Shown: piece after piece, positions 1-64,000 of the stretch | How the letters are laid out: each line of letters opens with the position of its first letter | Position numbering within the stretch: position 1 is the first letter of the stretch | From: a virus | IMG/VR virus record: IMGVR_UViG_3300025154_000068 | Span: 1 to 64,000 of that record | Strand: one strand, 5' to 3' | DNA length: 64,000 nt | Made by a program: the position numbers and the translations under genes | The notes under the pieces: generated by a model | What the model saw: only the letters and a program-made list of their open reading frames with translations | Told to the model about the DNA's origin: nothing | The model's database searches: none

Positions 1-3
1 CGA

Positions 4-145
4 AATGTCAACGGCAGGTAGAGAGCGAGCGACGTTCTGCAATGACAACGAAACACGGGAAGCGATTGAAGGAGGAGGCATGTTGAAGGAATCAAAGAAG
101 CGAGAGAGTGAACCAGATGACAACGAAAGCACCGATAGCGCGCTG
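4..145 (+). repeat. 37-38 nt periodic dual-repeat array (TIGR-like), truncated by window start
   Basis: ATGWCAACGR-like motif at 5, 42, 80 (degenerate) and 117 alternates with AGCG(A)NNGA-like motif at 24, 61, 99 and 137; 9-10 nt variable segments lie between motifs. Confidence 0.7.
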
Positions 146-1114
146 ATCACAGTCAAGAAACTGGAGCGCGCCAAGGCGAAGCGTAAGCAAGAACGCCGCA
201 TCGCGGCACCGTCTAGCGATGACCCCAAGGTGGAACTGCGCCGGCTCGTTCAGGAGCATTCTAAGCGGACGCGTGGAGCGGTTGCCATGGAGTCGATGGG
301 CACCGCGAAGAAGGCTCGTGTCGACATGCCGCAGCGTGGACTGAAGAAGGGCGACAAGATCCCTTGCGCCTACCCCGACGACATCGCGGACGAGATGATT
401 GCCATGGCAAAGGCGATGAAGGGTTCCGCGTCGGACCTCGAATCCCCGATTCGGGCAAGCCTCAAGAAGTGCCCGATCTACACGACGTTTCTTCAGCACG
501 TCTACGGATTCGGCGTGGTGTCGAGTGCCTACCTGGTCGCCATGATCGACATCCATCACGAGGACGAGACCGGACGCCAACTACGCCCCTCCGGCCTGCG
601 TCGGTTCTGCGGATACGCCGTCATGAATGGCAAGTTGGAACGTCCCACCAAGGGACAGAAGCTCGGGTACAGCACGGAACTTCGAACGCGCATCTGGCAG
701 GCGTTTCAGGCCATGCGCAAGAACGCGGCGAAGTGCACGAACGACGCCCCGTATGGCGTGACAACCAAGTACCTCGACATCTGGTACAACGCAAAGCAGG
801 GAGCAACCACCGCCGGAATGCAGCCCGGGGCGGCGGACTCCAAGGGGCGCAATAAGGCGACCGACGTCTTTCTTCTGGACCTGTACACCGTTTGGCGGTC
901 AATCGAGGGGCTCGAATCGTGGCCTTCCTACTACGAGCAACACGTCGGCGAGGGACATCGAGGGTGGCACTTGCTCGGGTCCAATGGCCCGCAACGGTTC
1001 ACTGTCGACGCCGCGCTTCTGCTCGCTGGGGACCTCTCTCCGCGGCCGCTGAACGAGTCTCGATCGTGGAAGCTCGCAATCGAGGAGGCAATCGATGAGC
1101 ATCGAGGCGTTTGA
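80..1114 (+). CDS. Nop-domain / IS110 C-terminal-like RNA-binding protein, TasA-like (no nuclease domain)
   Basis: GGAGGAGG RBS at 71-78; coiled coil then PIYTTFLQHVYGFGVVSSAYLVAMIDI, PSGLRRFCGY, KGQKLGYSTELRT and FLLDLYTVWRSIEGL; no DEDD RuvC N-terminus. Confidence 0.75.
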   Translation: MLKESKKRESEPDDNESTDSALITVKKLERAKAKRKQERRIAAPSSDDPKVELRRLVQEHSKRTRGAVAMESMGTAKKARVDMPQRGLKKGDKIPCAYPDDIADEMIAMAKAMKGSASDLESPIRASLKKCPIYTTFLQHVYGFGVVSSAYLVAMIDIHHEDETGRQLRPSGLRRFCGYAVMNGKLERPTKGQKLGYSTELRTRIWQAFQAMRKNAAKCTNDAPYGVTTKYLDIWYNAKQGATTAGMQPGAADSKGRNKATDVFLLDLYTVWRSIEGLESWPSYYEQHVGEGHRGWHLLGSNGPQRFTVDAALLLAGDLSPRPLNESRSWKLAIEEAIDEHRGV

Positions 1115-1412
1115 CACGCTGTGCGCGCTGCGAGATTCGCTCGTAGCGCTGGGGTTGGAGTCGCTGCTGGACGCGATGGCAAGCGGCGACGAGGACGCGG
1201 TTGAGGCCGCATTGGAGGCGCTATGTTCTGTGGCCTGATCAATCGCGCATGTCCGCCCGCTCGAAGCGTCTGGCTCGCATGGGAACGAGCTCGCCGCCGG
1301 GCGCAGTGCAGGGCGATCCGAACGGGGGACACCGCACAGCTCGAATGGCTCGAGCGGGCGCGGACTGAACTGGAACTGAGCGCGGCGAACTGAGCCGCAA
1401 GGGAGAAGAACG

Positions 1413-2573
1413 ATGGCACAAGCAGCACGACAACAGAGCATCAATGATTGGGCGGCGCAGGAGATAGCCGGGAGCTTCGCGGATGCGAACGAGGCTTCCA
1501 AGCGATTGAAGGCGGCCGCGGAGAATTGCCACCTGATCGGCGGGATGACCGTGTGCCCGATGCCCGAAGGCTACGAGGTACAGATCATTGTGGTGCCGAT
1601 CAATAAGGACCGCTGCTACGACATCAAGGGGCAGCCGAACGCCAAGGGCATCGGCAAGAGCACGCTCATGACGCTCTCGAACGCGGCAGGCGTCGAGTGG
1701 GTCGTGAGCCGCCGTATCGACGACGGCCGTGACCCGCGGTTCTGTCACTGGCACGTTGAGGGACGATACCCACTTATCGATGGCACCTACCGCATGATCG
1801 AGGGGGACCGCGACGTGGACCTCCGCGAGGGGGCAGACCAGATCGCCGGCAAGACCGCAGGAGAGATTGCGGCGCTGCGCCAGAACATGATGCGCAGCGC
1901 CATCACGAAGGCGAAGTTGCGGGCGCTTCGTGAAGGGTTTGGCGTCGACCAGGGGATGCCGATTCCCGAGCTCGACAAGCCCTTCGTGTTCGCAAAGGCG
2001 GTGTTCACCGGTCGGTCCAGCGACCCGAAAATCCGCCGCATGTTCGCCGCGGTCATCGCCCAGAAGCAACTCATGGCGTCGCAGGCGCTGTTCGGTGGAG
2101 CGCCCGCGCTCATGGCTCCGGCGCCTCTTGCCCAATTGCCCAGCGGGTTCAACATGCAGGAACCGCCTGGGATGGACCTTGACTACGACGATGATGGCGA
2201 GGTCATCGACATGCCCGCTGCGCCGCCTCCTGGTCCCGCGCCCGCGCCACCGACCCCGCCGCCGGCCAGGCAATCGCCTCCACCGCAACGCGGCTCCGCG
2301 CCAAGGCAGTCCGGAGGAGGCGTCTGGCCCTGGGCATCGAAGCGCGCGGGCGACCCCGAGAAGGGCGCGGCGCTGTCTTCGGTAAGCGATGAGGCGCTCG
2401 GTCGGCTCATCTCCTACTACGAGAAGAACCCAGGGGACGAGCGGTGGGCGGCGAAGAATGCCGCGCTCTCAGCCGAGGCCCAAGCCATCCTCGACTCGCG
2501 AAGCGGAGGCGGAAACGAGCCAGTGGGCGACGGCTTCGACGACCGCGACCCGGGCAACCCGGATGACTTCTGA
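1413..2573 (+). CDS. Phage recombination-module protein (possible ssDNA annealing protein) with Pro-rich linker and acidic tail
   Basis: GGGAG RBS; upstream of sbcCD; globular N-terminus, PAAPPPGPAP linker, acidic end (DDRDPGNPDDF). Confidence 0.5.
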   Translation: MAQAARQQSINDWAAQEIAGSFADANEASKRLKAAAENCHLIGGMTVCPMPEGYEVQIIVVPINKDRCYDIKGQPNAKGIGKSTLMTLSNAAGVEWVVSRRIDDGRDPRFCHWHVEGRYPLIDGTYRMIEGDRDVDLREGADQIAGKTAGEIAALRQNMMRSAITKAKLRALREGFGVDQGMPIPELDKPFVFAKAVFTGRSSDPKIRRMFAAVIAQKQLMASQALFGGAPALMAPAPLAQLPSGFNMQEPPGMDLDYDDDGEVIDMPAAPPPGPAPAPPTPPPARQSPPPQRGSAPRQSGGGVWPWASKRAGDPEKGAALSSVSDEALGRLISYYEKNPGDERWAAKNAALSAEAQAILDSRSGGGNEPVGDGFDDRDPGNPDDF

Positions 2574-2612
2574 GCAGGCCCGGGGCGAAAGCCGCCAAGA
2601 AAGGAGGCGCAC

Positions 2613-2876
2613 ATGTTTACGCACGCACTTGGATCCAAGGTTCGTGACCGAGTAACCGGGTACACCGGGATCGTCATCGGTCAGACGTCTTGGCTGTACG
2701 GATGCCGACGCTACACCGTCCAGTCGCAGGAGATGAAGGACGGCAAGCCCGTCGACGCCATGAGCTTCGACGAAGATGCCCTCGAGACAATCGAGGAATC
2801 GAAGGTTGTCAACCCAGTCAAGGACACGGGAGGACCGCAGCGCGAGCCTTCAAGGGGGCGCGAGGCAACACGGTAA
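2613..2876 (+). CDS. Small conserved phage protein
   Basis: AGGAGG RBS; KVRDRVTGYTGIV..WLYGCRRY pattern typical of phage small proteins. Confidence 0.75.
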   Translation: MFTHALGSKVRDRVTGYTGIVIGQTSWLYGCRRYTVQSQEMKDGKPVDAMSFDEDALETIEESKVVNPVKDTGGPQREPSRGREATR

Positions 2877-2969
2877 CCAACTGACCACCACCCGCATCGC
2901 CACGTAGCCCCAGCGGTTCGTGGCTTTTCGGGTGTCCCGTGTAGGACTTTGACAAGGAGGTGACGCATG

Positions 2970-3140
2970 CGCCGCCGGGGAAAGCCCGGGCCGATCTGTC
3001 GGTAGGTGTTTTGAAACAACAGATACCCGCGTGGTGAACGCGGGCCCGCACGGAAGCGAAAACTGTAACAATGATTCAAAGCCATTGGGTTACGACTCAT
3101 CTACGGGGAAATCTCTCGCGCTTCAGAGCCGTGCGGGATA
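2970..3140 (+). ncRNA. Candidate structured ncRNA (multi-stem)
   Basis: Stems ATCTGT/ACAGAT, CCCGCGT/ACGCGGG, and CCCGCACGG(3045)/CCGTGCGGG(3129) enclosing GAAGCG/CGCTTC and GTAAC/GTTAC. Confidence 0.45.
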
Positions 3141-3143
3141 GTT

Positions 3144-3217
3144 GCCCCTCAGCTCAGGTGAGCGACCCGGTGTGACGTCCCCGGGGATGGCGTGGTTCGG
3201 TTCCACGGAGGGGCGCC
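3144..3217 (+). tRNA. tRNA-like element (atypical or pseudo-tRNA; anticodon not assignable)
   Basis: Acceptor GCCCCTC/GAGGGGC, D arm GCTC-AGGT-GAGC, stem CCCGG/CCGGG with 10-nt loop, T arm CGTGG-TTCGGTT-CCACG. Confidence 0.6.
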
Positions 3218-3227
3218 GAGGTGAACG

Positions 3228-4382
3228 ATGCGAGTAGTGATAACAGCGGACACACACGCAGACGAAAGGCGTAAGTGGTCGGAGCATTGCCGCGTGCTCG
3301 ACTGGATGGCCGAAGACATGCGCACAAGGCAAGTCGACCTGGTCTGTCACGGAGGCGACATCTACGATGGAGTGTCCACGCCCACAGGGCGCAAGTACGT
3401 CGCCGACTGGATCCAGCGCGTGGCGGAGTTCGCGCCGATGTGCCTCGTTGCAGGCAACCATGATCGACACCTCGACGTCGAACACATTGCGCGCCTACGA
3501 ACCAAGTACCCCATCATCGCGGTCGAGCGTCCTGGCGTTCACGTCGTAGCTGGCGTCGCTGTCGCGATGCTTCCATGGCCTAGGATGGCCCATCTGCTCG
3601 CGGCCTTGGGCCGGAACGTGGGGCGCGAGGAAGCCGGGCAGGTGGCGATCGAGGCGCTCCGGTCCGTTCTGACAGGCCTTGGCGTGGAGCTCGCGCGTCA
3701 TGCCGGCCCGCGCATTCTTCTCGCCCACGCCATGGTCGACGGGTCGAAGACGGATAGCCGACAGCCAATCATGGGAGCTGACCTTACCGTGTCGATCGCG
3801 GATATGTCGCTCTGCAAGGCCGACATCATGGTCGCTGGGCACGTGCACGCTGAGCAGGAGATGGCGCACGCTGGAGCCGACCTCGTCATTCCCGGATGCC
3901 CCTACCACCGCACGTTCGGTGAGCCTGGCCCGACGAGCTACGTGGTTGCGCACTTCGCCCCCGACAGGACCGCAGAACCGCCGACATGGGAGCGAATCTC
4001 TACCCCCGCGACGAAGATGCTGTTGCTCGATGCCGAATGGGACACCGAGAGCCAGGCACTCCTGGGGCACCACCGGTTCGTCGACGTGGAAGGCTGCGAA
4101 GTTCGCCTTCGCTACACAGTACCGAGCGACCAGCGAGAAAGCTCCAAGCAACGCGCGAATGAGGCCGAGGAAGCCTTGAAATCGCGCGGCGCAGTGAGCG
4201 TCAAAGTAGATGAGGTCGTGCTGCCCAAGACCCACGCCCGGGTGCCAGAGGTGGCGGAAGCCAAGACCCTGGAGCAGAAGCTCCGAGCGCTGTGGAAGGC
4301 GCGCGACCCGGAGTTGGAAGAGGCCCGCAAGTCGAGGCTGCTCGGCATGGCGGATGAACTGGAGAGGGAGGCCGCGACGTGA
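3228..4382 (+). CDS. sbcD: SbcD/Mre11-like metallophosphoesterase nuclease
   Basis: DTH, GDIYD, GNHD, LLAH and GHVH motifs; overlaps the following SMC ATPase. Confidence 0.9.
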   Translation: MRVVITADTHADERRKWSEHCRVLDWMAEDMRTRQVDLVCHGGDIYDGVSTPTGRKYVADWIQRVAEFAPMCLVAGNHDRHLDVEHIARLRTKYPIIAVERPGVHVVAGVAVAMLPWPRMAHLLAALGRNVGREEAGQVAIEALRSVLTGLGVELARHAGPRILLAHAMVDGSKTDSRQPIMGADLTVSIADMSLCKADIMVAGHVHAEQEMAHAGADLVIPGCPYHRTFGEPGPTSYVVAHFAPDRTAEPPTWERISTPATKMLLLDAEWDTESQALLGHHRFVDVEGCEVRLRYTVPSDQRESSKQRANEAEEALKSRGAVSVKVDEVVLPKTHARVPEVAEAKTLEQKLRALWKARDPELEEARKSRLLGMADELEREAAT

Positions 4383-6811
4383 GATACCGATCCATCCGCT
4401 TTGTAGGGATTCGACCGTACGCGGGCGAAGTGTTCCTCGACCTCGACTCGATTCCCGGACCGATCGTCGCGATCCACGGACCGAATGGGTCTGGCAAGTC
4501 CACGTTGTGCGAGATGCTCGCGACCGGCGCCTACCGTCGCACGCCAACGCATGGCCGCATCGTAGACATGGCGACGACCCGCGACGCCTACGTGGAAGTT
4601 GTGGTGGAAAACGGACAGACCTACACCGTGCGGCACAAGGTCGACGCAGTGAGCCGCAAGGGAACCTCCGAGGTCACTGGGCCCGCCGGCCCGGTGTTCG
4701 ACACGGGCAAGTCCAGCGACTTCGACGCGTGGGCGAAGGTGGTATTCCCTCCGCGCGAGGTCTACTTCGCCGGAGCGTTCTCTGCGCAGGAGTCCGACGG
4801 GCTGTTGAAAATGGACGGCTCTGACCGCATGCGAACGCTACTGAGAGCGATCGGGTGTGAACGCTACGAAGTACTCGCCAAGATCGCACGAGACAAAGCG
4901 GCTGCCGTTGCCAAACGGCTCGACGTACTCGCTGCGCGAATTGCCGATGAGCAGGTTCGAGGGCTTGACGTCGCGGTGGCTGAGCAGGAGTTGGTGGAAG
5001 CACGTGCCCGGGCAGCGGGGGCTGATGCCGAGCTTGAACAGGCAAAGGCCGAACTCGCGCGGGTCGAGGAGGAGGCACGGATCGCTCGAGAAGCGCGCAC
5101 CGCTTTCGAGACCCATGTCGACCGGACAGCGATGCTTCGCAATCTGCAGTTGGAGGTTCTCCAACGCATCGGCGACCTGGAGAAGCGCATTGCGAACAAC
5201 CGCATGGTGCTCGACGACGCAGATCGAATCCGTGCCGCCGTTTCCGATATCCCGACGCTACGCCAGGGCATGGAAGACCTTCGAGTCAAGTGCTCCGACG
5301 CAGCCCACGACGTCCGAGCCTTCGAGACGGAATCGCTCTCATGGCTTGGCCGATCGAAGGATGCCGAACGCCGGGTCACGGCAGCCAGTGCACGCGTCCA
5401 GTCTGCTCGGTATAGGCTCGCTGGTCGGGAAGCCGTTGAGCGCGCCGTGGCCGAACTGGAGCGCTTGCGCGATGCCGTTGGGGTTGCGGCGCAGGAGCAT
5501 CTTGCGGCAACGGAGGCGTACGAGGCGCTTGCAAGTCAGACGGTGGCAGGCCTTGGCGAGCGTATCGATGGGCTACGCGGTGGGCTGCAACGAATCGCGG
5601 ACCTCCCCGCTACCATCGAGAATGCGCAGGATATCGCGGCGCGTTCGTTGGACGCCGACGATACCGCAGCACGCCTTGCCATCGAGTTGCCACGTCTCAA
5701 GATCGAAGCGGTCGAGCGTTGGGACAAGGCCAGAATCGCTCTGGACAAGGCGCGAAGCCAACTCAGCACAGCCGAGGCCACCGCCTCACGTGCTCCCGAT
5801 CTGGACCTCGCACAGCAAGACCTTGACGCCGCGCAGGTCGACGCGCGCACGGCAACCGAGGAAGCGTTGGCACACGTTCGTCGTTCGAAAGATGCGCAGG
5901 CGAAGGCGGACGCAGCATCAAATAGCATGCACGCTCTCGGGGATGCGGTGTGCGCGGCGGAAGACCGGCTCGCCAAGGCTGAGGCCCTCGCCGCCCGCGC
6001 CAAGCACATCGACTCCGCACAAGCACGCATCGAAGAACTCGCCCTTCAGCTCGCTGCCGCGAACGCCGATCGCGAGCGCATCGAGGCCGACATGGAGGCC
6101 ATGGACCGCCCCCCAGTCGTTCCGCCGACGCCCAACGTGGAGCCTTCCACACTCGCCCTTCGACAAGCCGAACGCGCTGCCAGGGACGCCCACGCCGCGC
6201 CGCCAGTCCGAGAGCACGCCCTGAAGCAAGCGACGGAGTCGGTCGCCAAGCTCTACGCCCTGGCAGCAGAGCGCGCCGCCGTTGAGACGGAGATCGGCGA
6301 CTGGACAAAGCTGGCCGAGTCCTTGCGCGACCTTCAAAGCCTCGAGATCGATGCGGCCGGCCCCGAGCTCACCGAGCTGACGAACGATTTTCTGCGCTCC
6401 TGTGTTGGCGACAGGTGGTCGGTCTCGTGGGAGACGACGCGCATGGACAGCAAGGGCAAGAGGGAACTCGACGACTGCCACATCTCGGTGCTCGACACGG
6501 AGGAAGGGCGCGAGGCAAACGGCAAGGAATTCTCCCCGGGACAACGCGCTGTCGTGGAACTCGGGTGCTCGCTGGCGCTCACGACGTATTCGTGCCGAAA
6601 GCTGGGCATCGAGCGGCCCACCCTTGTTCGCGACGAGTCAGACGCGCCGATGACGGAGGAGGCGAGCGCGGCGTTCATCCCGATGCTCCGCCGGGCGGCG
6701 AAGCTCATCGACGCCGACAAGGTGCTCATCATCACCCACCGGCCGAACACCGTGGAGCTCGCCGACGCTCGAGTGCTCGTCGCCGATGGGAAGGTCGAGG
6801 TGCAGGTATGA
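4379..6811 (+). CDS. sbcC: SbcC/Rad50-like SMC ATPase
   Basis: Walker A GPNGSGKST, long coiled coil, signature FSPGQ, Walker B LVRDES, IITH. Confidence 0.9.
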   Translation: MRYRSIRFVGIRPYAGEVFLDLDSIPGPIVAIHGPNGSGKSTLCEMLATGAYRRTPTHGRIVDMATTRDAYVEVVVENGQTYTVRHKVDAVSRKGTSEVTGPAGPVFDTGKSSDFDAWAKVVFPPREVYFAGAFSAQESDGLLKMDGSDRMRTLLRAIGCERYEVLAKIARDKAAAVAKRLDVLAARIADEQVRGLDVAVAEQELVEARARAAGADAELEQAKAELARVEEEARIAREARTAFETHVDRTAMLRNLQLEVLQRIGDLEKRIANNRMVLDDADRIRAAVSDIPTLRQGMEDLRVKCSDAAHDVRAFETESLSWLGRSKDAERRVTAASARVQSARYRLAGREAVERAVAELERLRDAVGVAAQEHLAATEAYEALASQTVAGLGERIDGLRGGLQRIADLPATIENAQDIAARSLDADDTAARLAIELPRLKIEAVERWDKARIALDKARSQLSTAEATASRAPDLDLAQQDLDAAQVDARTATEEALAHVRRSKDAQAKADAASNSMHALGDAVCAAEDRLAKAEALAARAKHIDSAQARIEELALQLAAANADRERIEADMEAMDRPPVVPPTPNVEPSTLALRQAERAARDAHAAPPVREHALKQATESVAKLYALAAERAAVETEIGDWTKLAESLRDLQSLEIDAAGPELTELTNDFLRSCVGDRWSVSWETTRMDSKGKRELDDCHISVLDTEEGREANGKEFSPGQRAVVELGCSLALTTYSCRKLGIERPTLVRDESDAPMTEEASAAFIPMLRRAAKLIDADKVLIITHRPNTVELADARVLVADGKVEVQV

Positions 6812-7317
6812 CCCTCTATCACGGCGGGATCGCCGGCAAGCAACCGGGGGACATCCTTGTCCCGTCCCCGCCTCACGTGGTGTGCGGGTGCCCGGTCTGC
6901 GCTGCAAGGGCCGCGGGGCGTGTCTGCACCGTTGGGGAGTTTCGACTGTGGGCTATGGGCCTCGGGGAGCGCGGCAGGCCCATCCTCGAAGGCCTCAAGG
7001 ACGCAGACCCGTTTGACCCGGTCGACCCGCCGACAGGGCGCCAGGCCATCTACGTCACGACGAGTTTGCCGTACGCTCGGTGGTACGCTGCGAGAAGTCA
7101 GGGCGCGCTCTACACCGTCGAGCCCATCGGCGAGATGCAGCGGTCGACTGAGGACCATTTCCCGTCGTGGGCCTGTCAATCCGCTCGCGTGCTGAGCGTT
7201 GTGGAGCGACGCGTCCGACTCGACCGCAGGGACAGGCGAGAGATGCTGAGACTGTGGAAGCGGGCAGACAGGCGGGCAGACAAGGAGCATGGGAATGAGC
7301 ACGCCAAAGACGTTTGA
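6808..7317 (+). CDS. Arr-like ADP-ribosyltransferase-fold protein with Cys-rich insert
   Basis: ATGA overlap with sbcC; LYHGG..QPGDIL, IYVTT...A..YA, LYTVEPIG and SW...ARVLSV parallel the rifampin ART (Arr) motifs. Confidence 0.6.
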   Translation: MTLYHGGIAGKQPGDILVPSPPHVVCGCPVCAARAAGRVCTVGEFRLWAMGLGERGRPILEGLKDADPFDPVDPPTGRQAIYVTTSLPYARWYAARSQGALYTVEPIGEMQRSTEDHFPSWACQSARVLSVVERRVRLDRRDRREMLRLWKRADRRADKEHGNEHAKDV

Positions 7318-7732
7318 CCTGGAAGCAATCGAGGCGAGGGCGAATGCTGCGACTCCCGGCCCCTGGGAATGGTTCGGAAACACTAAGACCCACACCTGCC
7401 ACCTGTCCACGGTCCACGGTGGACACCGGCACGTGCTCAACTTCTGGCGGTGGGGGATGAACGCGGCGCAACCAGCGTTCCAGGTCGCACTCGGCCCACC
7501 GATCGTTGCCGGCGATGGCTGCATGATGAGGCTCTCGGAGATGGAACATGAATGTCCAGAGCTGGGGCCGCGGTTCGAAGTGGAGTACCGACGGGACTTC
7601 TATGGTATCGCCCATCCGGACGCCGAATTCATCGCCCGCGCTCGCGAGGACGTGCCAGCGCTCATCATGGAAGTGAAGAGGCTTGAGGTCGAAGTTCAGG
7701 CGCTCTACGACGCATTGGCGGGCGAGCCATGA
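7295..7732 (+). CDS. Ead/Ea22-like phage protein
   Basis: LEAIEARANAATPGPW...DAEFIARAREDVPALI motif. Confidence 0.7.
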   Translation: MSTPKTFDLEAIEARANAATPGPWEWFGNTKTHTCHLSTVHGGHRHVLNFWRWGMNAAQPAFQVALGPPIVAGDGCMMRLSEMEHECPELGPRFEVEYRRDFYGIAHPDAEFIARAREDVPALIMEVKRLEVEVQALYDALAGEP

Positions 7733-8169
7733 AGTGCCTGTCGATTCGCCAGCCGTGGGCCTGGTTCATCGTCAACGCCGGCAAGACCATCGAAAACCGC
7801 ACGTGGCGCTGCCATTACCGCGGCCGCATTGCCATTCACGCGAGCAAGCTCCCGACATCAGGGAGGCGCTACGAAGAGGCGATCGACGACTTCTACGCCG
7901 GCAAGGCGATGGCTTTGGACGGAGGCGTGGACCTGCGAAAGCATCCCACGCCGATCAAGATGGACATGCTCGTCGCCCAGTCCGGTGCGATCATCGGCAC
8001 AGCGCGGATCGTGGACTGCGTGACCACGTCCTCCTCCCCCTGGTTTGTGGGCCCGTTCGGGATCGTGCTCGAGGATGTCCGACCCACCCCCGTCATTCCG
8101 TGTCGCGGGTCACTCGGGCTGTGGACGGTGCCGCCGGAGGTTGAGCGGCGGATTCTGGAGGCAGCGTGA
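7729..8169 (+). CDS. ASCH domain protein
   Basis: CLSIRQPWAWFIVNAGKTIENRTW, IAIHAS, GSLGLW. Confidence 0.9.
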   Translation: MKCLSIRQPWAWFIVNAGKTIENRTWRCHYRGRIAIHASKLPTSGRRYEEAIDDFYAGKAMALDGGVDLRKHPTPIKMDMLVAQSGAIIGTARIVDCVTTSSSPWFVGPFGIVLEDVRPTPVIPCRGSLGLWTVPPEVERRILEAA

Positions 8170-9392
8170 GCGTCAAGCAATTGGCCCTCTTCGGCGGCCA
8201 ACGAATTCAGATGAGCGAGTCCATCGATCTGACGATCGCCTCGCTGAACGCCTACGGTCCGACTCACAGGCACTGGGCAATCGCGTGGAGCGGTGGGAAG
8301 GATTCCACGACGCTGGTCACACTGGTCGTGTACCTCATCGAATCCGGCAAGGTCGCCAGGCCGGAAACTCTCACCGTCCTATACGCGGACACGCGGATGG
8401 AGCTGCTGCCTCTGTACCACGCATCACTCGCCATCCGCGAAGAACTGGAGGAACGCGGCATCGACACACGAGTAGCGCTGGCTCCGCTCGACAAGCGGTA
8501 CTTCGTCTATGTGCTGGGCCGCGGGGTGCCACCACCAAACAACAACACGCTGCGATGGTGCACGCGCCAGATCAAGATCGATCCGATGGCTGCAGAGCTG
8601 CAGCGTCTCTTTGGAGACCGTGGCGAGAAGGTTCTGCTACTGACAGGGGTTCGGCAGGGGGAAAGCGCCATCCGCGACGGCCGGATCGCGATGTCCTGCG
8701 GTCGAAACGGCGCCGAGTGCGGGCAGGGTTGGTACCAAGAGACCATGCCGGAGCAGCTGTGCGACACCCTTGCTCCGCTGCTCCACTGGCGCGTCTGCCA
8801 CGTCTGGGAGTGGCTCAAGCACTGGGCCCCCGAGGTAGAGTTCGGCGACTGGTCGACGCGGTGGATCGCGGATGCATACGGAGGCGACGAGGCCGAGGAG
8901 ATCAACGCTCGCACCGGGTGCGTTGGATGTCCGCTCGCGAACAAGGATGCCGCGCTCGATTCTGTGATAGCCCAGCCTCAGTGGGAATACCTCGCGCCGC
9001 TGAAGGGGTTGCGTCCACTGTACCGAGAGCTGCGCAGCCCGCTTGTTAGGTTGCGCAAGCGAGGAATTGAGAGACGGAAGGATGGCACCGCGGCAAGTAA
9101 TCCGCAGCGCATGGGCCCCATCACTTTGGAAGCGAGGCGGCTCGCATTCGGTCGCATCTTGGCTATCCAAGATGCCGCGAACGAAGAGGCGGACAGGCTA
9201 GGACGTCCTCGCATCGACCTCATCAATGAGGAAGAGAAGGCCCGAATCGAAGAGCTGATAGATGCAGGAACGTGGCCGCAGAAGTGGTCTGAGGATGACG
9301 CGCTCGCCACCGAGATGATGGATTCCGTCTTTCCAGACGGAACGGTTCAGCCGTTGCTAGCAGCGTTCTGTGGGCAGGGAGGCAAGGAATGA
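8166..9392 (+). CDS. PAPS reductase family / DndC-like PP-loop protein
   Basis: WSGGKDS, RWCTRQIKIDP, GVRQGESAIRD, ARTGCVGCP. Confidence 0.85.
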   Translation: MSVKQLALFGGQRIQMSESIDLTIASLNAYGPTHRHWAIAWSGGKDSTTLVTLVVYLIESGKVARPETLTVLYADTRMELLPLYHASLAIREELEERGIDTRVALAPLDKRYFVYVLGRGVPPPNNNTLRWCTRQIKIDPMAAELQRLFGDRGEKVLLLTGVRQGESAIRDGRIAMSCGRNGAECGQGWYQETMPEQLCDTLAPLLHWRVCHVWEWLKHWAPEVEFGDWSTRWIADAYGGDEAEEINARTGCVGCPLANKDAALDSVIAQPQWEYLAPLKGLRPLYRELRSPLVRLRKRGIERRKDGTAASNPQRMGPITLEARRLAFGRILAIQDAANEEADRLGRPRIDLINEEEKARIEELIDAGTWPQKWSEDDALATEMMDSVFPDGTVQPLLAAFCGQGGKE

Positions 9393-9568
9393 TCCGCATT
9401 GAACCAAGCATTCGAAGGCTACGCGGCTGCGGCCCCGGGTTCGGAGCGGGCTTCGACGTGGACTGGTGGAGGCAGACCGACACGCTGTTCATCGTCGAGG
9501 TGTCGGTGTACCTCTCCGCGTTTCGCGGCGGGCGAGAGGCGTTGCTTCGGATTGGACGTGGCACATGA
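9389..9568 (+). CDS. Small hypothetical protein (59 aa)
   Basis: ATGA overlaps with neighbours at both ends. Confidence 0.55.
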   Translation: MIRIEPSIRRLRGCGPGFGAGFDVDWWRQTDTLFIVEVSVYLSAFRGGREALLRIGRGT

Positions 9569-10020
9569 TCCGCGTCCTCCGCATGAACCCGCAGCCGTGG
9601 CAAGGCACACGAGCCGACGGCACATCGGGTCCGTGGCTGTGGAGCCAGCCGAGGTGTCAGGCGCACGAGGACTGGCTCGTTGGATGGGGCGACCATCCCA
9701 ACCTGGTGCAGTTCCACGCCCCGCCCGGCCCTGGACCGTGCGTAGCAGTTCGCCGGAAGCATGGCGCGTGGTTGTGGGTGTACAGATTCGAGCGGCGGGC
9801 GAAGCACACGTGCGAGACCTGTACGCACTGGTCAGGGCTCGTCACCGCGTGGGATCTCACCCCGCTTGGCGGCGATAGGATTGAAGGCGAGCCGCCGTAC
9901 TTCGGGTGGTGCATCGCGATGCGGGCATGGACTCGCAGCACCGACGGGCCGTGGAGCGAGCATCCGGACGACGGGTGCGAATGGGAGGCGTGGGAGCGGC
10001 AGATCGAGAGGACCGAATGA
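9565..10020 (+). CDS. Hypothetical Trp/Cys-rich protein
   Basis: ATGA coupling; CETCTHW...GWC...GCEW. Confidence 0.55.
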   Translation: MIRVLRMNPQPWQGTRADGTSGPWLWSQPRCQAHEDWLVGWGDHPNLVQFHAPPGPGPCVAVRRKHGAWLWVYRFERRAKHTCETCTHWSGLVTAWDLTPLGGDRIEGEPPYFGWCIAMRAWTRSTDGPWSEHPDDGCEWEAWERQIERTE

Positions 10021-10484
10021 GAGACTCAATTCAGGCAGAACCAGGAACGAGAGAGTGGGTCGAGGAAGCGCGCAGCCTCTTTGACCGGTCGTTGCGCGAT
10101 GTTGAGAACGCCATTCGAGACTTGGTTGCAAGCGACCCGACCGGAACAGACGCGGCCAAGCGACGGGTGATCAATGCCGTTGACGTGCTCGCATCAAAAC
10201 TCTGGTTGCATCGCGATGCCAACCTGACGGTCAGTCGGATGCACGTGTGCCCGAAGTGCAACGGATCGGGCAAGATGAAGCACCCGACGAAGGTGCATGA
10301 GTACACGGTGCAAGTGCCCAACGACTACATGTGCGGACCCTGCGACCCACGAACCATAACCGAGCGACGGCAGGATCCAGTCATCGTCGAATGCGACCTG
10401 TGTGAAGGTTTTGGGAAACTGAAGGACGCGCCGGTCCCGATTACCAAAGTTGTCGGGTGGGCTAAGGTGGAGGAGAAAGCGTGA
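10017..10484 (+). CDS. Hypothetical protein with DnaJ-type Zn-finger motifs
   Basis: CPKCNGSG and CDLCEGFG. Confidence 0.65.
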   Translation: MRDSIQAEPGTREWVEEARSLFDRSLRDVENAIRDLVASDPTGTDAAKRRVINAVDVLASKLWLHRDANLTVSRMHVCPKCNGSGKMKHPTKVHEYTVQVPNDYMCGPCDPRTITERRQDPVIVECDLCEGFGKLKDAPVPITKVVGWAKVEEKA

Positions 10485-10765
10485 GCACACGTACGCACTT
10501 GGAAGCCATGAACGCGGCTCGCCATCCGGGGCAACTCCTCACCATCCCAATCTGTTCGGCCAAACGGTTCCGCCGGTTCCGCCGGATGACCGAACTCGAC
10601 ATTCGCGTTCTCGAGAACCACGTCAGGCGGCAGTGGCGGGGCAAGGCGAAACGGCGAATGCTGCGGGCGACGAGAGCCGCATTGGCTTGGGCTCCAGCCA
10701 GACTATTTGGAACGGCGCTCGAGTACATACCGAAGAATGGTGTGGGGATGGTGGACCTAGCATGA
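10481..10765 (+). CDS. Hypothetical basic protein
   Basis: GGAG RBS, GTGA overlap with previous gene. Confidence 0.5.
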   Translation: MSTRTHLEAMNAARHPGQLLTIPICSAKRFRRFRRMTELDIRVLENHVRRQWRGKAKRRMLRATRAALAWAPARLFGTALEYIPKNGVGMVDLA

Positions 10766-10808
10766 AGCTGCGAATACGTCCGACCTGGGGCTTGTACAGG
10801 GGAATGCG

Positions 10809-11246
10809 ATGAACATCATAGTTACACGACGACATGGGCGCGAGAAGTTCCTCCAAGCCCTCTCGGAGTACGAACAGGAATTCCGACGCAGAGTCATCTC
10901 CATCCTGGTGACAGAACTCGAACAGCACGAGTTCAGATTCCCGAACGAGAGGGACCTCCAAGACGGGATCGAGCAGGCGATCTCCGCCGCCGGTCTGACC
11001 TACGAGCGCGAAGCCGTCCTGGACGAGCGAAGCCGGGTCGACTTCCTTCTCTGCCCAGGGGTCGCAGTCGAGGTGAAGGTGGACGGCTCGAGCGCGGACG
11101 TCATGCGCCAACTCCACCGGTACGCGCTGAGTCCTGCGGTGCGGGCGATCGTGCTGGTGACCACGCGGCAACGACACTGCAGCGTCCCGCGCGAACTCGC
11201 GGGCAAGCCGATCACTATCGTCGTTCTGACTCGGAGCATGTTGTGA
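10809..11246 (+). CDS. PD-(D/E)XK-like nuclease coupled to SNF2 gene
   Basis: ERDLQ...RVDFL...AVEVKV...QLHRYA. Confidence 0.65.
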   Translation: MNIIVTRRHGREKFLQALSEYEQEFRRRVISILVTELEQHEFRFPNERDLQDGIEQAISAAGLTYEREAVLDERSRVDFLLCPGVAVEVKVDGSSADVMRQLHRYALSPAVRAIVLVTTRQRHCSVPRELAGKPITIVVLTRSML

Positions 11247-12979
11247 GGACCTACGGAACAGTCACGTTGAAGGGCGAGACCTGGGTGGTCGAGTGCGAGC
11301 CTCACGTCCTGCTCCGGCTCAAGCGTATGTTCGCCCGGGCTGGTCGAGCTCACGGTGCCGTGAAGTTGAGCGCGACTCCGGAGGTCAGCCTCGAACTCCG
11401 ATGGTTCCTCCAGCGTTACCCGATGGAGGTGACCCCCAGTGGGGAACTCGACGCTCGCGCGGACGCCCACCAGGAGTCGATGGCGCTGGTCGACGCCCTG
11501 CTCTCGAGACAGGTTGAGCCGCTGGCGTTCGACCTGGCGATACCGCTCCGCGAGTACCAGCGCCTGGCCGCAAGCGTGACCCTGGCGACGGGGAGCCTGC
11601 TCTTGGCGGACGACGTCGGGATCGGGAAGACAGCGAGCGCGATCGGCATCTTCTCGGACCCGCGGACGTTGCCAGCGTTGGTCGTCACCCTGACCCACCT
11701 CCCCAAGCAGTGGGAGAACGAGATCCACCGATTCGCTCCGCGCCTGCGTACCCACATCCTGAAGAAAGGGACTCCGTACGACCTGACCCAGCTCGGCCGG
11801 GCGCGCGGGAAGCAGCTCTCGCTGGCAGGCACGTTCCCAGACGTGATCATCACGAACTACCACAAGCTGGCTGGCTGGGTAGACACCCTCGCGCCGGCCC
11901 GCAAGGCGCCACTGGTGCGCTCCATCGTCTTCGACGAATGCCAGGAACTCCGCACGGGCAAGAAGAGCAACAAGGGGGCAGCGGCTCATCACGTCGCCAA
12001 GAAAGCCGCCTTCCGCCTCGGGCTGAGCGCGACTCCGATCTACAACTACGGGGGCGAGTTCCATGCGGTGATGGAGTGCCTACGACCCGGCGCCCTCGGG
12101 ACGTGGGAGGAGTTCAACGAGGAGTGGTGCATCGGATCGAGCGACAAGCCGCGGATCAAAGATCCCAAGGCGTTCGGTAGCTACATGCGAGAGACCGGGC
12201 TCATGCTCAGGCGCACGCGCTCCGACGTCGGCCGGGAACTCCCAGCTCTGACCAAGGTTCCGCACCACGTCGACGCGGACCCCGCGGTGTTCGACAAGGT
12301 GGCGGACGCTGCCAGCGAGCTCGCCCGCATCATCCTCCGCCAGGGCCAGGAGACACGCGGTGAGAAGATGCTCGCGAGCGACGAGCTGAACGTAAAACTC
12401 CGCCAGGCCACCGGGCTCGCGAAGGCTCCGTTCGTCGCGGAGTTTGTGCGCATGCTCGCGGACTCCGGCGAGCGGGTGGTTCTCTACGGCTGGCACCGCG
12501 ACGTCTATTCGGTGTGGCTCCAGCGTCTGCGCGCTTTCGCCCCAGCGATGTACACGGGGACTGAGAGCACGTCTCAGAAGGATGTCGCCCGCAAGCGATT
12601 CTTGGAGGGCGAGACACCGATCCTCATCATGTCACTGCGGTCTGGCGCCGGCTTGGACGGCCTCCAGAACGCGTGTCGGACGGTCGTGTTCGGCGAACTC
12701 GACTGGTCCCCCGGGGTCCACGAACAGTGTACGGGGCGCGTGTACCGCGACGGGCAAGTCGATCCGGTTGTGGCGTACTACCTCCTTGCGGACACCGGTA
12801 GCGACCCGATCGTTGCGGACGTGCTCGGCCTGAAGAAGCAGCAGATCGAGGGGCTCCGCGACCCAGATGGGGCGCTGGTCGAGAAGCTCGATGTTGGGGA
12901 GGGCAACGTGCGCAGGTTAGCGGAGGCCTTCCTGGCGCAGAGAGGTATTCAGATCGAAAATGCCCGTCCGCCCAAGTAA
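11243..12979 (+). CDS. SNF2-family helicase/ATPase
   Basis: LADDVGIGKT, FDECQ, LSATP, GAGLDGLQ, QCTGRVYRDGQ. Confidence 0.9.
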   Translation: MRTYGTVTLKGETWVVECEPHVLLRLKRMFARAGRAHGAVKLSATPEVSLELRWFLQRYPMEVTPSGELDARADAHQESMALVDALLSRQVEPLAFDLAIPLREYQRLAASVTLATGSLLLADDVGIGKTASAIGIFSDPRTLPALVVTLTHLPKQWENEIHRFAPRLRTHILKKGTPYDLTQLGRARGKQLSLAGTFPDVIITNYHKLAGWVDTLAPARKAPLVRSIVFDECQELRTGKKSNKGAAAHHVAKKAAFRLGLSATPIYNYGGEFHAVMECLRPGALGTWEEFNEEWCIGSSDKPRIKDPKAFGSYMRETGLMLRRTRSDVGRELPALTKVPHHVDADPAVFDKVADAASELARIILRQGQETRGEKMLASDELNVKLRQATGLAKAPFVAEFVRMLADSGERVVLYGWHRDVYSVWLQRLRAFAPAMYTGTESTSQKDVARKRFLEGETPILIMSLRSGAGLDGLQNACRTVVFGELDWSPGVHEQCTGRVYRDGQVDPVVAYYLLADTGSDPIVADVLGLKKQQIEGLRDPDGALVEKLDVGEGNVRRLAEAFLAQRGIQIENARPPK

Positions 12980-13335
12980 AGCCCCGTCGCGAAGTTGACC
13001 TCCTTCTACCTATCAGACCCTATGGGCGGGATGAAAACCGATTCGACGCTGTGACATATTTTCAACGACACCTCCCCTTCATTTTCAACGCTTTTCGCAA
13101 CTATGACCTACCTGCACACCTTCGCAACGGCGTGTGCATACCTGCATTGCGCAAGAGACTCCGCGCTCCAAACACCGTCGTAACCCATCCATAACACTAC
13201 GCTTATCGCGTAGTGCATAATGGAAATAGAGGGTAGTTCAATAGTGCATTAGCGCAACGCGAGAGTAGGTAAACGTGCGTAACTACTCAATATTACACGC
13301 TGTTTCTTGGCTCACAGAGTGCATTACCTGTATGC
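12980..13335. promoter_or_regulatory. AT-enriched intergenic control region with repeats
   Basis: Visibly lower GC; AGTGCATWA at 13212, 13243, 13318; inverted repeats CACTACGC/GCGTAGTG (13195-13215) and GAGTAG/CTACTC (13263-13288). Confidence 0.55.
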
Positions 13336-13713
13336 ATGAACAGTGTCTCAAGAGGGCGGAAGTCAGGACAGGGCAGCAAGTGGATCCGACCCGAGAAACG
13401 TCTCGCCATCTACCACCGAGATGGCTTCTGCTGCGCATATTGCGGCGCTGGTGCCGAGGACGGCGACTACCTGACGCTGGACCACATCGTCCCTTGCGAG
13501 GTCGGCGGGACCAACCACCATCACAACCTGATCACCGCGTGCGGACACTGCAACAGCTCGAAACAGGACAAGCCCATGCGCCAGTGGCTGACAGCTCTCC
13601 GCGATCAAGGCGTCGATACCAGCAAGATCGCTGCGCGGGTGCGACGGCTGACCGCCAAGAAGCTGAACAAGGCGAAGGGGAAAGAACTTCTTCTCGACCG
13701 CAACGCGGCATAA
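13336..13713 (+). CDS. HNH endonuclease
   Basis: RDGFCCAYCG, LTLDHIVP...GG.N...NLITACGHCNSSK. Confidence 0.9.
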   Translation: MNSVSRGRKSGQGSKWIRPEKRLAIYHRDGFCCAYCGAGAEDGDYLTLDHIVPCEVGGTNHHHNLITACGHCNSSKQDKPMRQWLTALRDQGVDTSKIAARVRRLTAKKLNKAKGKELLLDRNAA

Positions 13714-13794
13714 GGAACAACGAACGAGGCCAGCGACGCGGTAACGTCTGGCCTCAGGCCGAACACGAACCGAACCAACACGGAGACCACAACC

Positions 13795-14391
13795 ATGGAC
13801 ACCGAGCCTTCTGTCACCATCAAGCCCGTCACCGGAAAACGCGCGTTGTTCTGTCACTACAAGGGGCAGTTCTCTCCGCAGGACTGCTTCGTCGAGCTCG
13901 ACTGCGAGGAGCGGACGTTGTCCGCCTCCTACAACGGTGAGATCGGCAACTCGATCCCGTTCCGCGTCTACCATCGCCGCTGCATTCGCTGGACGATCCC
14001 TTGTCTCACCGCAGACGCCGCGAACGCGCTGCTCGAGGAGTTGGCAGACGAAGCCGCGATCGTGTGCGACGGCTACGAGAGCGTGTGGGATGGCCACAAC
14101 CACATCGGTAAGCTGGACGACGATGCAAGGGCCGCGAGCGAGACGATTCAGGCGACATGCGAGGGCGGGTCGTGGAGTGACCACGAGATTATCTCCCCGC
14201 CCTGGCACGCGGGCGACTGGTACGAGCCGGTGAACGTCGAGCAGGAGCTCGGCATCACTGTCGAGACCACGAACGAGCAGCTCGCCGAACTGGCCGAGCG
14301 TGAGGAATCGGCAGCGAATGCCGAGGGACACGAGGTCGAGGGCATTTTTGAGCACCTGACCAGCGTGCGAGATAGGCTCGCTGAGGAGTAG
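13795..14391 (+). CDS. Acidic hypothetical early protein
   Basis: GGAG RBS; D/E-rich 198 aa. Confidence 0.7.
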   Translation: MDTEPSVTIKPVTGKRALFCHYKGQFSPQDCFVELDCEERTLSASYNGEIGNSIPFRVYHRRCIRWTIPCLTADAANALLEELADEAAIVCDGYESVWDGHNHIGKLDDDARAASETIQATCEGGSWSDHEIISPPWHAGDWYEPVNVEQELGITVETTNEQLAELAEREESAANAEGHEVEGIFEHLTSVRDRLAEE

Positions 14392-14464
14392 CCCCACCCT
14401 CTCCCGCTACGCCCCGCAGCCTTCGGCCCGGGGCTTGAGGACGCAAAAGACCAAGGAGAAGTCC

Positions 14465-15352
14465 ATGAGCACGAACACCGCAAAATCCCTCGCCCGCACC
14501 CTTATCGCCGATGACATGTCCCGCGCAGACGAGACCCCAGTGGAGCGCGACGGAGCGAAGGCCGTCGCAGGCTGGCTCCAGTCGGCTCACGACGCGGGCG
14601 ACTCCGACACATACGAGGCCATCGAGGCCTGCGGAGCCGATGCGGTGGCGAGAGCGTGGGATGCCCTGATCGATGAGATGTATCCTGAGGAGGACGAGGA
14701 GGAGGACGAAGGCGTGGACGCTGACGATTGCTGCCTCGCCTGCGGACACCCTGCCGATGGCAGCAGCGGGCACGGCGCGTGTCACGCCCCCTGCCACACG
14801 CAGGACCGGTCGGAGTGGACCCGTCCCGACGCGGAGCCCGCGACGAAAGAGGATGTGACCCGCTGGGAGTCCGTCGCTGCCTACGTGTCTACCTTCCCCT
14901 CGGACGACGGCGAGGGCGCTTGCGATGGCGAGGTGAGGGTTGGAGAGGCGGGTGTCCGCTGGTACGTCCAGACCTCGGACGAGGCTGGCGGGAGCGACGA
15001 GGCCGATGACACGGCCTACGATACCCGCAAGGAGGCGGTGGCTGCGGCTGAGGAGTTGGCCGATCGCCTCGGTGAGGGCGAACCTGGCGAGGACGCTGAG
15101 GACTACCTCGCGCGCAAGCTCCGAGAGCGCGCAGGCGAGCCCTGCACGGACGGCGAGTGGTGCGTGTACTGGTCCACGTCCCTCGAAGACAGCGGCCCCC
15201 GCGAGCGATACGACTCCGAGGACGCCGCCCGGGCGGCAGTCGAGATCGCGAACGCGGACCTCCACGCGGCGCACCCCGGCGGGAATCTGCTCTGCGGGTT
15301 CGAGGTCCGCGAGCTCGTGGACGGCGAGTGGGTGAGGTCGGACGACGAGTAG
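14465..15352 (+). CDS. Highly acidic hypothetical early protein
   Basis: AAGGAG RBS before ATG near 14465; extremely D/E-rich with a Cys/His cluster. Confidence 0.7.
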   Translation: MSTNTAKSLARTLIADDMSRADETPVERDGAKAVAGWLQSAHDAGDSDTYEAIEACGADAVARAWDALIDEMYPEEDEEEDEGVDADDCCLACGHPADGSSGHGACHAPCHTQDRSEWTRPDAEPATKEDVTRWESVAAYVSTFPSDDGEGACDGEVRVGEAGVRWYVQTSDEAGGSDEADDTAYDTRKEAVAAAEELADRLGEGEPGEDAEDYLARKLRERAGEPCTDGEWCVYWSTSLEDSGPRERYDSEDAARAAVEIANADLHAAHPGGNLLCGFEVRELVDGEWVRSDDE

Positions 15353-15361
15353 GAGAACGCC

Positions 15362-15562
15362 ATGCTCAGCACATACGTCAGCGGTCGTCGTCTCGCCACC
15401 ATCCGCCGAATCTTGCGATCCCGCGGACTCGACCCAGCCAGCGCGAGACCGGGCGTGCCTGGACCGGGGTGCTACGTTTCAACGATCCTGGACCGCGCGG
15501 ACATGCGCAGAGAGCGGGCGGCAGTCGAAGCGGAACTGCGCCTGGTCGGATTGCTTGAGTAA
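15362..15562 (+). CDS. Small hypothetical protein
   Basis: AGGAG RBS immediately after previous stop. Confidence 0.6.
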   Translation: MLSTYVSGRRLATIRRILRSRGLDPASARPGVPGPGCYVSTILDRADMRRERAAVEAELRLVGLLE

Positions 15563-15652
15563 CCGGGCCGCTGTGGTCGCAGCGGAAGAGCCTCTCAGTG
15601 TCCGGACCCTGTTGCGGTCGGTCGGGATCGCTGGCAACGATGATGGACGACG

Positions 15653-16648
15653 ATGCCTGACACCCCACGCCCCGCCCAACACCTCCAACGCATCTCCGCA
15701 CTGTTCCCGAAGTTCTGGCGAACGTACGACGAGTTCCGCGCTGACCGAGGCCGAGGCCTGCCCGAGTGGCCGAACTGGTGCTACGCCCCTCTCGCGGCCT
15801 CATACGCGATCGTGAGCGGCGGCGGGGACAACCGCGTGCCGTTCGACCAGGCCCACCTCATCGCCGAGCTTGGGGCGCTCGCAGCGTGGCGGCCCGGCAA
15901 GGGCATCTACCGCTTCGATGAGGATCTCGCTCGCGCTCTGCTCGACACACCGATCACGGGAGACCTTCCGCGCGAGGTGCTCCACAGGCTCCCGGAGTGG
16001 TGCGTGTACGTCGAAACGCCGTGGCTCGCCCCAGAGATGCTCGGGTTCTTCGCCCACCTCGAGTGGGATGCGGGTGACGGCCGCTCGGAGCTGCGCATCA
16101 TCACGGACTCGGATGTCGGCGGCGTTCCGAAGCTGACGCCGATCATCCTGCACCTCGTTGAAGGGGCGCTGGAGGATGCGCTGCACGCGTTCGAGGCGGA
16201 GGCCGCCATTCAATGGCAGAAGGCCGGCAGTCCTGCGTGGATCGGGCCCCGCCCGATCGCGGCGGATGTTGCGGAGGTCGTTCGGCCGCTTCTCTCGCTC
16301 CTGCTCTACATCTGCAGCGACGACGCCGACTACGCAGGCGACGCCCGTCCCGTCAGGCCCAAGCCGAAGAAGACGAACAAGGGGATGCGTCTGGTCGCTC
16401 CCGATGCGCCGGTGCTGTGGGACGTCGGTGTCCGGATCGGCGCAGCTCTGCGCGGAGCGACGCGGGCGGCTGAAAGCGAGCCAGAAGGGGGCACGCACGC
16501 CTCCCCTCGCCCTCACGTCCGCCGGGCCCATTGGCACACGTACCTGACCGGAAAGGGACGCACGACGAGGGCGCTGCGGTGGGTGTCTCCCATGCTTGTT
16601 GGGAGCGGTGGAACGGTGCCGACGGTGCGGAAGGTTGGGTTGGAGTAA
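15653..16648 (+). CDS. acrVA2: AcrVA2/FinQ-family protein
   Basis: PEWPNWCYAPLAA, WRPGKGIYRFD, LHRLPEWCVYVETP, GFFAHLEWD...ELR, LLLYICSD, RPHVRRAHWH match my recollection of the family. Confidence 0.75.
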   Translation: MPDTPRPAQHLQRISALFPKFWRTYDEFRADRGRGLPEWPNWCYAPLAASYAIVSGGGDNRVPFDQAHLIAELGALAAWRPGKGIYRFDEDLARALLDTPITGDLPREVLHRLPEWCVYVETPWLAPEMLGFFAHLEWDAGDGRSELRIITDSDVGGVPKLTPIILHLVEGALEDALHAFEAEAAIQWQKAGSPAWIGPRPIAADVAEVVRPLLSLLLYICSDDADYAGDARPVRPKPKKTNKGMRLVAPDAPVLWDVGVRIGAALRGATRAAESEPEGGTHASPRPHVRRAHWHTYLTGKGRTTRALRWVSPMLVGSGGTVPTVRKVGLE

Positions 16649-16796
16649 CGGTGAGAACAGGGTGCGTTGTCTGCGTCGCGGCCGTCCAGGAGTACGCTTC
16701 CACACGCGGGGCTCGGGCGACATGAAGGGCTGCCAGGCTTGGATCCTGGGCGAAGGTAGCCGTGGTGCCGCGAGCAGGGAGGTTCGTTCCAGACTT

Positions 16797-17273
16797 CTAG
16801 GCCGCTGTCCTCGTCCCCGAAGCCGCTTGGATCTCCGCAACGTCATCCGTGAAGTCCAGCACCATCTGAATGGGCGCAACGTCCATGTGCTTGTCGTTGT
16901 AGACGTCGACATCGATCTTGAGCTGAACGCAATCGCCAACGATCTGCCTGCGTCTCTGCCCGAATGCTTTGACCATGTGTTCGCGCGGCGCGACGTCCAA
17001 TTCAGCCCACAAGGACGACTGTACGCCGCCGCTCGTAATGGTAACCGAATGGTTTACTCGGAATCTCCTACCTGTGTCGTCTGTCCGATACTCCTCCCGA
17101 AGTGCCCTCGCCATGTCGCGGCAAAGCAACGCCACAGGATCCACGTCGGGTGCCTGCAACAGGCCATTCGCCATCGCCCACTCGACTACTTCGCGAGGCG
17201 TCGCAGGAGTGCCGCCGCGCTCCTTTTCGAAGCGATGATAGAGCGTCTGCAACTGCTCGTTGTACGGTACCAT
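16797..17273 (-). CDS. Conserved hypothetical protein, third gene of the HigBA operon
   Basis: Directly after higA; MVPYNEQLQ...ALREEYRTD...RRRQIVGDCVQLKIDVDVYND. Confidence 0.7.
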   Translation of the reverse strand: MVPYNEQLQTLYHRFEKERGGTPATPREVVEWAMANGLLQAPDVDPVALLCRDMARALREEYRTDDTGRRFRVNHSVTITSGGVQSSLWAELDVAPREHMVKAFGQRRRQIVGDCVQLKIDVDVYNDKHMDVAPIQMVLDFTDDVAEIQAASGTRTAA

Positions 17274-17293
17274 AGCATCTCCTAGACGGACGC

Positions 17294-18424
17294 CTAGACG
17301 GACGCCGTCACCTCTCCCCATCCATCTACGGTAGCCGATGGGAGCACTGCAAATCTGATCTTCACAAGGTGTTTTCCAAACACGTTCCACTTATTGATGC
17401 GTCGGCGAAGCTGCCCGGCGACGATCCCCGGGTGAACACCCAACACCCTAGCGAAACCGACAAGATCCACTTCAGAAAAGAATGGGCTCTTCCTAGCAAC
17501 GAACGAGTCCATCTGCTTTGTAGGAACACAAAAATCAGTAGCAGCGCGGTTCGCCGCTCGTTCCGAGGTAGGCAACTCGGTTCCGGTGCCGGCGTTGTCG
17601 CCCTCTAGTTCCGCGTCGACTATGGCTTCCGTGCGCCCATCCTTTCGCAGGACGTGTTCCAGTTCATGACGAAGCACAAACCAGAAGTTATCGATCCTGT
17701 CGAAGCGCATGGACATCGCGATGACTGGACGTTCTTCGTCGAGCCAGAAGCAGGCGCCGTCGATCTTCGATCCAGGTAGCGACTCGACGATTACAAACCG
17801 CACGCCACACTCGGCAACAACTCGCGGTACATGACGCGCCTCTTCCGGCTCGGTCAAAAATGCTCGCAGTCTGTCGAGACTCTCGCGGAGTGCCCTTTCC
17901 GAGTACGTCGGGAGCACCATCTCGCGCGCAAGCTGACGGGCACGGCAAAGCCACGCGATCTGCGATGGCGACGCTTGCTCGCTGTAATCGGTTCTCTTAG
18001 CGGCCGCGCTGAACTGCGGCTCGTCGTCAAGCGACGACATTTCGAGAAAGCTCATCACCCTCTGCTCAAGTACGTCGATGCTGTCGGTGGGTTCGACCCA
18101 CCCTCGGCGAAGCAATTCCTTTATCGGGGCCTTGGCATAAAGGCGGGCGCGGCGGCCGACGACATCGCCCGGTGCGCGCGCCCGCGATAGCCGGTAGGCG
18201 CTCTCAAGATTCATCCAAACCTGTGGGTCCATGGCGAATGCGGCGCCCAGCCCATGGGCTGTTTCTGGCGTGAGATGCTTCTTGCCGGCAATGATTTCGC
18301 TGACCAGTCGCGCTGGCCGGCCCAGGATCTCTGCGAGATCGGCCTGCGTCCAGCCGCGTGCCTCAAGCTCGTCCTTCACGAACTCCCCGGGCGAGAAAAC
18401 TTCTGCGGGAATGCGCTGGTCCAT
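17294..18424 (-). CDS. higA: HigA antitoxin (XRE HTH) fused to ImmA/IrrE metallopeptidase domain
   Basis: FSPGEFVKDELEARGWTQADLA HTH; DNFWFVLRHELEH (HEXXH) and ERAANRAA. Confidence 0.85.
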   Translation of the reverse strand: MDQRIPAEVFSPGEFVKDELEARGWTQADLAEILGRPARLVSEIIAGKKHLTPETAHGLGAAFAMDPQVWMNLESAYRLSRARAPGDVVGRRARLYAKAPIKELLRRGWVEPTDSIDVLEQRVMSFLEMSSLDDEPQFSAAAKRTDYSEQASPSQIAWLCRARQLAREMVLPTYSERALRESLDRLRAFLTEPEEARHVPRVVAECGVRFVIVESLPGSKIDGACFWLDEERPVIAMSMRFDRIDNFWFVLRHELEHVLRKDGRTEAIVDAELEGDNAGTGTELPTSERAANRAATDFCVPTKQMDSFVARKSPFFSEVDLVGFARVLGVHPGIVAGQLRRRINKWNVFGKHLVKIRFAVLPSATVDGWGEVTASV

Positions 18425-18435
18425 CGTTCTTACCC

Positions 18436-18738
18436 CTAGTGGTAGTCCTCGATCCTCACGATGGTGATGACCTTCGCCTGAGCCTCGGTGCCATTGTTGA
18501 GCCTCACAATGAGTCGCCACTGGTCGTTCAGGCGCAGCGAATAGTCATCAACTCGGCTTCCTTTCAGTCTTTCGAAACGAAACGACCGCATCTGTCGAAG
18601 GGACCGCTCGTCCGGAGCGGCTCGAATGAACTGCATGGTCTTCCGATATGAACGGACGATCGCCTGCGTGAACCCCGCGTTGAACCTTGGATCCGTTTCC
18701 AAGCGATCGAGGCTTCGGTCAAGGAAGAGCACTTCCAT
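18436..18738 (-). CDS. higB: HigB/RelE-family toxin
   Basis: FERLKGSR...YSLRLNDQWRLIV...IEDYH. Confidence 0.9.
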   Translation of the reverse strand: MEVLFLDRSLDRLETDPRFNAGFTQAIVRSYRKTMQFIRAAPDERSLRQMRSFRFERLKGSRVDDYSLRLNDQWRLIVRLNNGTEAQAKVITIVRIEDYH

Positions 18739-18749
18739 CGCGGTAGAGG

Positions 18750-18778
18750 ATAATGCGCCTCACAGGCGCGCATGTCAA
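18750..18778 (-). promoter_or_regulatory. higBA promoter with palindromic operator
   Basis: TTGACA-17bp-CATTAT on - strand; GCGCCT-CAC-AGGCGC palindrome (18755-18769) in the spacer. Confidence 0.65.
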
Positions 18779-18950
18779 CATCCATCTTTACACTATGTGT
18801 ACAATCATCGAAATGCGGCGCAATGCGTGAGGTGATCGCGATGGGACCGCCCGCCTCGAGCGCTCGGCGTCCGCGAGCTCCAGGAGGTTAGGGACCTGCG
18901 CGGCAAGGCGGGCCAGAAGTGGTGGCGGGACGGGGAGCGGTAGCCTGCCG

Positions 18951-19256
18951 TCAGCTGTCGCAGCCGCACACGCCCTTGTGACGCGAACAGCATCCCCGTC
19001 GCGGTCCCCCACAAGAGCAGGAAGGGGACAACGTTCCGTCGCAGCATCGAAGCATCCCAGACCCCGCTCTTGTCGGCTTCGGGGTGGACGGCTTCGCGGG
19101 GGCGGGGACCGCCTTTCCTGCCAAGGGAAGCCTCTCCACTGTCGCTGTTGCGGCCGGTTGCATCGACTTCGTATCGCTCGACTTCGACTTCCCGCAGCAG
19201 CAACCGCCAAGGAAGACGGATGCGCCAACAATCGTTACCGCGAGTCGACAAGTCAT
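18951..19256 (-). CDS. Cys-rich secreted protein/lipoprotein
   Basis: Signal peptide with LGGC; C-terminal CCDGTLSPSCSC...RGCCSRHKGVCGC. Confidence 0.65.
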   Translation of the reverse strand: MTCRLAVTIVGASVFLGGCCCGKSKSSDTKSMQPAATATVERLPLAGKAVPAPAKPSTPKPTRAGSGMLRCCDGTLSPSCSCGGPRRGCCSRHKGVCGCDS

Positions 19257-19335
19257 CGATACCCCCTCCGCGGCCCAGGTTGACCGTGAGTAGGAGCGTA
19301 CCAGGATCGGCATCTTCGCGATATCTGGATGTCTC

Positions 19336-19506
19336 TTACGCCTGGCCGGGGCGGGTTCTCCAAGTCGTAGACCCGTCGATCGTCCACAACAGGTCGGTGC
19401 CCCGTGGCCCCTGAACAAGCGCGACCATGATGGCGATCTGGCGGTGGGGGAAGTCAACGAGCAGCACGCCGCCGGCGCGGGCGGTATCTTCGAAGGTGAT
19501 GGTCAT
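19336..19506 (-). CDS. Small hypothetical protein (56 aa, not in ORF track)
   Basis: AGGAGG RBS then ATG ACC ATC...TAA. Confidence 0.5.
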   Translation of the reverse strand: MTITFEDTARAGGVLLVDFPHRQIAIMVALVQGPRGTDLLWTIDGSTTWRTRPGQA

Positions 19507-19528
19507 GCCCTCCTATCGGACGGCTGCC

Positions 19529-19902
19529 GGATCGGTTGCGTGAAATCGTCCCAGCGACGATTCTTGCTAGAAGGAGGTGCACCGTGCGATTTGATGACGT
19601 CGACGACATGCTGTTGCAGAACCTTACGCTGGGAGAACCCGACGAGGCCGCACCAGGCAAGTACTTGGAAAGGGCCCGCGAGATTCTGGACAAGCGCCAG
19701 AGGGCGACCGACCGCTACCACATTTTCGTGGACGATGGAGTTCTCGTCCTGGCTCGTGACCGTGACCGGCTTGGCCAGATTTCCAATCGCTGGCTTCGGA
19801 AAGAGATGGCCGCGTTGGGCTAGTGACATTCGACGTGCTCGCTGGCGCCGGCACCGCCCTTCATCGCTCGACAGGAGGTCGAGGATCGGTTGCGTGAAAT
19901 CG
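19529..19902. repeat. Perfect 20-bp direct repeat pair
   Basis: GGATCGGTTGCGTGAAATCG at 19529-19548 and 19883-19902. Confidence 0.9.
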
Positions 19903-19940
19903 ACCGCCCCTGTGCGCCGCGCCAACTTGCACGCTTCGGC

Positions 19941-20369
19941 TCAGTATCCCCACTTGTCGTCCTTGCGGATGGGCTGGGCGCAGCTCTGCTGTGGACGGGA
20001 CCTGCAATCCGTGCCGCAACGTCCCACCGGCCGGTACCATTCGACCCGCGCGCCGTTGATCAAGAACTGGTGATGACAACACGACTCACCCCCGCCGGAG
20101 CAGACCGTGTTTGTTCGACCTGTGAATTGATTGGGTGCTGTTGTCGAGCATTCGACCGATCGCTTCCGGCACTCGTGGTACGTCCACAGTTCGAAGCCGC
20201 CCGCAACATCGGCGGTGGAGCGCGGCATCGTCGAGAACAGGGGATGAACTTGAAGCGATTGGATGTGCGCGCCGCTCCACGCAACGACGTCGCTGTCTCG
20301 CACTTCCATGCGCTTGCCGCCGCACCCAGGCATGGCCATCGTCAGCAGAGTCAACGCGACCCATCTCAT
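19941..20369 (-). CDS. Cys-rich lipoprotein
   Basis: MRWVALTLLTMAMPGC lipobox-like signal. Confidence 0.7.
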   Translation of the reverse strand: MRWVALTLLTMAMPGCGGKRMEVRDSDVVAWSGAHIQSLQVHPLFSTMPRSTADVAGGFELWTYHECRKRSVECSTTAPNQFTGRTNTVCSGGGESCCHHQFLINGARVEWYRPVGRCGTDCRSRPQQSCAQPIRKDDKWGY

Positions 20370-20431
20370 GGTGCGAGGCTACCACGAGCGCGACACGAAA
20401 AATTGACGCCCCACCCCGAACTTTCTTTCCC

Positions 20432-20466
20432 AAACTGTTGACACCAACAGTTTCTCGACCTATGTT
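20432..20466 (+). promoter_or_regulatory. Sigma70-type promoter overlapped by a perfect operator palindrome
   Basis: TTGACA(20438)-17bp-TATGTT(20461); AAACTGTTG-ACAC-CAACAGTTT at 20432-20453. Confidence 0.8.
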
Positions 20467-20533
20467 TCTTCTCGTCGGGGCAACCTGACACCGACCCGGC
20501 GGAACCGGGAGGTCCTTGAAAACGGAGCTAGAC

Positions 20534-20842
20534 ATGGTCGAGGTAACCATCCTCATCCCGGTCGCTGACAATGACGGCGACCACTTCACCCCCAACCACC
20601 ATGCGGCCTTCGAGAGCTTCATCCTCGAACGGTTCGGTGGCCTGAGTCGAGAGGCTCAAACAATCGAGGGGGTCTGGGAAGACCAGGGTCGCACCTACCG
20701 CGACACCAACCTGGTCTACCGGATCGCCATCAACTCGATAACGGAAGGGGGGCTGCTGAAGGAAGTCGCAGACTTCGCCAAGCAGCACTACCGACAGGAA
20801 GCCATCTTCCTGCGGTACCTAGGGGTCGCCGAGATTGTCTAG
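20534..20842 (+). CDS. Small ferredoxin/PII-like fold protein (DUF3574 / SAM-lyase-like)
   Basis: DNDG, RFGGLS, EGVW, YRQEAIF pattern. Confidence 0.5.
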   Translation: MVEVTILIPVADNDGDHFTPNHHAAFESFILERFGGLSREAQTIEGVWEDQGRTYRDTNLVYRIAINSITEGGLLKEVADFAKQHYRQEAIFLRYLGVAEIV

Positions 20843-20856
20843 CCCCGAGTGAGATG

Positions 20857-20890
20857 GGGGCCCGCTCGGAGGGGCGGGCCCCTTCTCTCC
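20857..20890 (+). terminator. GC hairpin plus pyrimidine tail between the two genes
   Basis: GGGGCCCGCTC-GGAG-GGGCGGGCCCC-TTCTCT. Confidence 0.5.
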
Positions 20891-20921
20891 CCCTTTCCGG
20901 ACCCGTACGAAGGAGCGCGTC

Positions 20922-21758
20922 ATGGCAACCAAGATCGACAAGCACAACACCATCACCGGCGAAACGCTCGAGTACCCGCGCCCGTCGAAGGCCGTTGCGG
21001 CGTTCCTCGCCCGCGTCGTCGATGGTGCCAACGATCCGAACGTCTCGGAGGCCGAGCTCACCGCGTTGGTCTACGGCAAGGAGAACCCGCTACTCGACCA
21101 GACGATGTTCCCCCACCACGGCGCCGTGACGGTGGCTGTGTTCGCCGATCCGGTCTACCACGTCATGTTGGACCTGCTCGGGCGCAAGCGCGTTCAGGCG
21201 GGCACGCTGGACCTGGGGGCGGTGTCCGCGGCGTCGACGATGACCATCACCGAAGCGGCCGCCGAGCTCGGCGTCACGTCGTCTGCAGTGCGTCAGGCAA
21301 TCCACGCTCACCGCCTCCCCGCGATCAAGCGCGGCGGGAGCTACCTGCTGGACCCTCGCGACGTCGCCAGCTTCCGGGTGATGCGGAGGGGGCCGAAGCC
21401 TCGAGGCGAGCGCGAGGAGGCCGTGGGGAAGGCGCCAGCGCCCGAGGAGCGCGAGCCTGACCTACGCCTCCGGATCGGCAACAAGCCCGGCGGAAGCTTT
21501 CGTGTGAAGGTCGACGGGTTCGAGGTGACGGGCAAGGAGGGGAAGGTCGTGGATGGGGTGGTGCGCGAATTCCGCGGGCGCGCCGCGATCGCGTTCAGCG
21601 GGAAGGACTCGAACCGGATGATGGTGCTCGAGCCGGCCGAGGAGGAGGAGAGCTTCGAGATCGGCGGGTTCTATGTGCGGGGGAAGTTCCGGGTCGTCGA
21701 GAAGGTGAACAACCCGCGGGAAGCGGCGGAGCGGTGGAAGGGGTTCAAGGTGGGGTGA
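20922..21758 (+). CDS. Regulator with central MerR/excisionase-type HTH
   Basis: MTITEAAAELGVTSSAVRQAIHAHRLPAIKRGGSYLLD. Confidence 0.75.
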   Translation: MATKIDKHNTITGETLEYPRPSKAVAAFLARVVDGANDPNVSEAELTALVYGKENPLLDQTMFPHHGAVTVAVFADPVYHVMLDLLGRKRVQAGTLDLGAVSAASTMTITEAAAELGVTSSAVRQAIHAHRLPAIKRGGSYLLDPRDVASFRVMRRGPKPRGEREEAVGKAPAPEEREPDLRLRIGNKPGGSFRVKVDGFEVTGKEGKVVDGVVREFRGRAAIAFSGKDSNRMMVLEPAEEEESFEIGGFYVRGKFRVVEKVNNPREAAERWKGFKVG

Positions 21759-21794
21759 TTTCGCGCTGGTCGGGTTTCTGCTATCCGTTGAATC

Positions 21795-22061
21795 ATGGCT
21801 ACAGCAACGATCAAAGAAGAATACCGGAAGCAGTACGGCAAGGCCTCGTTCTTTGGTAGGGTTGCCAACATCGACGAGACAACTTGGGAGGTCGAGTTCT
21901 GGCTGATGGAGGATGGGCAGAAGCCGCCCGAGAAGATGATGCTACCGCTGGCGCACCTTGAGTCCTGCGTTGAGGTTGGGACAGGCGCCACGCTGGAACT
22001 CGCTCGGAAGAACAGGGTTGACTACTTCGAGTTGGCGAAACAGCAAGGCTGGAGAGGGTAA
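21795..22061 (+). CDS. Hypothetical protein
   Basis: 88-aa ORF with normal composition. Confidence 0.55.
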   Translation: MATATIKEEYRKQYGKASFFGRVANIDETTWEVEFWLMEDGQKPPEKMMLPLAHLESCVEVGTGATLELARKNRVDYFELAKQQGWRG

Positions 22062-22366
22062 CAACCCGTCGCCTCACCTGCGAAGCGCCCAAGCCTCAAC
22101 CCAAGTCGATGGGTTCCACGTCAAAGGCCGTTCCGCGTCACTGAACGCCTCCCCACCCTGCCGGCACCGTGATCACCCCTCCCCGGCGCATCATCAAATC
22201 CACCGCCCCCATCCCAGCACGTGTCGCCAGGCCCCGCCGTGCTCCGGCCGCAGGTCGACCAGCCGCACGCGCCCCTGATACAGCTCCCACCGCTGGCGCA
22301 CTTCCTCGATGCACTCTCCAATCCGCGAACACCGCGACGTGCCGATCCGGCCAATCTGCTGTTGAG

Positions 22367-23065
22367 TCAGACCTCGACGTTCCGCCACCCCTCCGGAACA
22401 GTGACGAGCTCGTCACGGTAGCCAAGCATGTCCACCTCGATCCAGCCGTCGACCTTGCACGATCCCAGGTAGCACCCGTCCGACCGCACCTCCCACCGTC
22501 GGCGCCGCATCGCGCACGCCTGCAGCCCCTTGCGGCCCGTCTGCCCACCGTCCGCGGTGATGAGGTCGTCTCCGTCCCACCGAATCGCCACGGCCACGTG
22601 CATCGGCTTGACGACCTGAATGATGGCACTGGGACCAGGGCGAAGTCCGTGCCCGGGCGTCTGCCACGCCCCGCACGTCTTCGCGTAGTCGATTCCAACG
22701 CCGAGGCCGGTGCCGATGTCGTCCGCGTACCCGTCCAGCCAGTCCTCGCAGTCGACCAGCACACGCCTTCCGAGCCCGAGCGCGGTCATGGAGCAAGTGG
22801 AGATACCCTCGGTTCGGAGCCTGCCCTCGTCGTCGCGCCAGCTGTGATAGGGCACGTCGAGGCACCACGCGCCGGGGCCCAGCAGATCCTCGAAGGCACG
22901 GCGGGTCTCCAGGCTGCCGGCCTCGAGCCCAACGCCTGGGTAGAGCTTGGCCCCCATCGTCGACTCGTCGACCGTCGACAGGGCGTTCGCTACCCAGCAC
23001 CGCCGGACATCGTCGGCGAGTTCCGGGCGAGGGATCTGGATGAGGGGGGTGCGCTGGTTGATCAT
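22367..23065 (-). CDS. Putative Cys-His (papain-like/CHAP-like) hydrolase
   Basis: STCSMTALG, MHVAVA, TADGGQ; AGGTG RBS; near endolysin. Confidence 0.45.
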   Translation of the reverse strand: MINQRTPLIQIPRPELADDVRRCWVANALSTVDESTMGAKLYPGVGLEAGSLETRRAFEDLLGPGAWCLDVPYHSWRDDEGRLRTEGISTCSMTALGLGRRVLVDCEDWLDGYADDIGTGLGVGIDYAKTCGAWQTPGHGLRPGPSAIIQVVKPMHVAVAIRWDGDDLITADGGQTGRKGLQACAMRRRRWEVRSDGCYLGSCKVDGWIEVDMLGYRDELVTVPEGWRNVEV

Positions 23066-23172
23066 CGGACACCTTTCGGCTGTGGAGGGGCCGCCAGAGA
23101 GGCGGAGGAAGGGCGAGGCCGGTGGAAGGCTTCGGCGTTCACCAAGGGCGCTCGGCCGGGTACGATTCGCCG

Positions 23173-23454
23173 ATGACCAAGCACATCAAGCCGATCGCCA
23201 TCGCCGCAGTCTTCCTGGTGGGGTGCGCCGTGGGTGGCGCGTCGTCCCATTTCGTTGTGCCGCTGGCGAGCGCGCAGCAGCAGGTGACGATGACGCGGTG
23301 GGAGTACCTTTGCGTCAGTACGTCGGCCGAGGATGGTGAGGAGGGTGCGCAAGCGAAGGCCAATGCGGCCGGTAGAGAAGGTTGGGAATTGGCTTCGGTG
23401 GCATCCATGCACCGCGGCTACCAAATGGTCTGGTGTTTCAAGCGCCCGCTGTGA
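23173..23454 (+). CDS. Exported DUF4177-like protein
   Basis: Signal peptide; RWEYLC...NAAGREGWELASV...WCFKRP. Confidence 0.7.
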   Translation: MTKHIKPIAIAAVFLVGCAVGGASSHFVVPLASAQQQVTMTRWEYLCVSTSAEDGEEGAQAKANAAGREGWELASVASMHRGYQMVWCFKRPL

Positions 23455-23469
23455 ATTCACTCCAATCGG

Positions 23470-24117
23470 TCATGCTGTCCCCAAGTCGCAACTTGCCAAG
23501 TCGTGCCTCGCCATCCACCGAAGATCGTCGATGCTGCCGTTGAACACGTTCGTGTCGACGTCGGTGGTGATGCCCGTTACCAGGCCGTCGTTCGATGCCT
23601 GCCAGACGATCCAATCGGTCCAGGGCCTCGGAATTGCCGGCTTCTGCACGCCCCAGTGAGCGACCCAGAGTGGGTGCCGCGAAAAACGATCGTCAGCACC
23701 GATCGCTGGCGTCCACCATCCCGTCGAGGTGTAGATCCACGGGCATAGGCCCGTCACGCCTTCGACGGCCTCGAGCCATTCGAGTAGAGCCTCCGGTCCA
23801 GGGGCGCCTTCCTCTGCGTCGAGCACTGGCGGGAGGCAGGGCGAGTACAGGGGGCCACGCGGAAGCCACACGCTGGCGAGCTGCGCCCAGAAGGTGTGCG
23901 CCTGCATGTCTGCCGTAGCGCCCGGGTGCTCGTAGTAGTGGTAGGCGCCGGGAATGATGCCGGCGTCGACTGCACCGCGCCAATTCTCGATGAAGCGCGG
24001 GTCATCGGTGTCGCCGTGGCTCGCACGAATGAAGGCGAACGAGACGCCATCCCGAGCCACGGCGGGCCAGTCGATCTTGCCCTGCCACTTCGAGACGTCG
24101 ATGCCGCGGGCGCTCAC
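23470..24117 (-). CDS. GH25 muramidase (endolysin)
   Basis: GIDVSKWQGKIDW, GAYHY, PPVLDAEE, LWVAHW, WQ...DVDTNVF. Confidence 0.92.
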   Translation of the reverse strand: MSARGIDVSKWQGKIDWPAVARDGVSFAFIRASHGDTDDPRFIENWRGAVDAGIIPGAYHYYEHPGATADMQAHTFWAQLASVWLPRGPLYSPCLPPVLDAEEGAPGPEALLEWLEAVEGVTGLCPWIYTSTGWWTPAIGADDRFSRHPLWVAHWGVQKPAIPRPWTDWIVWQASNDGLVTGITTDVDTNVFNGSIDDLRWMARHDLASCDLGTA

Positions 24118-24479
24118 TGGTGGACCTCGAAGGTGAAGCGCTTGAAGATGGATGGGAATGCTTCGCGAGCGGCCGCCATTACTTCGTCGAAACAGTGCTC
24201 ACCGTCGGCCACGAATGCACTGTTGCTGCCAAAGCGTCTGTCGCCGCTACGATCCCAGAATGCAACGATGGTCAGGCCAGCTACGCGCGTCACCGTGGCG
24301 AAGCCCTCCGGTTGCACCGGGGGACCGGATTGGTATGGCCGACGGGGCCGTTCCGGCTGTGGGGCCAGGTTTCCATCGATGAGGCGACTGAGACGACGAT
24401 CGTCCCGATCCAGCCTCCCATCCGCGGTCCACAGGTAGTGGCCTGGATGGCCCCAAACGCCGAAGTATCGAATCGTCAT
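24114..24479 (-). CDS. Hypothetical protein
   Basis: YFGVW..GHYLW...FWDRSGDRRFGSNSAF; overlaps lysin start. Confidence 0.65.
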   Translation of the reverse strand: MTIRYFGVWGHPGHYLWTADGRLDRDDRRLSRLIDGNLAPQPERPRRPYQSGPPVQPEGFATVTRVAGLTIVAFWDRSGDRRFGSNSAFVADGEHCFDEVMAAAREAFPSIFKRFTFEVHQ

Positions 24480-24580
24480 ACGGGCTCCACATGCTCACAC
24501 GTCGGACATCGACGCTTCGCCAGTACGCTCGAAATCCAAGTGCGGCCGCAGCGCGAGCAGACCCACCCAGGCCCAGCGGC

Positions 24581-24937
24581 TCAAGTCTGCCTCCTCGGCA
24601 TCACCGACACGTCGAGGAACAGGTTCCCGTGCGTGCCGAGATGAATCGTCCAAGCAAGGCGCCCATGCGGCATCTTCGTTGGCGCGTCCCCATGCACCGT
24701 TTCCCACTCGCCGTCTTTGCTCCGGCTCCCATCGGTGAGGTAGCCACCAGTCACGCTTAGCAGGCGCATGATCAGCGCCTCAGCCGACGTGGCCTCCTCG
24801 GTCCAGGGGACGGCGATGATGTCGAGGTCACGCGCCATGCTCCCGTGAGGGGCAATCGCGTAGCCGCAGTCGCGCCCGGCCTGAACGAGGTCCGGGAGGA
24901 GGCTGGCGTAGGTTGCTGCGGGAGAGACGTCTTTCAT
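24581..24937 (-). CDS. Minimal nucleotidyltransferase-like phage protein
   Basis: YAIAPHGSMARDLDIIAVPW (GS...DxD) and LDVS. Confidence 0.55.
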   Translation of the reverse strand: MKDVSPAATYASLLPDLVQAGRDCGYAIAPHGSMARDLDIIAVPWTEEATSAEALIMRLLSVTGGYLTDGSRSKDGEWETVHGDAPTKMPHGRLAWTIHLGTHGNLFLDVSVMPRRQT

Positions 24938-25230
24938 CGAATCTGGCCTCCCTGCACGAATCCGTGCCAGCACCCGGCGACGTTGATCGACGGCGCGAGC
25001 GTGAGGTCGTCGATCCCTGTCCCGGAGACGGCCCACCGGGGAAGCGGCACTTCTTCTTCCGGAGCTCCGCGGCCCTTGAACCACACGATGACCTGGTGGT
25101 TGCCGCATTGCGGGCATTCGAAGCGGATGCCCTGGGCCTCGGCGAGCGCGTCGACGTACCTGTAGCGCTTCCCCGGTTCCTCGATGCGAAGCAGTTGGGG
25201 TTCGAGATCGCGGACCTTCACCATAGGCAC
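24934..25230 (-). CDS. DUF6527-like metal-binding protein
   Basis: FECPQCG.H...RW...LTLAPSIN...CWHGFV. Confidence 0.65.
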   Translation of the reverse strand: MPMVKVRDLEPQLLRIEEPGKRYRYVDALAEAQGIRFECPQCGNHQVIVWFKGRGAPEEEVPLPRWAVSGTGIDDLTLAPSINVAGCWHGFVQGGQIR

Positions 25231-25260
25231 TATCCTTCCAGTGTGTTACATGCGCCGATC

Positions 25261-25602
25261 ATGCGGTTCGCTCACTTCATACTGGTCGCCATAGGAGTGT
25301 CGCTCATCGCCTGCTCCAGCGACGACGATCCGGCAGAGAAGCCAGGTCCCTGGGAATGTGTTATCTGGACTGGTGGCATTAGTCCGGGGGGCTGCAGTTG
25401 TGCGGAATCGGTCAATGATATCCGCACCGATTTTGCAGACATCGTGAAGGACACAACCTCGTGCACCGGGGAGTGTTGCGTCCTCTATCCCGGGCATCCA
25501 GACGATCCATCGGACCATGACTACTGCGAGTGCCAGCCCGAACCGTGTCCAGAAAACCTCACGGGGGAAACAGTCGCTGACTGCAACACTAACCCGTTTT
25601 GA
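25261..25602 (+). CDS. Cys-rich acidic lipoprotein (moron, opposite strand)
   Basis: LIAC lipobox; many Cys; lower GC than flanks. Confidence 0.7.
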   Translation: MRFAHFILVAIGVSLIACSSDDDPAEKPGPWECVIWTGGISPGGCSCAESVNDIRTDFADIVKDTTSCTGECCVLYPGHPDDPSDHDYCECQPEPCPENLTGETVADCNTNPF

Positions 25603-25603
25603 C

Positions 25604-25921
25604 CTACCGCTCGCACCGCACGTTGCATCCCCTCACGCCGTCGACCGTCCCGTCGCTCGCTAGGACGCACTGAGGCCCCGACTCCGGACCGATCCACACG
25701 TAGCCCAGCCGGGACAGCCGCTCGCAGTCGGCCGTGCACTGCTCGACGTCGTTGCCCTCCCGACACTCGAGCTCGTGCATCATCCCGCACGCAGCGGGGC
25801 ACGCATCGAGGCCTGGGGAAGGGTGGACGACATGCGAGGAGCACCCCACGATCGACAGGAGCCAGAGCATGGCGCCCGCGACCGCTGCGAGTCCGAGGTA
25901 GTCGAGCCAGGTGTTTTTCAT
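25604..25921 (-). CDS. Cys-rich lipoprotein
   Basis: Hydrophobic signal ending IVGC. Confidence 0.65.
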   Translation of the reverse strand: MKNTWLDYLGLAAVAGAMLWLLSIVGCSSHVVHPSPGLDACPAACGMMHELECREGNDVEQCTADCERLSRLGYVWIGPESGPQCVLASDGTVDGVRGCNVRCER

Positions 25922-26733
25922 CGAAGCGCCCCCATGAGTTTGAGGTTGTGCACCAGCGCTTCCACGTCGACGTCCACGATCCACGTCTCGGAGTCGTGGT
26001 CCTCGCGCACGTTGCGCCAGGACTCGCGCCGGTCGTAGGTGTCATTCCAGCTCGACACCTTGCCCAATGATTCCGCGTCGTACGTCGCGCACAACTCCGC
26101 GTGCCTGCCCTTGGCGCCGTCTTCGTCGAGCGTCCACGGCGGGTCCCCGGGCATCCAGTCGAGGTAGGGTTGATCGACACGGATGCCACGGATGACTGGA
26201 CGCGCAGCCCTGCCCGGCGCGGACAGCGTTGCTTTGATGATGGCCTCGAGCTCGCCGCCGTACGCAAGCACCCGACGGGGGCGTAGCCAGTCGTTGCGCA
26301 AGCCCTTCGTGAGTACGTCCCACGGGGGCTCCACACAGACCTTGCTAACCCGAAACGGCCAGTCCGCGTCGATGGCAAACCCAGCCTCGCGAAGCATCGC
26401 GGCCATGTCCGGCATGCGGCACCCGAGGTCCACGATCTTGCTCTTGTCGCCGTCGTGCGTCTTGGCGAGCGTGAGATAGTACATCCCGAGCACCGACGCC
26501 CACACACGCGGCAGACCGAGGATGCCGAGCAGCGTCCAGATCGCGCCGGCATACGCCCACGCGACGCAGGTCTCCGTGATGCTCTGGTCGCCTCCGCGCC
26601 GAACGAAGTTGGTCAGCTCGGTGCACTCGGTGGGCACAGAACCAGCGCGGTAGGTCGCGACGCCGTAGGGGGCCACGCCGCGGGGCGTGGGGACGAGACC
26701 GTTGCACTTCAGCACGCGGGGTTGGCGGGGCAT
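25918..26733 (-). CDS. Papain-like (C1) cysteine peptidase
   Basis: DQSITETCVAWA (Q..C), GRHAEL (H), SSW. Confidence 0.7.
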   Translation of the reverse strand: MPRQPRVLKCNGLVPTPRGVAPYGVATYRAGSVPTECTELTNFVRRGGDQSITETCVAWAYAGAIWTLLGILGLPRVWASVLGMYYLTLAKTHDGDKSKIVDLGCRMPDMAAMLREAGFAIDADWPFRVSKVCVEPPWDVLTKGLRNDWLRPRRVLAYGGELEAIIKATLSAPGRAARPVIRGIRVDQPYLDWMPGDPPWTLDEDGAKGRHAELCATYDAESLGKVSSWNDTYDRRESWRNVREDHDSETWIVDVDVEALVHNLKLMGALR

Positions 26734-27149
26734 CACTTGCTCATCCCCACCGTGTACGCCTTCGGATCCGGGACGTATCCGCCGGCGCCCCCGGTGTTGC
26801 CGACGAACGGCCGCAGCACATCCCACGCCGTCGCGAAGGCACGGAACACCGCTGCGAGGTCAGGCGTGTTGCACTGCTCCCTGGCGCCGTCGAGCAGCTC
26901 TTGGGCAATCCGCAGGCCCATCGACGCATCACGCAGCGCCTCCAAAGCCCGCGTCTTGGCCGTGCCATCCGGCATGGTCGAGACCATCGCGGACGCCTGG
27001 GCGATTGCCGTGTTCGCCTCGGGGAGCATCGCCTCACCGCGTTCGATGAGTGGCTTTGCGATGTCACACGCGTCCGTGAAGAGCGAGCACGAGGGAAGTG
27101 TCACCATCAACGCCAACACCATGAGAATCAGACTTCGAAACCTCGACAT
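26733..27149 (-). CDS. Helical lipoprotein (possible spanin-like lysis accessory)
   Basis: LPSC lipobox, GGAGG RBS, lysis-module position. Confidence 0.55.
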   Translation of the reverse strand: MSRFRSLILMVLALMVTLPSCSLFTDACDIAKPLIERGEAMLPEANTAIAQASAMVSTMPDGTAKTRALEALRDASMGLRIAQELLDGAREQCNTPDLAAVFRAFATAWDVLRPFVGNTGGAGGYVPDPKAYTVGMSK

Positions 27150-27151
27150 GA

Positions 27152-27745
27152 TCAGCCTCCAAACAGTTGAGCGATCCCAGCACCACTACCGAGCGCCGTG
27201 ATGATCGCGACGATGACGGCGGCAATGATTGCCCCGATTTTTTCCCACTTCGTCCACTCGCGTTTCGCAGCCTTGTCCACGCGCTCGGAGTTGCGCCGAC
27301 GCTCGGCCTCCGTCGCGGTGATGGTCGCTCGAGCAGCTGCGAGCAGGGCCTGCAGCTCCGCTACCTTGTCGTCCCGGTCTATTGCGCGCGCCCTCCACAC
27401 GGTGGCCGCGGCCTCGGGCTCGCGACCGCTCAACGTCGGCTCGTCGGGATCCCAATCGGGCATCGACACGAGCGGGAGTCGCGGAGCGATCCTCATGTCA
27501 CGCCTGAGCCCGCGGATCTCGCCCACGACTCCCGCGACCGCGGCCACCTGGTCGAGCATGTCACCTTCCAGGCCGTGGACCGCTTCCTTCAGGCCTCCGA
27601 TTTCGGAGTTCTGCGCCCGGAACGCTTCTCGCAATTCCTCCCACCAGAGACGCTCGCGGCGCTGTTCAGCTTCGAGAGCTTCGAGTCGGTCGTTCTCGAC
27701 GCAACCCCTTCCACCGTTCTCTGGGATCCCACACTCGGATCGCAT
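27152..27745 (-). CDS. Coiled-coil protein with C-terminal TM helix (lysis module)
   Basis: KIGAIIAAVIVAIITALG. Confidence 0.55.
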   Translation of the reverse strand: MRSECGIPENGGRGCVENDRLEALEAEQRRERLWWEELREAFRAQNSEIGGLKEAVHGLEGDMLDQVAAVAGVVGEIRGLRRDMRIAPRLPLVSMPDWDPDEPTLSGREPEAAATVWRARAIDRDDKVAELQALLAAARATITATEAERRRNSERVDKAAKREWTKWEKIGAIIAAVIVAIITALGSGAGIAQLFGG

Positions 27746-28476
27746 TATGCAGCCTCGCTCAGCTCTGCGCGCAGACGCTTGAGCGCCCGGTCGCGGATGC
27801 GGCTCATACGCATGCGTGCAGCGCGCGGTCCGCACGACGTGCGCGAGCCGACGTCAGTTAGGGTCTCGTCGCCAATCACGGTCCGCACGACGACTTCACG
27901 CTCATCGGGTGGCAGACGATCCACTGCGGATCGCACCAGATGGGCCAGTTCCGCGCGCGCCATCTCGCGCTCCGGATCCGCAGTGCAAGGGATCGGAATG
28001 TCGTCGCTGTCGACCGAGGTCATCTTTGCCGCCTGCACCGCTGCGGTGGCGTGGTCGTGCCGGGGTCGGTGGCCAGTCCTTGCGGCAATGGCGTCCGAGA
28101 TCGAGCGGTTTGGATCCGGCGTCTGTTGGGCCTCGTCCCACATCCCAGGCAGCGCCCACCATAACCGTGCAGCGAGCGACGTGCGGCCCACCGTTCCGAT
28201 TGTGCGCGATGCCCGTACGGCGTCGAGCTGCCGCAGTCGAATCCAGTACATCGCAGTCGTGGTGTAGGAGGTGTCCCTTTCGGGATCGTGGACCCGGACG
28301 GCCTCGAGCAGACCGAGGACACCCTCGGCGACGAGATCCTCGTGCTCGACTTGGTATCCGGCGAGTCGCGCAGCGCTGCGATGCACCAGGCCGAGGTTGC
28401 CCTCGACGAGCTCGGCCGCGGCACGGCGGTCGCCAGCCTTTGCTCGAGCAACGTGGTCGGCCCAGCGGTCGGTCAT
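27745..28476 (-). CDS. Sigma-70 family RNA polymerase sigma factor (copy 1)
   Basis: ELVEGNLGLV, EDLVAEGVLGLLEAV..HDP...YTTTAMYWIR; region 4 LPPDEREVV...ETLTDVG. Confidence 0.85.
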   Translation of the reverse strand: MTDRWADHVARAKAGDRRAAAELVEGNLGLVHRSAARLAGYQVEHEDLVAEGVLGLLEAVRVHDPERDTSYTTTAMYWIRLRQLDAVRASRTIGTVGRTSLAARLWWALPGMWDEAQQTPDPNRSISDAIAARTGHRPRHDHATAAVQAAKMTSVDSDDIPIPCTADPEREMARAELAHLVRSAVDRLPPDEREVVVRTVIGDETLTDVGSRTSCGPRAARMRMSRIRDRALKRLRAELSEAA

Positions 28477-28808
28477 GGCTTCGTCGGCTCTTTCTTGGTC
28501 GGGGACTCCTTCGCGATCCACTCGTCGATCGCCTTCGCGGTGGGGAGCGCTGCCGGCGTGGTGTCGCGCATCTTGCGCACCGATTCGACGAGCTTGATCG
28601 CGAGTTCCAGGCGCTCGTCCACGGTAGTGTTGTCGGCACCGACGAATGCCACGTAGGCCCTGAGCGAGAAGATGATCAGCCCCGTCGCGAGCGGCACGCA
28701 CGCCGGAATCCACAGCGGCACAGTGATTCCTACGCCTGCCAGGAACACGACGAGCGCCGCTGTCAGGACGCCGACGGCGGTGATGGTGGTCAGGTCGGTG
28801 GTCTTCAT
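28473..28808 (-). CDS. Two-TM membrane protein, possible holin
   Basis: Two hydrophobic helices, charged C-terminus, lysis context. Confidence 0.5.
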   Translation of the reverse strand: MKTTDLTTITAVGVLTAALVVFLAGVGITVPLWIPACVPLATGLIIFSLRAYVAFVGADNTTVDERLELAIKLVESVRKMRDTTPAALPTAKAIDEWIAKESPTKKEPTKP

Positions 28809-28811
28809 ATT

Positions 28812-30674
28812 TCACATCTCCGGCTCGTGACCGAGCCCCATGTAGGTTTGCGTTCCGTTGGCGTTCGTCACCGTCACGACGACGGGCAGTGAGCTGGACC
28901 GGATCCGGAGCGGATAGGCCCCCGCTTCCGGCAGCGTCTCCCCGCATCCCACGGGGCCCTCGAGGGCGAGTTCGGGGAGGATCGAATCGACCCACAAGTC
29001 GACGACTGGGCTCGCACCAACGCCGGCTTCCCCGCCGTCGACGTCCACGCGCAGGCGAGTTGCGGTCTTGAGTCGTCCGAGCCCATCCACCCAGGACTCG
29101 GGAAGCGTGGCGCCGGCAAAGCGGGCTTCGTACGGTCGGTACGTCGGGCAGACCTCGGCGCCAGCATCAGCGGCCGACACGCTGGTCGTGGCGGTCTGTG
29201 CGAGGGTCTCGCCGCGGCCTGAGTAGAGCGTCGCGGTTGAGCCCACGTCTGCGTTCGTGCACGCAACTACCGTGTACTGCGCGCCCGTGGTCCCCAGATC
29301 CTCGTCGCGCCGCGGGCCGTTGTTCGCGAGCACGCGTTTGGCGATGTCTGCGGCCACCTCGAGGCGAGAGCCACCTATCGGATCGATGATCTCAACGCTC
29401 GGCCCGGTGACACCCCAGCAGCTCACGGCCTGGATCGTCTTGGTGCTGACGTTGCGGACCGCGTCGTACACCGAGACGCGCAGGTCGAACGGTGCAGTCC
29501 CCGGGCAGTCGAGCTCGACGCATGCGCCGTTGGGCGACTGCGTGCTGTCGGTGCACGTCATCTCCGGCGCGCCAGGGCACGGACATGTCAGAGCGCCGTT
29601 GCACAGCGAGGTGGCGTCCGGTACCGACGCGTCCCTGGACGTCCAGTACGCCGACGATCCTCCAGCGGTCATCGCGGCGCACGCTGGAGTGGACGTTCCG
29701 AATGCAACGCACAGATTCGACTGAGCGTCTCCGAGGTCCGCGGAGAGCCCAAGGGCATCGGAGGACGTCGACGACACGCACACGCGGAGCTTGCCGGCGG
29801 CCACGTGCACCGTATCTCCAGCCTGGGGCGTCAGCGTCGTGAGCTGGGGAGGCTTCGTGTCCGTCGCAACGAGGGCGCGCGTCGAGAATCCCACGGAGCC
29901 GTCAGTGCCAACGCACTTCAGGTAGACCGTGTGGTCCCCGTCGTCGGCGCCGATCGGAACGCCGGCGATCTGCATGCGAGTCCCGCCGGTGGGCCGGTAG
30001 GCTTCGCCTGTCTTCGTGCCATCGACGTAGACTTCGACCTTCGACCCCACTCCGACGCCAGTCAAAAGATCAATTTTGTACTGGTAGGGCGACCCCGCCG
30101 AGCTCGTCCTGTCTCCACCCTGTGAGGTCCACACGGACTCCGGGCTTGCCTCTGCTTCGGCGCCGGCGTCGTAGCCTCGAGGCTGCCCGTTGAGCCCGGG
30201 CGTGTCCGGCGACCAGGTCGGGCCAAGCATCCGGCACGTCGCATGGTCCGCGCAGGCCACGGTGACGACAGACACCGCGCGAGCTCCCGCCACCTTCGCG
30301 ACGAGCACGTGCTTGCCGCGGGTACCGAGCATCACCGACGTGAAGGTGACCGAGCCACCGGAGGCGGAGGCCTCCGCCACGCGCAGACCGTCGGCGGTGA
30401 GGATCGCATCGGTGCCGTCTGCAGCGTTGGTGCGCACGACGACATCGGTGGTGAATCCATTGGAGCACCCGTCGGAATCCGTCGTCTGCGTGCTGTTGTC
30501 CGCGGGGCTGGTGATGGACGCCCCGACCGGCCCGCTGTCCACGCTGGTCACGTAGTACAGGCCAGTGCCAGCGCCCGCCAGGAACAACGTCGCAGCGGCC
30601 AACTTGCCGATGTGCTTACCCAGGCGTTGGAACGGAGTCCGCAGGATACCGTTGAGTCGTGAGCCAAACATCAC
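28812..30674 (-). CDS. Membrane-anchored Ig-like repeat, Cys-rich protein
   Basis: N-terminal TM helix; ITSPADN / TDTKPP / IIDPIGG Ig-like strands; DAG linkers. Confidence 0.6.
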   Translation of the reverse strand: MMFGSRLNGILRTPFQRLGKHIGKLAAATLFLAGAGTGLYYVTSVDSGPVGASITSPADNSTQTTDSDGCSNGFTTDVVVRTNAADGTDAILTADGLRVAEASASGGSVTFTSVMLGTRGKHVLVAKVAGARAVSVVTVACADHATCRMLGPTWSPDTPGLNGQPRGYDAGAEAEASPESVWTSQGGDRTSSAGSPYQYKIDLLTGVGVGSKVEVYVDGTKTGEAYRPTGGTRMQIAGVPIGADDGDHTVYLKCVGTDGSVGFSTRALVATDTKPPQLTTLTPQAGDTVHVAAGKLRVCVSSTSSDALGLSADLGDAQSNLCVAFGTSTPACAAMTAGGSSAYWTSRDASVPDATSLCNGALTCPCPGAPEMTCTDSTQSPNGACVELDCPGTAPFDLRVSVYDAVRNVSTKTIQAVSCWGVTGPSVEIIDPIGGSRLEVAADIAKRVLANNGPRRDEDLGTTGAQYTVVACTNADVGSTATLYSGRGETLAQTATTSVSAADAGAEVCPTYRPYEARFAGATLPESWVDGLGRLKTATRLRVDVDGGEAGVGASPVVDLWVDSILPELALEGPVGCGETLPEAGAYPLRIRSSSLPVVVTVTNANGTQTYMGLGHEPEM

Positions 30675-30931
30675 CAGTACACCGTGATCATTTCGGCGGT
30701 GGAGTCGGCCTTGATAACGAATGCCTTGATCGCGTCGACATCTCCGCTCTGGTAGGTAATCGTGTCCTGAACCTCTCCGGCGTAGACGACGTGCAACGTG
30801 CCGCCGGTGCCAATTCGAACCAGGCGCGGGACCTTGTTTCCGCCTTCTTCGTAGAGGTTGATGTCCTCGGTGAGCGCGCCCGCCGAGGCGAATGTCTTCG
30901 AGAATTCCGCAGCGTCAAGCTGAGTGATCAT
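30671..30931 (-). CDS. Small beta-rich virion-type protein
   Basis: GGAGG RBS; tail-module position. Confidence 0.6.
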   Translation of the reverse strand: MITQLDAAEFSKTFASAGALTEDINLYEEGGNKVPRLVRIGTGGTLHVVYAGEVQDTITYQSGDVDAIKAFVIKADSTAEMITVYW

Positions 30932-30943
30932 GGTGTCCTCCGA

Positions 30944-31507
30944 TCAGGCGTCGTCGGCCTTACGTCGCTCGACGATGGGCAGAATGGTTGCGCCGGACGC
31001 GATGTTCGCCTGAACCGTTGTGTGCGAGTTCTTCGTCTGAAGCGTGATGGTGACCGTTCCGGTGGCGTTGATCTGCCGTTGCCCAATCAGCGTGAAGTTG
31101 GCGAAGCTCGCGCCGGCGGCTGGTGCATCGATCGCCGCTTCTCGAGACGTGGTCGTCGCCCCGTCCGTGATCTTGATTCGGAAGTAGGCGTATTGGTCGG
31201 CGGCATCACCTGCAACAATCGCCTCGAAGCTGGCCCAGACCGTGAGGATGTCCCCGGCGGTGATGGTGAGCGTGGTCTCGATCGCGGTGTCCTGCCAGGA
31301 GTCGGAGCCGGCTCCGTTGTACGTGGTTGCGTCGGTGTCGTTGACCAGGTCCTTGATCCGCGTCGCACGCTCTTGCAGCCACTTGGCCGCGTTGGCCTGC
31401 GCCTGCGCGACAGCTTCGTCATCGGCTGCGTCGTAGGTCTCGAGGTTCTTGACGGACTTGAACGTCGGCCAAGTTGTACCGACAGGAGTGATGTCTTTGG
31501 TCGCCAT
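30944..31507 (-). CDS. Putative tail fibre/virion protein
   Basis: T/A-rich beta C-terminal domain; after baseplate genes. Confidence 0.55.
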   Translation of the reverse strand: MATKDITPVGTTWPTFKSVKNLETYDAADDEAVAQAQANAAKWLQERATRIKDLVNDTDATTYNGAGSDSWQDTAIETTLTITAGDILTVWASFEAIVAGDAADQYAYFRIKITDGATTTSREAAIDAPAAGASFANFTLIGQRQINATGTVTITLQTKNSHTTVQANIASGATILPIVERRKADDA

Positions 31508-31515
31508 TCAACGCC

Positions 31516-32025
31516 TCACGCCGCGACCACGTACTGGTCGGGAATCAGTTGGAGGGTGCCGCCAAGGTTCGCGCGGCCAAGGATGTAGTTGGTGCCTTCC
31601 GCTGTACCGCGCAGCGCTGTTGCGTCAGCCGTGTCGACACGGACGAGCTCGCCCGCGTCGCCGGATCCGAGCCCAGTGATGGTGTACGGGATCAAGCCAG
31701 CAATCGCGACTGGCACAACGCTCCCGTCTGCCGTGCCACACACGATGCCGAGAGGGAGCCCGGCCTGGGCCAGTGCGGCCGCGACGGCGCGGGTCACCAC
31801 TTCGTTGTTCGACGCCCCCATGCAGACCGCTTCGCCGAGCTGCGGAGTGTCGCCACTGAAGTAGTACGGCAGCCAGAGGTAGGTGCCGCTCAGTCGCGCC
31901 TTCAGATAGCCAGTTCTCCTCGTAAGGTCGCCGGCTGGGCCATCAATGACGTGCGGCCCGTAGGGGTCCGATGCGGGCTCATAGACGACTACGTCGACCC
32001 AGTCCTCGCCAGTGAGGATTCTCAT
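31516..32025 (-). CDS. Putative virion protein
   Basis: ATGA overlap; LTRRTGYLK and decoration-like C-terminus. Confidence 0.55.
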   Translation of the reverse strand: MRILTGEDWVDVVVYEPASDPYGPHVIDGPAGDLTRRTGYLKARLSGTYLWLPYYFSGDTPQLGEAVCMGASNNEVVTRAVAAALAQAGLPLGIVCGTADGSVVPVAIAGLIPYTITGLGSGDAGELVRVDTADATALRGTAEGTNYILGRANLGGTLQLIPDQYVVAA

Positions 32026-32804
32026 GATTCGGTGTATCCTTCCTCGCCGACGGTCCCCCGCACGAGGCGGGCTCCTCGAGTTGGCCCAGCGACTCCCCGG
32101 CGCCACCACGGCCCGCGGACGTCGTAGATGCCTCCATCCGAGCAGATGAAGATGGCCTCGAAACAGGTCTCGCCAGCTCCGCGCCACTTGCGGATCGAGC
32201 GCTTCAGAGTCTGCCACTCACCAGCCGACAGCTTGGTACCCCTCGCCCCCCAGGCAGTCCCGTAGCGGCTGTCTCCGCGGATGAAGGTCGGGTCGTCTCG
32301 GACGTGGGCGACATCGCCGCCGGTGTGGGCGTAGTAGTCGATGATGACCCAGAACCGTGACCACTGCGATGGGTCGCCATCGTCGGGCGGGGTCGCAAAG
32401 ATTCGGACTGGAGCGAGCCAGACGTGGCCCTCGGATGTCTCGGGCCAGTTGGTCGGCCAGTCGTCGAGGTTCCAGCGCGGAGCCGCGAAGCCGCACGAGG
32501 CGACGCCAGCCAGGATCCCAGGGCCAGTGCCCGCCCAGGTCCACGTCACCCAGGCATCGCGGAGGCGCACGGCGTAGAGCACCGAGGACTCGCCTGGGGC
32601 ACGCTGGATCTGGCGCTCCCAGCCAATCAGCGCCAGCGCGTCCGACGGGGCGTACTCCGGATATCGCACCAGCACGCTCTGAGTCAGGCGCTTCTTCTGC
32701 CAGTCGTACTCGGCCGCAAACGCGGTGACCCACTTCGTCCCCCACGGGCCGCGGAGCCGGGGAGGGGAGAGCACCTCGGTTGCGTATTCGACGAAGGTCG
32801 ACAT
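32022..32804 (-). CDS. Baseplate wedge (gpI-like) protein
   Basis: APSDALALIGWERQI.R..GES...YAVRL...W..AGT; follows baseplate J. Confidence 0.7.
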   Translation of the reverse strand: MSTFVEYATEVLSPPRLRGPWGTKWVTAFAAEYDWQKKRLTQSVLVRYPEYAPSDALALIGWERQIQRAPGESSVLYAVRLRDAWVTWTWAGTGPGILAGVASCGFAAPRWNLDDWPTNWPETSEGHVWLAPVRIFATPPDDGDPSQWSRFWVIIDYYAHTGGDVAHVRDDPTFIRGDSRYGTAWGARGTKLSAGEWQTLKRSIRKWRGAGETCFEAIFICSDGGIYDVRGPWWRRGVAGPTRGARLVRGTVGEEGYTES

Positions 32805-33931
32805 CAGACCTCGGTGACCGTCAGCCCGGCGGACGTGCCAACGACGCAAACGAAGCCGCTGGTGGGCACCACGTCAGCCGCCGGGGCGGTTAGATCGGTA
32901 TTGCGTACCTTGGCGGTGTTGTACTGCAGAGCGTCGACGAGCTGGGTGAGGTAGGCCGTTCCGTTGATCGATAGGGTGCGGAGGTACGTTTGGAGCTCCG
33001 CGAGGGCTTCGGCCTTCGCGGTGCCGCCGAAGCCGGCGAACGCGAAGATGGTTCCGGTCAGGTCGATTGTCTGGTTGCCGGCGCTCTGGACGGTGACGCT
33101 GGTGCAGAGCGGCTTGCGCGCCTGGATCCAGCTGTTGACGACGCCCACCACTGTTCCGCTCAGCGCACCGTCCGGACCTGCAATGGTCACAATGACGTTA
33201 CCGTTGCCGTACGGGTCAGTCTCGACCAGGACGCGGGTGACTTGGGCGGCGTAAGGATGCTCGTTGCGGCACCAGTATAGGTACCAGTCGGAGTTGGCTC
33301 CGATCCCAAGCACTGCCCAGCGCGAGCGACAGCGCTGCTTGAGTAGGGGGTCGGACTCCTCGTCGGTCCCCTGCGTGGTCGCCCACGTTCCCGACCCGTT
33401 GTCGATATTCGTCGCGGTGACGCCAACCAGCGTCGTGAGCATCGACGTGATGGTGCCGATGGCAACGTTGTAGTCGGCTCCCGGGCTCTCGGCTCGGATG
33501 GTCAGGTCGAGCGTGCCACCGGATGCGAGCGTGCCGCCGGTGGTGTTCCAGTATCTCCGAACGCCGTCCGTGAACCAGAGCTGCCCAGCGAGGATGGTGA
33601 ACGGGCCCTCTCCGGGCGCGCACGTCAGCCGCTCCTTGCCCTCGGAGTAGGTCGCGGCGTAGCGGGTCAGGCCGTAGACCTCTCGAGCGTAGAGCGTGAG
33701 CCAATCGCCGAGCGCGGTCGAGAGGAAGCCGGATTTGGCGACCTCGACCTGGGTCTCGGAGTACATCCGAGACTCCTCCGCATCCATCTCGACCATGGTG
33801 CGGGCCACACCGCCATCGTTCCAGTCGGTGACGGGGAAGCTGGCCGCTCCGAGCCTGGCGAGCAGCCGCGCCTTGGCCTCGTCGTTGGTCGAGGAGGTGA
33901 TCAGGCTTTCGAGCGTGATTGTGACCGTCAT
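32804..33931 (-). CDS. Baseplate J-like protein
   Basis: GDWLTLYAREVYGLTR, AESPGADYNV, GTDEESDPLLKQR. Confidence 0.9.
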   Translation of the reverse strand: MTVTITLESLITSSTNDEAKARLLARLGAASFPVTDWNDGGVARTMVEMDAEESRMYSETQVEVAKSGFLSTALGDWLTLYAREVYGLTRYAATYSEGKERLTCAPGEGPFTILAGQLWFTDGVRRYWNTTGGTLASGGTLDLTIRAESPGADYNVAIGTITSMLTTLVGVTATNIDNGSGTWATTQGTDEESDPLLKQRCRSRWAVLGIGANSDWYLYWCRNEHPYAAQVTRVLVETDPYGNGNVIVTIAGPDGALSGTVVGVVNSWIQARKPLCTSVTVQSAGNQTIDLTGTIFAFAGFGGTAKAEALAELQTYLRTLSINGTAYLTQLVDALQYNTAKVRNTDLTAPAADVVPTSGFVCVVGTSAGLTVTEV

Positions 33932-34383
33932 CCTTGCACCGTGACGAGTTCAGTCGTTGCGCCTGTGACGTTGGTGACGAGCTTCCACGGGCCGGCCGCG
34001 CTGCGCCCCTCGAGCTGCGTGCGCAGCGTGCGTGTGGCGGGTGTCCACTGGACGCTGGCCTTTGCGCTCTTGGCCCGAGGGTCTTTCAGCGCCTCGGACT
34101 CGAGCCCGGATCGGCACGAGTGCAGGTCCTGGCGATCGATCTCGCTGTGACAGTAGCCGTTCAGGCTTCGACCGTAGTCGAGGCAGTAGAACAACGAACC
34201 GCGGGGAGACATCGTTCGCCATGCCAGCGCCCACGCTACGTTGCGCGTTCCCGACGTGAGGCGCAGGTAAGGATCGAGATCCTCCTCGCACATGATATCC
34301 ACGCCGAGGTCGACCTGGGTGGTGGACGCAGCTCGGCCCGGCGCGACCGGTGTGGGCGCCAGCGGGAACACGAATGTGGGCAT
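33928..34383 (-). CDS. Baseplate gp25/gpW-like protein
   Basis: PRGSLFY..DYG, EALKDPR; position before J. Confidence 0.65.
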   Translation of the reverse strand: MPTFVFPLAPTPVAPGRAASTTQVDLGVDIMCEEDLDPYLRLTSGTRNVAWALAWRTMSPRGSLFYCLDYGRSLNGYCHSEIDRQDLHSCRSGLESEALKDPRAKSAKASVQWTPATRTLRTQLEGRSAAGPWKLVTNVTGATTELVTVQG

Positions 34384-35892
34384 CTAGATGGCCTTGTTTC
34401 CTGACGTGTCGATGGCGTCGACTTCAAGGGCGAGGGCCTGGATCCAGCCGCCGTTGCGCTGAACGGTGAAGCGGTATCCAGTGGCGGTTTCGACGCGGGA
34501 CGACGAGGTGTACGGGCCGACGAAGCCTGTGCCGTCCCAGATCGTTTCGACCGCGTCCCCTTGGGGGGCGCGCACTTCGATGTGCCTGAGCGCGGTCGGC
34601 CCGCCGTCGTCGTCGACGTCGAAGACAACGGTGTCCGTAGGGCGAAGCGGAGTGCCCTCTGGCGGGGAAACCACGGTCACGGTTGGAGGGGTGGTGTCAC
34701 CCGCTGCCGACGTCAGTTGCTCTGGCCCGAACACGTACGCGGCTCCGGTGTCGGACGCGCTGTACCGAGGGGCTGCTACGATGAGTGTGGTGCCATCGTA
34801 CGCTAGGGCTTGGCCGAAATACTCGTTGCCAGCGATGGCAGCTGGCAACGCAAACCAATGCTTGTAGCCAGTGGCCCAATCCGGGTCCGGCAGAAAGGCG
34901 ATGACCATCCCGGCGTTCGCTGCACCAATGTCAACGGCTCCAGCGCCAACCACAACAGTATCGCCGACCACTGCGAGTGACCCGTGATACTGCCCAAACT
35001 CGTCCGATGTGCTTTGGAACCTAGCCACGTAGCACTCGTGCCTAAATGTCCAGGTGCCTCCTACAAGTTCGTACACGTGCACAGTGCCCGCAAAATACGT
35101 AGGAGTATTGTCTCCGTAGGAAGCAACTGCGAGTAGATCTCCATCGATCGCGACTGCGGAACCGAAGTAGCCGCTATTCTGAGCACCAGCGATCTTGACG
35201 GTTTGCGACCAAGCGGCCCCGTCGTAATCAAACACGTAGGCCGATCCGCTATCGGTGGCGCCAGAGTCGTCCGTGATTGACCCGACTACGATCGTGGTAC
35301 CGCTGATTGCGACGGCGCGTCCGTAGATGTCGTTGCCAGACTGACCAACGCCAGCGAGATTCTTGCTCGCTCCCCACGTCGATCCGGTGCGGTGGAAGGC
35401 ATACGCCCATCCCGAGTTGCCAGACATGCCGCCCTCGCCACCTGCGGCGATGATGTCGCCGTCGATAGCGACAGCCCAACCGAGGCCCCCAGTATCATGC
35501 GGGGTTGCAGAGACTAGCTTTTGCTCAAACCCCCATGTGCCCGCGACCTTGCGATAGACGTGCACCGCGCCTTCATAAATGACCGTCGTTGTCTCTTGTG
35601 GCGCGCCTACCACAATAGTGTCTCCGCTGATTGCTACGGAGTAACCGTATCGGCTAAAGGCGATATTGTTGGTCAGCTTGGCGACCTGCGTCCACGTGCC
35701 AGCGACGTTCTCGAACACGTACGCGGCACCACTCTGCGCACCGGCGCCGCTGTTTTGCCACGGCGTCCCGATGACCATGACATCGCCATCGACAGCGCAC
35801 GACCAACCAAATGCGTCGCTGGCAACGACGTCGGCGGGCAGCAATAGCTGCGAGTCGTGCGTCGTCTGTCCGTATTCGTAAAGGTCAGTCAT
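34384..35892 (-). CDS. FG-GAP repeat beta-propeller protein with C-terminal Ig-like domain
   Basis: Seven FG.SVAI.GD..VVGA...GAAYVF repeats; DTTPPTVTVVSP. Confidence 0.85.
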   Translation of the reverse strand: MTDLYEYGQTTHDSQLLLPADVVASDAFGWSCAVDGDVMVIGTPWQNSGAGAQSGAAYVFENVAGTWTQVAKLTNNIAFSRYGYSVAISGDTIVVGAPQETTTVIYEGAVHVYRKVAGTWGFEQKLVSATPHDTGGLGWAVAIDGDIIAAGGEGGMSGNSGWAYAFHRTGSTWGASKNLAGVGQSGNDIYGRAVAISGTTIVVGSITDDSGATDSGSAYVFDYDGAAWSQTVKIAGAQNSGYFGSAVAIDGDLLAVASYGDNTPTYFAGTVHVYELVGGTWTFRHECYVARFQSTSDEFGQYHGSLAVVGDTVVVGAGAVDIGAANAGMVIAFLPDPDWATGYKHWFALPAAIAGNEYFGQALAYDGTTLIVAAPRYSASDTGAAYVFGPEQLTSAAGDTTPPTVTVVSPPEGTPLRPTDTVVFDVDDDGGPTALRHIEVRAPQGDAVETIWDGTGFVGPYTSSSRVETATGYRFTVQRNGGWIQALALEVDAIDTSGNKAI

Positions 35893-36173
35893 CGGATCGG
35901 GATCGTCTGCTCGATGGGCGCGGGTGGAGCCGTTGGGGATCCGACGGCCGTGGACGTCTGGAGAGCGCCGGTTGTCAGCGAGATGACGGCCTCGGCGTTG
36001 GCCTGGATCTCATCGACGACGGCGGTCGCGATTGCGTAGCAATCGGCCTTGAGCGGGACGTGGCCGTTGGGGTCCGTCGCGATTCCAATGACCTCGGCCA
36101 TCGCGACGCGAGCGTCGTAGATGCGTTTCGACAGCCCCTCGGTGCACAGCACGTTCCCGGCCTGGAGTGTCAT
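35889..36173 (-). CDS. Small baseplate-associated protein
   Basis: ATGA overlaps; AIATAVVDEIQANA. Confidence 0.6.
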   Translation of the reverse strand: MTLQAGNVLCTEGLSKRIYDARVAMAEVIGIATDPNGHVPLKADCYAIATAVVDEIQANAEAVISLTTGALQTSTAVGSPTAPPAPIEQTIPIR

Positions 36174-36592
36174 TCTGCGAGCACCTTTGTAGAAGCGGAG
36201 GTGATGAGGTAGGGGCCTGCGGTGTCGCCGTGCCTAGCCACGCCCTTCAGCGCGTTCTTACCGAACTTGATCGTGGTCGAGGCGTCGAAGGTGACGGTGA
36301 TGGGGGTGCCGCTCGCCCAGATCTCAGCGCGGGGCTCCGACGGGTCGCCGCCCTCGAACATTAGCAGCACACGGGCGCCTGGCGGGACTGTCATCTCGAG
36401 ACCCGGGACGCCGACCAGGATCGGGACACCTTTGATGCCAGGGATGCGCGGGTCGTCGGGGAGTAGCTCAAGCTTGTTGCCGGTCTGCGAGACGACGCGC
36501 GCTGGGTAGCGAGCGAGGTAGTCGAGGCGCGCGCCGACGAGCTGCTCGAGCACGGACTCGATGCTCGCCTTGAATCGGTCCCAGAGGCTCAT
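36170..36592 (-). CDS. Baseplate spike (gpV-like) protein
   Basis: YPARVV...PGARVLLMFEGGDP; VARHGD. Confidence 0.75.
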   Translation of the reverse strand: MSLWDRFKASIESVLEQLVGARLDYLARYPARVVSQTGNKLELLPDDPRIPGIKGVPILVGVPGLEMTVPPGARVLLMFEGGDPSEPRAEIWASGTPITVTFDASTTIKFGKNALKGVARHGDTAGPYLITSASTKVLAE

Positions 36593-37227
36593 CCGAACCA
36601 GACCTTCGCGCGGGACGCGTGGGGGAACGCGGCAACTCGTTCGACGTGGCGCCCCTGCAGCGTTGTACCTGGCAGGATGAGGCCGTCGGTGGCAACGAAG
36701 ACGGCGTCTTGCTCGGGGAACTGTTCCATCACTTCGTAGGTGACCGTGGACGCAGGCCAGGTCTCATCTCCGAACCAGAACGTCCCATCGGGGAGGAAGC
36801 GCCACGCGAATCCGGCCGTGCGCGCCAGCATTCCGAGGCACTGTGCGGCTGGTCGCTGGGTCCGAATCCAGTGGGTGAGCACGAGGTCGAGCCCGCCCGT
36901 CGCGGTATCCGAAAGCTCCTCGCCGGCTTCTTCGATGACGTCGCGGATGGGGAGGCGAATCGGGGCGCCCTGGTACGACTTCGCGGGGAGCTCCTCGCCG
37001 AGCCGGCCGGCGCCGCCCGCCATGCGCAGGGGGATGCGACCGTGCTTCGACTCGCCGCCGTCAGCCACCGTGCCGACGAGCGGCTCTGCCCATCCGGCGT
37101 AGGAGAGCGTGGCAGTGCCGACGAGCGACACGTCGCCGTCGAGCACGATGTCAGCCCACAGCACACCGATCCTCGGCATGTGCAGCGATGTCTCGAGCAC
37201 GGTAATGCCGTTGAGGGTGCCTGCCAT
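36589..37227 (-). CDS. Baseplate hub-like protein
   Basis: Position; WRFLPDGTFWFG. Confidence 0.6.
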   Translation of the reverse strand: MAGTLNGITVLETSLHMPRIGVLWADIVLDGDVSLVGTATLSYAGWAEPLVGTVADGGESKHGRIPLRMAGGAGRLGEELPAKSYQGAPIRLPIRDVIEEAGEELSDTATGGLDLVLTHWIRTQRPAAQCLGMLARTAGFAWRFLPDGTFWFGDETWPASTVTYEVMEQFPEQDAVFVATDGLILPGTTLQGRHVERVAAFPHASRAKVWFG

Positions 37228-37230
37228 CTG

Positions 37231-38052
37231 TCACTCGTAGGTGCGCTCGTCCTCTTCCCAGTACCCGTCCGTGTCCCAGTTATCGCCAGTGTCTGGCGGG
37301 ATGGGCGGCGGCGGCCCAGGAGGCTCGAGTCCGTTCGCTCTCGCGATGTCCTCCCAGGCGACGTCTGCGCCCGCGGCGACGAGAGCCAGCCACGCAGCCT
37401 CTGCGTCTGTCCGGGCCTTGCTGGGGGCGGTATCTTCAGCGCTCTTCGCGCCTGTGGGCGTGCCGGTGCCGACATCTTTGACTTCAGCGGCCCATTCGAC
37501 CGCTTCGATCTTCACGCTCTTCGTACCCACGATGCGACCGTCCTCAAGTCCACCGATCCGCTTGACCATGATCGCGCGGATGTTCGAGTCCTCGGTGACT
37601 GGATGGATGATCTCCATCGGGTCGGACTCGGCGTCGTCGTTCGGATCGCGAAGGTCCGCGCGGACCCTGCGCCACTCGCTCAGGTGAGGAGGCGTCCACA
37701 GAAGCAGCGTGATTTCGACTTCTGCCGAATCCCATCCCTTGACCGTGAGCTTCGCCTTCGCCTTGCCGTCGGGGCTCTTGTCGTCGATCTTCCGCTCTGC
37801 CGGCTTCGAAATCGACACGTGCACCAGGCCGGGGAGTTGGTGCGCACCAAGCGTGCAGCGGTCCCACGGAGCTCGCTCGCCTGTGTCGAGGATGCCAAGC
37901 GTACTCGAGACCCAGAACGGGACACTGTCGACAACGATCGCCGGTGTCGTCGGCTCGCCGTCTCCTGCCGTGCCGCCTGGCACGTCTTCGGGCGGACGTC
38001 CGTTGTCTCCCGGGGGTGTCCAGGGTCCGAAGGTGTCGTTGTCGTAGGGCAT
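37231..38052 (-). CDS. Tail tube initiator-like protein
   Basis: LPGLV...KIDDK..DG..A.L..G pattern; position. Confidence 0.55.
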   Translation of the reverse strand: MPYDNDTFGPWTPPGDNGRPPEDVPGGTAGDGEPTTPAIVVDSVPFWVSSTLGILDTGERAPWDRCTLGAHQLPGLVHVSISKPAERKIDDKSPDGKAKAKLTVKGWDSAEVEITLLLWTPPHLSEWRRVRADLRDPNDDAESDPMEIIHPVTEDSNIRAIMVKRIGGLEDGRIVGTKSVKIEAVEWAAEVKDVGTGTPTGAKSAEDTAPSKARTDAEAAWLALVAAGADVAWEDIARANGLEPPGPPPPIPPDTGDNWDTDGYWEEDERTYE

Positions 38053-38061
38053 GGGACTAGC

Positions 38062-38775
38062 TCAATTGAGCTTGAGCAATTCTTGAGTGTGAGTCTTTGC
38101 CGCATGACGAGCGAGCGAGCGACGCAAAGACGCGTCCTCCGCTTCCATCTCATCGAGTGCAAGAAAAACGTCTCCCAACCGATGGCGAGGAAACGACTCC
38201 CACCTATGTCCGTTGCCCACCTGAAACTGGACGCGGCCTCGCAATTCGTTGTCGACCCGGCGGAACGCCACAAGCCTGGACAGACGCTCGTCGGAGTTGC
38301 GGACAGCAGCAATGGTATTGACCCGATGTCGGATCTTGACCGCCTCGCACTTTCGAAGCTGCGGGCTGTCCAGCTCGACGATTCGCTCCAAGAGCCCGGC
38401 GACTTGGGCGCGTAGAAGGTTCTCCGTGCGGTGCTTCACAACGAGGTAGACGTCGATGACCTCGTTCGTGATCTTGTACGCCGTCTTGGTTCGCGACTTG
38501 GCGATGACCTGGAGGGCTTCCCGCTCGGTCAGGTAGTAGGCCGGCACGACCCGTTCCTGTGGCCCTTTCCCTCGGAGATTCCCCGAGGCGACAGTTCTGT
38601 CGGCTCGTAAAACACCGGGCAATTCACCATCCGCCACGAGCCCCTCGATAACGCGTTGAACCTTCAACGGGTCCGCGTACCCGAGCCGCTCACCAAGTTC
38701 CACGTCCAGGATACGCCGCACTTCGGACGCGTCCACCTTCACCAGATTCCAGCCGTTGACCGTGATCGATTGCAT
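38062..38775 (-). CDS. Antirepressor/Rha-like DNA-binding protein
   Basis: ILDVELGERLGY...YYLTEREALQVIAKSRT..A..IT.EVIDVY. Confidence 0.7.
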   Translation of the reverse strand: MQSITVNGWNLVKVDASEVRRILDVELGERLGYADPLKVQRVIEGLVADGELPGVLRADRTVASGNLRGKGPQERVVPAYYLTEREALQVIAKSRTKTAYKITNEVIDVYLVVKHRTENLLRAQVAGLLERIVELDSPQLRKCEAVKIRHRVNTIAAVRNSDERLSRLVAFRRVDNELRGRVQFQVGNGHRWESFPRHRLGDVFLALDEMEAEDASLRRSLARHAAKTHTQELLKLN

Positions 38776-38911
38776 GGTTCCTCTTTCCGCATGCACAAAA
38801 CGCCAGCGCGCCACCCAACCCGGAAAGAGGAACGGGTCAGACAGCGCGCTCGCGCATCGTGCAGATCAGCTTGGCGTTGCGCGGAGGTCCGTTGTCTGCG
38901 AAAATCCGGAC

Positions 38912-39418
38912 ATGTACCAAGGTCCGCAAGGAAACTGGCAGCCTCCGCAAGCCCCACAGAAGAGATTCAGCGAGACTACTTGGATCATCCTAGCGGTTGC
39001 GGCTGTCGCCGTTCTCGGCGTGCTCGCAGGTGGTGGCTTGGTGTGCGCTGGTTTCGTCGCCAGGGCTGTGAGCCCACCGGCGGCCGCGGCAAAGGCGAAG
39101 CCCGCAGCCCCAGCTGCAGCCGAGACAAAGCCAGAGCCGCGCGCAACATGCACGGTTGGCTCAGACTGTTATCTGCGCTCCGTTGCTGGGGATAGCGGTG
39201 TGCCCGTGTTCGCCACGGAAGAAGCTTTCGATCGGGCCGCGGAGGCCGCGTCAAAAGATGATCCTCTCGGGTTCGCCATGAACACTGCATTCTTTGCGCC
39301 TGACAGAACCAAGTGTCGAGTGCTGGAATATGGATGGGACAAGCGCAAGGTCCGCATCTACTCGGGTCAGTTCATGGGGCGTACCGGCTGGGTTCTAGCC
39401 GAGAGCCTCAAGCCGTAG
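38912..39418 (+). CDS. Single-TM membrane protein (moron)
   Basis: WIILAVAAVAVLGVLAGGGLVC; SH3-like tail (KVRI..G...GRTGWV). Confidence 0.65.
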   Translation: MYQGPQGNWQPPQAPQKRFSETTWIILAVAAVAVLGVLAGGGLVCAGFVARAVSPPAAAAKAKPAAPAAAETKPEPRATCTVGSDCYLRSVAGDSGVPVFATEEAFDRAAEAASKDDPLGFAMNTAFFAPDRTKCRVLEYGWDKRKVRIYSGQFMGRTGWVLAESLKP

Positions 39419-39791
39419 CCTCCCACGCATCGAGCGCGGCGAACTTCGACGCAGCCATGTTGCTCGCGAGTGCCACGAGTTCCTCGAGGATGGGATCGCG
39501 ACCCATCTTGGCGCGGACGTTGTCACCAACGGCCAGTTTGAGGTACCCGATCGCAAGTTCGATCGACGCCCGCATGCTCGTGGAACCCTGGACGTGAACC
39601 GGGTACATCGGCGTTGGCAACGGCGCACCGGACACCGGGTCGCTCGCCTTCACAAAGCCCGTGTCGGCGGATGTCACGAGCCGGGCCGTGCCTCCGAGGA
39701 AGTCCGCCCCGTCAATGACTACGTCGTAGACGCCGACCGCCGGCTCCGTCATCGTGAAGCGCGGTCCATTGCTTGTCTGTGAGATTGCCAT
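39408..39791 (-). CDS. Hypothetical protein
   Basis: GAGG RBS; 127 aa. Confidence 0.5.
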   Translation of the reverse strand: MAISQTSNGPRFTMTEPAVGVYDVVIDGADFLGGTARLVTSADTGFVKASDPVSGAPLPTPMYPVHVQGSTSMRASIELAIGYLKLAVGDNVRAKMGRDPILEELVALASNMAASKFAALDAWEATA

Positions 39792-39862
39792 GCTTTATGC
39801 CTCAGACCATCCTGGATCCAACTTGGCTTGCGCATCCTTCCAGATTCTGCGAACGTCTGGAC

Positions 39863-40399
39863 ATGCGACGGTTGTTGGTCCTGTTGATCTCCGTGGCGTT
39901 CGCGGCGGGATGCTGCAAGACGAAGGGTTCGTTAGGCTCGTCCAAGGCCGTCGCATCCTCCGTCGGGCCAGCGAAAGCGAAGGTATGGGCGCACAACATC
40001 GCTCGCGTCGCGAGGACCCCGCTCGCGATCGACCCGAGCACCATCGACAAAAACGGCGAACGCTCGGTCATCTACTCCTACGACATCAGCAAGATGGGAA
40101 TGCGCGATGGGATGCCAAGTCTTGCGATCCTGAGGTCTGACAAGGATGCATGGTCATTCAGAATCGGTTCATCGAAGTACGTGGAGTTGTCTGACTTCGG
40201 AGAGACCGAGTTCGTCACGATGGGCTTGGGTAGCAATAGATGGTTCAAGATCAGGAGCGGCCCGCTTGCGGGTCATTATGTTGAGAAGATATCCCTCTTT
40301 GGAGACGATGAACGCGCCACCTGGTTGGTTGTAAACAGCGCTTTCGCCTGCACCTCTCTCAATCCACAGGAGCGAAGACTCGAGTGTTGCGGCTACTGA
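39863..40399 (+). CDS. Lipoprotein (moron)
   Basis: MRRLLVLLISVAFAAGC lipobox; lower GC. Confidence 0.7.
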   Translation: MRRLLVLLISVAFAAGCCKTKGSLGSSKAVASSVGPAKAKVWAHNIARVARTPLAIDPSTIDKNGERSVIYSYDISKMGMRDGMPSLAILRSDKDAWSFRIGSSKYVELSDFGETEFVTMGLGSNRWFKIRSGPLAGHYVEKISLFGDDERATWLVVNSAFACTSLNPQERRLECCGY

Positions 40400-42483
40400 C
40401 CAAACTCGAGCGCAATTTCCTCGAACGCCTCGAGGATGCCGCTCTTGATCTCCGCACGGTCGCCGGTGCCGTTGATGACGATGGCGTTGCTGCCGAGGTG
40501 GAACACCACCGACTTGCCACCGCTCGCCCCGTCACCCGAGGACCTGGACCTGGACGACATGCCGGCCGCCGGGAGTTGCCTGGGAGTGGGCGGCGTGACC
40601 ATGTCGTAGACGGATGCCTTCACCCGAGGAGCGCTCGCATCCATTCCGCCGGCAAGGCCCTCACCAGCGAACATTCCAAGCTCGTGGAACTTCCTCGATG
40701 GTGAGTGCGAATCATGAGCCACTCTTGTCGCGTTGAGCACAGCGTTCGCCATCTCGGTGGCCGCAGATACAGCCATTCCAATGCCAGCTCGAATGCCGTC
40801 GGCTAGCCCTAAGGGGACACTGATACCGGCTGCAAACATCTGCCCGGCCAAGCCCATGACTACGCCAAGAACCTGGCTTGGCATACCTGTCACGGTGTCG
40901 ACCAATTCGGAGGCAAACACCGTGATGCGTCCTGGCAGGTAGGCAATCTGGGCAACCACCGAAACGAACGCGGCGGAGATGGTGGCACCGGCGCCCACAA
41001 CGAACCCCAGCGCTTCTCCCAAGATCCTGAACGCCTCGGCGGTCTTTTCAATGTCGCTCGCCTTCTTTCCGTCGATGGAGTCGAAGGCTTTCATGAGCGG
41101 CCCGAGGCCCGAGAGCAAGCCTTCCTTGAAGCCTTTGCCGAAGCTTTCGATGAGAGGAAGAACGGTTTCGACGATGGTCAGAACCCTGTCGAACGACGCG
41201 CTCGCTTCTTTCGCGTCGAACTTGCCAAGCATGTCCGACAGCGCCTTTCCGATGCTGTTGATGATCGCTACCACTCGCTGCCCCGAATCCGACTTTGGAT
41301 CCAGCGCGTCTCCCAGCCACTTCCCTGCGTCCTTGAACGCGTTGAAGTAGGTTGCCAGTCCGCCCTTCACGTTCTTGCCAGCGGCCTCGAAAAGCTCCTG
41401 CGGACGAGAGGTGGCCGTGGACCAAATACCAGTCCACATGCTGGAGAACTTCTCCATCGCCATGCCCAAGGTGCCGCCGGAGTACGTGGTGCGAATGACC
41501 TCGATGATAGCCTTCTCGGCCATGGCCGAGTCGATCTTGCCATCCGACATCGCCTTGCGGACGGCGTCCACGGACTTGCCGCCCATGTCCTTGCCGAGCT
41601 GCTCGTAGATCTTGCCTGCGATGCCCTGGAACGACTCCATCTCCATGACCCCTCCGGTGAGCTTCCCCATGCCGCGGAGCTTGGCAAAGCCGCGAATCAT
41701 CTCATCCATCTTGGAGGCGTCGAACCCCTTCATCGCCGCGACATCGCCCACGGCCTTCATAATCGTCTCGAGCTCGTTGGTCTTGAACCCGCCCACCAGT
41801 AGCTTCTGGTAGGCGCCGACGATTTGGTCCGTGCGAAAGGGCGTCTTCGCGGCAAAGTCCACCGCTTTGCCGTACAGCCGATCGGCCGCGTCGGCCGTGC
41901 CCAGCATCGTCTCGAAGGCGACCATGGCGTTCTCTCGGAATGAGAGAGACTGCATACCAAACTTCGTGAACGCAATCACTGCCTTGGCGCCAAAGTAGAC
42001 GACCGCCGCTGCCGCTGCGGCGAGAGCAGCTGTGACAGCCGCAATGGCGCCCACAAAGGCCATCGCTCCAGCACTGGCGACGCCGCCCAGTTTGGAACCA
42101 ACTCCGCCGACCGAAGTGCCAAAGATGCCCAGCACGCCGTTGGCCTTACCGACCGCGCTGTCGACGGACACCAGCGCGCGCGACAGAGACATTGCCGCGT
42201 TGACGGCACTGGGGCCGCCAATGCTTCCAATGCCCTGAATCATGCGCTGGAACATGCTCAGCTTGGCAACTGCACCACCAGGAACGGTCGGAACGAGGGC
42301 GTCCCCACCCTTGACGAACCTTCCGTTAGCATCCCGAGCTCGCCCCTGTGACGCCTCGAACTTCTTCGTTGCCTTATCGGCCTTCTGCAGAGACGCCGTG
42401 ACCTTGTCTACGCCCTTGGCCGCGGACGCAGCGGGGCCGCTCATCCGGTCGCTGATAGCGAATGCCCAGCTGAGAGCGCCCAT
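40393..42483 (-). CDS. Tape measure protein
   Basis: FETMLGTADAA...FAAKTPF tape-measure domain; A/G-rich; HSPSRKF. Confidence 0.9.
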   Translation of the reverse strand: MGALSWAFAISDRMSGPAASAAKGVDKVTASLQKADKATKKFEASQGRARDANGRFVKGGDALVPTVPGGAVAKLSMFQRMIQGIGSIGGPSAVNAAMSLSRALVSVDSAVGKANGVLGIFGTSVGGVGSKLGGVASAGAMAFVGAIAAVTAALAAAAAAVVYFGAKAVIAFTKFGMQSLSFRENAMVAFETMLGTADAADRLYGKAVDFAAKTPFRTDQIVGAYQKLLVGGFKTNELETIMKAVGDVAAMKGFDASKMDEMIRGFAKLRGMGKLTGGVMEMESFQGIAGKIYEQLGKDMGGKSVDAVRKAMSDGKIDSAMAEKAIIEVIRTTYSGGTLGMAMEKFSSMWTGIWSTATSRPQELFEAAGKNVKGGLATYFNAFKDAGKWLGDALDPKSDSGQRVVAIINSIGKALSDMLGKFDAKEASASFDRVLTIVETVLPLIESFGKGFKEGLLSGLGPLMKAFDSIDGKKASDIEKTAEAFRILGEALGFVVGAGATISAAFVSVVAQIAYLPGRITVFASELVDTVTGMPSQVLGVVMGLAGQMFAAGISVPLGLADGIRAGIGMAVSAATEMANAVLNATRVAHDSHSPSRKFHELGMFAGEGLAGGMDASAPRVKASVYDMVTPPTPRQLPAAGMSSRSRSSGDGASGGKSVVFHLGSNAIVINGTGDRAEIKSGILEAFEEIALEFGQ

Positions 42484-42485
42484 TG

Positions 42486-42958
42486 TCAGTCTTCGAGTAG
42501 GTTGATCCGAACGGCGTGAAAGAACTCAGCGACGAGCAGATATCCGACGTCAGCGTCCATCGTGTCCTCGTCGCGACGTGCGGCGCGCAGACATCGAGCG
42601 GCAACTCCCGGCTTCCACCGCGCCTCGTGGAACCGGTTCAGAGTTTTTTTGCCTTCACCTTCTCGTGGAGCTTGGCGAGCTCGGCGAGCTTGTTGCCGAG
42701 GGTGACGACGATGAACGGGTAGTCGACCACGACTTGATCGAAGTCCTCCGGCCACACGATGCACGTCGCGGCAAGGCCTTTGAAGGCGTCGAGCTTGTTG
42801 CCGTCCTTGTTCCCGCCGTCCTGCAGGAACCGCTCCACCTCCGGCTCGGTGGGCGCCTTGGCGACGTAGTCGTCGCCGTCCTCGTCGGTCAGAAGGTAGA
42901 GACGGCCGCCGAACTTCTTCTTCAGCTCAACGATGGTTGTTTCTTCGATTTTCGGCAT
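42486..42958 (-). CDS. Tail assembly chaperone G (42638-42958) with -1 frameshift extension GT (to 42486)
   Basis: GCA AAA AAA CTC TGA slippery A7 at 42644-42650; -1 frame open to 42486, next to the tape measure start. Confidence 0.8.
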
Positions 42959-42965
42959 GGTTTCC

Positions 42966-43415
42966 TCAGACCCGCTTGCTGACGCCGGGCTTTCCGTTCC
43001 AGAGAATGACGCCGGCAACGAGGAGCTCGACCTTGACCGGGATTGCCTCGTTGCTGCCCTTTGCCGCGCTCACGGAGGGCTTCTTGATGCGGCACCGGGG
43101 GATGGTGTCAGTGATGACAGGCGAGACGTTCTTTTCGCTGTACGAGTTGGTGAGCGTGAAGAACTGCTCGTACGGGGCATCGCCAAGTGAATCGAAGAAC
43201 TCCTGGTAGTGGGAGCGAGTGTGGAACTCGATCGAGCACGTGCCTTCGTACTCCCCCTTCGTTGCCCCGACCGGGTTGCCATCGCTGTCCTTGATGACGG
43301 CACCATCCAGGCCGTCGTCGTAGTCGATGCTGGAAATGTAGTCGCCGCGCAGCTTGCCTACCGAGGTCCGGAGCGACGAGAAGCTGTACTCGTGACCGTT
43401 GGTGTTGAATCCCAT
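42966..43415 (-). CDS. Tail tube protein
   Basis: NGHEYSFSS...ISSIDYDD...GEYEG; follows sheath. Confidence 0.8.
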   Translation of the reverse strand: MGFNTNGHEYSFSSLRTSVGKLRGDYISSIDYDDGLDGAVIKDSDGNPVGATKGEYEGTCSIEFHTRSHYQEFFDSLGDAPYEQFFTLTNSYSEKNVSPVITDTIPRCRIKKPSVSAAKGSNEAIPVKVELLVAGVILWNGKPGVSKRV

Positions 43416-43427
43416 GGTGTCCTCCGA

Positions 43428-44816
43428 TCACTCGCTCACGGTGCGGGTGAAGCCGATATCGTGCTCGATCCACTTCGCATCGGGCTTGATCTGGATGCGC
43501 GTCTTGCAGCGGAGCGTGCGGTTCGTGTAGACGCGGTTCACCACGAACGCGACGGCGCTGGCGTTCTTGTCCGCGACGACGCCGTCCTCGAGCATCTGCT
43601 TGATGAACTCCTCGATGCCCTTCGCCTCGTGCTCAGCAAGGGCGCCGGATGCCGCGAGTTCGAAGTCGTCGTGGAGATACTCCCAGAGGCCGGCATCGGA
43701 GATGCGCAGAGCCTTGTCCATCACCCGACCGTTTCGGAGCTGGGAGAAGTCCGAACCCTGCGCGGCAAGCGTGTAGTCGTCCTCGACGAAGTACCCGGCA
43801 CCCGCCTTCTCGACGTAGGTCCGAAGGACGCAGAATCGGCCAGTGTCGGTGCCGAGTCCGGGCGTCTTGCGCTCGTCCCGATGCAGGCTCGTGATGCCGA
43901 GAAGCGTCCCGTCCTTGGTGCGACCGATGTGGGTGTTCGGCTTTGTCTGGAGCGCCCGCCGAGCCATCACCCACGCCGCACTGCGCTTGTAGTAGCGTCC
44001 GTCGACGTCGCTGAACAGCTCGACGAATCCTGCGCCGCACACAACGCGCTTCGCGTCGGTGTTGATCGTGGCGGTGAGCAAGTTCGTGTCGGTGTCGTCC
44101 GCCGCCTCGATGAAGAACCGCATGTAGCGCTTCGATGTTTCGGCGGAGGCAAGCTTGACCTGCAATGCCGCGGCGAGGGCTGCAGTCGCAGCCCCGTCGG
44201 CGGGGGTCCCGACGACCAGGCCAAGCGATGCCTGGTGGGGAGTGAGCAGGAACGCGTCGATGGCATCGTTGAGCTCAGAGGTGGAGAAGCCAGGCGCGGT
44301 GCACGGCCAGGTGTAAGTCTCGTCGAGAACGTACGTGCCGGCCGAGAATGTGAGCGTCATGTTGCTGTCCGGGATCGCGTAGGTCCCTCCGACCGGCACC
44401 TGAATGACGCCCGACCAGGTGTCGCCTCCGTCGAGGGTAACCTGGAATTCCGCCACCCCGAGTGCGCCGGCCTTCGTGATCTTCGCCGTCGGCTGGTAGG
44501 CGTCATACGGAGCGCCTGCCACCGTGACCGCTGGGCCAGTTCCGGACTGCGTCACGGCCCCCACTGTCCCCACTACGTCCTTGTTGACCGGCACGAGGAG
44601 AATCGGGCCGGAGCCGAGCAAGTACGACGCAGCGTGCACAAGCGGGCCGAAGCCCTGCGCAGCCTTCATGTCGTCCTTGTCGGAGTACGAGTAGACCTCG
44701 TCGTCAGTGCCGCCGGAGCATGCCCCGAACACCACCATCACGTTTTCGACGCTGGCCGGGACAGTGCCCAGCGCACCGTCGCGAACCGTATTGCGCACGC
44801 CTGTCTGCTGTGTCAT
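43428..44816 (-). CDS. Tail sheath protein (DUF2586-like)
   Basis: VRDGALG N-terminus; GSDFSQLRNGRVMDKA. Confidence 0.85.
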   Translation of the reverse strand: MTQQTGVRNTVRDGALGTVPASVENVMVVFGACSGGTDDEVYSYSDKDDMKAAQGFGPLVHAASYLLGSGPILLVPVNKDVVGTVGAVTQSGTGPAVTVAGAPYDAYQPTAKITKAGALGVAEFQVTLDGGDTWSGVIQVPVGGTYAIPDSNMTLTFSAGTYVLDETYTWPCTAPGFSTSELNDAIDAFLLTPHQASLGLVVGTPADGAATAALAAALQVKLASAETSKRYMRFFIEAADDTDTNLLTATINTDAKRVVCGAGFVELFSDVDGRYYKRSAAWVMARRALQTKPNTHIGRTKDGTLLGITSLHRDERKTPGLGTDTGRFCVLRTYVEKAGAGYFVEDDYTLAAQGSDFSQLRNGRVMDKALRISDAGLWEYLHDDFELAASGALAEHEAKGIEEFIKQMLEDGVVADKNASAVAFVVNRVYTNRTLRCKTRIQIKPDAKWIEHDIGFTRTVSE

Positions 44817-44824
44817 CGGTTACC

Positions 44825-45037
44825 TCAACGGATCGGCATGGATTTGGCGGCATTGATCGCCTTGTCGTATTCGGCTTCAGTGAGCTGGACACCGGATCGG
44901 ATCCAGCGGTGGAGAGCCTCGGCCGCGGCGAAGAGCCAGGCCGGGGTCGGCTTCGTGTTGCGCCATTCCTCTGGCGACTTGCGCACTGGTGCCTTCGCGT
45001 CACGCTCGGCGACGCGCGTCTCGGTCTTCTCTTCCAT
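44825..45037 (-). CDS. Small conserved pre-sheath protein
   Basis: WLFAAA...W...LTEAEYDKAI. Confidence 0.65.
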   Translation of the reverse strand: MEEKTETRVAERDAKAPVRKSPEEWRNTKPTPAWLFAAAEALHRWIRSGVQLTEAEYDKAINAAKSMPIR

Positions 45038-45039
45038 GA

Positions 45040-45528
45040 TCAGGGTTCTCCGTGCTCGATCCAGCCGTCGCCGGAGGTCGAGTCGCTTTCGTACACCCAG
45101 CCGTCGAGCGTCGTTGTCTCGACGAGCTCGTCGCGGATGGGCCAGTTGATCGTTATCGTCAGCACCGTGGCCTCGCCGCGACTGAGCCATTCCTGGGACT
45201 CGGCGACAGGCATGCTCCGCCGCGGGGTCATCGACGTAGACGCGTGCCGCTGCAGCGCGACCATCTCGTTGTTCCGAATCGCCCGGAGCGTCTCTTCGTC
45301 TTTCGCCCAGCAGTGAATCTCGACGAGCTGGCTCTCGACCCACAGCTTGCGCGGATTGCCCCCCGCGATGTCCGGCCCAGTGAACTCGGAATCGGCCGCG
45401 ATCCAGCAGACGTAGGGCGGCGACTTGTGCTTGTTCAGCTCCTTGCGCCCGAAGCCGTGTGGCGGGGCATTCACGCCCAACTCGACCACGACAGCGTCCA
45501 TAAGCTGCTCGAGTTCGCACTTGGCCAT
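45040..45528 (-). CDS. Tail terminator-like protein
   Basis: PPYVCWI, VEIHCWA; position. Confidence 0.6.
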   Translation of the reverse strand: MAKCELEQLMDAVVVELGVNAPPHGFGRKELNKHKSPPYVCWIAADSEFTGPDIAGGNPRKLWVESQLVEIHCWAKDEETLRAIRNNEMVALQRHASTSMTPRRSMPVAESQEWLSRGEATVLTITINWPIRDELVETTTLDGWVYESDSTSGDGWIEHGEP

Positions 45529-45531
45529 TGC

Positions 45532-45780
45532 TCACGCCTGCTTCAGCCACATGTACACGCCTGCAGCCAGCATCCCCAGCGCCAGCATGCCCCAGAGCGC
45601 CTCCCGCGTCGGATGCAAGTAGACGATGACCCAGCCGACGATGATAAGCAGCAGTCTGGCAACACGCCAAGCCCAAGTGTGCCACGGCTGAGGCACCTTC
45701 GGAGGCGGCTCGTAGGGCGGCTCTCCGAGCTTGCGATATCGCGTTCGCCCGTGGCTGTAGTACTCGATTTCGACGCCCAT
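45532..45780 (-). CDS. Small two-TM membrane protein inserted in neck module
   Basis: Two hydrophobic helices. Confidence 0.5.
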   Translation of the reverse strand: MGVEIEYYSHGRTRYRKLGEPPYEPPPKVPQPWHTWAWRVARLLLIIVGWVIVYLHPTREALWGMLALGMLAAGVYMWLKQA

Positions 45781-45783
45781 ATG

Positions 45784-46350
45784 TCACTCCCCGAAGTGTG
45801 CACGCATGAAGTCGTCGGCCGCCTCGAGCGCACGGGCGTCGAGCTCGGCAGGCATGCCATTGAGGGGAGCGAACGGGCGAGCGGGGATGACCACCTTCTT
45901 GACGAAGACGAATCCGCCGCCCTTGCGACTGGCGCCTTGCCGTCGCGTTCCCCTGCCGCTCTGCTTGAACGACACGCCCTGGAACCGCAGGGCCTTGGCC
46001 TTCTTCGGACGGATCGTCGCACCGTACTGGTGAGTCGTGGCGTACTTGACCCCGACGCTGACGCTGAATCCGGTGGCCGAGACGCCAATCGGCGTGATCG
46101 CGCCGCGCATGATGCCGGAGTTGAGCAGCGGCTTCTGACCCCGGCCGTTCGCGGAGCTCCGGAACTTCAGCGGTGCCCACCGATCGCCGTAGGGGCTCTC
46201 TCCTCGGCGAAAGCAGTCGGTCATGAAGTCGCGGTATTCCTCAGCGAGGTTCTGAACGAAGGCCTTCTTCCACGACGCGGTGCTCAGCTTGGAGAACTGG
46301 GCGCTGAGCTTCCGTGCCTTGCCGAAGTCTCCGACTACGCCGCCCATCAC
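45784..46350 (-). CDS. Virion morphogenesis (Mu gpG/P2 gpS-like) protein
   Basis: SPYGDRWAPLK, PLLNSG, YATTHQYGA, IPARPF. Confidence 0.88.
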   Translation of the reverse strand: MMGGVVGDFGKARKLSAQFSKLSTASWKKAFVQNLAEEYRDFMTDCFRRGESPYGDRWAPLKFRSSANGRGQKPLLNSGIMRGAITPIGVSATGFSVSVGVKYATTHQYGATIRPKKAKALRFQGVSFKQSGRGTRRQGASRKGGGFVFVKKVVIPARPFAPLNGMPAELDARALEAADDFMRAHFGE

Positions 46351-47054
46351 CAGCCTCGCAGTGGTTTTGTGACAACGAACGCACCACCGTCCTCAACTGT
46401 TGGAGTCGAGTCCACGATGTCATCGGGTTTGATCTTGCCCTGACTCACCTTCTCGAACCAACGAATGGCATCCTCGTAGTTCATTCGGATGAGTTCGTCT
46501 TTGCCTTCCGGGGCATATCCGGTGGACACCATGAACCGATACGCCGCGATCGAGGCGGTGTGGCTGGTGACGTCTTCGCCCCAGCTCACCAGGGGCAGCT
46601 CGTATTGGTTGCTGAGATAGCCGGTGGCCGTCCCGCTCGCCGCAATCAGAGCACGGTTGAGCTTCTGCGTGTCGGCGCCGTCCAGCGCGTCGCCGAGAGA
46701 CAGCGCCTCGAGGTCGGCTTCCGTGGCGAAGAGCTGCTGTGCGGCACCGGTCACCAGCAGCGTCGCCGATGTGCCGACGAGCGTGTAGGTGACTCGCACG
46801 TAGCGGTCGAGGCCGACCAGCGCGAGTTCCTCGGTGCCAGCGGCGACCGACGTGGTGAAGGAAACGACCGTGCGCCAGGACGTCTCGTTCGGAGACGTCT
46901 GGACAGCGACACCCACGGACGTGCCGACGAGTGCTGCCACGACCAGCATGAGCTTCGCCGCGGATCGGTGCTCGCCGATGTCGGCGGACGCACCTTCCCC
47001 GCTCGCGTCGATCGTCGTCAGAGCGAGCGGGGTGATGGCAAGCTTATTGGCCAT
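46347..47054 (-). CDS. Head-tail adaptor (Mu gp36/DUF1320-like) with N-terminal extra domain
   Basis: ASGTATGYL..QYELPL, YEDAIRWFEKVSQGK. Confidence 0.75.
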   Translation of the reverse strand: MANKLAITPLALTTIDASGEGASADIGEHRSAAKLMLVVAALVGTSVGVAVQTSPNETSWRTVVSFTTSVAAGTEELALVGLDRYVRVTYTLVGTSATLLVTGAAQQLFATEADLEALSLGDALDGADTQKLNRALIAASGTATGYLSNQYELPLVSWGEDVTSHTASIAAYRFMVSTGYAPEGKDELIRMNYEDAIRWFEKVSQGKIKPDDIVDSTPTVEDGGAFVVTKPLRGW

Positions 47055-47066
47055 GATCGGCTATGG

Positions 47067-48020
47067 TCACGGGCTGACGTAGGCGTTCGCGTACCAGGCC
47101 GTGCCGACCTTGAGACAGAACACGCACAGCCGCTTGGACGCCGTAAGCGCCGTGGTCAGGTTGGTCGGTCCCGTCGCGTCGCGCACGGTCACGGCCTGAT
47201 CGTTGAGGGTCCCATCGCCGATGATCCAGCAGTAGGTCCCCGACAATGCATCCGCGGGAAGCGTGATGGTCGACCCAGCGTCGAGCGCGGGAATCGTGTA
47301 GATGCCACCGCTCACGATTGCCGGCGGAATGACATCGTTTGCAGCGTGTGCGGGAAGGGCCGCTACGGGACCTCCCATCGCGGCGCCCCACTCGGGCAAC
47401 GTCGCGCCCGCGTTCATTCGCAGGAGCTGGTACGCGGTGCCCTTGGCGAGGTCGTCGATCGTGTCGTCGGCGCTCGCGATGAGTACGCCGCCAGCATCCA
47501 CGGTCGCGAGGCCCGTGCCGCCGTTGACGACGGGAACGGCGCCAGTCAGCGCCACGGTTGCGTCGATGTCGCCACCGTTCGCCGCGTCAGAGTGGTCGTG
47601 GTCGGCGTTGGAGAAGTCTTCGATCGTGGGCGCGGACGAGATCTGACTGACCGCTGCGAACGTGAGACTCGTCGTTCCGATCACGATCGAGCCGGTGGTC
47701 GTCAGCTGGTACTCCAGGTTCGCACTGACGCTGCCCTTGCGAACGGAGACACGCAGTCCGCCGCCGTTGCTCATGACGTTGTCGGGCTTCTCGACGCGGG
47801 TGAGAGGTGCCTCGGACGAAGCCACCTTCCCAACCCTGTACACGCCGTTCTCGGCGCCCGTGGTCTGGTTCTTGAGCAGGACAAGGTCACCCTCGACGAG
47901 GGTGATGCCGTCCATGGTCGTAGAGCACGCGGTCAGGTCCGCGACGTTGGCCGTGCTGGCCGCCGCGACGGCGAGGACCAGCAGCGCCCCGGGCATGGGG
48001 AGTCCATACGGAGAGAACAT
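47067..48020 (-). CDS. Virion structural/fibre-like protein
   Basis: DGITLVEGDLVLLKNQTTGAENGVY, VPVVNGGTG. Confidence 0.7.
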   Translation of the reverse strand: MFSPYGLPMPGALLVLAVAAASTANVADLTACSTTMDGITLVEGDLVLLKNQTTGAENGVYRVGKVASSEAPLTRVEKPDNVMSNGGGLRVSVRKGSVSANLEYQLTTTGSIVIGTTSLTFAAVSQISSAPTIEDFSNADHDHSDAANGGDIDATVALTGAVPVVNGGTGLATVDAGGVLIASADDTIDDLAKGTAYQLLRMNAGATLPEWGAAMGGPVAALPAHAANDVIPPAIVSGGIYTIPALDAGSTITLPADALSGTYCWIIGDGTLNDQAVTVRDATGPTNLTTALTASKRLCVFCLKVGTAWYANAYVSP

Positions 48021-48079
48021 GTTTCTGTGCCTTTCAGCCGCGAGGCGGCCGTGAATTGTCGATGTGCTTCAGCGTACGG

Positions 48080-48442
48080 TCAGACGGCTTCGCCGCTGAC
48101 GGAGTAAGTGGCAGTCGTGGTGCCGCCAGCGAGTGCCCAGTTGGCCCGGGCGTACCGGTCGCAGCCGGGGAACGACTTGCGCTCGGTGCCGGCTTCGGTC
48201 TGGGCTGTGAAGGCGGCAAGCGTTCGCCAGGTCGTCCCGTCTTTCGACGTCTGGACCGTGACGGTGAGCGCGGTATTGGCTCCCACCGCGGTGGAGGTGA
48301 GGTCGAGCAGCAGGGTGCCCTTCGTGCCCACCTCGACGGTGTCTCCGTTGCCACTGGCCCCGCTCACGGACTTGGCGGACGCCAGGGCGATTTCGTCGTA
48401 GTGCTCCATGCGGTGGAGCCGTTCGTTCTTGTACGAGCCCAT
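48080..48442 (-). CDS. Head decoration-like beta protein
   Basis: VTVQTSKDGTTW...DRYARANW; similar to the N-terminus of 46347-47054. Confidence 0.6.
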   Translation of the reverse strand: MGSYKNERLHRMEHYDEIALASAKSVSGASGNGDTVEVGTKGTLLLDLTSTAVGANTALTVTVQTSKDGTTWRTLAAFTAQTEAGTERKSFPGCDRYARANWALAGGTTTATYSVSGEAV

Positions 48443-48444
48443 GA

Positions 48445-48732
48445 TCAGGTCTCCAGTGCCGCAAGGGCGGTGAGAACGGCGCGTGCCGCCCGGCGCGACA
48501 ATCCGCGCCCGGCGAGCTCGGCCTCGGTGACGTCCTGCAGGTCCTCGACCGCGCCGTAGCCGGCCGTGATGAGGTCCGCACGACGGGGGAAGTCGTCGGG
48601 GATGGGAGTGCCGGAGATGTCGTCGCGCACCTTACGGTACACGCCGCCGAGCTCCGACTCCTCCTCATCCGCGGCCAGCGCCTGCATCGTCAGCACCCGC
48701 CGGTGATGCAGGATCATCGATTCGTTGCCCAT
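48445..48732 (-). CDS. Small post-capsid protein
   Basis: Position; PDDFPRRADLITAGY. Confidence 0.6.
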   Translation of the reverse strand: MGNESMILHHRRVLTMQALAADEEESELGGVYRKVRDDISGTPIPDDFPRRADLITAGYGAVEDLQDVTEAELAGRGLSRRAARAVLTALAALET

Positions 48733-48744
48733 GTGACGACGGAC

Positions 48745-49608
48745 TCAGTTGTGGGTGAGCAGAGCGATGCCGGGCTTGGTCTTCCCGGGCATACGCTTGT
48801 AGCGATGCACAACCGCGTAGGTCGAGACCACCACGATGTCAGAAGTGCCGAGGATGTCGCGCCCCACCTCGACAACGGGTTTGCCGTTGTACCAGAGCGC
48901 GATGGCGTTCTTCTTGGCGATGATCGTGGTGTACTTCGGAGGGGTCGCGCTCGATGCGGAGACGCGGTCGCTCTTGCCCCACGGGATGCCGGCGAACTTC
49001 GACAGACCGCCGTTGGCGGCGTCGGTGACGAGCGGGCGCCCCGTCGCGTCCTTGAGCTTGAGCACGTCGGACTCGACCTTGGAGTGCGAAACCATGAGCG
49101 CAATATCGTCGCTCTCGTCGCCCCACTTGGCGCGAGCATCGACAACCGCGTCGTAGTCGAGCGTGCGAGGAGTCGTCGCGCTGTAGATGTCCGTCAGCAT
49201 CGCGGGCAGCGACGCCACGCCGCCAGTGATGGCGAGCCGATCGACGGCCGCGCCGAAGCCACCCAGCAGCTGCTTGGCCGCCTCGACGTAGGGGTCGCCA
49301 GCGCCGGCGAAGCGGGCCCAGTCCGTGGACGAGAACGCCTTGCCGATCTTGACGACGGTCCCCTTCTCGTCTTCCTGCGTGATCTTCTGCGGGGTGAAGG
49401 CGGCTCCGTCGGAGATGGTCTCCCACTCGCCGATGCTCCCGAAGTACGGCACGGTCACTTCCGTGCCGACTTCGTTGATTCCCCCTGGGAACGTGTTGTT
49501 GACGGCCACCGCCCCGGTTCCCCAGAGCGCATTAAGCCCGCCGGCGAACGTGGCCTCAACGGCTTCCACGAGCACCTCGGGCACGACGAGATCAATAAGC
49601 TTCGTCAT
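48745..49608 (-). CDS. Major capsid protein
   Basis: TKLIDLVVPEV, VTVPYFGSIG, VEVGRDIL. Confidence 0.88.
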   Translation of the reverse strand: MTKLIDLVVPEVLVEAVEATFAGGLNALWGTGAVAVNNTFPGGINEVGTEVTVPYFGSIGEWETISDGAAFTPQKITQEDEKGTVVKIGKAFSSTDWARFAGAGDPYVEAAKQLLGGFGAAVDRLAITGGVASLPAMLTDIYSATTPRTLDYDAVVDARAKWGDESDDIALMVSHSKVESDVLKLKDATGRPLVTDAANGGLSKFAGIPWGKSDRVSASSATPPKYTTIIAKKNAIALWYNGKPVVEVGRDILGTSDIVVVSTYAVVHRYKRMPGKTKPGIALLTHN

Positions 49609-49625
49609 CTGTCTTCAATCCCTTC

Positions 49626-51074
49626 TCAGGCCGTGTGCGCCTGGTGTTCGGCCTTGAGAGCCTCGTAGGTCTTCCGATCGGTCCGGTAGAGATCGGCCTT
49701 CTGCTTGTAGGTGAGCTCCGCCCACTTCTTGCCCGCGATCGTGGCGGCGACGCTCTGACCGGTGGCGCTCTCGTCGGTGTTGTTGGTCTTGGAGGCGAGA
49801 GCCTGTTGGACGGGCATGGTCTCGATGTGACCCTTCAGCCACTCAGGATCGCCCAGCCCCTTGTCGCGAAGGGAATTCTCCATCGCCGGGGTGATCTTCT
49901 TGTCGGCGATTCCCTTGGCGATGAGACCGGCGACCTTCGACTCGTTCACGGCCGCCTCGAGCTTGACGATGTCCTTCTGGGCTTCCTCGAGCTTCTTGGC
50001 GGACTCGCTCCAGCCTTCGAGCTTGCCAATGGCCTCGCTGTCGGTCTTGGCTCCGGTCGCATCGAGCACACGCTTGCGCGTCTGCAGTGCGAGGGAGACC
50101 TCGGACACTGCCTCGTCGAGCGAGGCGGTATGGGTCATCGTCTCGAGCGTCTTGAGCACGCTCAACCGGGAGTTGAGCGCGTCGGACACGTCCTTGTCGG
50201 TGGCAGTGGCCATGAGGCCGAGTGCCAAGATGAGAGCGGTGCGTTCCATGGTGGAACCGGCTTTCTCCGTCGCTTGGACGGTGTTGTCTTCCGTGGCACT
50301 CCGCACACGGATCGAATGCGTTCGTTCGTCGCGTGGAGCTGGCCGGCGCGACATGGTGATTGGCTCGTAGGTGCGGTGGACTTCCTCCACCTCGTCAGCG
50401 AGCGTGGCTTCGAGTCCGGTGAGCGAGTAGCCCCGCCGGTACATCTTGCCGTTGAGCTCGTACACGAATACGTCGTCGTAGACCGCCTCGATGTACGGCC
50501 ACTCGTCCGCCACCTTGATCGAGAGCGCCTTGCGGATCGCTCGGCTGATGTCCTCAAAGGACAGACTGGCCTGCAGCTTCACCGAGCGCCGGTCGGCCAC
50601 CAGCGGTTCGATGCCCAGCATTGCCGGGTCATTCGTCAGCGCGATGTTCCGGAGCTCGACGACGCGGCCCGTCTCGACCTCGGCCATGCACCATGGGGAG
50701 AAGTAGCCCCACTCCTTGTCTTCGATTGCCTTGTAAGCAGCAGGTGTCCACTCGATGTTGACGGCCCAGAGTTCGGGCCCGTCGTCGGTTTCGCGAACCT
50801 CGAGGTCGAACCATCCCGCCGCCTTCTGGTGCTGCGGATCCGGGTCCTCGACATCCAACGCGTGCGGCCGAGCGTGGGCGTAGTCGAAGTGCAGCCGAAT
50901 CCCTCGCGCGGTGAATTCCGACATCACCGCTTCGGCCGCCTCGGCGTCGAACACAATGGGGCCGGTATACGATGGATTCACGCCGGCCTTGAAGATGCGA
51001 ATCTCCGAGGGCGGCTTGCCTGCCAGCTTCTTCGCCAGCAAGTAGCGTCGCTTTAGCATTGCAACTCCGGGCAT
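49626..51074 (-). CDS. Mu-like prohead protease/scaffold
   Basis: FDYAH, KAAGW, EWTPAA, YFSP, IALTNDPA plus helical scaffold. Confidence 0.88.
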   Translation of the reverse strand: MPGVAMLKRRYLLAKKLAGKPPSEIRIFKAGVNPSYTGPIVFDAEAAEAVMSEFTARGIRLHFDYAHARPHALDVEDPDPQHQKAAGWFDLEVRETDDGPELWAVNIEWTPAAYKAIEDKEWGYFSPWCMAEVETGRVVELRNIALTNDPAMLGIEPLVADRRSVKLQASLSFEDISRAIRKALSIKVADEWPYIEAVYDDVFVYELNGKMYRRGYSLTGLEATLADEVEEVHRTYEPITMSRRPAPRDERTHSIRVRSATEDNTVQATEKAGSTMERTALILALGLMATATDKDVSDALNSRLSVLKTLETMTHTASLDEAVSEVSLALQTRKRVLDATGAKTDSEAIGKLEGWSESAKKLEEAQKDIVKLEAAVNESKVAGLIAKGIADKKITPAMENSLRDKGLGDPEWLKGHIETMPVQQALASKTNNTDESATGQSVAATIAGKKWAELTYKQKADLYRTDRKTYEALKAEHQAHTA

Positions 51075-51105
51075 GAAAAAGCCCGCCGGGTCGGGGCGGG
51101 CTCTC
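51075..51105 (-). terminator. Intrinsic terminator after MuF and its partner gene
   Basis: AGCCCGCC-CCGACCC-GGCGGGCT-TTTT on - strand. Confidence 0.7.
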
Positions 51106-51125
51106 AGCGTCAGTTCGTCAGGTGG

Positions 51126-51473
51126 TCAGTAGATGGCGTCGGGGTCGGGCTCTTCTTCAGCCCAGGCCGCGTCTCTCGCGATGATCGCTACGGCATCCGC
51201 AGGGATGTCGGCGTCGGTCGGAGCGTATGTCGAGGTTTCGAGCTGGACTCCGACTCGCCGGGCATGCTGGTCGAGGAAGCGGTGCATGAGCCATGCGCTC
51301 AGCAGGTCGAGTGGGACATCGCCACCGGGCGCCATTCCGACGTCGACCGGAGAGCCGAGCTCCACGCCCGCCCTGACCCGCTCAGCGAGAGGAGTCCGGC
51401 CGGTCACGAGGACGGAACCCTTGTCCGTCCAGCGCACCGTCGTGCCGTCCTCGAACTCCCACTTGTGGATCAC
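51126..51473 (-). CDS. Small protein coupled to MuF (possible immunity/partner)
   Basis: GTGA overlap with MuF stop, GGAGG RBS. Confidence 0.6.
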   Translation of the reverse strand: MIHKWEFEDGTTVRWTDKGSVLVTGRTPLAERVRAGVELGSPVDVGMAPGGDVPLDLLSAWLMHRFLDQHARRVGVQLETSTYAPTDADIPADAVAIIARDAAWAEEEPDPDAIY

Positions 51474-53974
51474 GCGTAGCCTCCAAGACAACCGAGCACC
51501 CACCAGAAGTGCTCGCTGTCTTCACGGTAAGTCCAGAACGGGTCGGTCGCCACTTTTTCTGCTCCCATCGAGAGCAGTTCGGTCGCGTCGGCCTGGTAGA
51601 TCTTCCCGCAGTAGGCGGAGAAGAACTTGTCGGGCTTGGCAACTTCGCTCCACCCGTACGGGATCCCCGTGAGCGCGCTCAGCGGCTTGGCAACCTCGCC
51701 GGCGGTCCGCTTTCCGAGGAATGCAACTGCGGCCTTATGCACCGAAGCGTTGAGCGTCTCGATGGCGTGCCCCCATTCGTGAATCAGGGACCGCAGGTCG
51801 TTGGCGTTGACCCGAGGCGGGGACATCCGGATATCGCAGTAGGCCCGTCCGTTGACGAACCGGATCTGGGCCCGGCCGTCGAGCTTCTTGCTCATCATCG
51901 CGTCGTAGAACGCCTTGGCTCGATCGAGTCCAGGCATCTTGCGGGGCCGATTCGTGACCTTGGCTGTGCCCTTTGCTGAGTCGATGTTCGCGATGTGCCC
52001 AAGGATCGATGCGACTGCGTTGCCATCGTCGCCCTTGAGAAGCTCGCGCACGGACTTGTCCGGGTGGGTCTTGGCCGCTTCGACTACCGCTCTGACGCGA
52101 TCGACGAGAGCCCCGGTCATCGGGCCGTCGTACTTGTCGAGGGCGTGCTTCTTGGCGATTGCCCCGACTTGCTTCGCGGTCATGTCGAGGCCCCGTTCCT
52201 GGGCCGCTCTCCCCCACGCCATCGCACGCGCAGCGTCGCCGTACTTCGAGAATTCCTTCTCCCAGTGCTCGACGGTGTGCTCAGGCTTCGGCCCCGCGCC
52301 CGACTTGGGCTTCGGCCTGGCTTCCGCCTTCTCGGGCTTCGGTGTCCGCTGAACCGGGCGCTTGTCGAGTCGCTTGAGCCTCGCCTCCAGCTCCTTGCGA
52401 ATTTCCGGCGGATACTTCTTCGTGTCCGGCTTCCACTCTGCAGCATCCGGAGTCAGACCGAACCCATCTTGCGACGGTTCCGTCGAGGGAGTCTTGGTGA
52501 TGCCCTTGCGCTCGGCCTGTGACTTGCGGATCGAGCGAACTACACTGCGGCACCCAAAATGCCGAGGGGGGTAGTTCGTCTGCCACCAAGGGTGTTCGGC
52601 CGGAAGGATCGTTCCGTCGGCCTGCTCGCACATCAGCGTCACGCGATTGTCGAGGATCGCGTCGAATTGCCAGAAGGGCCGGACCTTCAGGAGCGCTGGC
52701 TCCGTCATCTGCTGGTGCCGACCTGCGTTGTACGCGAGTTGCACGTTCGTCCGGTAGATGGTATTACCTGTGTACAGACCGTTGATGGTGAAGTAGCCGT
52801 GCGCGGTAGAGAGGTTGAACACATGTCCGCGAAATGGAACGAAGCGACGCGAGGCAACGTGATCGAACTCTATATTTCTGGCCTCAGCATCAAGCGCGTT
52901 GCATTGGAGGTTGGCGCCTCCACTGGATGGGTAGCCTCCGTGATCTCCTCCGAGGGGCTCACACGATCGCTGCGCGATGCCAGAAGACTGCACTTCGCGC
53001 GAGGTGGCAGGCCCTCGCGAGAACGAACCGACCTGCCTAGAGAACAGATCGTTCAGCGATACGTCTCCGGCGAAAGCGCCAACAGTCTTTGCGGCGCGTT
53101 CGGTGTTCACCAGGATACCATCCGGCGCATCGTTGTGTCTACGGGACTCCACTGGCGCAGCGTCGCAGAAGCCGCAACGCTTCGTGACCACGATCAGATG
53201 GCCGCACGCGGCGCAGAATCTAGGAGTCGTAAGGTTGGCCGGTTCGAAGACGTGATCGCTGATTGGATCTCGCAGCGCGGCGAATTGCCCGAAGCTCAGG
53301 TTCCTTGCAGGACGCGCAACATCGACATCGCAATTCCCCCCGTCGCCGTGGAAGTCGTCACTGCGTCCGTGAATCCGTTCAACGTTGCCTACCTGCGCAA
53401 TCGCACCGAAGATCTGCGAGATGGTGGATGGTGGTGCTGTTACGTGATTATCTCCCAGCGTACCAAGGTGCTGTTGCCCACGGTAGCCGATCAGATCGTC
53501 GCCCTCGCGAAGTTGGCCCGCGGCAACCCATCCACGGCGCGTGAGCATTGGGTGATTCGGGGTTGCGGAGAACTTGCGGCCCGACGCGGTGACGACCTCG
53601 ACAAGGGCCCCCTCGAACCACCGTCGATGAGCTGCCCTTATCACCCCTCCGCTCACAAGGGTGTCCCCGGGTAGGCACTCCACCCGCCACGCCGGATTCA
53701 CGACGCTCCCAGCCCAGGCATCGAGGAGCTGCTGACCCACACGTTTCTTGAAGTCGTCCAGCGTCTCGCCGTTGGCAACGGCCCGGTCGAGAGCGAGCAG
53801 GACATCTCGAATCACGTCGGCTTGGGCCACGCCGGCCACGGTGAACGCCTTGCGCTGAGCCCGTTCGTCGAGCAGGTCCCAAACCTTCTTTCGGACCGGA
53901 GTTCGACCGAGCAGCCAAGACGCCGCGGGAGTGAACTCCTCGACGTCGGTGGGTGCGGCCCAGGGTGCGTTCAC
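51470..53974 (-). CDS. MuF/gp7 head morphogenesis protein with intein and C-terminal HEXXH extension
   Basis: AFTVAGV, RVE|TIYRTNVQLAYNAGR after splicing, PPRHFGCRS, LIHEWGH. Confidence 0.9.
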   Translation of the reverse strand: MNAPWAAPTDVEEFTPAASWLLGRTPVRKKVWDLLDERAQRKAFTVAGVAQADVIRDVLLALDRAVANGETLDDFKKRVGQQLLDAWAGSVVNPAWRVECLPGDTLVSGGVIRAAHRRWFEGALVEVVTASGRKFSATPNHPMLTRRGWVAAGQLREGDDLIGYRGQQHLGTLGDNHVTAPPSTISQIFGAIAQVGNVERIHGRSDDFHGDGGNCDVDVARPARNLSFGQFAALRDPISDHVFEPANLTTPRFCAACGHLIVVTKRCGFCDAAPVESRRHNDAPDGILVNTERAAKTVGAFAGDVSLNDLFSRQVGSFSRGPATSREVQSSGIAQRSCEPLGGDHGGYPSSGGANLQCNALDAEARNIEFDHVASRRFVPFRGHVFNLSTAHGYFTINGLYTGNTIYRTNVQLAYNAGRHQQMTEPALLKVRPFWQFDAILDNRVTLMCEQADGTILPAEHPWWQTNYPPRHFGCRSVVRSIRKSQAERKGITKTPSTEPSQDGFGLTPDAAEWKPDTKKYPPEIRKELEARLKRLDKRPVQRTPKPEKAEARPKPKSGAGPKPEHTVEHWEKEFSKYGDAARAMAWGRAAQERGLDMTAKQVGAIAKKHALDKYDGPMTGALVDRVRAVVEAAKTHPDKSVRELLKGDDGNAVASILGHIANIDSAKGTAKVTNRPRKMPGLDRAKAFYDAMMSKKLDGRAQIRFVNGRAYCDIRMSPPRVNANDLRSLIHEWGHAIETLNASVHKAAVAFLGKRTAGEVAKPLSALTGIPYGWSEVAKPDKFFSAYCGKIYQADATELLSMGAEKVATDPFWTYREDSEHFWWVLGCLGGYA
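52763..53677 (-). mobile_element. Intein (305 aa) in MuF
   Basis: CLPGDTLV, block B ATPNHPML, block F VFNLST, ends TGN before Thr+1; removal restores the MuF motif. Confidence 0.9.
52823..53674 (+). CDS. HTH + Vsr/DUF559-like endonuclease encoded antisense inside the MuF intein
   Basis: GAGAGG RBS; two HTH repeats (LYISGLSIKRVALEVGAS; RYVSGESANSLCGAFGVHQDTIRR); FE...EAQVP...NIDIAI..VAVEV...RTEDLRDGGW. Confidence 0.78.
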   Translation: MSAKWNEATRGNVIELYISGLSIKRVALEVGASTGWVASVISSEGLTRSLRDARRLHFARGGRPSRERTDLPREQIVQRYVSGESANSLCGAFGVHQDTIRRIVVSTGLHWRSVAEAATLRDHDQMAARGAESRSRKVGRFEDVIADWISQRGELPEAQVPCRTRNIDIAIPPVAVEVVTASVNPFNVAYLRNRTEDLRDGGWWCCYVIISQRTKVLLPTVADQIVALAKLARGNPSTAREHWVIRGCGELAARRGDDLDKGPLEPPSMSCPYHPSAHKGVPG

Positions 53975-55833
53975 AGGTCCTCGACGACAGCGACGCGTCC
54001 CGCGAGCTCCGCCAAGATGGTCGCCTTGTGGGCGAGTTGCTCGAATGCGGCGTTGTCCTTGACCTGCCCATAGTGCTCGGCGAGCTGCGTCCGAAGACGC
54101 TCCGGCCAATCGTCCCCGTCCTCGAGGTCGTCGATGAGCTCGAGCAGCTTCGCCACGTCGGGCTCGATGGCGCGGGCGGTCACCTGGGCAGCGTCGGTTG
54201 CGATGTCGTCAACGAACTGCTGGCCGTTGATGACGCCGGACGCCTTGGCTGGGTCGTCGCCAGAGGCGAGGGTGATAGAGCGCGCCGACAGCTTCGCCTC
54301 AATGATGGGTCCGACGATGCGTGGCACTTCGGCTTGCAGCACCTGGTGGAGCCTTCGCTCAGTTTCCGCCATAGCGTCAGCGACAACCGCGTCCCAGACG
54401 GGACGCCGACGGCTCGCCTTGACGTCTTCCGCATCGTCCTGTGGCTCTGCGTCGTCCCCTTCGTTCGACGCATCCTCGTCACCTCCGAACTGCGGCGGAA
54501 CCGGCGCTGGCTCCGACTCCTCCCACTCTGCCCCTTCCTCAAGAGGCATCCCGAACGTCCGTGCGTACTCGTTCTTGTCCACCGGAGCGCCCAACCCGAG
54601 CCACTTCTTCAGCGCGTCAGCGGCCTTGTCCCACGTGGTGGCGAGTGCTGCAGTGTCCGCCGGCGGTGTCGTGTCGCGCTTCGGCCAAGGGGCCTTGCGT
54701 CCATCGCCGAAGTTGAACGCCGCCCACCACCAGATGAGCTGCGACCGAATCGTCGTGGCGCTGGTCTCGTCGTCGGCGCGGATGATGGCCGCCGCCACCG
54801 CCGAGTGCACCTGCGCAGCGGCGTAGCTCCCGCCCTGAACCTCGGTGGAGAGGTTCTGTCCGAGGATGCGAATCGCGATGGCCGCGTTGGCCATGTTGAT
54901 CTGCGCCTGGAACGTCTCCCAGGTGTCGGCGACAGCTTCGACGAGCTTCAGATCGTAGCCTGGCGGCGTAACGATCGTTGTGTCCCGCCCGAGGTCGGAG
55001 ATGTCGCTCGCGAGCTCGTCGCGGTGCTCCCTGGTCGACCCCTCGTCGGTCGGGAATCCGACGAGCGTGCCCTGCCCGTGGCGCTCCGAATAGCGCCCCC
55101 AGTCGTCCCGGCCGTACTCCTTCAGGAGCCACCAGCGCGATACTGACCGCCACGCTCCTCGCGCCCACGGACGCTTGCTGCCGTACGGCGTGTACAGCAG
55201 CCACGTTCCGTCACCGGGGGTGACCTCGAGCTCGGAGCCGTCCTTCTGCCGAGCGAACCACTTGCGCTTGTCCTGGTCGTACCGAAGCGACGATGGGTGG
55301 ATGACGTCGAAGCCGGGAGTCCCGTCCTCCCGGTGGGGGATGAGTCGGATTCCGCTCGGCTGCTCGACGCGCTCCCACGACGCAATCCGACCGACGCCCA
55401 CACCGAGGATGATGCCCCACTCCATCCACTCGGAGAGGACGTCCTCGGGGACCATGTCCCACCAGTCCTCCTCGAGCTCCTCGAGCGGGGCGTTGGTATC
55501 CTGCTTCGGCGGCTGGAACTCGAGAGGCAGCCCCAGCAAGCCCCGGACGCGCACCTCGCGCAGACACCCGCTCACTCGGTCGTCGGCGAGAATCTCATCG
55601 CACAGCAGAGCGGCAAGCCGGAGGTTGCCGGTGTCCGCCATCGCCTCCGCACGCTTGATGAGCGTGGGCGACCACTCGATTGACGACGAACGGACGGACG
55701 ACTCGATGAACGGCGCAGGTTTCGGGATGCGCGGCACAACAGTCGCAGCGAGCGACACGGCACTGGCGATAGCGAGCACACGCCTCCCCACTTGCGTGAG
55801 AGTCGTCGATGCTCTGGTTCGCCAGTGGGTCAT
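53971..55833 (-). CDS. Portal protein (DUF935/Mu gp29-like)
   Basis: DWGRYSERHG, ILGQNLSTE..GGSYAAAQVH; follows terL. Confidence 0.85.
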   Translation of the reverse strand: MTHWRTRASTTLTQVGRRVLAIASAVSLAATVVPRIPKPAPFIESSVRSSSIEWSPTLIKRAEAMADTGNLRLAALLCDEILADDRVSGCLREVRVRGLLGLPLEFQPPKQDTNAPLEELEEDWWDMVPEDVLSEWMEWGIILGVGVGRIASWERVEQPSGIRLIPHREDGTPGFDVIHPSSLRYDQDKRKWFARQKDGSELEVTPGDGTWLLYTPYGSKRPWARGAWRSVSRWWLLKEYGRDDWGRYSERHGQGTLVGFPTDEGSTREHRDELASDISDLGRDTTIVTPPGYDLKLVEAVADTWETFQAQINMANAAIAIRILGQNLSTEVQGGSYAAAQVHSAVAAAIIRADDETSATTIRSQLIWWWAAFNFGDGRKAPWPKRDTTPPADTAALATTWDKAADALKKWLGLGAPVDKNEYARTFGMPLEEGAEWEESEPAPVPPQFGGDEDASNEGDDAEPQDDAEDVKASRRRPVWDAVVADAMAETERRLHQVLQAEVPRIVGPIIEAKLSARSITLASGDDPAKASGVINGQQFVDDIATDAAQVTARAIEPDVAKLLELIDDLEDGDDWPERLRTQLAEHYGQVKDNAAFEQLAHKATILAELAGRVAVVEDL

Positions 55834-55837
55834 TCGG

Positions 55838-57970
55838 TTACCGTCTGCTTCCGCCTCGCGCTGACCTGCTCGATGGTCGGCCCCGCCGGAGTCCGTCGTA
55901 GTCCTGGAGCTTCTTGTTCAGGTCGAGGGCAGTGATGCCCCACACGAGAGCGTCGACCCTGTCTGGCGATGTCTCATCGTTCGCTGGGTCCCATCCGCAC
56001 TGCTGGTCCTCGAGCTTCGGCAGCGTTCCCACGTGGTGGACTCTTCCCTTCTCGTAAAGGGTCGAGATCGGGTCTGCCCGGGTTGCCTTGCCCCGCGACG
56101 CGTGAACGGCCTTGAACGGCACACCCTGGCGCTCGGCTTGGACGTTGCGCTCGACAAGGTCTCCACCGTTGTTGACCTCGCCGATGATGTAGTCCGCTTC
56201 CCAGCGGTCGAAGGCCTCGAGAGCTCGCGCTGCCCATTGCGCTGGCGAGAAGACCCCGGAGAGGTCATCGAGAACGTAGGCGTGCCCGTCCTCGCCCAGG
56301 CCGACGACGATGATGCCGGTCTCGTTGCTCTTCGGGTTGGTCGATACCGCCGGGTCGATGGCGACGACCACCCGCCGCATGGGCGGGAGCGCGGGCGAGT
56401 ACGACCCATCGTCATTGACCCTGAGTCGAAGGTCATCAATCCGAGTGCGCTGCCAGAGCGCGTTCGGGTTGTCCTCGAGAATCTCGGCATCGATTTCCTG
56501 CCTGCCGAGCCTCGTCCCCTCGTACTCGGTGAGGATGGAGGCGAAGAACGGCTTAGCGAGGTTCGACCGATTCTCGTAGGTCGAGCCCTTCGTAAGGGCG
56601 ACATCCGCGCCTGCACGCTTGACGAGCTTCTTGATCGTCGCGATCGGCCTGGGCGTCGTCGTGACGATGCCTTGCGGATTCGTTCCGAGCCGGAACCCGA
56701 ACTGCAGCTGCGTCCACGCTTCCTGGAAGCGCCAGGCCGCAACTTCGTCCGCCCAAAACGTGTCGCAGTTGTGAACGAGAATCCCGTTGGCGAAGTACTC
56801 CGGCAGGCCCTCAACCGTGAGGTTGAACACCCGTCGAACGCCAACGTGCTCCCAGGTTGACGCAACGCTGACTGCAGTACCGTCCGCGCCTTGACACGAA
56901 CTCTCGCCCGCAGTGCTCGCACTTCCGGGTGCTCCTTCTGGCCTCGTCCGCGCGCTTCTGTTGGCACGCAGGGCACGCCGATGTGAAGCCGCCCCGCTTC
57001 CTGGGGAATGGCTTGCCGCAGTCCGAACAATCGATGTCGAACACCTCTCGTGACTCGACGTGCCTGTCGTAGTGCGTTCTGGGTGGCACGCACTCGAGGT
57101 TCTCGATCGCGTTGTTCGCCCGGTTGCCGTCCTTGTGATGGATGTGCCAACCAGGCGGGATCGGCCCGAGTTCCTGCTCCCAGATGACCCGGTGTTGGAT
57201 GTAGTGGCGACCGTTCGCGTAGCCGATGACGTATCCGTTCGCTCCAACGCGCCAACGAATACCCTCAAGCCCTTCGTCAGCTTGCCGAGTGGTACCCATT
57301 GTTCGCAAGATAAGACCGGATGATCGGCTGTGCCAGTGAGAGAAGCCCCGTTTGAGAAGCTGACGACGCCTACCTCGGCATCGTTCGAACCCGTTGCTAC
57401 AACCGGTCGAAGACCATGTCTCGTTACGACCAAATCGCCAACGGCAATGGCCTCGATCGGTCTGGGCCCCGCCTCGGTCTCGACAAGCGTTCCAGCGACG
57501 AAGCACTGCGGACCGCGCAGTCGATCGGGTCGGTCGGCCGACAGGATGGTGGCAACAGCCCCGTTGGGCCATGTCAGCCGCCGCTTCGATGGCTCGTAGT
57601 GCGGCTTGAACCACGGAGGCGAGATCGTCAGAAGTCCCGACTCGCCCTCGAGCATGACGTCGCGCGCATCCGCGGACGTCGCTGCGATCAGGGTGATTCG
57701 CTTGGACTCACCTGATTCAACCTTGCCTCGGATCCACTCGGCGCCAGTGCGGGTTTTCCCGAACCCGCGGCCCGCGAGGATGACCCAGATGACCCACGCC
57801 CACACGGGCGGGAGCTGCTTGTCGCGAGCCCAGAGACCTTGCCAGTCATACAGAAGCGTCCGAGCCGCTTCGTCCGGCAGCGTCGCTATCGCTTGCCGTA
57901 CCTGGCTCGGACTCATCTGGCGGAGCAAGCTTCGCAATCGCTTCTGCGAGCTGGCTCCTTGCATCATCAA
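55838..57970 (-). CDS. terL: Terminase large subunit with intein
   Basis: LAGRGFGKTRTGAEW, RLRGPQ|CDTFWADE, TTTPRP, VAIDPA, SPDRVDALVW; exact start uncertain. Confidence 0.95.
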   Translation of the reverse strand: MMMQGASSQKRLRSLLRQMSPSQVRQAIATLPDEAARTLLYDWQGLWARDKQLPPVWAWVIWVILAGRGFGKTRTGAEWIRGKVESGESKRITLIAATSADARDVMLEGESGLLTISPPWFKPHYEPSKRRLTWPNGAVATILSADRPDRLRGPQCFVAGTLVETEAGPRPIEAIAVGDLVVTRHGLRPVVATGSNDAEVGVVSFSNGASLTGTADHPVLSCEQWVPLGKLTKGLRVFVGALERTDTSSATRTVATTSNTGSSGSRNSGRSRLVGTSITRTATGRTTRSRTSSACHPERTTTGTSSHERCSTSIVRTAASHSPGSGAASHRRALRANRSARTRPEGAPGSASTAGESSCQGADGTAVSVASTWEHVGVRRVFNLTVEGLPEYFANGILVHNCDTFWADEVAAWRFQEAWTQLQFGFRLGTNPQGIVTTTPRPIATIKKLVKRAGADVALTKGSTYENRSNLAKPFFASILTEYEGTRLGRQEIDAEILEDNPNALWQRTRIDDLRLRVNDDGSYSPALPPMRRVVVAIDPAVSTNPKSNETGIIVVGLGEDGHAYVLDDLSGVFSPAQWAARALEAFDRWEADYIIGEVNNGGDLVERNVQAERQGVPFKAVHASRGKATRADPISTLYEKGRVHHVGTLPKLEDQQCGWDPANDETSPDRVDALVWGITALDLNKKLQDYDGLRRGRPSSRSARGGSRR
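56768..57505 (-). mobile_element. Intein (246 aa) in TerL
   Basis: CFVAGTLV, GTADHPV, VFNLTV..EYFANGILVHN then Cys+1; inserted just before Walker B. Confidence 0.92.
56811..57299 (-). CDS. HNH endonuclease with Zn ribbons in an alternative frame inside the TerL intein
   Basis: YIQHRVIWEQELGPIPPGWHIHHKDGNRANNAIENLECV; CSDC, CPAC, CEHC, YCSQRC. Confidence 0.88.
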   Translation of the reverse strand: MGTTRQADEGLEGIRWRVGANGYVIGYANGRHYIQHRVIWEQELGPIPPGWHIHHKDGNRANNAIENLECVPPRTHYDRHVESREVFDIDCSDCGKPFPRKRGGFTSACPACQQKRADEARRSTRKCEHCGREFVSRRGRYCSQRCVNLGARWRSTGVQPHG

Positions 57971-58382
57971 TCTCGATTGCTCCGCCGTCTGGACCGCTCA
58001 CCTCGGAGCGGGATGGCGCATCCGTGCCGAGCAGTCGAGCTCGCCGCTCCTCGATCCGGAGGGCTGTGTCGATGGCCCTCGGGTCTCCACGCCTCACCTT
58101 GCCGCGCAGTGCCCAGAGCATTCCGTCGAGGCGGATGAGCATCAGGTCCCGGACGTCCTCTGCGGACTCCTCCGTCTGCTCCCGAAGCTCAGCGAACTGC
58201 TTCTGGACAAGCTTCCAGGCCGCTTGCTTGGAGATGCCGAGCGCCTTGCCGATCGCGGGATAACTCGCGCCAGTGCGCTTCAAGTCGAGTGCCTTGGCGG
58301 CTCGGTCGATCGTGCGCACCTTCCGCGGCGTGACCTTGGTCGTCTTCGCCTTGGCCTTCGCCGTCTTCTTCTGCATCGTCAA
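57846..58382 (-). CDS. terS: Terminase small subunit
   Basis: HTH (GASYPAIGKALGIS), ERRARLLGTDAP, EVSGPDGGAI; overlaps terL. Confidence 0.8.
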   Translation of the reverse strand: MTMQKKTAKAKAKTTKVTPRKVRTIDRAAKALDLKRTGASYPAIGKALGISKQAAWKLVQKQFAELREQTEESAEDVRDLMLIRLDGMLWALRGKVRRGDPRAIDTALRIEERRARLLGTDAPSRSEVSGPDGGAIEIDDARSQLAEAIAKLAPPDESEPGTASDSDAAGRSGSDASV

Positions 58383-58394
58383 CCAGTCCGTACG

Positions 58395-58613
58395 TCAACC
58401 CCACGACCACCGAAACGAGAACCGGCGGCTCCCACACTTGCACGCTGCCAAGGGGTCGGGCACCTCGAGCTCGAACACCGTTCGGCCGTCCACCTTCACC
58501 TCGCGCGAGATCTTCGCGCCGGCTTCCTTGAGCCGGTCGAGGTCGGCCTCAGCTCCGCAACGAATGCACCGGCACCCGATGTCCACGCCGATTCCGTGCT
58601 CGAGCTCGGCCAT
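58395..58613 (-). CDS. Small Zn-ribbon protein
   Basis: CIRCG...CKCGS; GGAG RBS. Confidence 0.55.
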   Translation of the reverse strand: MAELEHGIGVDIGCRCIRCGAEADLDRLKEAGAKISREVKVDGRTVFELEVPDPLAACKCGSRRFSFRWSWG

Positions 58614-58861
58614 CTGGTGATGGTAGCTCCGGATAAGTGCGCTCGCCAGGTCCCACACGAAGGAGGCACATGTGAGACCTGGCTCGCGCTGGGGAGGAAG
58701 GAGGCGATGGCCCGACACGAGGTCGGGGCAGGCGTCCGACTCAAGCGCCGCACCCACGAAGTGGTGAAGCTCGTCGTTCGTCTGCCTCGGCCCCGCCTCG
58801 CGCGTCTATCGTCTGTGGAAGAGGTTGACGCCGTTCCGCTCTCGGCTGCGCCGGTCGCGAG

Positions 58862-59317
58862 TTACTCGGTTCGGGCTTCGCCCTCCCGTCCCACCCCCTG
58901 TTGTCCCCCTCCCAGAGACAACTCCTCCCTCTGTTCGTAGTGCGAACGAATTATCCCGGACTTCTGTCGCCTCCTGTTCCGTTTTCTCGCTGCATCCTCG
59001 CACCTCTTGCAGCAGAATCGCTTGGGCTGCCCGCCGGCTGGCACAAGGACGACAAACACCTTCCGGAACCCATCTTCTCCGCAACAGCACCTCGGGTTTT
59101 GGCAGATCCGTTTTTCAGCGCGCCGCTCTTTCACCCGATCCTCAGCGCGGCGCGCCTCCATTCTGTGCCTTGCCTTCTCCCTTCTCTGATCGATTCGCAC
59201 TTCGAGATACATTGCCTCAATGAAGTCGACGTCAGAGTCGAATCCGCCCGCCTCGTCGACGAAGTTCTCTGCAAGCTGTACAAACATCGGCACGGTTTCA
59301 TCCCAAGCCATGGTCAC
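58862..59317 (-). CDS. Hypothetical Zn-finger protein
   Basis: CQNPRC...KRFCCKRC. Confidence 0.55.
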   Translation of the reverse strand: MTMAWDETVPMFVQLAENFVDEAGGFDSDVDFIEAMYLEVRIDQRREKARHRMEARRAEDRVKERRAEKRICQNPRCCCGEDGFRKVFVVLVPAGGQPKRFCCKRCEDAARKRNRRRQKSGIIRSHYEQREELSLGGGQQGVGREGEARTE

Positions 59318-59548
59318 TCACCAGCCTTTGGTACCGGGCGTCGACCAGATCGCCACCTGCGACGAACGACCGGCACACCACATAGATTCGCATCACAACC
59401 GGCGCGTACGGCACCGTGTACATCGACGACAGCAAGCACCACGGAAGGGCCTACGTCGAGCAGCACTTCCGGCGATATCACACCGATGTACACCCAAGGG
59501 CCCCGCCACAGCATCATTGCCCCAATCGCACCCATTGTTCCTCCCACG

Positions 59549-60082
59549 TCATCGACTCGCCTCGTAGTCGGCGTGCGCGGCATTCAGCGCCGCGATTGCC
59601 TCGTTCAGCACCTTGTCGAGAATCGCTTGTGCAGCCTCGCCATCCCGCTTCTGGGCCTGCATCGAGATCCAGAGCAACCACATCCGGCTCGTGGCGAGCG
59701 CGCGTGATCGCGCCGTGTCGCTCTTGCGTCCCCGCATTGCCGAGGACGCGGCCTTGTACCCACTCCGCGCGGTCGGCGTCCAGCATGCGAGCGCCAGCGA
59801 CACTCCGGCCGACCCGAGTTGCCCATCAACTCCGTGGTGCAGTTCGAGCACCAATTGGCTTCGCTCCGAGCACCGTCGCAGGCGAGCGGCAACCTTGTTC
59901 GCGCGATCGCCCGCCATGGCGACGTATTCGTTGATGTCCGCGCTCACCCGTCGCTCGTTCTTACCGGGCAGCGTGCCTTGCCTGAGCATCTCGAGTTGGG
60001 GGCCAAGGCACGAGCGAACCCCGCAGTCGCCTCGAGCTTCCACGAAGTACCATCGCAGGTCGGCCTCGTCGTCAGGTAGCAT
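59549..60082 (-). CDS. Hypothetical protein (possible late regulator)
   Basis: GGAGG RBS; between sigma factor and late operon. Confidence 0.55.
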   Translation of the reverse strand: MLPDDEADLRWYFVEARGDCGVRSCLGPQLEMLRQGTLPGKNERRVSADINEYVAMAGDRANKVAARLRRCSERSQLVLELHHGVDGQLGSAGVSLALACWTPTARSGYKAASSAMRGRKSDTARSRALATSRMWLLWISMQAQKRDGEAAQAILDKVLNEAIAALNAAHADYEASR

Positions 60083-60851
60083 TCACGCCTCCAAGCCTCA
60101 CCCGGAGCTTGCCGAGTGCTTCAATCTCGAGTTGCTGCGCGCGTTGCCGCGTCACGCCGAACTGCTGCCCGATCGCCTCAAACGACATCGGGTGGCGAGA
60201 CATGTGACGCCAGATGATGGTCAGGCGCATCTTCTCTGGCAGGCTGTCCACCGCGATGCGTACGGCCTTGTCCCGGGCCCTCCGGCCCAGCGCTTGATCG
60301 ACGGGTTCGCGAGGATCTGCCAGGACGTTCTCCAGCGTTCGCCCATCCTCGTCCGAAGCAGCTGCGTCCAGCGATGCAATCCTGTGGTGCATGGCAATGA
60401 ACGCCTCCGCAACATCGCGCCGGGAGTTCGACCGCCTCATCAGCCCTTCAACGGGATCGTCATCCGCCAGCGCAGCCTCCATGTGCCTTCGCATGGTGTA
60501 GTATCGGGTGAACAGAATCGATTTGACCCCGCTGCGCCCCGCGGCGAACTGGAGCTTTGACTCGCGCCGGATGTGCTGCGTCCACCAGTGTTGTGCGTAC
60601 GTCGAGAACCGGACTCCGACGGCGGGATCGAACTTTCCGATCGCATGGACGGTGCCCATCAGCGCGAGCTGCATCAGGTCCTCAGCGTCCTGTTCGGTCG
60701 CCTGCCCCCGGCTCCATCGCTTCACGTCGATGTTGATCAGCCTCACGAGCGAGGACAAGATCCGAACGATCGCAGCATCGTCGCCGGCCTTCGCCCGGAC
60801 GAGAAGGTCAAGCTCCTCGGCTGGCGTCATTGGCGGGGTTGGCAAAATCAT
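60072..60851 (-). CDS. Sigma-70 family (RpoH-like) sigma factor (copy 2)
   Basis: EDLMQ....AIGKFDP..GVRFSTYAQHW; MSFEAIGQQFGVTRQRAQQLEIEALGKLR. Confidence 0.92.
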   Translation of the reverse strand: MILPTPPMTPAEELDLLVRAKAGDDAAIVRILSSLVRLINIDVKRWSRGQATEQDAEDLMQLALMGTVHAIGKFDPAVGVRFSTYAQHWWTQHIRRESKLQFAAGRSGVKSILFTRYYTMRRHMEAALADDDPVEGLMRRSNSRRDVAEAFIAMHHRIASLDAAASDEDGRTLENVLADPREPVDQALGRRARDKAVRIAVDSLPEKMRLTIIWRHMSRHPMSFEAIGQQFGVTRQRAQQLEIEALGKLRVRLGGVNAT

Positions 60852-61150
60852 CGCATGGCTCCCAACAGCTTCAGGCCCCTTTTGCGAGCCTTGCCCCGCC
60901 AGTACCGGCGGATGTGCAGCGTCTTCCTGGGAGCCCACCATGCCGTGGACATGCGCACCCAATCCAGGTACCGCCGAATGGCTCGATTGGACATCTTCAG
61001 CGTGAACGTGCACTCGTAGGTTCGTGGCGCGTACCTTCGAATCGGGTCGCTTTGCGGGGTAGCTGTTTCCCAGGTCACGCCTTTTACTGGGTATTCGACC
61101 CCATCGATCCACATCTGCGTTATGCGCGCGCCCTGGATCTCACCCGGCAT
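60848..61150 (-). CDS. Hypothetical protein
   Basis: GGAGG RBS, ATGA overlap with sigma gene. Confidence 0.55.
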   Translation of the reverse strand: MPGEIQGARITQMWIDGVEYPVKGVTWETATPQSDPIRRYAPRTYECTFTLKMSNRAIRRYLDWVRMSTAWWAPRKTLHIRRYWRGKARKRGLKLLGAMR

Positions 61151-61382
61151 TCGACACCTCCGCGCTTTCCTGTTCGAGCAGCTCGACAATCGCCCCCGCC
61201 TCCCGTTCCAGCTTGGCGAGACGCTTCTCGGTCAACACGCCCTTCGTCGCCCGGACGACAAGCGCCCCATCCTTTGCGACAGAGAGCGCACATCCCGCGT
61301 TACGAGCTCGCTGCAGGAGAGTCCGGGTGGCCTCGGTTACCGATGCCGCTCTGCGAACATGGATGAAGACCGTCTCCGTCAC
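61140..61382 (-). CDS. Small hypothetical protein
   Basis: GGAGG RBS before GTG; longer start at 61571 possible. Confidence 0.5.
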   Translation of the reverse strand: MTETVFIHVRRAASVTEATRTLLQRARNAGCALSVAKDGALVVRATKGVLTEKRLAKLEREAGAIVELLEQESAEVSNAG

Positions 61383-61521
61383 CCGCACCTCCGGTGCTCT
61401 TCGATCCACTCCCAGGGGTAACCGCACAGCCCCCACCAGATCGCTCCGCAAACCGCGCAGCCCCATCCCCAGGATCGCGCCATGATGTTCGGCAGCGGTT
61501 CCACGATCGAATCCTCCCGCT

Positions 61522-61977
61522 TCACGCTGCCATCCTTTCTCGAACGCTTCGCTCCACCGCCTTGGCGTCACCCACGCTGCGGACTACGGCGTAGACACCA
61601 CCCGCCGCCTCGTGCATGGCCTGCCACTCTCGCTGCTCCGGGGTCTGGTCCTCGTCGTCGTCGCGCTTCACCTCTAGCGCGACCGACACCCCGCACACCA
61701 CGCCGAGGATGTCCGCGGTGCCCTTCGGTGCGGCCTTGAACAACCCGCGGCCGGCCTCCCCGGCCTTCGTCGTGTACTCGTATACGCGCCTGCCGCTATT
61801 CGCGCGCCACCAGTACGCCTTGCCGTCGCGCGAGACGTACAGACCTGTCCGGACCCACTTGCCCTTGCCGGTCTTCTTCGAGATCTCGTAACGGCGCCTT
61901 TCGACGCCGAGCGATGCCAGGATCCAATCCTGCACGCTGTGCTCGAGCGGGCCTCGGAGTTGGAATCTACGCGGCAT
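61522..61977 (-). CDS. VRR-NUC-like nuclease
   Basis: GTADILG...ALEVKR...QTPEQREW...GGVYAVVRS. Confidence 0.82.
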   Translation of the reverse strand: MPRRFQLRGPLEHSVQDWILASLGVERRRYEISKKTGKGKWVRTGLYVSRDGKAYWWRANSGRRVYEYTTKAGEAGRGLFKAAPKGTADILGVVCGVSVALEVKRDDDEDQTPEQREWQAMHEAAGGVYAVVRSVGDAKAVERSVRERMAA

Positions 61978-63317
61978 CACCACCCTCCTCCGCGCGGACC
62001 GGGTTCGTCGTAGTCCGCCAGATCGTCGAACCGGGTGTAGACCTTCTGCCACGCAACCTTCGTCGAGCCGGTTGCGCCGTTCCGGTTTTTCGCGACGATG
62101 ATGTGCTGGACTGTTTCGCTGTCCGAGCTCGGGTGAATGAAGATCACCTCGTCGGCGTCCTGTTCGATGTTTCCGCTCTCGCGAAGGTCGGAGAGCTGCG
62201 GGCGCGCGGACTTGCCGCGCTTCTCGACGTCCCGGTTGAGCTGCGAAAGGCACAGCACGACCACCCCGAGGTCCTTCGCCAGCGCTTTCAGTCCCTTGGA
62301 GTTCTCGCCCACCTTCTCGTCCCGACTCTTGAGCTTCGGGTCGGTCGCCATCAGCTGCAGGTAGTCGATGACCACGAGACCAAGCGGCGTTCCCTGGCGC
62401 TTGAACCCGGCCGCCATCCGCCGTGCCTTGGCCCGAAGTGACGCGAGGGAGATCGAGGACTCGTCGTCAACATCGATCGGGAGCTTCCCGAGCCGCTGGC
62501 ATTCGGTGGACAACCTGGACCACCCCTCTGCGTCCAGCTTGTTGGTGCGCAGGAGTTGCGAATCCACGCGGGCTCCGGAGCACGTCACACGGTCAACGAG
62601 CTGCTCTCGCGGCATCTCGAGCGAGAACACGCCAACGCCGATGTTTCTCTCGGCCGTGCTCACCGCCATGTTGTTGAGCGCGAGCGATGTCTTGCCCTTC
62701 CCCGGGCGAGCAGCGAGGTAGCACAGGTCTCCCGGTTGCAGCCCGGCCAGGATGGCGTCCACGTCGAGCAGCCCGGTGCGCACCGCGGATGTTTGCGCGA
62801 GGCCGGATTGCAGCGCCTTGAAACGCTCCCGAATCACGTCCTTGAGCCGAGCCGGCTTGATAACCTCGTAGCGCTGGGTCGCCGCCAGAATTTCACGCTC
62901 CGCCCCGTCGATGAACTCGTCCGGGTCGCTCACGTTCTCGTTCTGCGCTTCCACTGCGACTTTGCGACACGTGGTAATGATCTGGCGAAGCCGCCACTTG
63001 TCGCGAACGCGCAGCGCGAGCTGCTCGACGTTGGCCTGCATCGGCACCTCGTTCACGAACTCGGCGATGGTCTTCGCTCCGCCAATCCGCTGGAGCTTAC
63101 CGCGGTCCTCCAGCCATCCTTTCACGACCACCGCGTCGTACTCCACTCCAGCCTCCCGGAGCGAACGCAATGCCTCATAGACCTGTTTCGTCACGTCGCT
63201 GTAAAACTGCTCCGGCGTGACGATGGGAATGACCCGATCGAGGAAGTCGACCGATATCAGCGCTGCGCCCACGATGGCCTGCTCCGCGCTCACGTCGCGT
63301 GGAAACAGCTCGTTCAC
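61977..63317 (-). CDS. dnaB: Replicative helicase DnaB
   Basis: AEQAIVGA, AARPGKGKT, FSLEM, IDYLQL, LSQLNR, DLRESGNIEQDAD, KNRNG. Confidence 0.96.
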   Translation of the reverse strand: MNELFPRDVSAEQAIVGAALISVDFLDRVIPIVTPEQFYSDVTKQVYEALRSLREAGVEYDAVVVKGWLEDRGKLQRIGGAKTIAEFVNEVPMQANVEQLALRVRDKWRLRQIITTCRKVAVEAQNENVSDPDEFIDGAEREILAATQRYEVIKPARLKDVIRERFKALQSGLAQTSAVRTGLLDVDAILAGLQPGDLCYLAARPGKGKTSLALNNMAVSTAERNIGVGVFSLEMPREQLVDRVTCSGARVDSQLLRTNKLDAEGWSRLSTECQRLGKLPIDVDDESSISLASLRAKARRMAAGFKRQGTPLGLVVIDYLQLMATDPKLKSRDEKVGENSKGLKALAKDLGVVVLCLSQLNRDVEKRGKSARPQLSDLRESGNIEQDADEVIFIHPSSDSETVQHIIVAKNRNGATGSTKVAWQKVYTRFDDLADYDEPGPRGGGW

Positions 63318-64000
63318 GACGCACCTCCAAACATGGCTTGACGCTGCCGCTGGTAGTCCGCCTGAGCCTTCGCTGGATCAACGGCCGCATCACGCGACCA
63401 CGGCGTGCCGTACGTCGAGAGACTCTTGAGAATGAACCGGATCGGGTGACGGGCATCCACGAGAAATCCATCTCGCCCGTCGTCCCGTAGGTACGCCGCG
63501 AACCAGTGCTCAAGCACCTCCTGCACAACCGGCTCGACCGGATCGCCCGGCTTGCCGCGTGCCTGCAGCTCCGAGATCGCCTCGGACAGCGCTCGCTCAG
63601 CGACCTTGCCCATCGTGCCCCTACAGTCGCCGTTCTCGACGTACTTGCCGTACTTGCGCCGACTGGTCGCGTACATCTTGCGCCAGATCGAGAACGCTTG
63701 GCCCACCGGGGCCTTGGGCTTCAGTTCAGGTTGCTTGGCCTTCCGGCGCTTCGACTCTGGGGGCGAGTCCGGGACAAGGGCCAACAGCTCAGGCTTCAGG
63801 TCCGGGTCCGGGTCCGGCAACGCCACCGGCGCTTGGGGCGGGACCGGATCGGTCTCGCCCGTACCGTAGGTACGTATCTCTTCTCTCTCTTCTCTTCTCT
63901 TCTCTTCTCTACGTGACGCCGTGTGACCGCGCGTGACGGTGGCATCACAGTTTGTGACTGTTGAGTCACGTGGCGTGACGGCGCCGTCACGTGGCGTGAT
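63314..64000 (-). CDS. Replication initiator (3' part, truncated by window)
   Basis: Frame open to 64000; VTPRD repeats and REEKRREE linker; directly upstream of dnaB. Confidence 0.7.
   Translation of the reverse strand: MTPRDGAVTPRDSTVTNCDATVTRGHTASRREEKRREEREEIRTYGTGETDPVPPQAPVALPDPDPDLKPELLALVPDSPPESKRRKAKQPELKPKAPVGQAFSIWRKMYATSRRKYGKYVENGDCRGTMGKVAERALSEAISELQARGKPGDPVEPVVQEVLEHWFAAYLRDDGRDGFLVDARHPIRFILKSLSTYGTPWSRDAAVDPAKAQADYQRQRQAMFGGAS
63875..64000. repeat. Iteron-like repeats plus purine tract (likely phage origin)
   Basis: GTCACGTGGCGTGA twice, several GTGAC/GTCAC copies, (TCTTC)n tract. Confidence 0.65.

Follow-up and report, generated by a model that had tools for sequence, protein, structure and literature searches.

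At the start of the window, by which we mean the whole stretch of DNA that was analysed (64,000 nucleotides, bases 1-64000 of the 83,034-bp record, G000, of an uncultured groundwater phage), the last units of an array with two alternating short repeats run into tasA, a gene for a nuclease-free Nop-domain protein. The opposite record end has six further units, and the order of the locus, on one strand, is a gene for a helical protein of 156 aa, the array, and tasA. The features are as follows.

82,815-83,034 of the record (L002 1357-1576), plus strand: the final 220 bases, outside the window, with six further TIGR units, E1-E6, which precede W1 and have the same edge and loop repeats
5-41, plus strand: unit W1, with edge ATGTCAACGG (5-14), spacer A CAGGTAGAG (15-23), loop AGCGAGCGA (24-32) and spacer B CGTTCTGCA (33-41)
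42-79, plus strand: unit W2, 38 nt, with edge ATGACAACGA, spacer A AACACGGGA, loop AGCGATTGA and spacer B AGGAGGAGGC (70-79)
71-78, plus strand: Shine-Dalgarno sequence of tasA, GGAGGAGG, within spacer B of W2
80-116, plus strand: degenerate unit W3, with edge ATGTTGAAGG (4 of 10 positions altered, terminal CGA gone) and loop AGCGAGAGA
80-1114, plus strand: tasA, 344 aa, with ATG 80-82 as the most likely start
117 to ~145, plus strand: terminal partial unit W4, with a perfect edge ATGACAACGA, spacer AAGCACCGA, a decayed loop AGCGCGCTG and no edge after it
929-958, plus strand: candidate Tyr/His loop for pre-tigRNA processing, with Y309/Y310 (929-934) and H318 (956-958) in the numbering of a 369-aa product

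The four units of 37-38 nt at the window start read exactly as a preliminary description of this DNA had quoted them, and its expectation that only the end of an array was visible, with more units to the left of position 1, was borne out by the six at the other record end. The consensus edge has 10 nt (ATGACAACGA) and the consensus loop 9 nt (AGCGAGCGA), with spacers of 9-10 nt. The array comprises at least ten units, 37-38 nt long apart from one of 33 nt, to which any between E6 and W1 would add; six to eight are well formed. The loop of E3 is shortened to AGCGA, and E1 lies within the 3′ end of the upstream ORF, the array running across the stop codon of that gene.

Self-identity at a lag of 37 nt was statistically weak in the window part alone (0.33, z=1.6), because the second unit has 38 nt and the third and fourth are degenerate. 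At the record end it reached 0.67, the genome mean being 0.26 (sd 0.044), and Tandem Repeats Finder returned a period of 37 there. A composite motif, defined as an edge, N9-10 and a loop (≤2 mismatches in each repeat), occurred six times in the genome, all on the plus strand at the two record ends and nowhere else on either strand, compared with a mean of 0.33 in 40 simulated genomes. Mean pairwise identity among the units was 0.82 for edges, 0.59 for loops and 0.30 and 0.29 for the two spacers. Hence the repeats are conserved and the spacers random-looking, in keeping with the dual-repeat array of ~9-nt paired spacers that had been proposed. The array RNA did not fold significantly (z=-1.6), which agrees with the dual-repeat rather than the stem-loop type; an Rfam search gave no match, and scans for promoters and terminators yielded nothing informative. 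The array also contains a perfect (100%-identical) 37-nt tandem duplication, which shows recent array turnover and yields a chimeric guide composed of spacer A of one unit and spacer B of its neighbour.

Since the window is the start of the record and six units stand at the opposite end of that same record, the array straddles an assembly break, with its 3′ end at the window start. Direct joining of the record ends gives a junction unit of 42 nt instead of 37, with a spacer B of ~14 nt, so that either sequence is missing or the unit is irregular. Contigs from three runs extend beyond the record end (by 7,786 nt in run X4, 82 nt in X7 and 186 nt in X8), and searching viral and metagenome contigs for exact copies of unit-specific 27-29-mers, to close the junction, gave no match. 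The phage sequence occurred in DNA runs of groundwater and soil metagenomes only, with no RNA run listed.

Sequence and fold searches of the adjacent gene product pointed in the same direction as the array. As a single sequence it matched 9MTY, the TasR-tigRNA-DNA structure, in the PDB (E=9.2e-9), and a profile built from 25 homologues matched TasR 9MTY at E=2.5e-24 and TasH at E=6.5e-13. An AlphaFold2 model (pLDDT 84) comprised a disordered N-terminal tail and two long helices forming a coiled coil (residues 1-98), followed by the Nop domain. The structure search that the preliminary description had proposed was run with this model: the ten best Foldseek matches were all TasH or TasR chains, at only 16-20% identity in the structural alignments, and were followed by IS621 and ISCro4. 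NCBIfam NF052498 (TIGR_Tas_endo) matched at E=2.8e-17 with 63 bits, which is under the curated equivalog cut-off of 100, and the PHROGs match was to phrog_4285, annotated as 'transposase'. Pfam gave no match at all, no HNH or RuvC family was found, and PADLOC matched neither this protein nor the upstream one. Without a nuclease domain the protein falls to TasA as opposed to TasH or TasR, and, judged by sequence profile and predicted fold, it is a Tas protein of the TasA subtype; both the Nop-domain Tas assignment and the lack of a nuclease claimed at the outset thereby stand. Relatives are ~300-450 aa long, with 144 cluster representatives at E≤1e-30, and one homologue carries PF02371; tasA itself is intact, with all 20 invariant family columns kept.

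A putative processing loop was located near the C-terminus. Y309 aligns with Y289 of SpTasH, in which Y289 and H296 are the catalytic residues (PMC13421893), and H318 lies two alignment columns off the H296 position. Among the 25 homologues, H318 is invariant and Y310 is ≥90% conserved. The candidate loop (model 291-296) has low pLDDT and appears flexible; in 344-aa numbering its residues are Y284/Y285 and H293.

The 5′ end of tasA is itself built of array sequence. Decayed array units contain its ribosome-binding site and start codon as well as the first ~22 codons, and the public gene call P0001 (344 aa) begins at ATG 80-82, which is part of W3. The reading frame is open from position 2, and an alternative in-frame start, ATG 5, would give 369 aa. 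W4 lies within the coding sequence with an ATG of its own in a different frame: this ATG, in the perfect edge at 117, was rejected as a start, being followed by a stop after 9 codons. No in-frame start codon exists between nt 83 and nt 230, and the conserved TasA block begins near nt 200, so translation must begin inside the array. With the array ending on the start site of tasA, processing of the guides and translation of TasA are probably coupled.

We identified arrays of 37/38 nt adjoining tasA, on the same strand, in five related viral genomes (G001-G005). Units lie on the tasA strand in six of six genomes, and the arrays of the five relatives, as far as they are readable, end within ~10 nt of the tasA start or overlap it. 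Across the six, the TasA proteins are 32-44% identical. G001 has the same repeats as G000 and no spacer in common with it; G002 and G003 share a second repeat set, and G004 and G005 each have their own. The 3′ ends of edge and loop covary, being CGA/CGA in G000, G001 and G004 and ACA/CCA in G002 and G003, so that the terminal CGA named in the preliminary description extends to two relatives. The 5′ ends (AUG in the edge vs AG in the loop) are alike only loosely; both repeats may be parsed as (U/A)G-N4-CGA. In TIGR-Tas of this type, box C-like and box D-like ends are expected to covary between the two repeats.

The gene of the 156-aa helical protein precedes the array in six of six genomes, and the layout of partner, array and tasA is kept in all. 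No function was assigned to the protein by Pfam, PHROGs, NCBIfam, PADLOC, PDB profile search, Foldseek or ESM Atlas; the profile search returned nothing relevant and the best Foldseek E-value was 1.3. We also considered whether it was a TasParB, which was rejected: no ParB signal was present in Pfam, PDB profile search or Foldseek, and no ParB-related Pfam family was detected at E≤10 among the six members. A 99%-identical copy of the partner protein is carried by an 86,911-bp contig.

The first publication of this kind of RNA-guided DNA binder dates from 2025, and the family, with ~20,000 loci, was described in 2025-2026; a published set of dual-repeat arrays numbers 4,126. Dual-repeat TIGR arrays are defined by two alternating repeats of 8-12 nt, spacers of ~9 nt, a unit of ~36 nt and usually 5-15 units. 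The present locus resembles published dual-repeat TIGR-TasA systems, such as FpTIGR of Flavonifractor plautii (Faure et al. 2025, Science, PMC12045711), in its alternating 9-10-nt repeats, ~9-nt spacers, ~36-37-nt unit, co-orientation beside tas, carriage by a phage and solo Nop protein, which has a coiled coil and lacks a nuclease. Unlike in those systems, the array lies upstream alone, overlapping the genes on both sides; it runs into tasA and so is followed by no terminator. Its repeats are locus-specific, and both end in CGA, not in CCA as in TasR arrays. The protein shares the Nop fold and sequence homology with SpTasH (Salicola phage CGphi29; PDB 9W03, 9W04, 21KL) and TaTasR (PDB 9MTY), and its conserved Tyr and His, placed in a flexible loop near the C-terminus, appear, from the alignment, comparable to the Y289/H296 dyad. 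By analogy, the absence of HNH or RuvC from TasA, in contrast to SpTasH and TaTasR, would imply binding without cleavage; TasA proteins act as RNA-guided transcriptional repressors in vivo (Xu et al. 2026, bioRxiv 10.64898/2026.09.09.750476).

TIGR units within tas coding sequences, an arrangement that is rarer for dual-repeat arrays, have already been described in that study. As there, a disordered region at the 5′ end of the coding sequence of tas contains guide units; unlike the cases there, the ribosome-binding site and start codon of the present tasA are themselves array sequence. In the TasParB-TasA operons (Faure et al. 2025, fig. S14, Methods) a second gene likewise lies upstream with a dual-repeat array between; here that gene encodes instead an all-helical protein. 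The Nop-type RNA-binding domain and two-guide RNA logic are shared with IS110/IS621 and with archaeal box C/D snoRNP Nop5 (PMC12045711), from which TasA differs in having no DEDD domain or single bridge RNA, its guides being in a tandem array, and no fibrillarin or L7Ae partners, respectively.

We are therefore highly confident that the locus constitutes a TIGR-TasA system of the dual-repeat type, carried by an uncultured groundwater phage; it is genuine, and it is neither a new kind of system nor evidence of a new principle. By homology with characterized systems, the array would be co-transcribed with tasA, since a promoter would not fit between them. The Nop domains of a TasA dimer would then bind each unit, the two protomers occupying the edge and the loop repeat, respectively, each anchored by the common terminal CGA and leading (U/A)G, and the Tyr/His loop would cut the precursor in the middle of the edge repeat to give tigRNAs of ~37 nt. 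Each ribonucleoprotein would be expected to bind a DNA site of 16-18 bp, in which spacer A would base-pair to one strand and spacer B to the adjacent stretch of the opposite strand. As TasA has no nuclease, the complex is predicted to block transcription or replication instead of cutting.

It is improbable that the locus is a decaying, non-functional TIGR remnant, in which the array erodes into the flanking genes and TasA is kept otherwise or is being lost. The truncated E3 loop, the degeneracy of W3 and W4, the position of E1 and the lack of targets in its own or the six related genomes searched would fit such decay, whereas the invariant columns of the intact tasA, the well-formed units, the identical 37-nt duplication with the turnover it records, and a layout kept in six genomes with TasA proteins as divergent as these speak against it. 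Still less likely is that the 37-nt repeats function as DNA, as iterons or a centromere-like site bound by the upstream helical protein, with tasA merely adjacent. The upstream gene does adjoin the array in every genome, assemblies break at the array locus in both G000 and G005, and ParB-like genes are linked to published TasA loci in some cases (PMC12045711); however, arrays of the same architecture are experimentally processed into Tas-bound RNAs (PMC12045711), the units keep to the tasA strand throughout, variable spacers alternating with two repeats are not an iteron trait, and the partner shows no signal of ParB or any other DNA-binding family.

There is only a very slight chance that the locus is the remnant of an IS110-family transposase with its bridge-RNA region, or a tandem repeat that encodes the N-terminus of some unrelated protein. 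IS110 transposases have an N-terminal DEDD (RuvC-like) domain, a single bridge RNA and element ends. The 'transposase' label of phrog_4285, PF02371 in one homologue, the weaker fold matches to IS621 and ISCro4 and the frame open from position 2 could be read in this way. Against this, no DEDD/RuvC-like N-terminal domain is present, the fold match to IS621 is weak (E=2.6e-3, behind ten Tas chains), Tas structures being ahead of IS110 by ~4 orders of magnitude in E-value, and the array crosses the stop codon of the upstream gene; nor are the repeats a peptide repeat, because the period, 37-38 nt, is not divisible by 3. CRISPR-Cas, which has a single repeat of 25-36 nt, spacers of similar size and cas genes, was likewise rejected, given the two alternating 9-10-nt repeats, the 9-nt spacers and the absence of a PADLOC match.

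Returning to the TIGR-TasA system, we pursued the targets of its guides. The search for spacer pairs in phage genomes that the preliminary description had suggested, conducted in the phage itself and its five relatives, gave no match above controls. Specifically, in its own genome, with both strand arrangements and gaps of 0-2, the best matches (14-16 of 18) equalled those of shuffled controls. Comparing 95 guides from the six phages with all six genomes gave no match at 16/16 and 15 at 15/16; the controls gave 12, 18 (plus one at 16/16) and 3 at 15/16. There is thus no signal of self- or kin-targeting among the six genomes, and the targets probably lie in the host or in unrelated mobile elements. 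By our estimate, an 18-mer is expected by chance several times, and a 16-mer more than 100 times, in large collections.

TIGR-Tas systems attract current biotechnological interest as compact RNA-guided DNA binders that need no PAM; their literature names the natural targets and the origin of spacers as open, and what TasA does in its native host is likewise unsettled. The present locus offers three testable handles: the recent 37-nt duplication, a clean natural case in which two old half-guides yield a new guide, the conserved gene ahead of the array in all six related phages, and the use of the last array units as the translation start of the effector gene. The upstream helical protein could be an obligatory second component of the TasA-clade system. 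Arrays could be renewed without acquisition of foreign DNA, by tandem duplication of one unit in a loop-to-loop register, giving a chimeric guide, and then by point mutation. Since the ribosome-binding site and start codon of tasA come from the array, TasA could set its own translation through processing of the precursor, a built-in feedback. That all three hold jointly, making the TasA-clade system more than one protein and an array, we consider doubtful and put forward only tentatively. Should both the partner and the duplication route prove general in the clade of 144 cluster representatives, they would bear on array evolution and TasA regulation.

Finally, a scan of genome contigs found no relatives of TasA, and matches to cultured phages were limited to a distant portal (Meiothermus, Thermus and Myxococcus phages), apart from a TasA-like match, 28% identical, in a Microcystis phage.

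The locus at the start of the window was supported as a TIGR-TasA system, and the four array units quoted in the preliminary description were confirmed, the sequence of window 1-153 matching that reading exactly, and extended. The TIGR-Tas family was published in 2025, and by 2026 its catalogue comprised 20,096 tas loci and 4,126 dual-repeat arrays (bioRxiv 10.64898/2026.09.09.750476). The additions made here to this known family are modest but testable, namely a partner gene, a chimeric guide made by duplication, and a translation start embedded in the array. By themselves, units W1-W4 at the window start were statistically weak (lag-37 identity 0.33, z=1.6) and were not reported as a repeat by Tandem Repeats Finder. 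Following the periodicity of about 37 nt leftward, as had been suggested, brought us to the other end of the IMG/VR virus record (G000) whose bases 1-64000 form the window, where six further units (E1-E6) were present.

Array units (edge / spacer A / loop / spacer B) and upstream partner ORF
Window 5-41, + strand: unit W1, ATGTCAACGG / CAGGTAGAG / AGCGAGCGA / CGTTCTGCA
Window 42-79, + strand: unit W2, ATGACAACGA / AACACGGGA / AGCGATTGA / AGGAGGAGGC
Window 80-116, + strand: unit W3, ATGTTGAAGG / AATCAAAGA / AGCGAGAGA / GTGAACCAG
Window from 117, + strand: unit W4, ATGACAACGA / AAGCACCGA, then a decayed loop
G000 82,815-83,034, + strand: units E1-E6, edge ATGACAACGA (at most one mismatch) and loop AGCGAGCGA, the same repeats as in the window units
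G000 82,385-82,855 (927-1397 of its terminal segment L002, which is G000 81,459-83,034): partner ORF, 156 aa, ending inside the array, its last 13 codons being E1

A sequence search placed window 5-65 as similar to the final bases of the record, where Tandem Repeats Finder returned a period of 37 and lag-37 identity reached 0.67 (genome mean 0.26, sd 0.044; 0.41 at the runner-up site in the genome). The composite motif edge-N9/10-loop occurred six times (simulated-genome mean 0.33), exclusively at the two record ends and on the + strand. Pairwise identity was 82% for edges, 59% for loops, and 29-30%, equal to background, for spacers; the dual-repeat reading therefore stands, in that conserved edge and loop repeats alternate with spacers varying at background level. 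The array has at least 10 units and straddles the assembly break. Its RNA had no significant fold (z=-1.6) and zero matches in Rfam, as expected for the dual-repeat type, and from the sequence we infer that both repeats can be written as (U/A)G-N4-CGA.

The G000 record is linear, 83,034 bp in length and 85% complete according to CheckV. A Logan contig from one run begins in E5 and extends 7.8 kb beyond the record end, so that DNA continues there. If the record ends directly abut, the E6-to-W1 spacing is 42 nt, not 37, reflecting either missing sequence or an irregular unit. Treating the ends as neighbours is supported by the related phage genome G005, in which the order partner-array-tasA-array wraps around the record ends. 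The G005 record ('100% complete, linear') is split within tasA and has TIGR units at each of its ends (L021 1-1301; L025/L026 99,034-100,608), and the G000 record is split within its array; assemblies thus seem to break at these loci. Additionally, a protein 99% identical to the partner (cluster P0027) was located on an 86,911-bp contig, 3.9 kb longer than G000, which may span the array junction.

The ORF that the array enters (5-1114) is open from the window edge, and a Pfam search of the tasA ORF returned zero matches. A single-sequence search of the PDB recovered 9MTY (E=9.2e-9), a TasR-tigRNA-DNA complex (Faure et al., PMC12045711), and TasH (0.008), and a profile built from 25 homologues matched the same two at 2.5e-24 and 6.5e-13, respectively, with no other relevant match. 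NCBIfam model NF052498, 'TIGR-Tas system RNA-guided endonuclease', was matched over model positions 39-215 at E=2.8e-17, which is under the equivalog cut-off, and the PHROGs assignment was phrog_4285, an IS110-like 'transposase' family. The AlphaFold2 model (pLDDT 84, pTM 0.77) comprised a disordered tail, long helices at 16-42 and 49-74, a short strand region, and a helical domain. In the structure search against Tas and IS110 proteins that had been proposed, run with Foldseek against the PDB, the best ten matches were TasH/TasR chains only (E ~1e-7 to 2e-6), with the IS621 and ISCro4 recombinases next, then noise. Neither an HNH nor a RuvC domain was matched, nor is there room for one in the protein; the gene product is therefore TasA, and the nuclease-less Nop-domain gene of the preliminary description is borne out by both profile and structure. 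Cut-offs of E<=1e-30 and E<=1e-10 put 144 and 1,450 representatives, respectively, in the TasA clade, every one ~300-450 aa long. An insertion of ~35 residues (C-x2-H ... C-x2-C, zinc-ribbon-like) was observed in the Nop domain of homologues P0003, P0005, P0007, P0010, P0017, and P0024, at columns ~355-390 of alignment A1, and is missing from G000 TasA.

Close relatives of the partner adjoin TasA homologues, at WC683_16185/16190 (NCBI locus tags) and on a 3.9-kb contig shared with P0003, and in each of the six phage genomes a family HMM placed a member immediately upstream of the array or of tasA (E 1e-71 to 2e-7). The partner model is all-helical (pLDDT 88), and no identity was returned by Pfam, PHROGs, NCBIfam, PADLOC, PDB profile search, Foldseek, or the ESM Atlas. 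The same family, profile, and structure searches gave no ParB signal for the G000 partner, which is not the published TasParB.

Scanning viral contigs with the family alignment yielded six loci, belonging to five different types of phage, and a 37- or 38-nt periodic array adjoined tasA at every one. The TasA of G001 is 43% identical, and its five upstream units have edge and loop repeats exactly as in G000 with wholly different spacers. Arrays flank tasA on both sides in G002 and G003 (11+17 and 6+16 units, respectively; edge GAACGAATGACA, loop GAGCGAGCCA), the downstream array of G003 terminating in a terminator hairpin. G004 has an upstream array (edge GAGCGAATGCGA, loop GAGCGAGCGA), and the G005 repeats are GAACGAAGNGA (edge) and GAGTGGACGA (loop). 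Well-formed units were on the tasA strand in all cases, and elsewhere in these genomes there were only three low-quality matches. The variant repeats ending in CGA, as first described, recur: CGA closes both edge and loop in G000, G001, and G004, and the pair is ACA/CCA in G002 and G003. Such covariation agrees with a published rule whereby binding to a symmetric dimer makes the box C-like ends of edge and loop covary (PMC12045711). Directly after the last unit of the G002 downstream array lies a GC-rich hairpin (5740-5790 of its segment L004) with a tRNA T-arm-like GGTTCGAGTCC, for which ARAGORN made zero tRNA calls.

The origin of spacers is described as unknown in papers on TIGR-Tas. In G000, a 37-nt sequence stands twice in perfect tandem within E3-E5 (100% identity; G000 82,908-82,986, L002 1450-1528) in loop-to-loop register, such that three consecutive units carry spacers (A1,B1), (A2,B1), and (A2,B2), the middle one being a new pairing of two existing half-guides. 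The G002 equivalent (L004 5452-5565) reads (AGCGCGCC,AAAGTCCG), (ACGGCCAT,AAAGTCCG), and (ACGGCCAT,AAAACCGA), and spacer A of the following unit, ATGGCCAT, is a one-base variant. In the six genomes, 15 of 1,880 same-type spacer pairs from within a genome differed by one mismatch or none, as did 2 of 7,050 between genomes, a ~27-fold within-genome enrichment of near-identity; for A-versus-B pairs the within-genome count was 1 of 1,880. Together, the shared-spacer units and the within-genome excess give direct evidence for local duplication, with later divergence, as the origin of at least some units. Another acquisition route may exist beside duplication, and the shared half-sites could be functional.

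The target geometry, derived from the published 8-nt 3' overhangs and 'C - 5' rule, was taken to place spacer A and then the reverse complement of spacer B along a single strand; a sentence in the source paper points to the opposite arrangement, and both were searched. The best matches in the phage's own genome were 14-16 of 18 in both arrangements, equal to shuffled spacers. The proposed search for spacer pairs in phage genomes was run with 95 guides of the six phages against all six genomes: near-matches (15/16) numbered 15, with 12, 18, and 3 for control spacer sets, and none of the guides matched perfectly. No evidence emerged that the guides act in self-regulation of phage genes or target these relatives. 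The G000 sequence was present in groundwater and soil metagenomes, and cultured phages gave distant matches only.

Guide maturation by SpTasH itself relies on Y289 and H296, which lie at the C-terminal end of the Nop domain in a flexible loop (PMC13421893); conservation of this dyad has been stated for dual-repeat systems. In TasA (369-aa numbering, from the alternative start ATG 5), Y309 aligned with Y289, and an invariant H318, in an invariant G-x-x-H-x-G, was two columns off H296; AlphaFold2 confidence was low across this segment. Based on this alignment, TasA likely processes its own guides.

The array also overlaps both flanking genes. E1 falls in the final 13 codons of the gene upstream, whose stop codon is the TGA in the ATGA of the E2 edge. 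At the other side, the conserved portion of TasA starts at 'AP..DDP..ELR', near nt 200, and in-frame start codons (ATG, GTG, or TTG) are absent between nt 83 and 230; translation must therefore begin at ATG 80 or ATG 5, within the array. GGAGGAGG at 71-78 precedes ATG 80, at which the public gene call (P0001, 344 aa) begins, and W2 spacer B is thus the putative tasA ribosome-binding site, with the degenerate W3 edge as the predicted start codon. The first ~22 TasA residues, encoded by W3 and W4, are disordered in the AlphaFold2 model. In G001, G002, G003, and G004, the upstream array stops within ~10 nt of the tasA start or overlaps it, and decayed purine-rich repeats probably serve as a Shine-Dalgarno-like sequence. 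TIGR units within tas coding sequences, rarer for dual-repeat arrays, have been reported, and a link between maturation and translation suggested (Xu et al., bioRxiv 10.64898/2026.09.09.750476); the G000 overlap is an example of this known intragenic arrangement, not a new one. Were TasA to cut in the edge repeats, a cut in the W3 edge would detach the tasA coding sequence from its ribosome-binding site and perhaps from the AUG; the four W3 substitutions may instead shield the start from cutting. Scans revealed no promoter-like or terminator-like site between array and tasA, making co-transcription the simplest reading. Overlapping the tasA stop by 20 nt is a 47-aa acidic, Leu/Ala-rich ORF (window 1095-1238), for which tblastn gave no match in the five related phage genomes. 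Finally, an SbcD-like (Metallophos) and SbcC-like gene pair is located 2 kb downstream of tasA (window 3228-6811) and is probably an ordinary phage recombination module, because it is not conserved beside tasA in the relatives.

Follow-up and report, generated by a model that had tools for sequence, protein, structure and literature searches.

Inteins with out-of-frame and antisense nuclease genes in the terminase and MuF genes of an uncultivated groundwater phage

Introduction

Can an intein whose own reading frame lacks an endonuclease be a mobile element nonetheless, with its nuclease encoded by the same DNA in a shifted frame or in antisense? The question is raised by two genes of an 83-kb uncultivated phage from groundwater, those for the large terminase subunit (TerL) and for a MuF-like minor head protein. 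Both genes lie in a stretch of 64,000 nucleotides at 64% GC, referred to here as the window, and a sequence-only reading had proposed that each carries an intein with an out-of-frame nuclease.

Such arrangements have precedent. Antisense LAGLIDADG inteins, in Synechocystis DnaX and in a Chloroflexus SpoVR-like protein, are credited to Gorbalenya 1998 in a recent preprint (bioRxiv 10.1101/2025.01.02.630785). The authors of that preprint, Gosselin, Arsenault and Gogarten, describe antisense LAGLIDADG and Vsr-like nucleases as well as frame-3 EndoVII-like nucleases in inteins of actinophages, the hosts being the TerL, minor capsid, DNA polymerase and ThyX genes (bioRxiv 10.1101/2025.01.02.630785).

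The TerL intein and its nested HNH gene

The TerL precursor gene (55838..57970, minus strand) comprises 710 codons including the intein and matches Terminase_6N (1.4e-22) and Terminase_6C (2.9e-12). Its nearest relatives are from proteobacterial and cyanobacterial phages, and its exteins are 96-98% identical to an intein-less allele in a close relative, L013. The intein, of class 1 and 246 aa long (TerL residues 156-401; 56768..57505, minus strand), interrupts the sequence RLRGPQ/CDTFWADE, where the slash marks the insertion point, directly ahead of Walker B. The TerL open reading frame scores over the cut-offs of Hint_2 (38.8 bits; cut-off 28.4) and of TIGR01443 intein_Cterm (26.7 bits; cut-off 15.6), and the insert reaches 25-28 bits with Intein_splicing, under that model's cut-off of 35.8. 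The blocks consist of Cys1 (CFVAGT), block B (TADHPV) and blocks F/G (VFNLTVEG..ILVHN), followed by a +1 Cys, so that the insert has the expected splicing residues, namely an N-terminal Cys, TxxH, a C-terminal His-Asn and the +1 Cys.

The middle of this intein, rich in Ser, Thr and Arg in the host frame, is overprinted by a gene of 162 codons plus a TGA stop (56811..57299, minus strand) that encodes an HNH_3 nuclease with a zinc ribbon (HNH_3 4.7e-18; 65 bits with PF13392, cut-off 24.8), a member of the His-Me finger fold class. The gene is read at an offset of +2 (the -1 frame) relative to TerL and lies entirely within the intein: its ATG straddles Gln-Trp codons downstream of block B, and its stop arises from the Val-Glu codons of block F. 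The GC3 signature of the linker tracks the HNH frame, with a value of 0.84 at TerL codon position 2. The catalytic His/Asn/His residues are retained alongside the above-threshold domain match, and the columns invariant in nine relatives include His54, His55, Asp57, Asn62, Asn67, His76 and His80.

Translation of the HNH protein would begin at an internal start on the TerL mRNA. In the window its ATG has no Shine-Dalgarno (SD) motif upstream, and a promoter scan of the relevant strand found no sigma-70-like promoter ahead of the gene. An SD-like motif precedes a candidate HNH start at 25 of 46 distinct loci, against a background of 23% (p=3e-6). As a separate observation, a weak CTGGCA-18-TATCTT site, under the threshold of the scan, can be seen by eye 7 nt before the window ATG.

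Another conceivable route is programmed -1 ribosomal frameshifting out of the TerL/intein frame, by which the nuclease would be made as a fusion with no internal start. Two points fit this route: almost all relatives have the nuclease in the -1 frame, and in the window that frame is already open well before the intein begins. In L011, MD07 and phiCDHM19, however, a -1-frame stop occurs at most 9 codons upstream of an SD-preceded start, and no canonical slippery heptamer was evident by eye in the L011 stretch, the sole one inspected. Given the nearby upstream stops and the enrichment of SD motifs ahead of HNH starts, frameshifting is judged a very unlikely means of HNH expression.

The MuF intein and its antisense nuclease gene

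The gene for the MuF-like minor head (head morphogenesis) protein precursor (51470..53974, minus strand; Phage_Mu_F 2.5e-15, phrog_220 3e-42) probably starts at GTG 53974, overlapping the TGA stop of the portal gene as GTGA, and its C-extein is 96% identical to that of L013. An intein of 305 aa (52763..53677, minus strand) is inserted at NPAWRVE/TIYRTN, and is recognized by its splicing blocks and by the match of its family profile to solved inteins: KlbA (4.5e-8), RadA (6e-6) and RecA (1e-5). As a single sequence it reaches 19-20 bits with the Pfam and TIGR intein models, under their cut-offs. Its blocks are Cys1 (CLPGDT), block B (TPNHPM) and blocks F/G (HVFNLST..LYTGN), and the insert ends in Asn ahead of a +1 Thr. 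The penultimate position is occupied by Gly in place of His, both in the window and across the family (...YTGN).

On the opposite strand of this intein runs an open reading frame of 283 codons plus a TAG stop (52823..53674, plus strand), whose codons align exactly with those of the intein frame, its stop being the reverse complement of the CTA codon for intein Leu2. On the evidence of domain hits and fold matches the product has two helix-turn-helix (HTH) domains (HTH_28 2e-7, HTH_23 1e-5, also HTH_58) and a putative C-terminal Vsr-like nuclease domain. An AF2 model of the protein has a pLDDT of 80.7. The fold search with the whole protein was swamped by HTH matches, and the nuclease matches came from the C-terminal domain alone; the six best for that domain include I-Bth0305I (3r3p, prob 0.99), Vsr (1cw0, 0.96) and 3hrl (0.90), at weak E-values of 7e-3 to 0.15. 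The Pfam nuclease families gave no match to the protein, MTES_1575 appearing weakly in only 3 of 10 family members. The family has an invariant Glu142, Asp168, Glu177, Arg240 and His242 and a nearly invariant Glu241. The fold matches, weak as they are, point to a Vsr-like nuclease of PD-(D/E)xK type.

Translation of this nuclease would proceed from an opposite-strand transcript, with the SD-like motif GAGAGG (52809..52814, plus strand), read from the sequence 8 nt upstream of the ATG and within the codons of intein block F, as the putative ribosome-binding site. The promoter scan of the relevant strand detected no sigma-70-like promoter upstream of the gene.

In both inserts, then, the host gene remains open throughout, intein splicing blocks are present, and the stretch between these blocks, stop-free in the host frame, contains a complete nuclease gene that is read either in a shifted frame or in antisense.

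Selection on the overlapping frames

That the host frame is open in the window was rejected as evidence in itself, because at this GC content 22% and 13% of synonymous recodings across the two nested genes are also stop-free. The frames were instead compared by the positions of substitutions between the window and relatives at 63-65% identity, L011 for the TerL element and L038 for the MuF element. Within the splicing blocks, the differences from these relatives sit at third codon positions of the host frame; in the middles of the inteins, they sit at third positions of the nuclease frames.

For the TerL element, differences from L011 fall 24/23/46 on the three TerL codon positions in the N-terminal splicing domain, versus 15/46/27 in the HNH core (p=2e-4). 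The amino acid identity of the core to L011 is 69% in the HNH frame versus 40% in the TerL frame, and by tblastn the HNH protein is 65% identical to the L011 copy. For the MuF element, differences from L038 fall 5/3/13 on the three sense codon positions in blocks A-B and 122/54/81 in the linker (p=1e-6), and under the antisense gene the identity to L038 is 62% in the antisense frame versus 48% in the sense frame. The MuF signal is less clean than that of the HNH gene because, with the antisense frame in register, conservation of one frame partly forces that of the other. These substitution patterns show that purifying selection acts on the host frame where the splicing blocks lie and switches to the nuclease frame in the middle of the intein.

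The main proposals of the sequence-only reading stand up to these comparisons. The splicing blocks, domain matches and selection bear out two separate inteins in two head-module genes with nucleases outside the intein frame; the geometries differ, as had been suggested (HNH_3 in a frame shifted by +2, the Vsr-like gene antisense), and so do the nuclease folds (HNH_3 His-Me finger versus Vsr-like PD-(D/E)xK type, the latter from weak fold matches). The notion of the intein as a safe harbour for overlapping genes likewise agrees with host-frame middles that behave as unconstrained, stop-free passengers, as the lower identities in the host frames (40% vs 69% for TerL, 48% vs 62% for MuF) attest.

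Distribution of the two architectures

The nested arrangement of HNH_3 recurs widely. Of the 80 best IMG/VR relatives, 64 have a continuous intein with HNH_3 nested at +2, and in no case is it in frame; the same +2 nesting is seen in Tetrasphaera phage TJE1, Rhodobacteraceae phage LS06-2018-MD07 and Clostridium phage phiCDHM19. The relatives occupy many different TerL sites, always within inteins, on contigs that range from 31% to 68% GC. In the nested region of phiCDHM19 (31% GC), 10.5 host-frame stops are expected and, in a comparison with 5000 recodings, none is seen. The HNH homologue of Vibrio phage 1.245.O occurs in a split layout that keeps the +2 offset.

This recurrence bears on the reading of the locus as a canonical intein with an in-frame HNH domain that appears nested through two compensating frameshift errors of assembly or sequencing. 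Nothing specific speaks for such an artefact beyond the origin of the contig in a metagenome assembly. It is effectively refuted by the same offset in isolate phage genomes and in the 64 other contigs, by the identical nested protein recorded on 13 contigs, and by the same sequence, without indels, in many independent runs, so that its probability is close to nil.

The antisense family is equally fixed, with a single codon register: all 35 full-length IMG/VR relatives lie in the same antisense register within MuF inteins, which are 301-307 aa long. The Gordonia phages Vivi2, Affeca, Fosterous and Angelicage have homologues on the antisense strand of their MuF genes (E=8e-25 to 4e-21, ~29% identity), and others are found in Vibrio, Pseudomonas and Cronobacter phages besides the 35 IMG/VR contigs; the family thus extends well past the actinophages. 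Both architectures are shown to be conserved in the same relative frame across many unrelated phages. The domain matches, the periodicity of substitutions and the conservation in dozens of other phages are far beyond chance.

Presence, absence and mobility among relatives

Both inserts are in frame at a conserved host motif and are absent, to the codon, from homologous alleles. In L013, which is 91-94% identical to the window in nucleotide sequence, both sites are empty to the exact base; L011 and L012 carry the TerL element only, and L014 and L015 carry neither. The TerL intein is exactly absent from L013, L014 and L015 at RLRGPQ/CDxFWADE, and the MuF intein from L013, L011 and L014 at NPAWRxE/TIxRTN. 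These empty sites fit precise loss as well as they would fit recent gain.

A megablast search of the region against the phage collection returned no match. The stretch is present in DNA sequencing runs from groundwater and soil, with no RNA run among those listed for it. Contigs from four of the runs, fragmented and of low depth, held no joint across either intein, so that no intein-less allele was seen in those samples.

Taken with the above, the most probable reading is that of two independent composite homing elements, in each of which a splicing-competent intein is combined with a nuclease that is no in-frame domain but has an overlapping gene of its own. The nuclease frames are under purifying selection and the elements are sporadic among related hosts, as expected of non-canonical inteins with out-of-frame or antisense nucleases. 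In the proposed cycle the precursor would be translated through the junk linker and the intein would excise itself, yielding functional TerL and MuF. In a mixed infection each nuclease would then cut alleles that lack the intein, close to the conserved insertion motif, and repair by recombination would copy intein and nuclease together into the cut allele as one unit. On the sequence evidence, both elements are thus predicted to home.

Two other readings of the intact, nested frames have to be weighed. The first holds that they are decaying relics within vertically inherited mini-inteins, no longer expressed or active. The missing SD motif of the window HNH gene and the failure to find a promoter-like site favor such decay, and Gosselin et al. 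2025 expect nested nucleases to decay fast once homing ends (bioRxiv 10.1101/2025.01.02.630785). Yet both frames are intact, the His/Asp/Asn columns of the HNH protein are invariant and Asp168 and Glu177 of the antisense protein are conserved; the third-position bias of substitutions falls in the nuclease frames, the layout is kept in dozens of divergent phages, AT-rich ones included, and presence varies between close relatives. Decay is therefore regarded as improbable.

The second reading holds that the nucleases have been domesticated for the benefit of the phage, as a packaging-assisting HNH enzyme or for exclusion of competitors, and do not serve intein homing. Both elements are located in the packaging and head module, and HNH endonucleases adjoining terminase genes help packaging in some cos phages (PMC3592412). 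L013, however, has the same head module without either element, and the HNH protein is of the HNH_3 homing type, with relatives that are found at many TerL sites but always inside inteins. Exclusion of competitors, for its part, does not conflict with homing and would go along with it. Domestication in place of homing is accordingly given a low probability, and the two composite homing elements remain the preferred reading.

Relation to known systems

The MuF element closely resembles the antisense MuF inteins of actinophages (Gosselin 2025) in host family, antisense geometry and codon register, and apparently in a nuclease that joins a helical N-terminal part to a Vsr-like core; the preprint ties its VSR-like nuclease to 3R3P (I-Bth0305I), the structure matched by the window protein. 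The phages differ, that of the window being an uncultivated one from groundwater whose TerL is nearest to those of proteobacterial and cyanobacterial phages. With the antisense LAGLIDADG inteins, as they are credited in the preprint to Gorbalenya 1998, the MuF element shares a homing endonuclease gene on the opposite strand, whereas the nuclease family and the host genes are different.

The nearest counterparts of the TerL element are the actinophage TerL inteins with a frame-3 EndoVII-like nuclease of the same preprint, for example that of Gordonia phage Affeca, which has the same host gene, linker position, offset of +2 (frame 3) and nuclease superfamily (His-Me finger). The Affeca nuclease, however, is an Endonuclease_7 (PF02945) rather than an HNH_3 protein with a zinc ribbon, there is no BLASTP similarity between the two (E=1.5), and the insertion sites differ. 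Since Affeca also has an antisense MuF element, the same pair of elements co-occurs in that phage.

Other systems share single features. In fractured genes (Dassa et al. 2009, PMC2677866) the nuclease gene is likewise separate from the splicing domain and lies between the intein halves, but there the intein is split and the VSR-like or other nuclease gene stands free (PMC2677866); the host frame in the window is continuous, which implies a cis-splicing intein with a fully overprinted nuclease gene. The ShiLan domain of a phage methylase is likewise an HNH concealed out of frame (PMC11855218); it also sits in a stop-free insert of a phage gene and is sporadically distributed, but that insert has no splicing domain, whereas the window insert with the HNH gene is a bona fide intein. 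The dCTP deaminase intein of cyanophage CL131 (PMC6293099) combines an intein with HNH_3 as an in-frame domain, unlike the separate HNH_3 gene of the window in its other frame.

The class suggested by the sequence-only reading is not a new one, since out-of-frame and antisense intein nucleases had been described (Gorbalenya 1998; Gosselin et al. 2025). With the general idea published in 2025, the window adds breadth and not a new principle. The frame-3 HNH_3 type was not found in the text of the Gosselin et al. 2025 preprint, and neither this type, as defined here from sequence, nor the extent of its spread was found described in the literature examined. Opinion is evenly balanced on a broader proposal: that the frame-3 HNH_3 plus zinc-ribbon nucleases of TerL inteins form a fifth, undescribed type of non-canonical intein and a large, old family, in which overprinting is a stable form rather than a rare transitional accident and the split-intein, 'fractured' TerL genes are derived side branches.

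Implications

An intein that resembles an endonuclease-less mini-intein may be fully mobile, because its nuclease can lie concealed on the opposite strand or in a shifted frame. Hidden nucleases of this kind lead intein surveys and phage annotation to undercount active homing elements and to mislabel or miss nested genes; the expectation that standard annotation overlooks them is borne out by the deposits for TJE1, LS06-2018-MD07, phiCDHM19 and Affeca, which list the host gene only.

Both elements are also clean natural cases of long overlapping genes in which the other frame carries all the selection, since the host frame, its linker presumably being spliced away, need only stay open. That the relative frame stays the same in very divergent phages lends support to an origin in which the splicing domain came first and the nuclease invaded later, and suggests that the overprinted state can persist for long, while the related split-TerL cases link this state to the origin of split inteins.

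The head module and its two inteins

The window covers the first 64 kb of its source record, a linear IMG/VR virus sequence of 83,034 bp that is about 85% complete, and the same sequence is present in groundwater and soil metagenome runs. Because the GC content of the window DNA is about 64%, long spurious ORFs are common, and ORF length alone is little evidence for a gene. The head module lies on the minus strand in the order phrog_645 ORF, TerL (55838-57970; Terminase_6N and Terminase_6C matches), Mu-type portal (53971-55833), MuF-like minor head protein (51470-53974; Phage_Mu_F, phrog_220), a 125-aa ORF, head maturation protease and major head protein. The phrog_645 ORF directly upstream of TerL (57846-58382, minus strand; label 'Rnase E', E=7e-28) occupies the position expected for the small terminase subunit and runs at its 3' end into the start listed for TerL. 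Within GTGA (53971-53974) the probable MuF start overlaps the stop of the portal gene, with GAGGA a few bases upstream, so that the 879-aa MuF ORF listed from 54109 is probably ~45 codons too long.

The TerL intein (57505-56768, minus strand; 246 aa, TerL residues 156-401) separates Terminase_6N from Terminase_6C. Its splicing motifs comprise Cys1, TADHPV (block B) and VFNLTVEG...ILVHN (blocks F/G), the next residue is Cys, and both Hint_2 and TIGR01443 score above their curated cut-offs. The central part of the insert encodes, in the TerL frame, an S/T/R-rich sequence that holds no recognisable domain. Nested within it on the same strand, at offset +2 (the -1 frame) relative to TerL, is a 162-codon HNH_3 gene (57299-56811; E=4.7e-18), whose product bears C-terminal cysteine pairs typical of zinc ribbons. 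The HNH ATG overlaps the intein Gln-Trp codons right after block B, and the conserved block F motif N-L-T-V-E-G supplies, through its Val-Glu codons, the TGA (56811-56813); the gene thus lies entirely inside intein DNA. The C-terminal tail G-V/L-Q-P-x-x is conserved in the window, in Tetrasphaera phage TJE1 and in L011, a relative of the window; together with a stop built from block F codons, this indicates that where the nested gene ends is set by the intein block. A 32-nt block G stretch (56766-56797) recurs as an exact copy on another contig in three metagenome runs with both flanks divergent, which points to a related intein, in another gene or another phage, within the same community.

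The MuF intein (53677-52763, minus strand) is a 305-aa insert that starts with Cys1, has TPNHPM as block B and HVFNLST...LYTGN as blocks F/G, and is followed by Thr. Single-sequence intein models score below their cut-offs on this insert; a profile built from 20 family members matches inteins of solved structure, with E-values between 4.5e-8 and 1e-5 for KlbA, RadA and RecA. A gene of 283 codons (52823-53674) occupies the plus strand, its codons exactly in register with those of the intein; GAGAGG lies 8 nt upstream of its ATG, and its TAG is antisense to the codon for Leu2 of the intein. The gene encodes two HTH domains and a C-terminal alpha/beta domain, whose six best fold matches include I-Bth0305I (3r3p, a homing endonuclease), Vsr (1cw0) and 3hrl, an endonuclease-like protein, with high probabilities (0.90-0.99) and weak E-values (7e-3 to 0.15).

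Evidence that the nested frames are genes

Three lines, namely substitution periodicity and the conserved nesting of each nuclease, indicate that the nested frames are real genes. The TerL intein of the window is also present in two relatives, L011 and L012, where the HNH shares 65% identity with that of the window. Counted by TerL codon position (1/2/3), the window and L011 differ at 24/23/46 sites in the N-terminal splicing domain and at 15/46/27 in the HNH core (p=2e-4), where amino-acid identity is 69% in the HNH frame versus 40% in the TerL frame. Linker GC likewise tracks the HNH frame, reaching 0.84 at TerL position 2 (HNH position 3); in the TerL exteins it is highest at codon position 3. 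The MuF element is shared with L038 and L039 (nuclease 63% identical). Against L038, differences in blocks A-B peak at sense codon position 3 (5/3/13), and those in the linker at the third antisense position, equivalent to sense position 1 (122/54/81, p=1e-6). This signal is less clean than that of TerL because in-register antisense frames constrain each other.

The +2 HNH_3 nesting recurs in TJE1, Rhodobacteraceae phage LS06-2018-MD07 (MD07) and Clostridium phage phiCDHM19. The nested region of phiCDHM19 has 31% GC, and random synonymous recoding of its HNH gave a mean of 10.5 TerL-frame stops and never zero (0/5000 trials); the real sequence has none. Of the HNH relatives in IMG/VR, the best 80 comprise 64 nested at +2 within an uninterrupted host ORF that has intein blocks, 5 with an interrupted host frame, 2 nested at +1 and about 9 that are free-standing or unresolved; in none is the nuclease in frame. 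Carriers range from 31% to 68% GC, with many different TerL insertion sites. The +1 cases (L087 2430-2972 and L116 2393-2902) sit in long host ORFs, 756 aa and 1050 aa in length. In L058, L060, L061, L098 and L106, the stretch from the intein N blocks to the C blocks contains host-frame stops, making these candidate split-intein TerL genes. The antisense nuclease has 35 full-length IMG/VR relatives, every one of them in this register within a MuF intein of 301-307 aa at the site R(T/V)E|...|T, and the arrangement is the same in Gordonia, Vibrio, Pseudomonas and Cronobacter phages.

The sequence-only reading, that two head genes carry inteins with nucleases outside the intein frame, is confirmed by the intein blocks, the HNH_3 match, the periodicity and the conserved nesting. 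Its view that geometries and folds differ also holds: the TerL nuclease is a shifted-frame HNH_3, and that of MuF is antisense and probably Vsr-like, its fold matches having weak E-values.

Expression and mobility

An SD-like motif precedes a candidate HNH-frame start in 25 of 46 distinct nested loci, versus 23% expected (p=3e-6). In L011, MD07 and phiCDHM19 this start follows a same-frame stop by <=9 codons, which favours internal initiation over -1 frameshifting. No SD motif precedes the HNH start of the window itself, and a window scan found no promoter-like site for either nested gene. The antisense gene would have to be transcribed within a late operon.

A relative with 91-94% nucleotide identity to the window across the module (L013) is without both inteins, exact to the base; L011 and L012 have the TerL element only, and L014 and L015 neither. 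Insertion motifs are conserved, just before TerL Walker B and at MuF R-x-E/T-I-x-R-T-N. Such patchy presence at conserved motifs is the pattern that homing produces, and precise intein loss would look the same; homing itself is predicted from this distribution. The genome that includes the window has no further intein or HNH_3. For both elements, we infer splicing, expression, cleavage and homing from sequence.

Relation to known elements

The class to which such elements belong is not new, having been described by Gosselin, Arsenault and Gogarten (bioRxiv 10.1101/2025.01.02.630785). They found 63 of 784 actinophage inteins to be non-canonical, including cases with antisense LAGLIDADG, antisense VSR-like and frame-3 endonuclease VII-like nucleases, in TerL, minor capsid, DNA polymerase and ThyX genes; they credit Gorbalenya 1998 with antisense LAGLIDADG cases and Dassa 2009 with VSR-like nucleases in split inteins. 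The window's MuF element is homologous to the antisense VSR-like type that they describe. The TerL element shares the geometry of their frame-3 type but has a different nuclease. The pairing in the window is not unique, for Gordonia phage Affeca has elements of both kinds: its TerL intein has a frame-3 Endonuclease_7 ORF (L010 1386-1841), without similarity to the window's HNH_3, and its MuF intein has an antisense Vsr-like gene (L003 6001-6792). Both nested ORFs are missing from the annotation of the Affeca record.

In Vibrio phage 1.245.O (NC_055736.1, 3-3449) the TerL gene is 'fractured': its N-terminal part runs up to an N-intein and a stop codon at 2597, an HNH_3 protein of 236 aa, homologous to the HNH of the window, is encoded at 2483-3193 with the same +2 offset, and a separate ORF (3120-3449) bears the C-intein blocks and C-extein. 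This arrangement has the appearance of a split-intein form derived from the overprinted layout. The same TerL gene also has an additional in-frame LAGLIDADG intein further upstream.

The literature searched, with incomplete coverage, held no description of the frame-3 HNH_3 type. The nuclease type of one of the two elements, frame-3 HNH_3 in a TerL intein, thus appears to be unreported, and its nesting, judged from the genomes compared, turns out to be widespread.

Follow-up and report, generated by a model that had tools for sequence, protein, structure and literature searches.

An intein in a phage MuF gene with a predicted homing endonuclease gene on its opposite strand

The window analysed here, 64,000 nucleotides of an uncultured groundwater phage (IMG/VR record IMGVR_UViG_3300025154_000068), carries on its minus strand a MuF-like head-morphogenesis (minor capsid) gene of 879 codons (51470..54109) interrupted by an intein. 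The gene product matches Phage_Mu_F in Pfam (E=2.5e-15) and the minor head protein family PHROG 220 (E=3e-42). A megablast search of positions 49000-58500 against phage records returned no match, and the DNA metagenomes in which this phage occurs came from groundwater, soil or aquifer throughout.

The intein is of class 1, is 305 aa long (52763..53677, minus strand) and runs from Cys1, its N-terminal nucleophile, to Asn305, with RVE and TIYRTN as extein flanks in the translation. Block B reads TPNHP, in which the TxxH motif corresponds to T39-P-N-H42, and block F reads GHVFNL; the C-terminal junction consists of YTGN followed by Thr+1. C1, T39, N41, H42 and P43 are invariant across 39 aligned inteins, N305 is likewise invariant, and a terminal Asn is present in 68 of 69 aligned inteins. 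The original prediction of a 305-aa MuF intein with normal splicing blocks was correct, as were all its other coordinates and sequence details. The penultimate His of block G is not present in the MuF intein nor in its whole close clade, where Gly takes its place; in distant members the position is occupied by H, S or Q. Inteins lacking the penultimate His exist, and we do not take the Gly as disqualifying. When the intein model was searched with Foldseek, the top matches were the Mtu RecA, Pho RadA and Ssp DnaB inteins (prob 1.00), as expected of a HINT fold. Considering the conserved blocks and the intact, essential host gene, we infer that the MuF intein splices.

In the AlphaFold2 (AF2) model, two confident lobes flank a long unstructured stretch. 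The N-terminal HINT lobe comprises residues 1-135 (53273..53677, minus strand; pLDDT 88-95 over residues 1-66 and 70-87 over 80-135), and the C-terminal lobe, with blocks F and G, comprises residues 269-305 (52763..52873, minus strand; pLDDT 86-94), so that residues 1-66 and 269-305 together lie at 86-95. The in-frame middle, residues 139-266 (52880..53263, minus strand), reads without a stop through the antisense gene described below and is predicted to be disordered (pLDDT 26-41). Foldseek gave no fold match other than HINT for the intein model, in agreement with the earlier description of this middle as featureless, and nothing indicates that the in-frame insert itself folds as a nuclease. 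A cryptic nuclease or zinc finger in this region was considered and rejected, its sole support being a Pfam C1_1 match below cut-off (E 0.012) in a stretch that is disordered in the model.

On the plus strand, opposite the intein, lies an open reading frame of 283 codons plus a TAG stop (52823..53674), which we regard as a predicted homing endonuclease gene. It is codon-aligned with the intein, so that intein residue i faces ORF residue j with i+j=286, and it spans nearly the whole intein, overlapping splicing blocks A, B and F. Its length, coordinates, exact register and confinement to the intein are as first proposed, and so is its start region: an SD-like GAGAGG (52809..52814, plus strand) precedes the ATG (52823) by 8 nt and lies opposite the Asn-Leu-Ser codons of block F, and the ATG itself faces the CAT (His) codon of GHVFNL. 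The endonuclease gene has its 5' leader, its SD-like motif and its start opposite the C-terminal HINT lobe. At the other end, the TAG (53672..53674, plus strand) faces the CTA codon of intein Leu2, a codon rightly singled out as unusual, since it accounts for 2 of the 177 Leu codons in neighbouring genes. Close to this end, the C-terminal hairpin of the endonuclease (WVIRG) is opposite intein block B (TPNHP).

Several of these signals recur among relatives. A purine-rich motif (AGG, GGAG or GAGG) occupies the equivalent place in nearly all homologues, and 52 unique loci have start signals that lie opposite block F. Among 87 loci, 33 have the stop facing intein residue 2, and in the others it lies up to about 34 codons inside the intein. 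In 22 of 52 relatives there is a TATAAT-like hexamer some 50 nt before the ATG; this -10-like box lies opposite block G, and synonymous resampling would give 7.5 such loci. The window has only GTACAG at this place, and a sigma-70 scan of 52300-54000 detected no plus-strand promoter.

The antisense product begins with two helix-turn-helix (HTH) units, as the original prediction had it, both of them above Pfam gathering cut-offs. The first (ORF residues 6-43; 52838..52951, plus strand) matches HTH_23 with 25.4 bits (cut-off 24.6) as well as HTH_58, and forms a three-helix unit in the AF2 model; the second (residues 73-106; 53039..53140, plus strand) matches HTH_28 with 31.4 bits (cut-off 25). 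An hmmsearch of PDB sequences with a family profile built from 54 sequences retrieved the tandem-HTH proteins 2lvs and 8vd6 (E about 3-5e-7), while PHROGs and NCBIfam returned only weak DNA-binding matches for the product.

The AF2 model of the plus-strand product (pLDDT 84.7) contains an alpha-beta-beta-beta-alpha-beta core, and invariant columns, topology (pLDDT 87-96) and Foldseek together delimit a putative nuclease domain at ORF residues 142-255 (53246..53587, plus strand). Its elements are, in order, a helix bearing E142, three strands bearing N166/D168 and E177, a helix, a strand and a hairpin with WVIRGxGE; E142, Q159, N166, D168 and E177 are invariant in the 54 sequences. Foldseek against BFVD linked the model to phage proteins named NUMOD3, endonuclease, DNA mismatch endonuclease and DUF559 (E 5e-5 to 6e-4, prob 0.97-1.0), and matches against the PDB were weak, namely the catalytic domain of I-Bth0305I (3r3p, TM 0.52) and 3hrl (TM 0.58). 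The plus-strand frame has matches for both of its proposed functions, in Pfam for the HTH part and in structure among phage endonucleases for the rest.

At the level of sequence families, the searches of Pfam, PHROGs, NCBIfam and the PDB matched the HTH part only and no model for the nuclease domain. Of the Vsr/DUF559-like nuclease proposed earlier, the structural likeness to Vsr-like, NUMOD and DUF559-type endonucleases is retained, and membership in the DUF559 profile is not: the plus-strand product has no Pfam match to PF04480 at E up to 1, within the whole virus record PF04480 matches a different gene only, one that is free-standing, and an hhalign comparison of the family profile with this DUF559 protein of the phage was negative (prob 0.3%). 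The topology of PD-(D/E)xK nucleases is present, with D168 on strand 2 and E177 on strand 3; the classical Lys is absent two residues after E177, and R194 and Q159 are the conserved candidates. When compared with the EDxHD motif, E142 and D168 are invariant, whereas the His and the second Asp are not conserved in the window family, which has E177, Q159 and N166 invariant instead.

Homologues of the antisense product were found in 86 other loci at 23-63% identity, one set lying at 44-63% and the cultured phages at 23-30%. In all 86 of these loci, as in the window, the homologue lies inside an intein on the antisense strand, in register 0, and the frame facing it is long and open; Intein_splicing matches 64 of 69 host proteins examined, and the aligned inteins run from an initial Cys to a terminal Asn. 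The host genes are mostly MuF and also include UDG, TerL, RNA ligase and Top1B, in phages that infect Actinobacteria and Proteobacteria. In cultured Gordonia, Vibrio, Pseudomonas and Cronobacter phages the homologue lies within annotated MuF or head-morphogenesis genes. Altogether the family occurs in at least five host gene families and at two MuF sites, and only inside inteins. The plus-strand frame is intact in the homologues with the single exception of one relative (L021), which has an in-frame stop in this frame and a still open intein frame.

Because the window has a GC content of 64%, an open antisense frame proves little in itself, and the case for a gene rests on homology, Pfam matches, fold and substitution patterns, all of which go far past what chance would give. 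Over ORF residues 21-220 the most variable codon position is position 3 of the plus frame, amino acid identity is higher in the plus than in the minus frame, and pN/pS is 0.54 for the plus frame against 0.87 for the minus frame, in 26 of 26 pairs. Over residues 221-283, which lie opposite splicing blocks A-B (intein residues 1-66), the pattern flips and the minus (intein) frame dominates. Judging from these substitution patterns, the plus frame is under purifying selection across the HTH and nuclease part (residues 21-220). About 40 codons, those of intein block B and the nuclease hairpin, are constrained by both proteins. The frame also stays open in homologues from genomes of 42-47% GC. For the AT-rich members, the chance of either frame remaining open is 1e-6 to 1e-12 per locus, and 2 mirror-stop codons were observed where about 287 were expected. 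Both the selection and the stop avoidance that the original prediction proposed to examine strand by strand are thus apparent.

A related aquifer contig (run X17, 3124 nt) carries an intein-less allele. Where the window has 939 nt (52748..53686), this contig has 24 nt, the difference being exactly the 915 nt of the intein, and the 24 bridging letters encode R-I-E-T-I-H-R-T in the MuF frame. The alignment indicates that the skipped stretch marks the homing site, with the limit that presence and absence alone cannot separate gain from precise loss.

Considering all the above results, this locus is probably a class-1 MuF intein whose homing endonuclease is encoded as a separate 283-codon antisense gene on shared codon triplets. 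The HTH domains, the fold, the 86 antisense loci, the purifying selection and the intein-less allele all speak for the dual-coding mobile intein with an antisense endonuclease gene put forward in the original prediction. The enzyme would bind DNA through two HTH repeats at its N-terminus and carry at its C-terminus a nuclease of the Vsr-like / PD-(D/E)xK type. Read in the MuF frame, the stretch encoding its HTH and linker part has no stop and gives a loop, predicted to be disordered, that joins the two HINT lobes, and the precursor could therefore still splice. No register is easier to keep free of stops on both strands than codon-aligned antisense, in which only TTA, CTA and TCA have to be avoided, all of them by synonymous changes. 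Translated from an antisense RNA, the endonuclease would cut intein-less MuF alleles near the junction of R(V/I)E and TI(Y/H)RT, and repair would then copy the whole intein-plus-nuclease unit into the cut site.

An unlikely alternative is that the gene is a recent relic, a homing endonuclease that formerly worked and is now unexpressed or inactive in this phage, the intein being inherited vertically. The sigma-70 scan and the missing -10-like hexamer would be in line with such a loss of expression, the stop in L021 shows that this path of decay does occur, and some VSR-like groups look vertically inherited (bioRxiv 10.1101/2025.01.02.630785). Against it, the window ORF is full length and retains all invariant residues, the ATG and the SD-like motif, and a close relative has an intein-less allele. 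Moreover, a useless antisense ORF should decay quickly, since selection on MuF protects it only through the mirror-stop constraint.

We give still less credence to an expressed antisense protein with another main role, be it an HTH or antisense-RNA-linked regulator of MuF and late genes, or a marker-exclusion nuclease directed against competing phages. It is true that the two HTH domains resemble those of regulators, resolvases and transposases, and that the catalytic Lys expected of a (D/E)xK motif is missing. However, the exclusive occurrence of the family inside inteins, spread over several host gene families and both MuF sites, fits a nuclease that mobilises inteins and not a MuF-specific regulator, and the domain plan (two HTH/NUMOD repeats, then a Vsr-like nuclease) matches that of I-Bth0305I, a proven homing enzyme. 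Finally, the comparative data refute the idea that the ORF is open by chance in a GC-rich genome and yields no protein: long codon-aligned antisense ORFs are indeed common in the window (e.g. 49635-51056 and 53953-55146), yet this one combines Pfam matches above cut-off with a confident fold, has homologues with as little as 23% identity that stay open at 42-47% GC, and shows a plus-frame substitution pattern and a conserved start and stop.

Returning to the reading of a mobile intein with an antisense homing endonuclease, its history is a more tentative matter. The intein and its antisense nuclease may represent one ancient, obligately overprinted module of single origin, as opposed to repeated recent invasions of inteins by free-standing endonuclease genes; we would put this at somewhat under an even chance. 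This reading is based on the one register and one relative position shared by 86/86 loci and on the way in which the ATG, the SD-like motif, the hairpin and the -10 box mirror blocks F, F, B and G, respectively. On this reading the overprinted module would later have spread among at least five families of host genes, and from phages of one phylum to those of the other in Actinobacteria and Proteobacteria.

The layout with an antisense endonuclease in an intein is already described in a 2025 preprint, and the present locus adds no new category. Gosselin, Arsenault & Gogarten (bioRxiv 10.1101/2025.01.02.630785) reported antisense VSR-like endonucleases in inteins of actinophage minor capsid proteins, with an HHpred match to 3R3P (E 4.6e-5) and with antisense ORFs typically outside the splicing domain. 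The window shares with their type C a full intein, an antisense endonuclease ORF across which the intein frame is open, an in-frame endonuclease slot without recognisable structure, a nuclease predicted to be VSR-like with a long helical N-terminal part and a minor capsid (MuF-like) host protein. The window protein is homologous to the antisense MuF frame of the Gordonia phages Vivi2, Fosterous, Affeca and Angelicage (29% identity, E 8e-25). It differs in that the phage is uncultured, comes from groundwater and has no DNA similarity to deposited phages, that the family extends to Vibrio, Pseudomonas and Cronobacter phages and to UDG, TerL, RNA-ligase and Top1B hosts, and that its ORF overlaps blocks A, B and F, whereas those of the preprint typically do not enter the splicing domain. 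According to the same preprint, which cites Gorbalenya 1998 and Gogarten 2002, antisense LAGLIDADG endonucleases occur in the Synechocystis DnaX intein and in a Chloroflexus SpoVR-like intein. As presented there, these also combine an endonuclease ORF opposite a contiguous intein with an open intein frame, and they differ from the present case in their nuclease family (LAGLIDADG as opposed to Vsr-like / PD-(D/E)xK) and in their cellular hosts.

A comparable domain plan is seen in I-Bth0305I, the prototype of the EDxHD / Vsr-like homing endonucleases (Taylor 2011, PMC3239194; Dassa 2009, PMC2677866), with two N-terminal HTH/NUMOD repeats and a C-terminal Vsr-like nuclease; Foldseek links the models, and the sequence spacing from Glu to Asp is 26 residues in both (E170-D196 in I-Bth0305I, E142-D168 in the window protein). 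I-Bth0305I, unlike the window protein, has its gene inside a group I intron. Its relatives include free-standing, same-strand genes between the halves of split inteins, the 'fractured genes' of Dassa 2009 (PMC2677866), a paper that describes no antisense intein endonuclease.

The locus is of value as a clean natural example in which opposite strands of shared codons specify two structured proteins. The layout is widespread among dozens of uncultured phages and also found in Vibrio, Pseudomonas and Cronobacter phages. In the latter three, database annotation covers the head gene alone, and the nuclease gene is missed. New sequence-specific nucleases might be drawn from the family, as might inteins able to accommodate a disordered insert of 130 residues.

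A related form of overprinting has been reported by Arsenault et al. 2025 (PMC11855218), who described 'hidden' HNH endonucleases within phage genes. Those nucleases lie on the strand of the host gene, out of frame with it, and no intein is detectable there. Common to both situations is a homing nuclease overprinted on a host frame that stays open. The window contains a second intein, in TerL, and this one is closer to the hidden HNH case than the MuF intein is.

Homology, fold, selection and an intein-less allele all support the original prediction of a dual-coding mobile intein with a separate nuclease gene on its antisense strand. The MuF-like head-morphogenesis gene (51470-54109, minus strand, 879 codons; Pfam Phage_Mu_F E 2.5e-15, PHROG 220) contains an intein of 305 residues (52763-53677, minus strand) between ...AWRVE and TIYRTN..., which starts with Cys, carries TPNHP as block B and GHVFNL as block F, and ends in Gly-Asn, followed by Thr. 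Opposite it, a plus-strand ORF of 283 codons (52823-53674) runs from the ATG at 52823 to a TAG at 53672-53674. Its codons exactly face those of the intein, and the residue numbers of each facing pair (intein plus ORF) add up to 286. A Shine-Dalgarno (SD)-like GAGAGG (52809-52814, plus strand), 8 nt 5' of the ATG, mirrors the block F codons N-L-S; the ATG is opposite CAT, a His codon, and the TAG is opposite the CTA codon of intein Leu2. Our reading of the sequence agrees with the prediction on all these coordinates and signals, and also on the rarity of CTA in this GC-rich genome (2/177 Leu codons in the adjoining genes).

Since long codon-aligned antisense ORFs are frequent in this window of 64% GC, an open antisense frame alone is no proof of a gene. 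Two other plus-strand ORFs are likewise codon-aligned, one (49635-51056, 473 codons) facing a 482-codon minus-strand ORF (49626-51074) and the other (53953-55146, 397 codons) facing the 620-codon ORF adjoining MuF (53971-55833), presumably the portal gene. Both give products of seemingly low complexity and are probably artefacts of the high GC content, a warning that ORF length alone is no evidence in this genome.

Using tblastn against deposited phages, we found homologues of the plus ORF (23-30% identity) in Gordonia phages (Vivi2, Fosterous, Affeca, Angelicage, Malisha), one Vibrio phage, 15 Pseudomonas phages and Cronobacter phage ES2. In all four deposited records opened, the match lies antisense within the annotated MuF or head-morphogenesis gene, as a complete ORF of 233-286 codons, and an intein can be read in the sense frame. 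The annotations of these records (Gordonia phage Vivi2, Vibrio phage vB_VaM_H2, Pseudomonas phage vB_Pae_BR313c and ES2) mark neither the nuclease ORF nor the intein. Scans of IMG/VR and GTDB genomes yielded 82 further loci. At 86/86 loci and in the window, the nuclease homologue runs in codon register 0 against an open frame 250-1460 codons long, and none of the other antisense frames there is open. The antisense, register-0 arrangement is a rule in this nuclease family. Of 69 host frames, 64 matched Pfam Intein_splicing; Phage_Mu_F matched 45 of the host frames, UDG 3, a 2'-5' RNA ligase family 2, Terminase_3 2 and Top1B 1; Cys...Asn ends were present in 68 of 69 aligned inserts, and at least two MuF insertion sites are in use (...RTE/C... 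and ...IN/C...N/CxC). In 33 of 87 loci the plus stop faces intein residue 2; elsewhere it falls up to about 34 codons inside the intein, save for one stop that is one codon outside. At 52 unique loci the plus ATG faces the His of G-H-V-[YF]-N-L, and an SD-like AGG, GGAG or GAGG mirrors block F Asn-Leu. Among the 86 loci and the window, only one IMG/VR relative (L021:858-2015) has a stop within the nuclease ORF, its intein-bearing frame of 649 codons being still open; this is likely a copy in decay, with an assembly error as a possible alternative.

Of the two checks of selection that had been proposed, substitution per strand favours the plus frame over most of the ORF, and stop avoidance in homologues indicates a maintained overlap. 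Aligned by codon, 46 unique members of near-full length vary most at plus position 3 (minus position 1) over ORF residues 21-220, where amino-acid identity is 0.22-0.61 in the plus frame versus 0.15-0.51 in the minus frame. Over residues 221-283, which lie across from blocks A-B (intein residues 3-65), variability is highest at plus position 1 and identity is lower in the plus than in the minus frame. The corresponding pN/pS, plus versus minus, is 0.54 versus 0.87 (26/26 pairs agreeing) and 0.66 versus 0.47 (21/26). With shared ancestry among the pairs and nearly saturated synonymous sites, the direction of this result is informative and its values are not. The plus frame is dominant opposite the intein middle, and the intein frame is dominant opposite blocks A-B. 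The strongly conserved plus motif WVIRGxGE mirrors intein TPNHP and is confidently modelled (pLDDT 87-96, AlphaFold), so about 40 codons seem to be under constraint from both products. An open MuF frame is unsurprising, as any stop in it would be lethal; in the plus frame of 64 loci, 2 mirror-stop codons were observed against 287 expected, which indicates that the overlap is maintained. For AT-rich members, the chance of a frame staying open is P ~1e-6 to 1e-12 per frame per locus.

The two HTH repeats claimed for the antisense product are both above the Pfam gathering cut-offs (HTH_28, 31.4 bits against 25; HTH_23, 25.4 against 24.6). A large protein database returned ten homologues of ~280 aa (44-55% identity), and an AlphaFold model from these ten alone (mean pLDDT 84.7) comprises two three-helix units followed by an alpha-beta-beta-beta-alpha-beta arrangement and a hairpin. 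Against solved structures, Foldseek matches were weak, the top ones including 3r3p (catalytic domain of I-Bth0305I, TM 0.52), 3hrl (a DUF559-like protein, TM 0.58) and paired-domain HTH pairs. Predicted viral structures matched over the full length (prob 0.97-1.0, E 5e-5 to 6e-4) under the names NUMOD3, endonuclease, DNA mismatch endonuclease and DUF559; the third-ranked, A7KV39 (266 residues), we suspect to be I-Bth0305I itself. E142, Q159, N166, D168, A170, A175 and E177 are invariant in a 54-sequence alignment of the family. The E142-D168 spacing of 26 residues is that of E170-D196 in I-Bth0305I, whereas the His and second Asp of the EDxHD motif of the I-Bth0305I family have no invariant counterpart in this alignment. 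From the predicted model and these residues, we call the product a putative Vsr-like/PD-(D/E)xK-type nuclease of I-Bth0305I-like architecture. Of the Vsr/DUF559-like pattern originally noted, we keep the putative Vsr-like assignment and drop DUF559 membership: Pfam gave no DUF559 match for the product, and hhalign detected no relation between the antisense family and the phage's own DUF559 protein. The gene of the latter (L088:1450-2169, minus strand, 239 codons; Pfam DUF559 28.4 bits, above cut-off) is free-standing, ~450-1170 bases past the window end in the same virus record, on the coding strand between ordinary genes, and may encode a further homing-type endonuclease.

The refuting condition that the in-frame insert of the intein itself folds as a nuclease is not borne out by the predicted structure. 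In an AlphaFold run on a 39-sequence alignment, pLDDT was 88-95 for intein residues 1-66, 70-87 for 80-135, 26-41 for 139-266 and 86-94 for 269-305, in keeping with the featureless middle originally described, and the model matched inteins and Hedgehog HINT domains and nothing else in Foldseek.

None of the sequencing runs listed with this DNA is an RNA run, and a sigma-70 scan of 52300-54000 gave no plus-strand site. At 22 of 52 unique loci, a TATAAT-like hexamer (at least 5/6 positions) lies 50-53 nt upstream of the plus ATG, mirroring the block G codons [LI]-[YI]-T; members at 60-63% GC spell it with the rare Leu codon TTA, and the window has GTACAG at this position. Resampling synonymous codons by local usage predicted 7.5 such loci and reached 22 in 0/200,000 simulations, which is no true probability since the loci are non-independent. 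These sequences point to a candidate internal antisense promoter in many family members.

The window is part of a groundwater virus record of 83 kb in IMG/VR. A contig of 3124 nt from the aquifer run X17 matches the intein flanks with scattered differences, and carries 24 other nucleotides in place of 52748-53686 (939 nt), a net loss of exactly the 915-nt intein; translated in the MuF frame, these give R-I-E-T-I-H-R-T. The contig represents a related phage whose MuF allele has no intein; it locates the homing site and fits either a gain or a precise loss of the intein.

The layout is of a known kind, already described in a survey of PhagesDB inteins by Gosselin, Arsenault and Gogarten (bioRxiv 10.1101/2025.01.02.630785), and the window locus is a new, distant member of these antisense-endonuclease inteins. 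In that preprint, minor-capsid inteins bear non-canonical endonucleases only, their in-frame region has no recognisable structure, HHpred ties the VSR-like protein to 3R3P, and Gorbalenya 1998 and Gogarten 2002 are cited for antisense LAGLIDADG inteins. The Vsr-like EDxHD family has been described as carried by introns or as independent genes lying, on the same strand, between the two parts of split inteins (Dassa 2009, PMC2677866; Taylor 2011, PMC3239194). To the published picture we add that the nuclease family reaches far past actinophages and past MuF, that register and relative position are uniform over all loci, that each frame is the selected one over part of the overlap, that the ORF overlaps the splicing blocks with its start signals mirrored on block F and a candidate -10 box mirrored on block G, and that an empty-site allele is present.

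The same phage bears an intein of 246 aa (CFVAGT...ILVHN/C; 56768-57505, minus strand) with an S/T/R-rich in-frame middle in terL, the terminase large subunit gene (55838-57970, minus strand). Nested in it on the same strand, at frame offset 2, is an HNH endonuclease ORF (56811-57299; Pfam HNH_3 E 4.7e-18) with its ATG at 57299 and its stop within the intein. The phage thus carries two inteins with an out-of-frame nuclease. Tetrasphaera phage TJE1 has an HNH homologue within terL, likewise at frame offset 2, and further homologues lie under terL annotations of other phage records.
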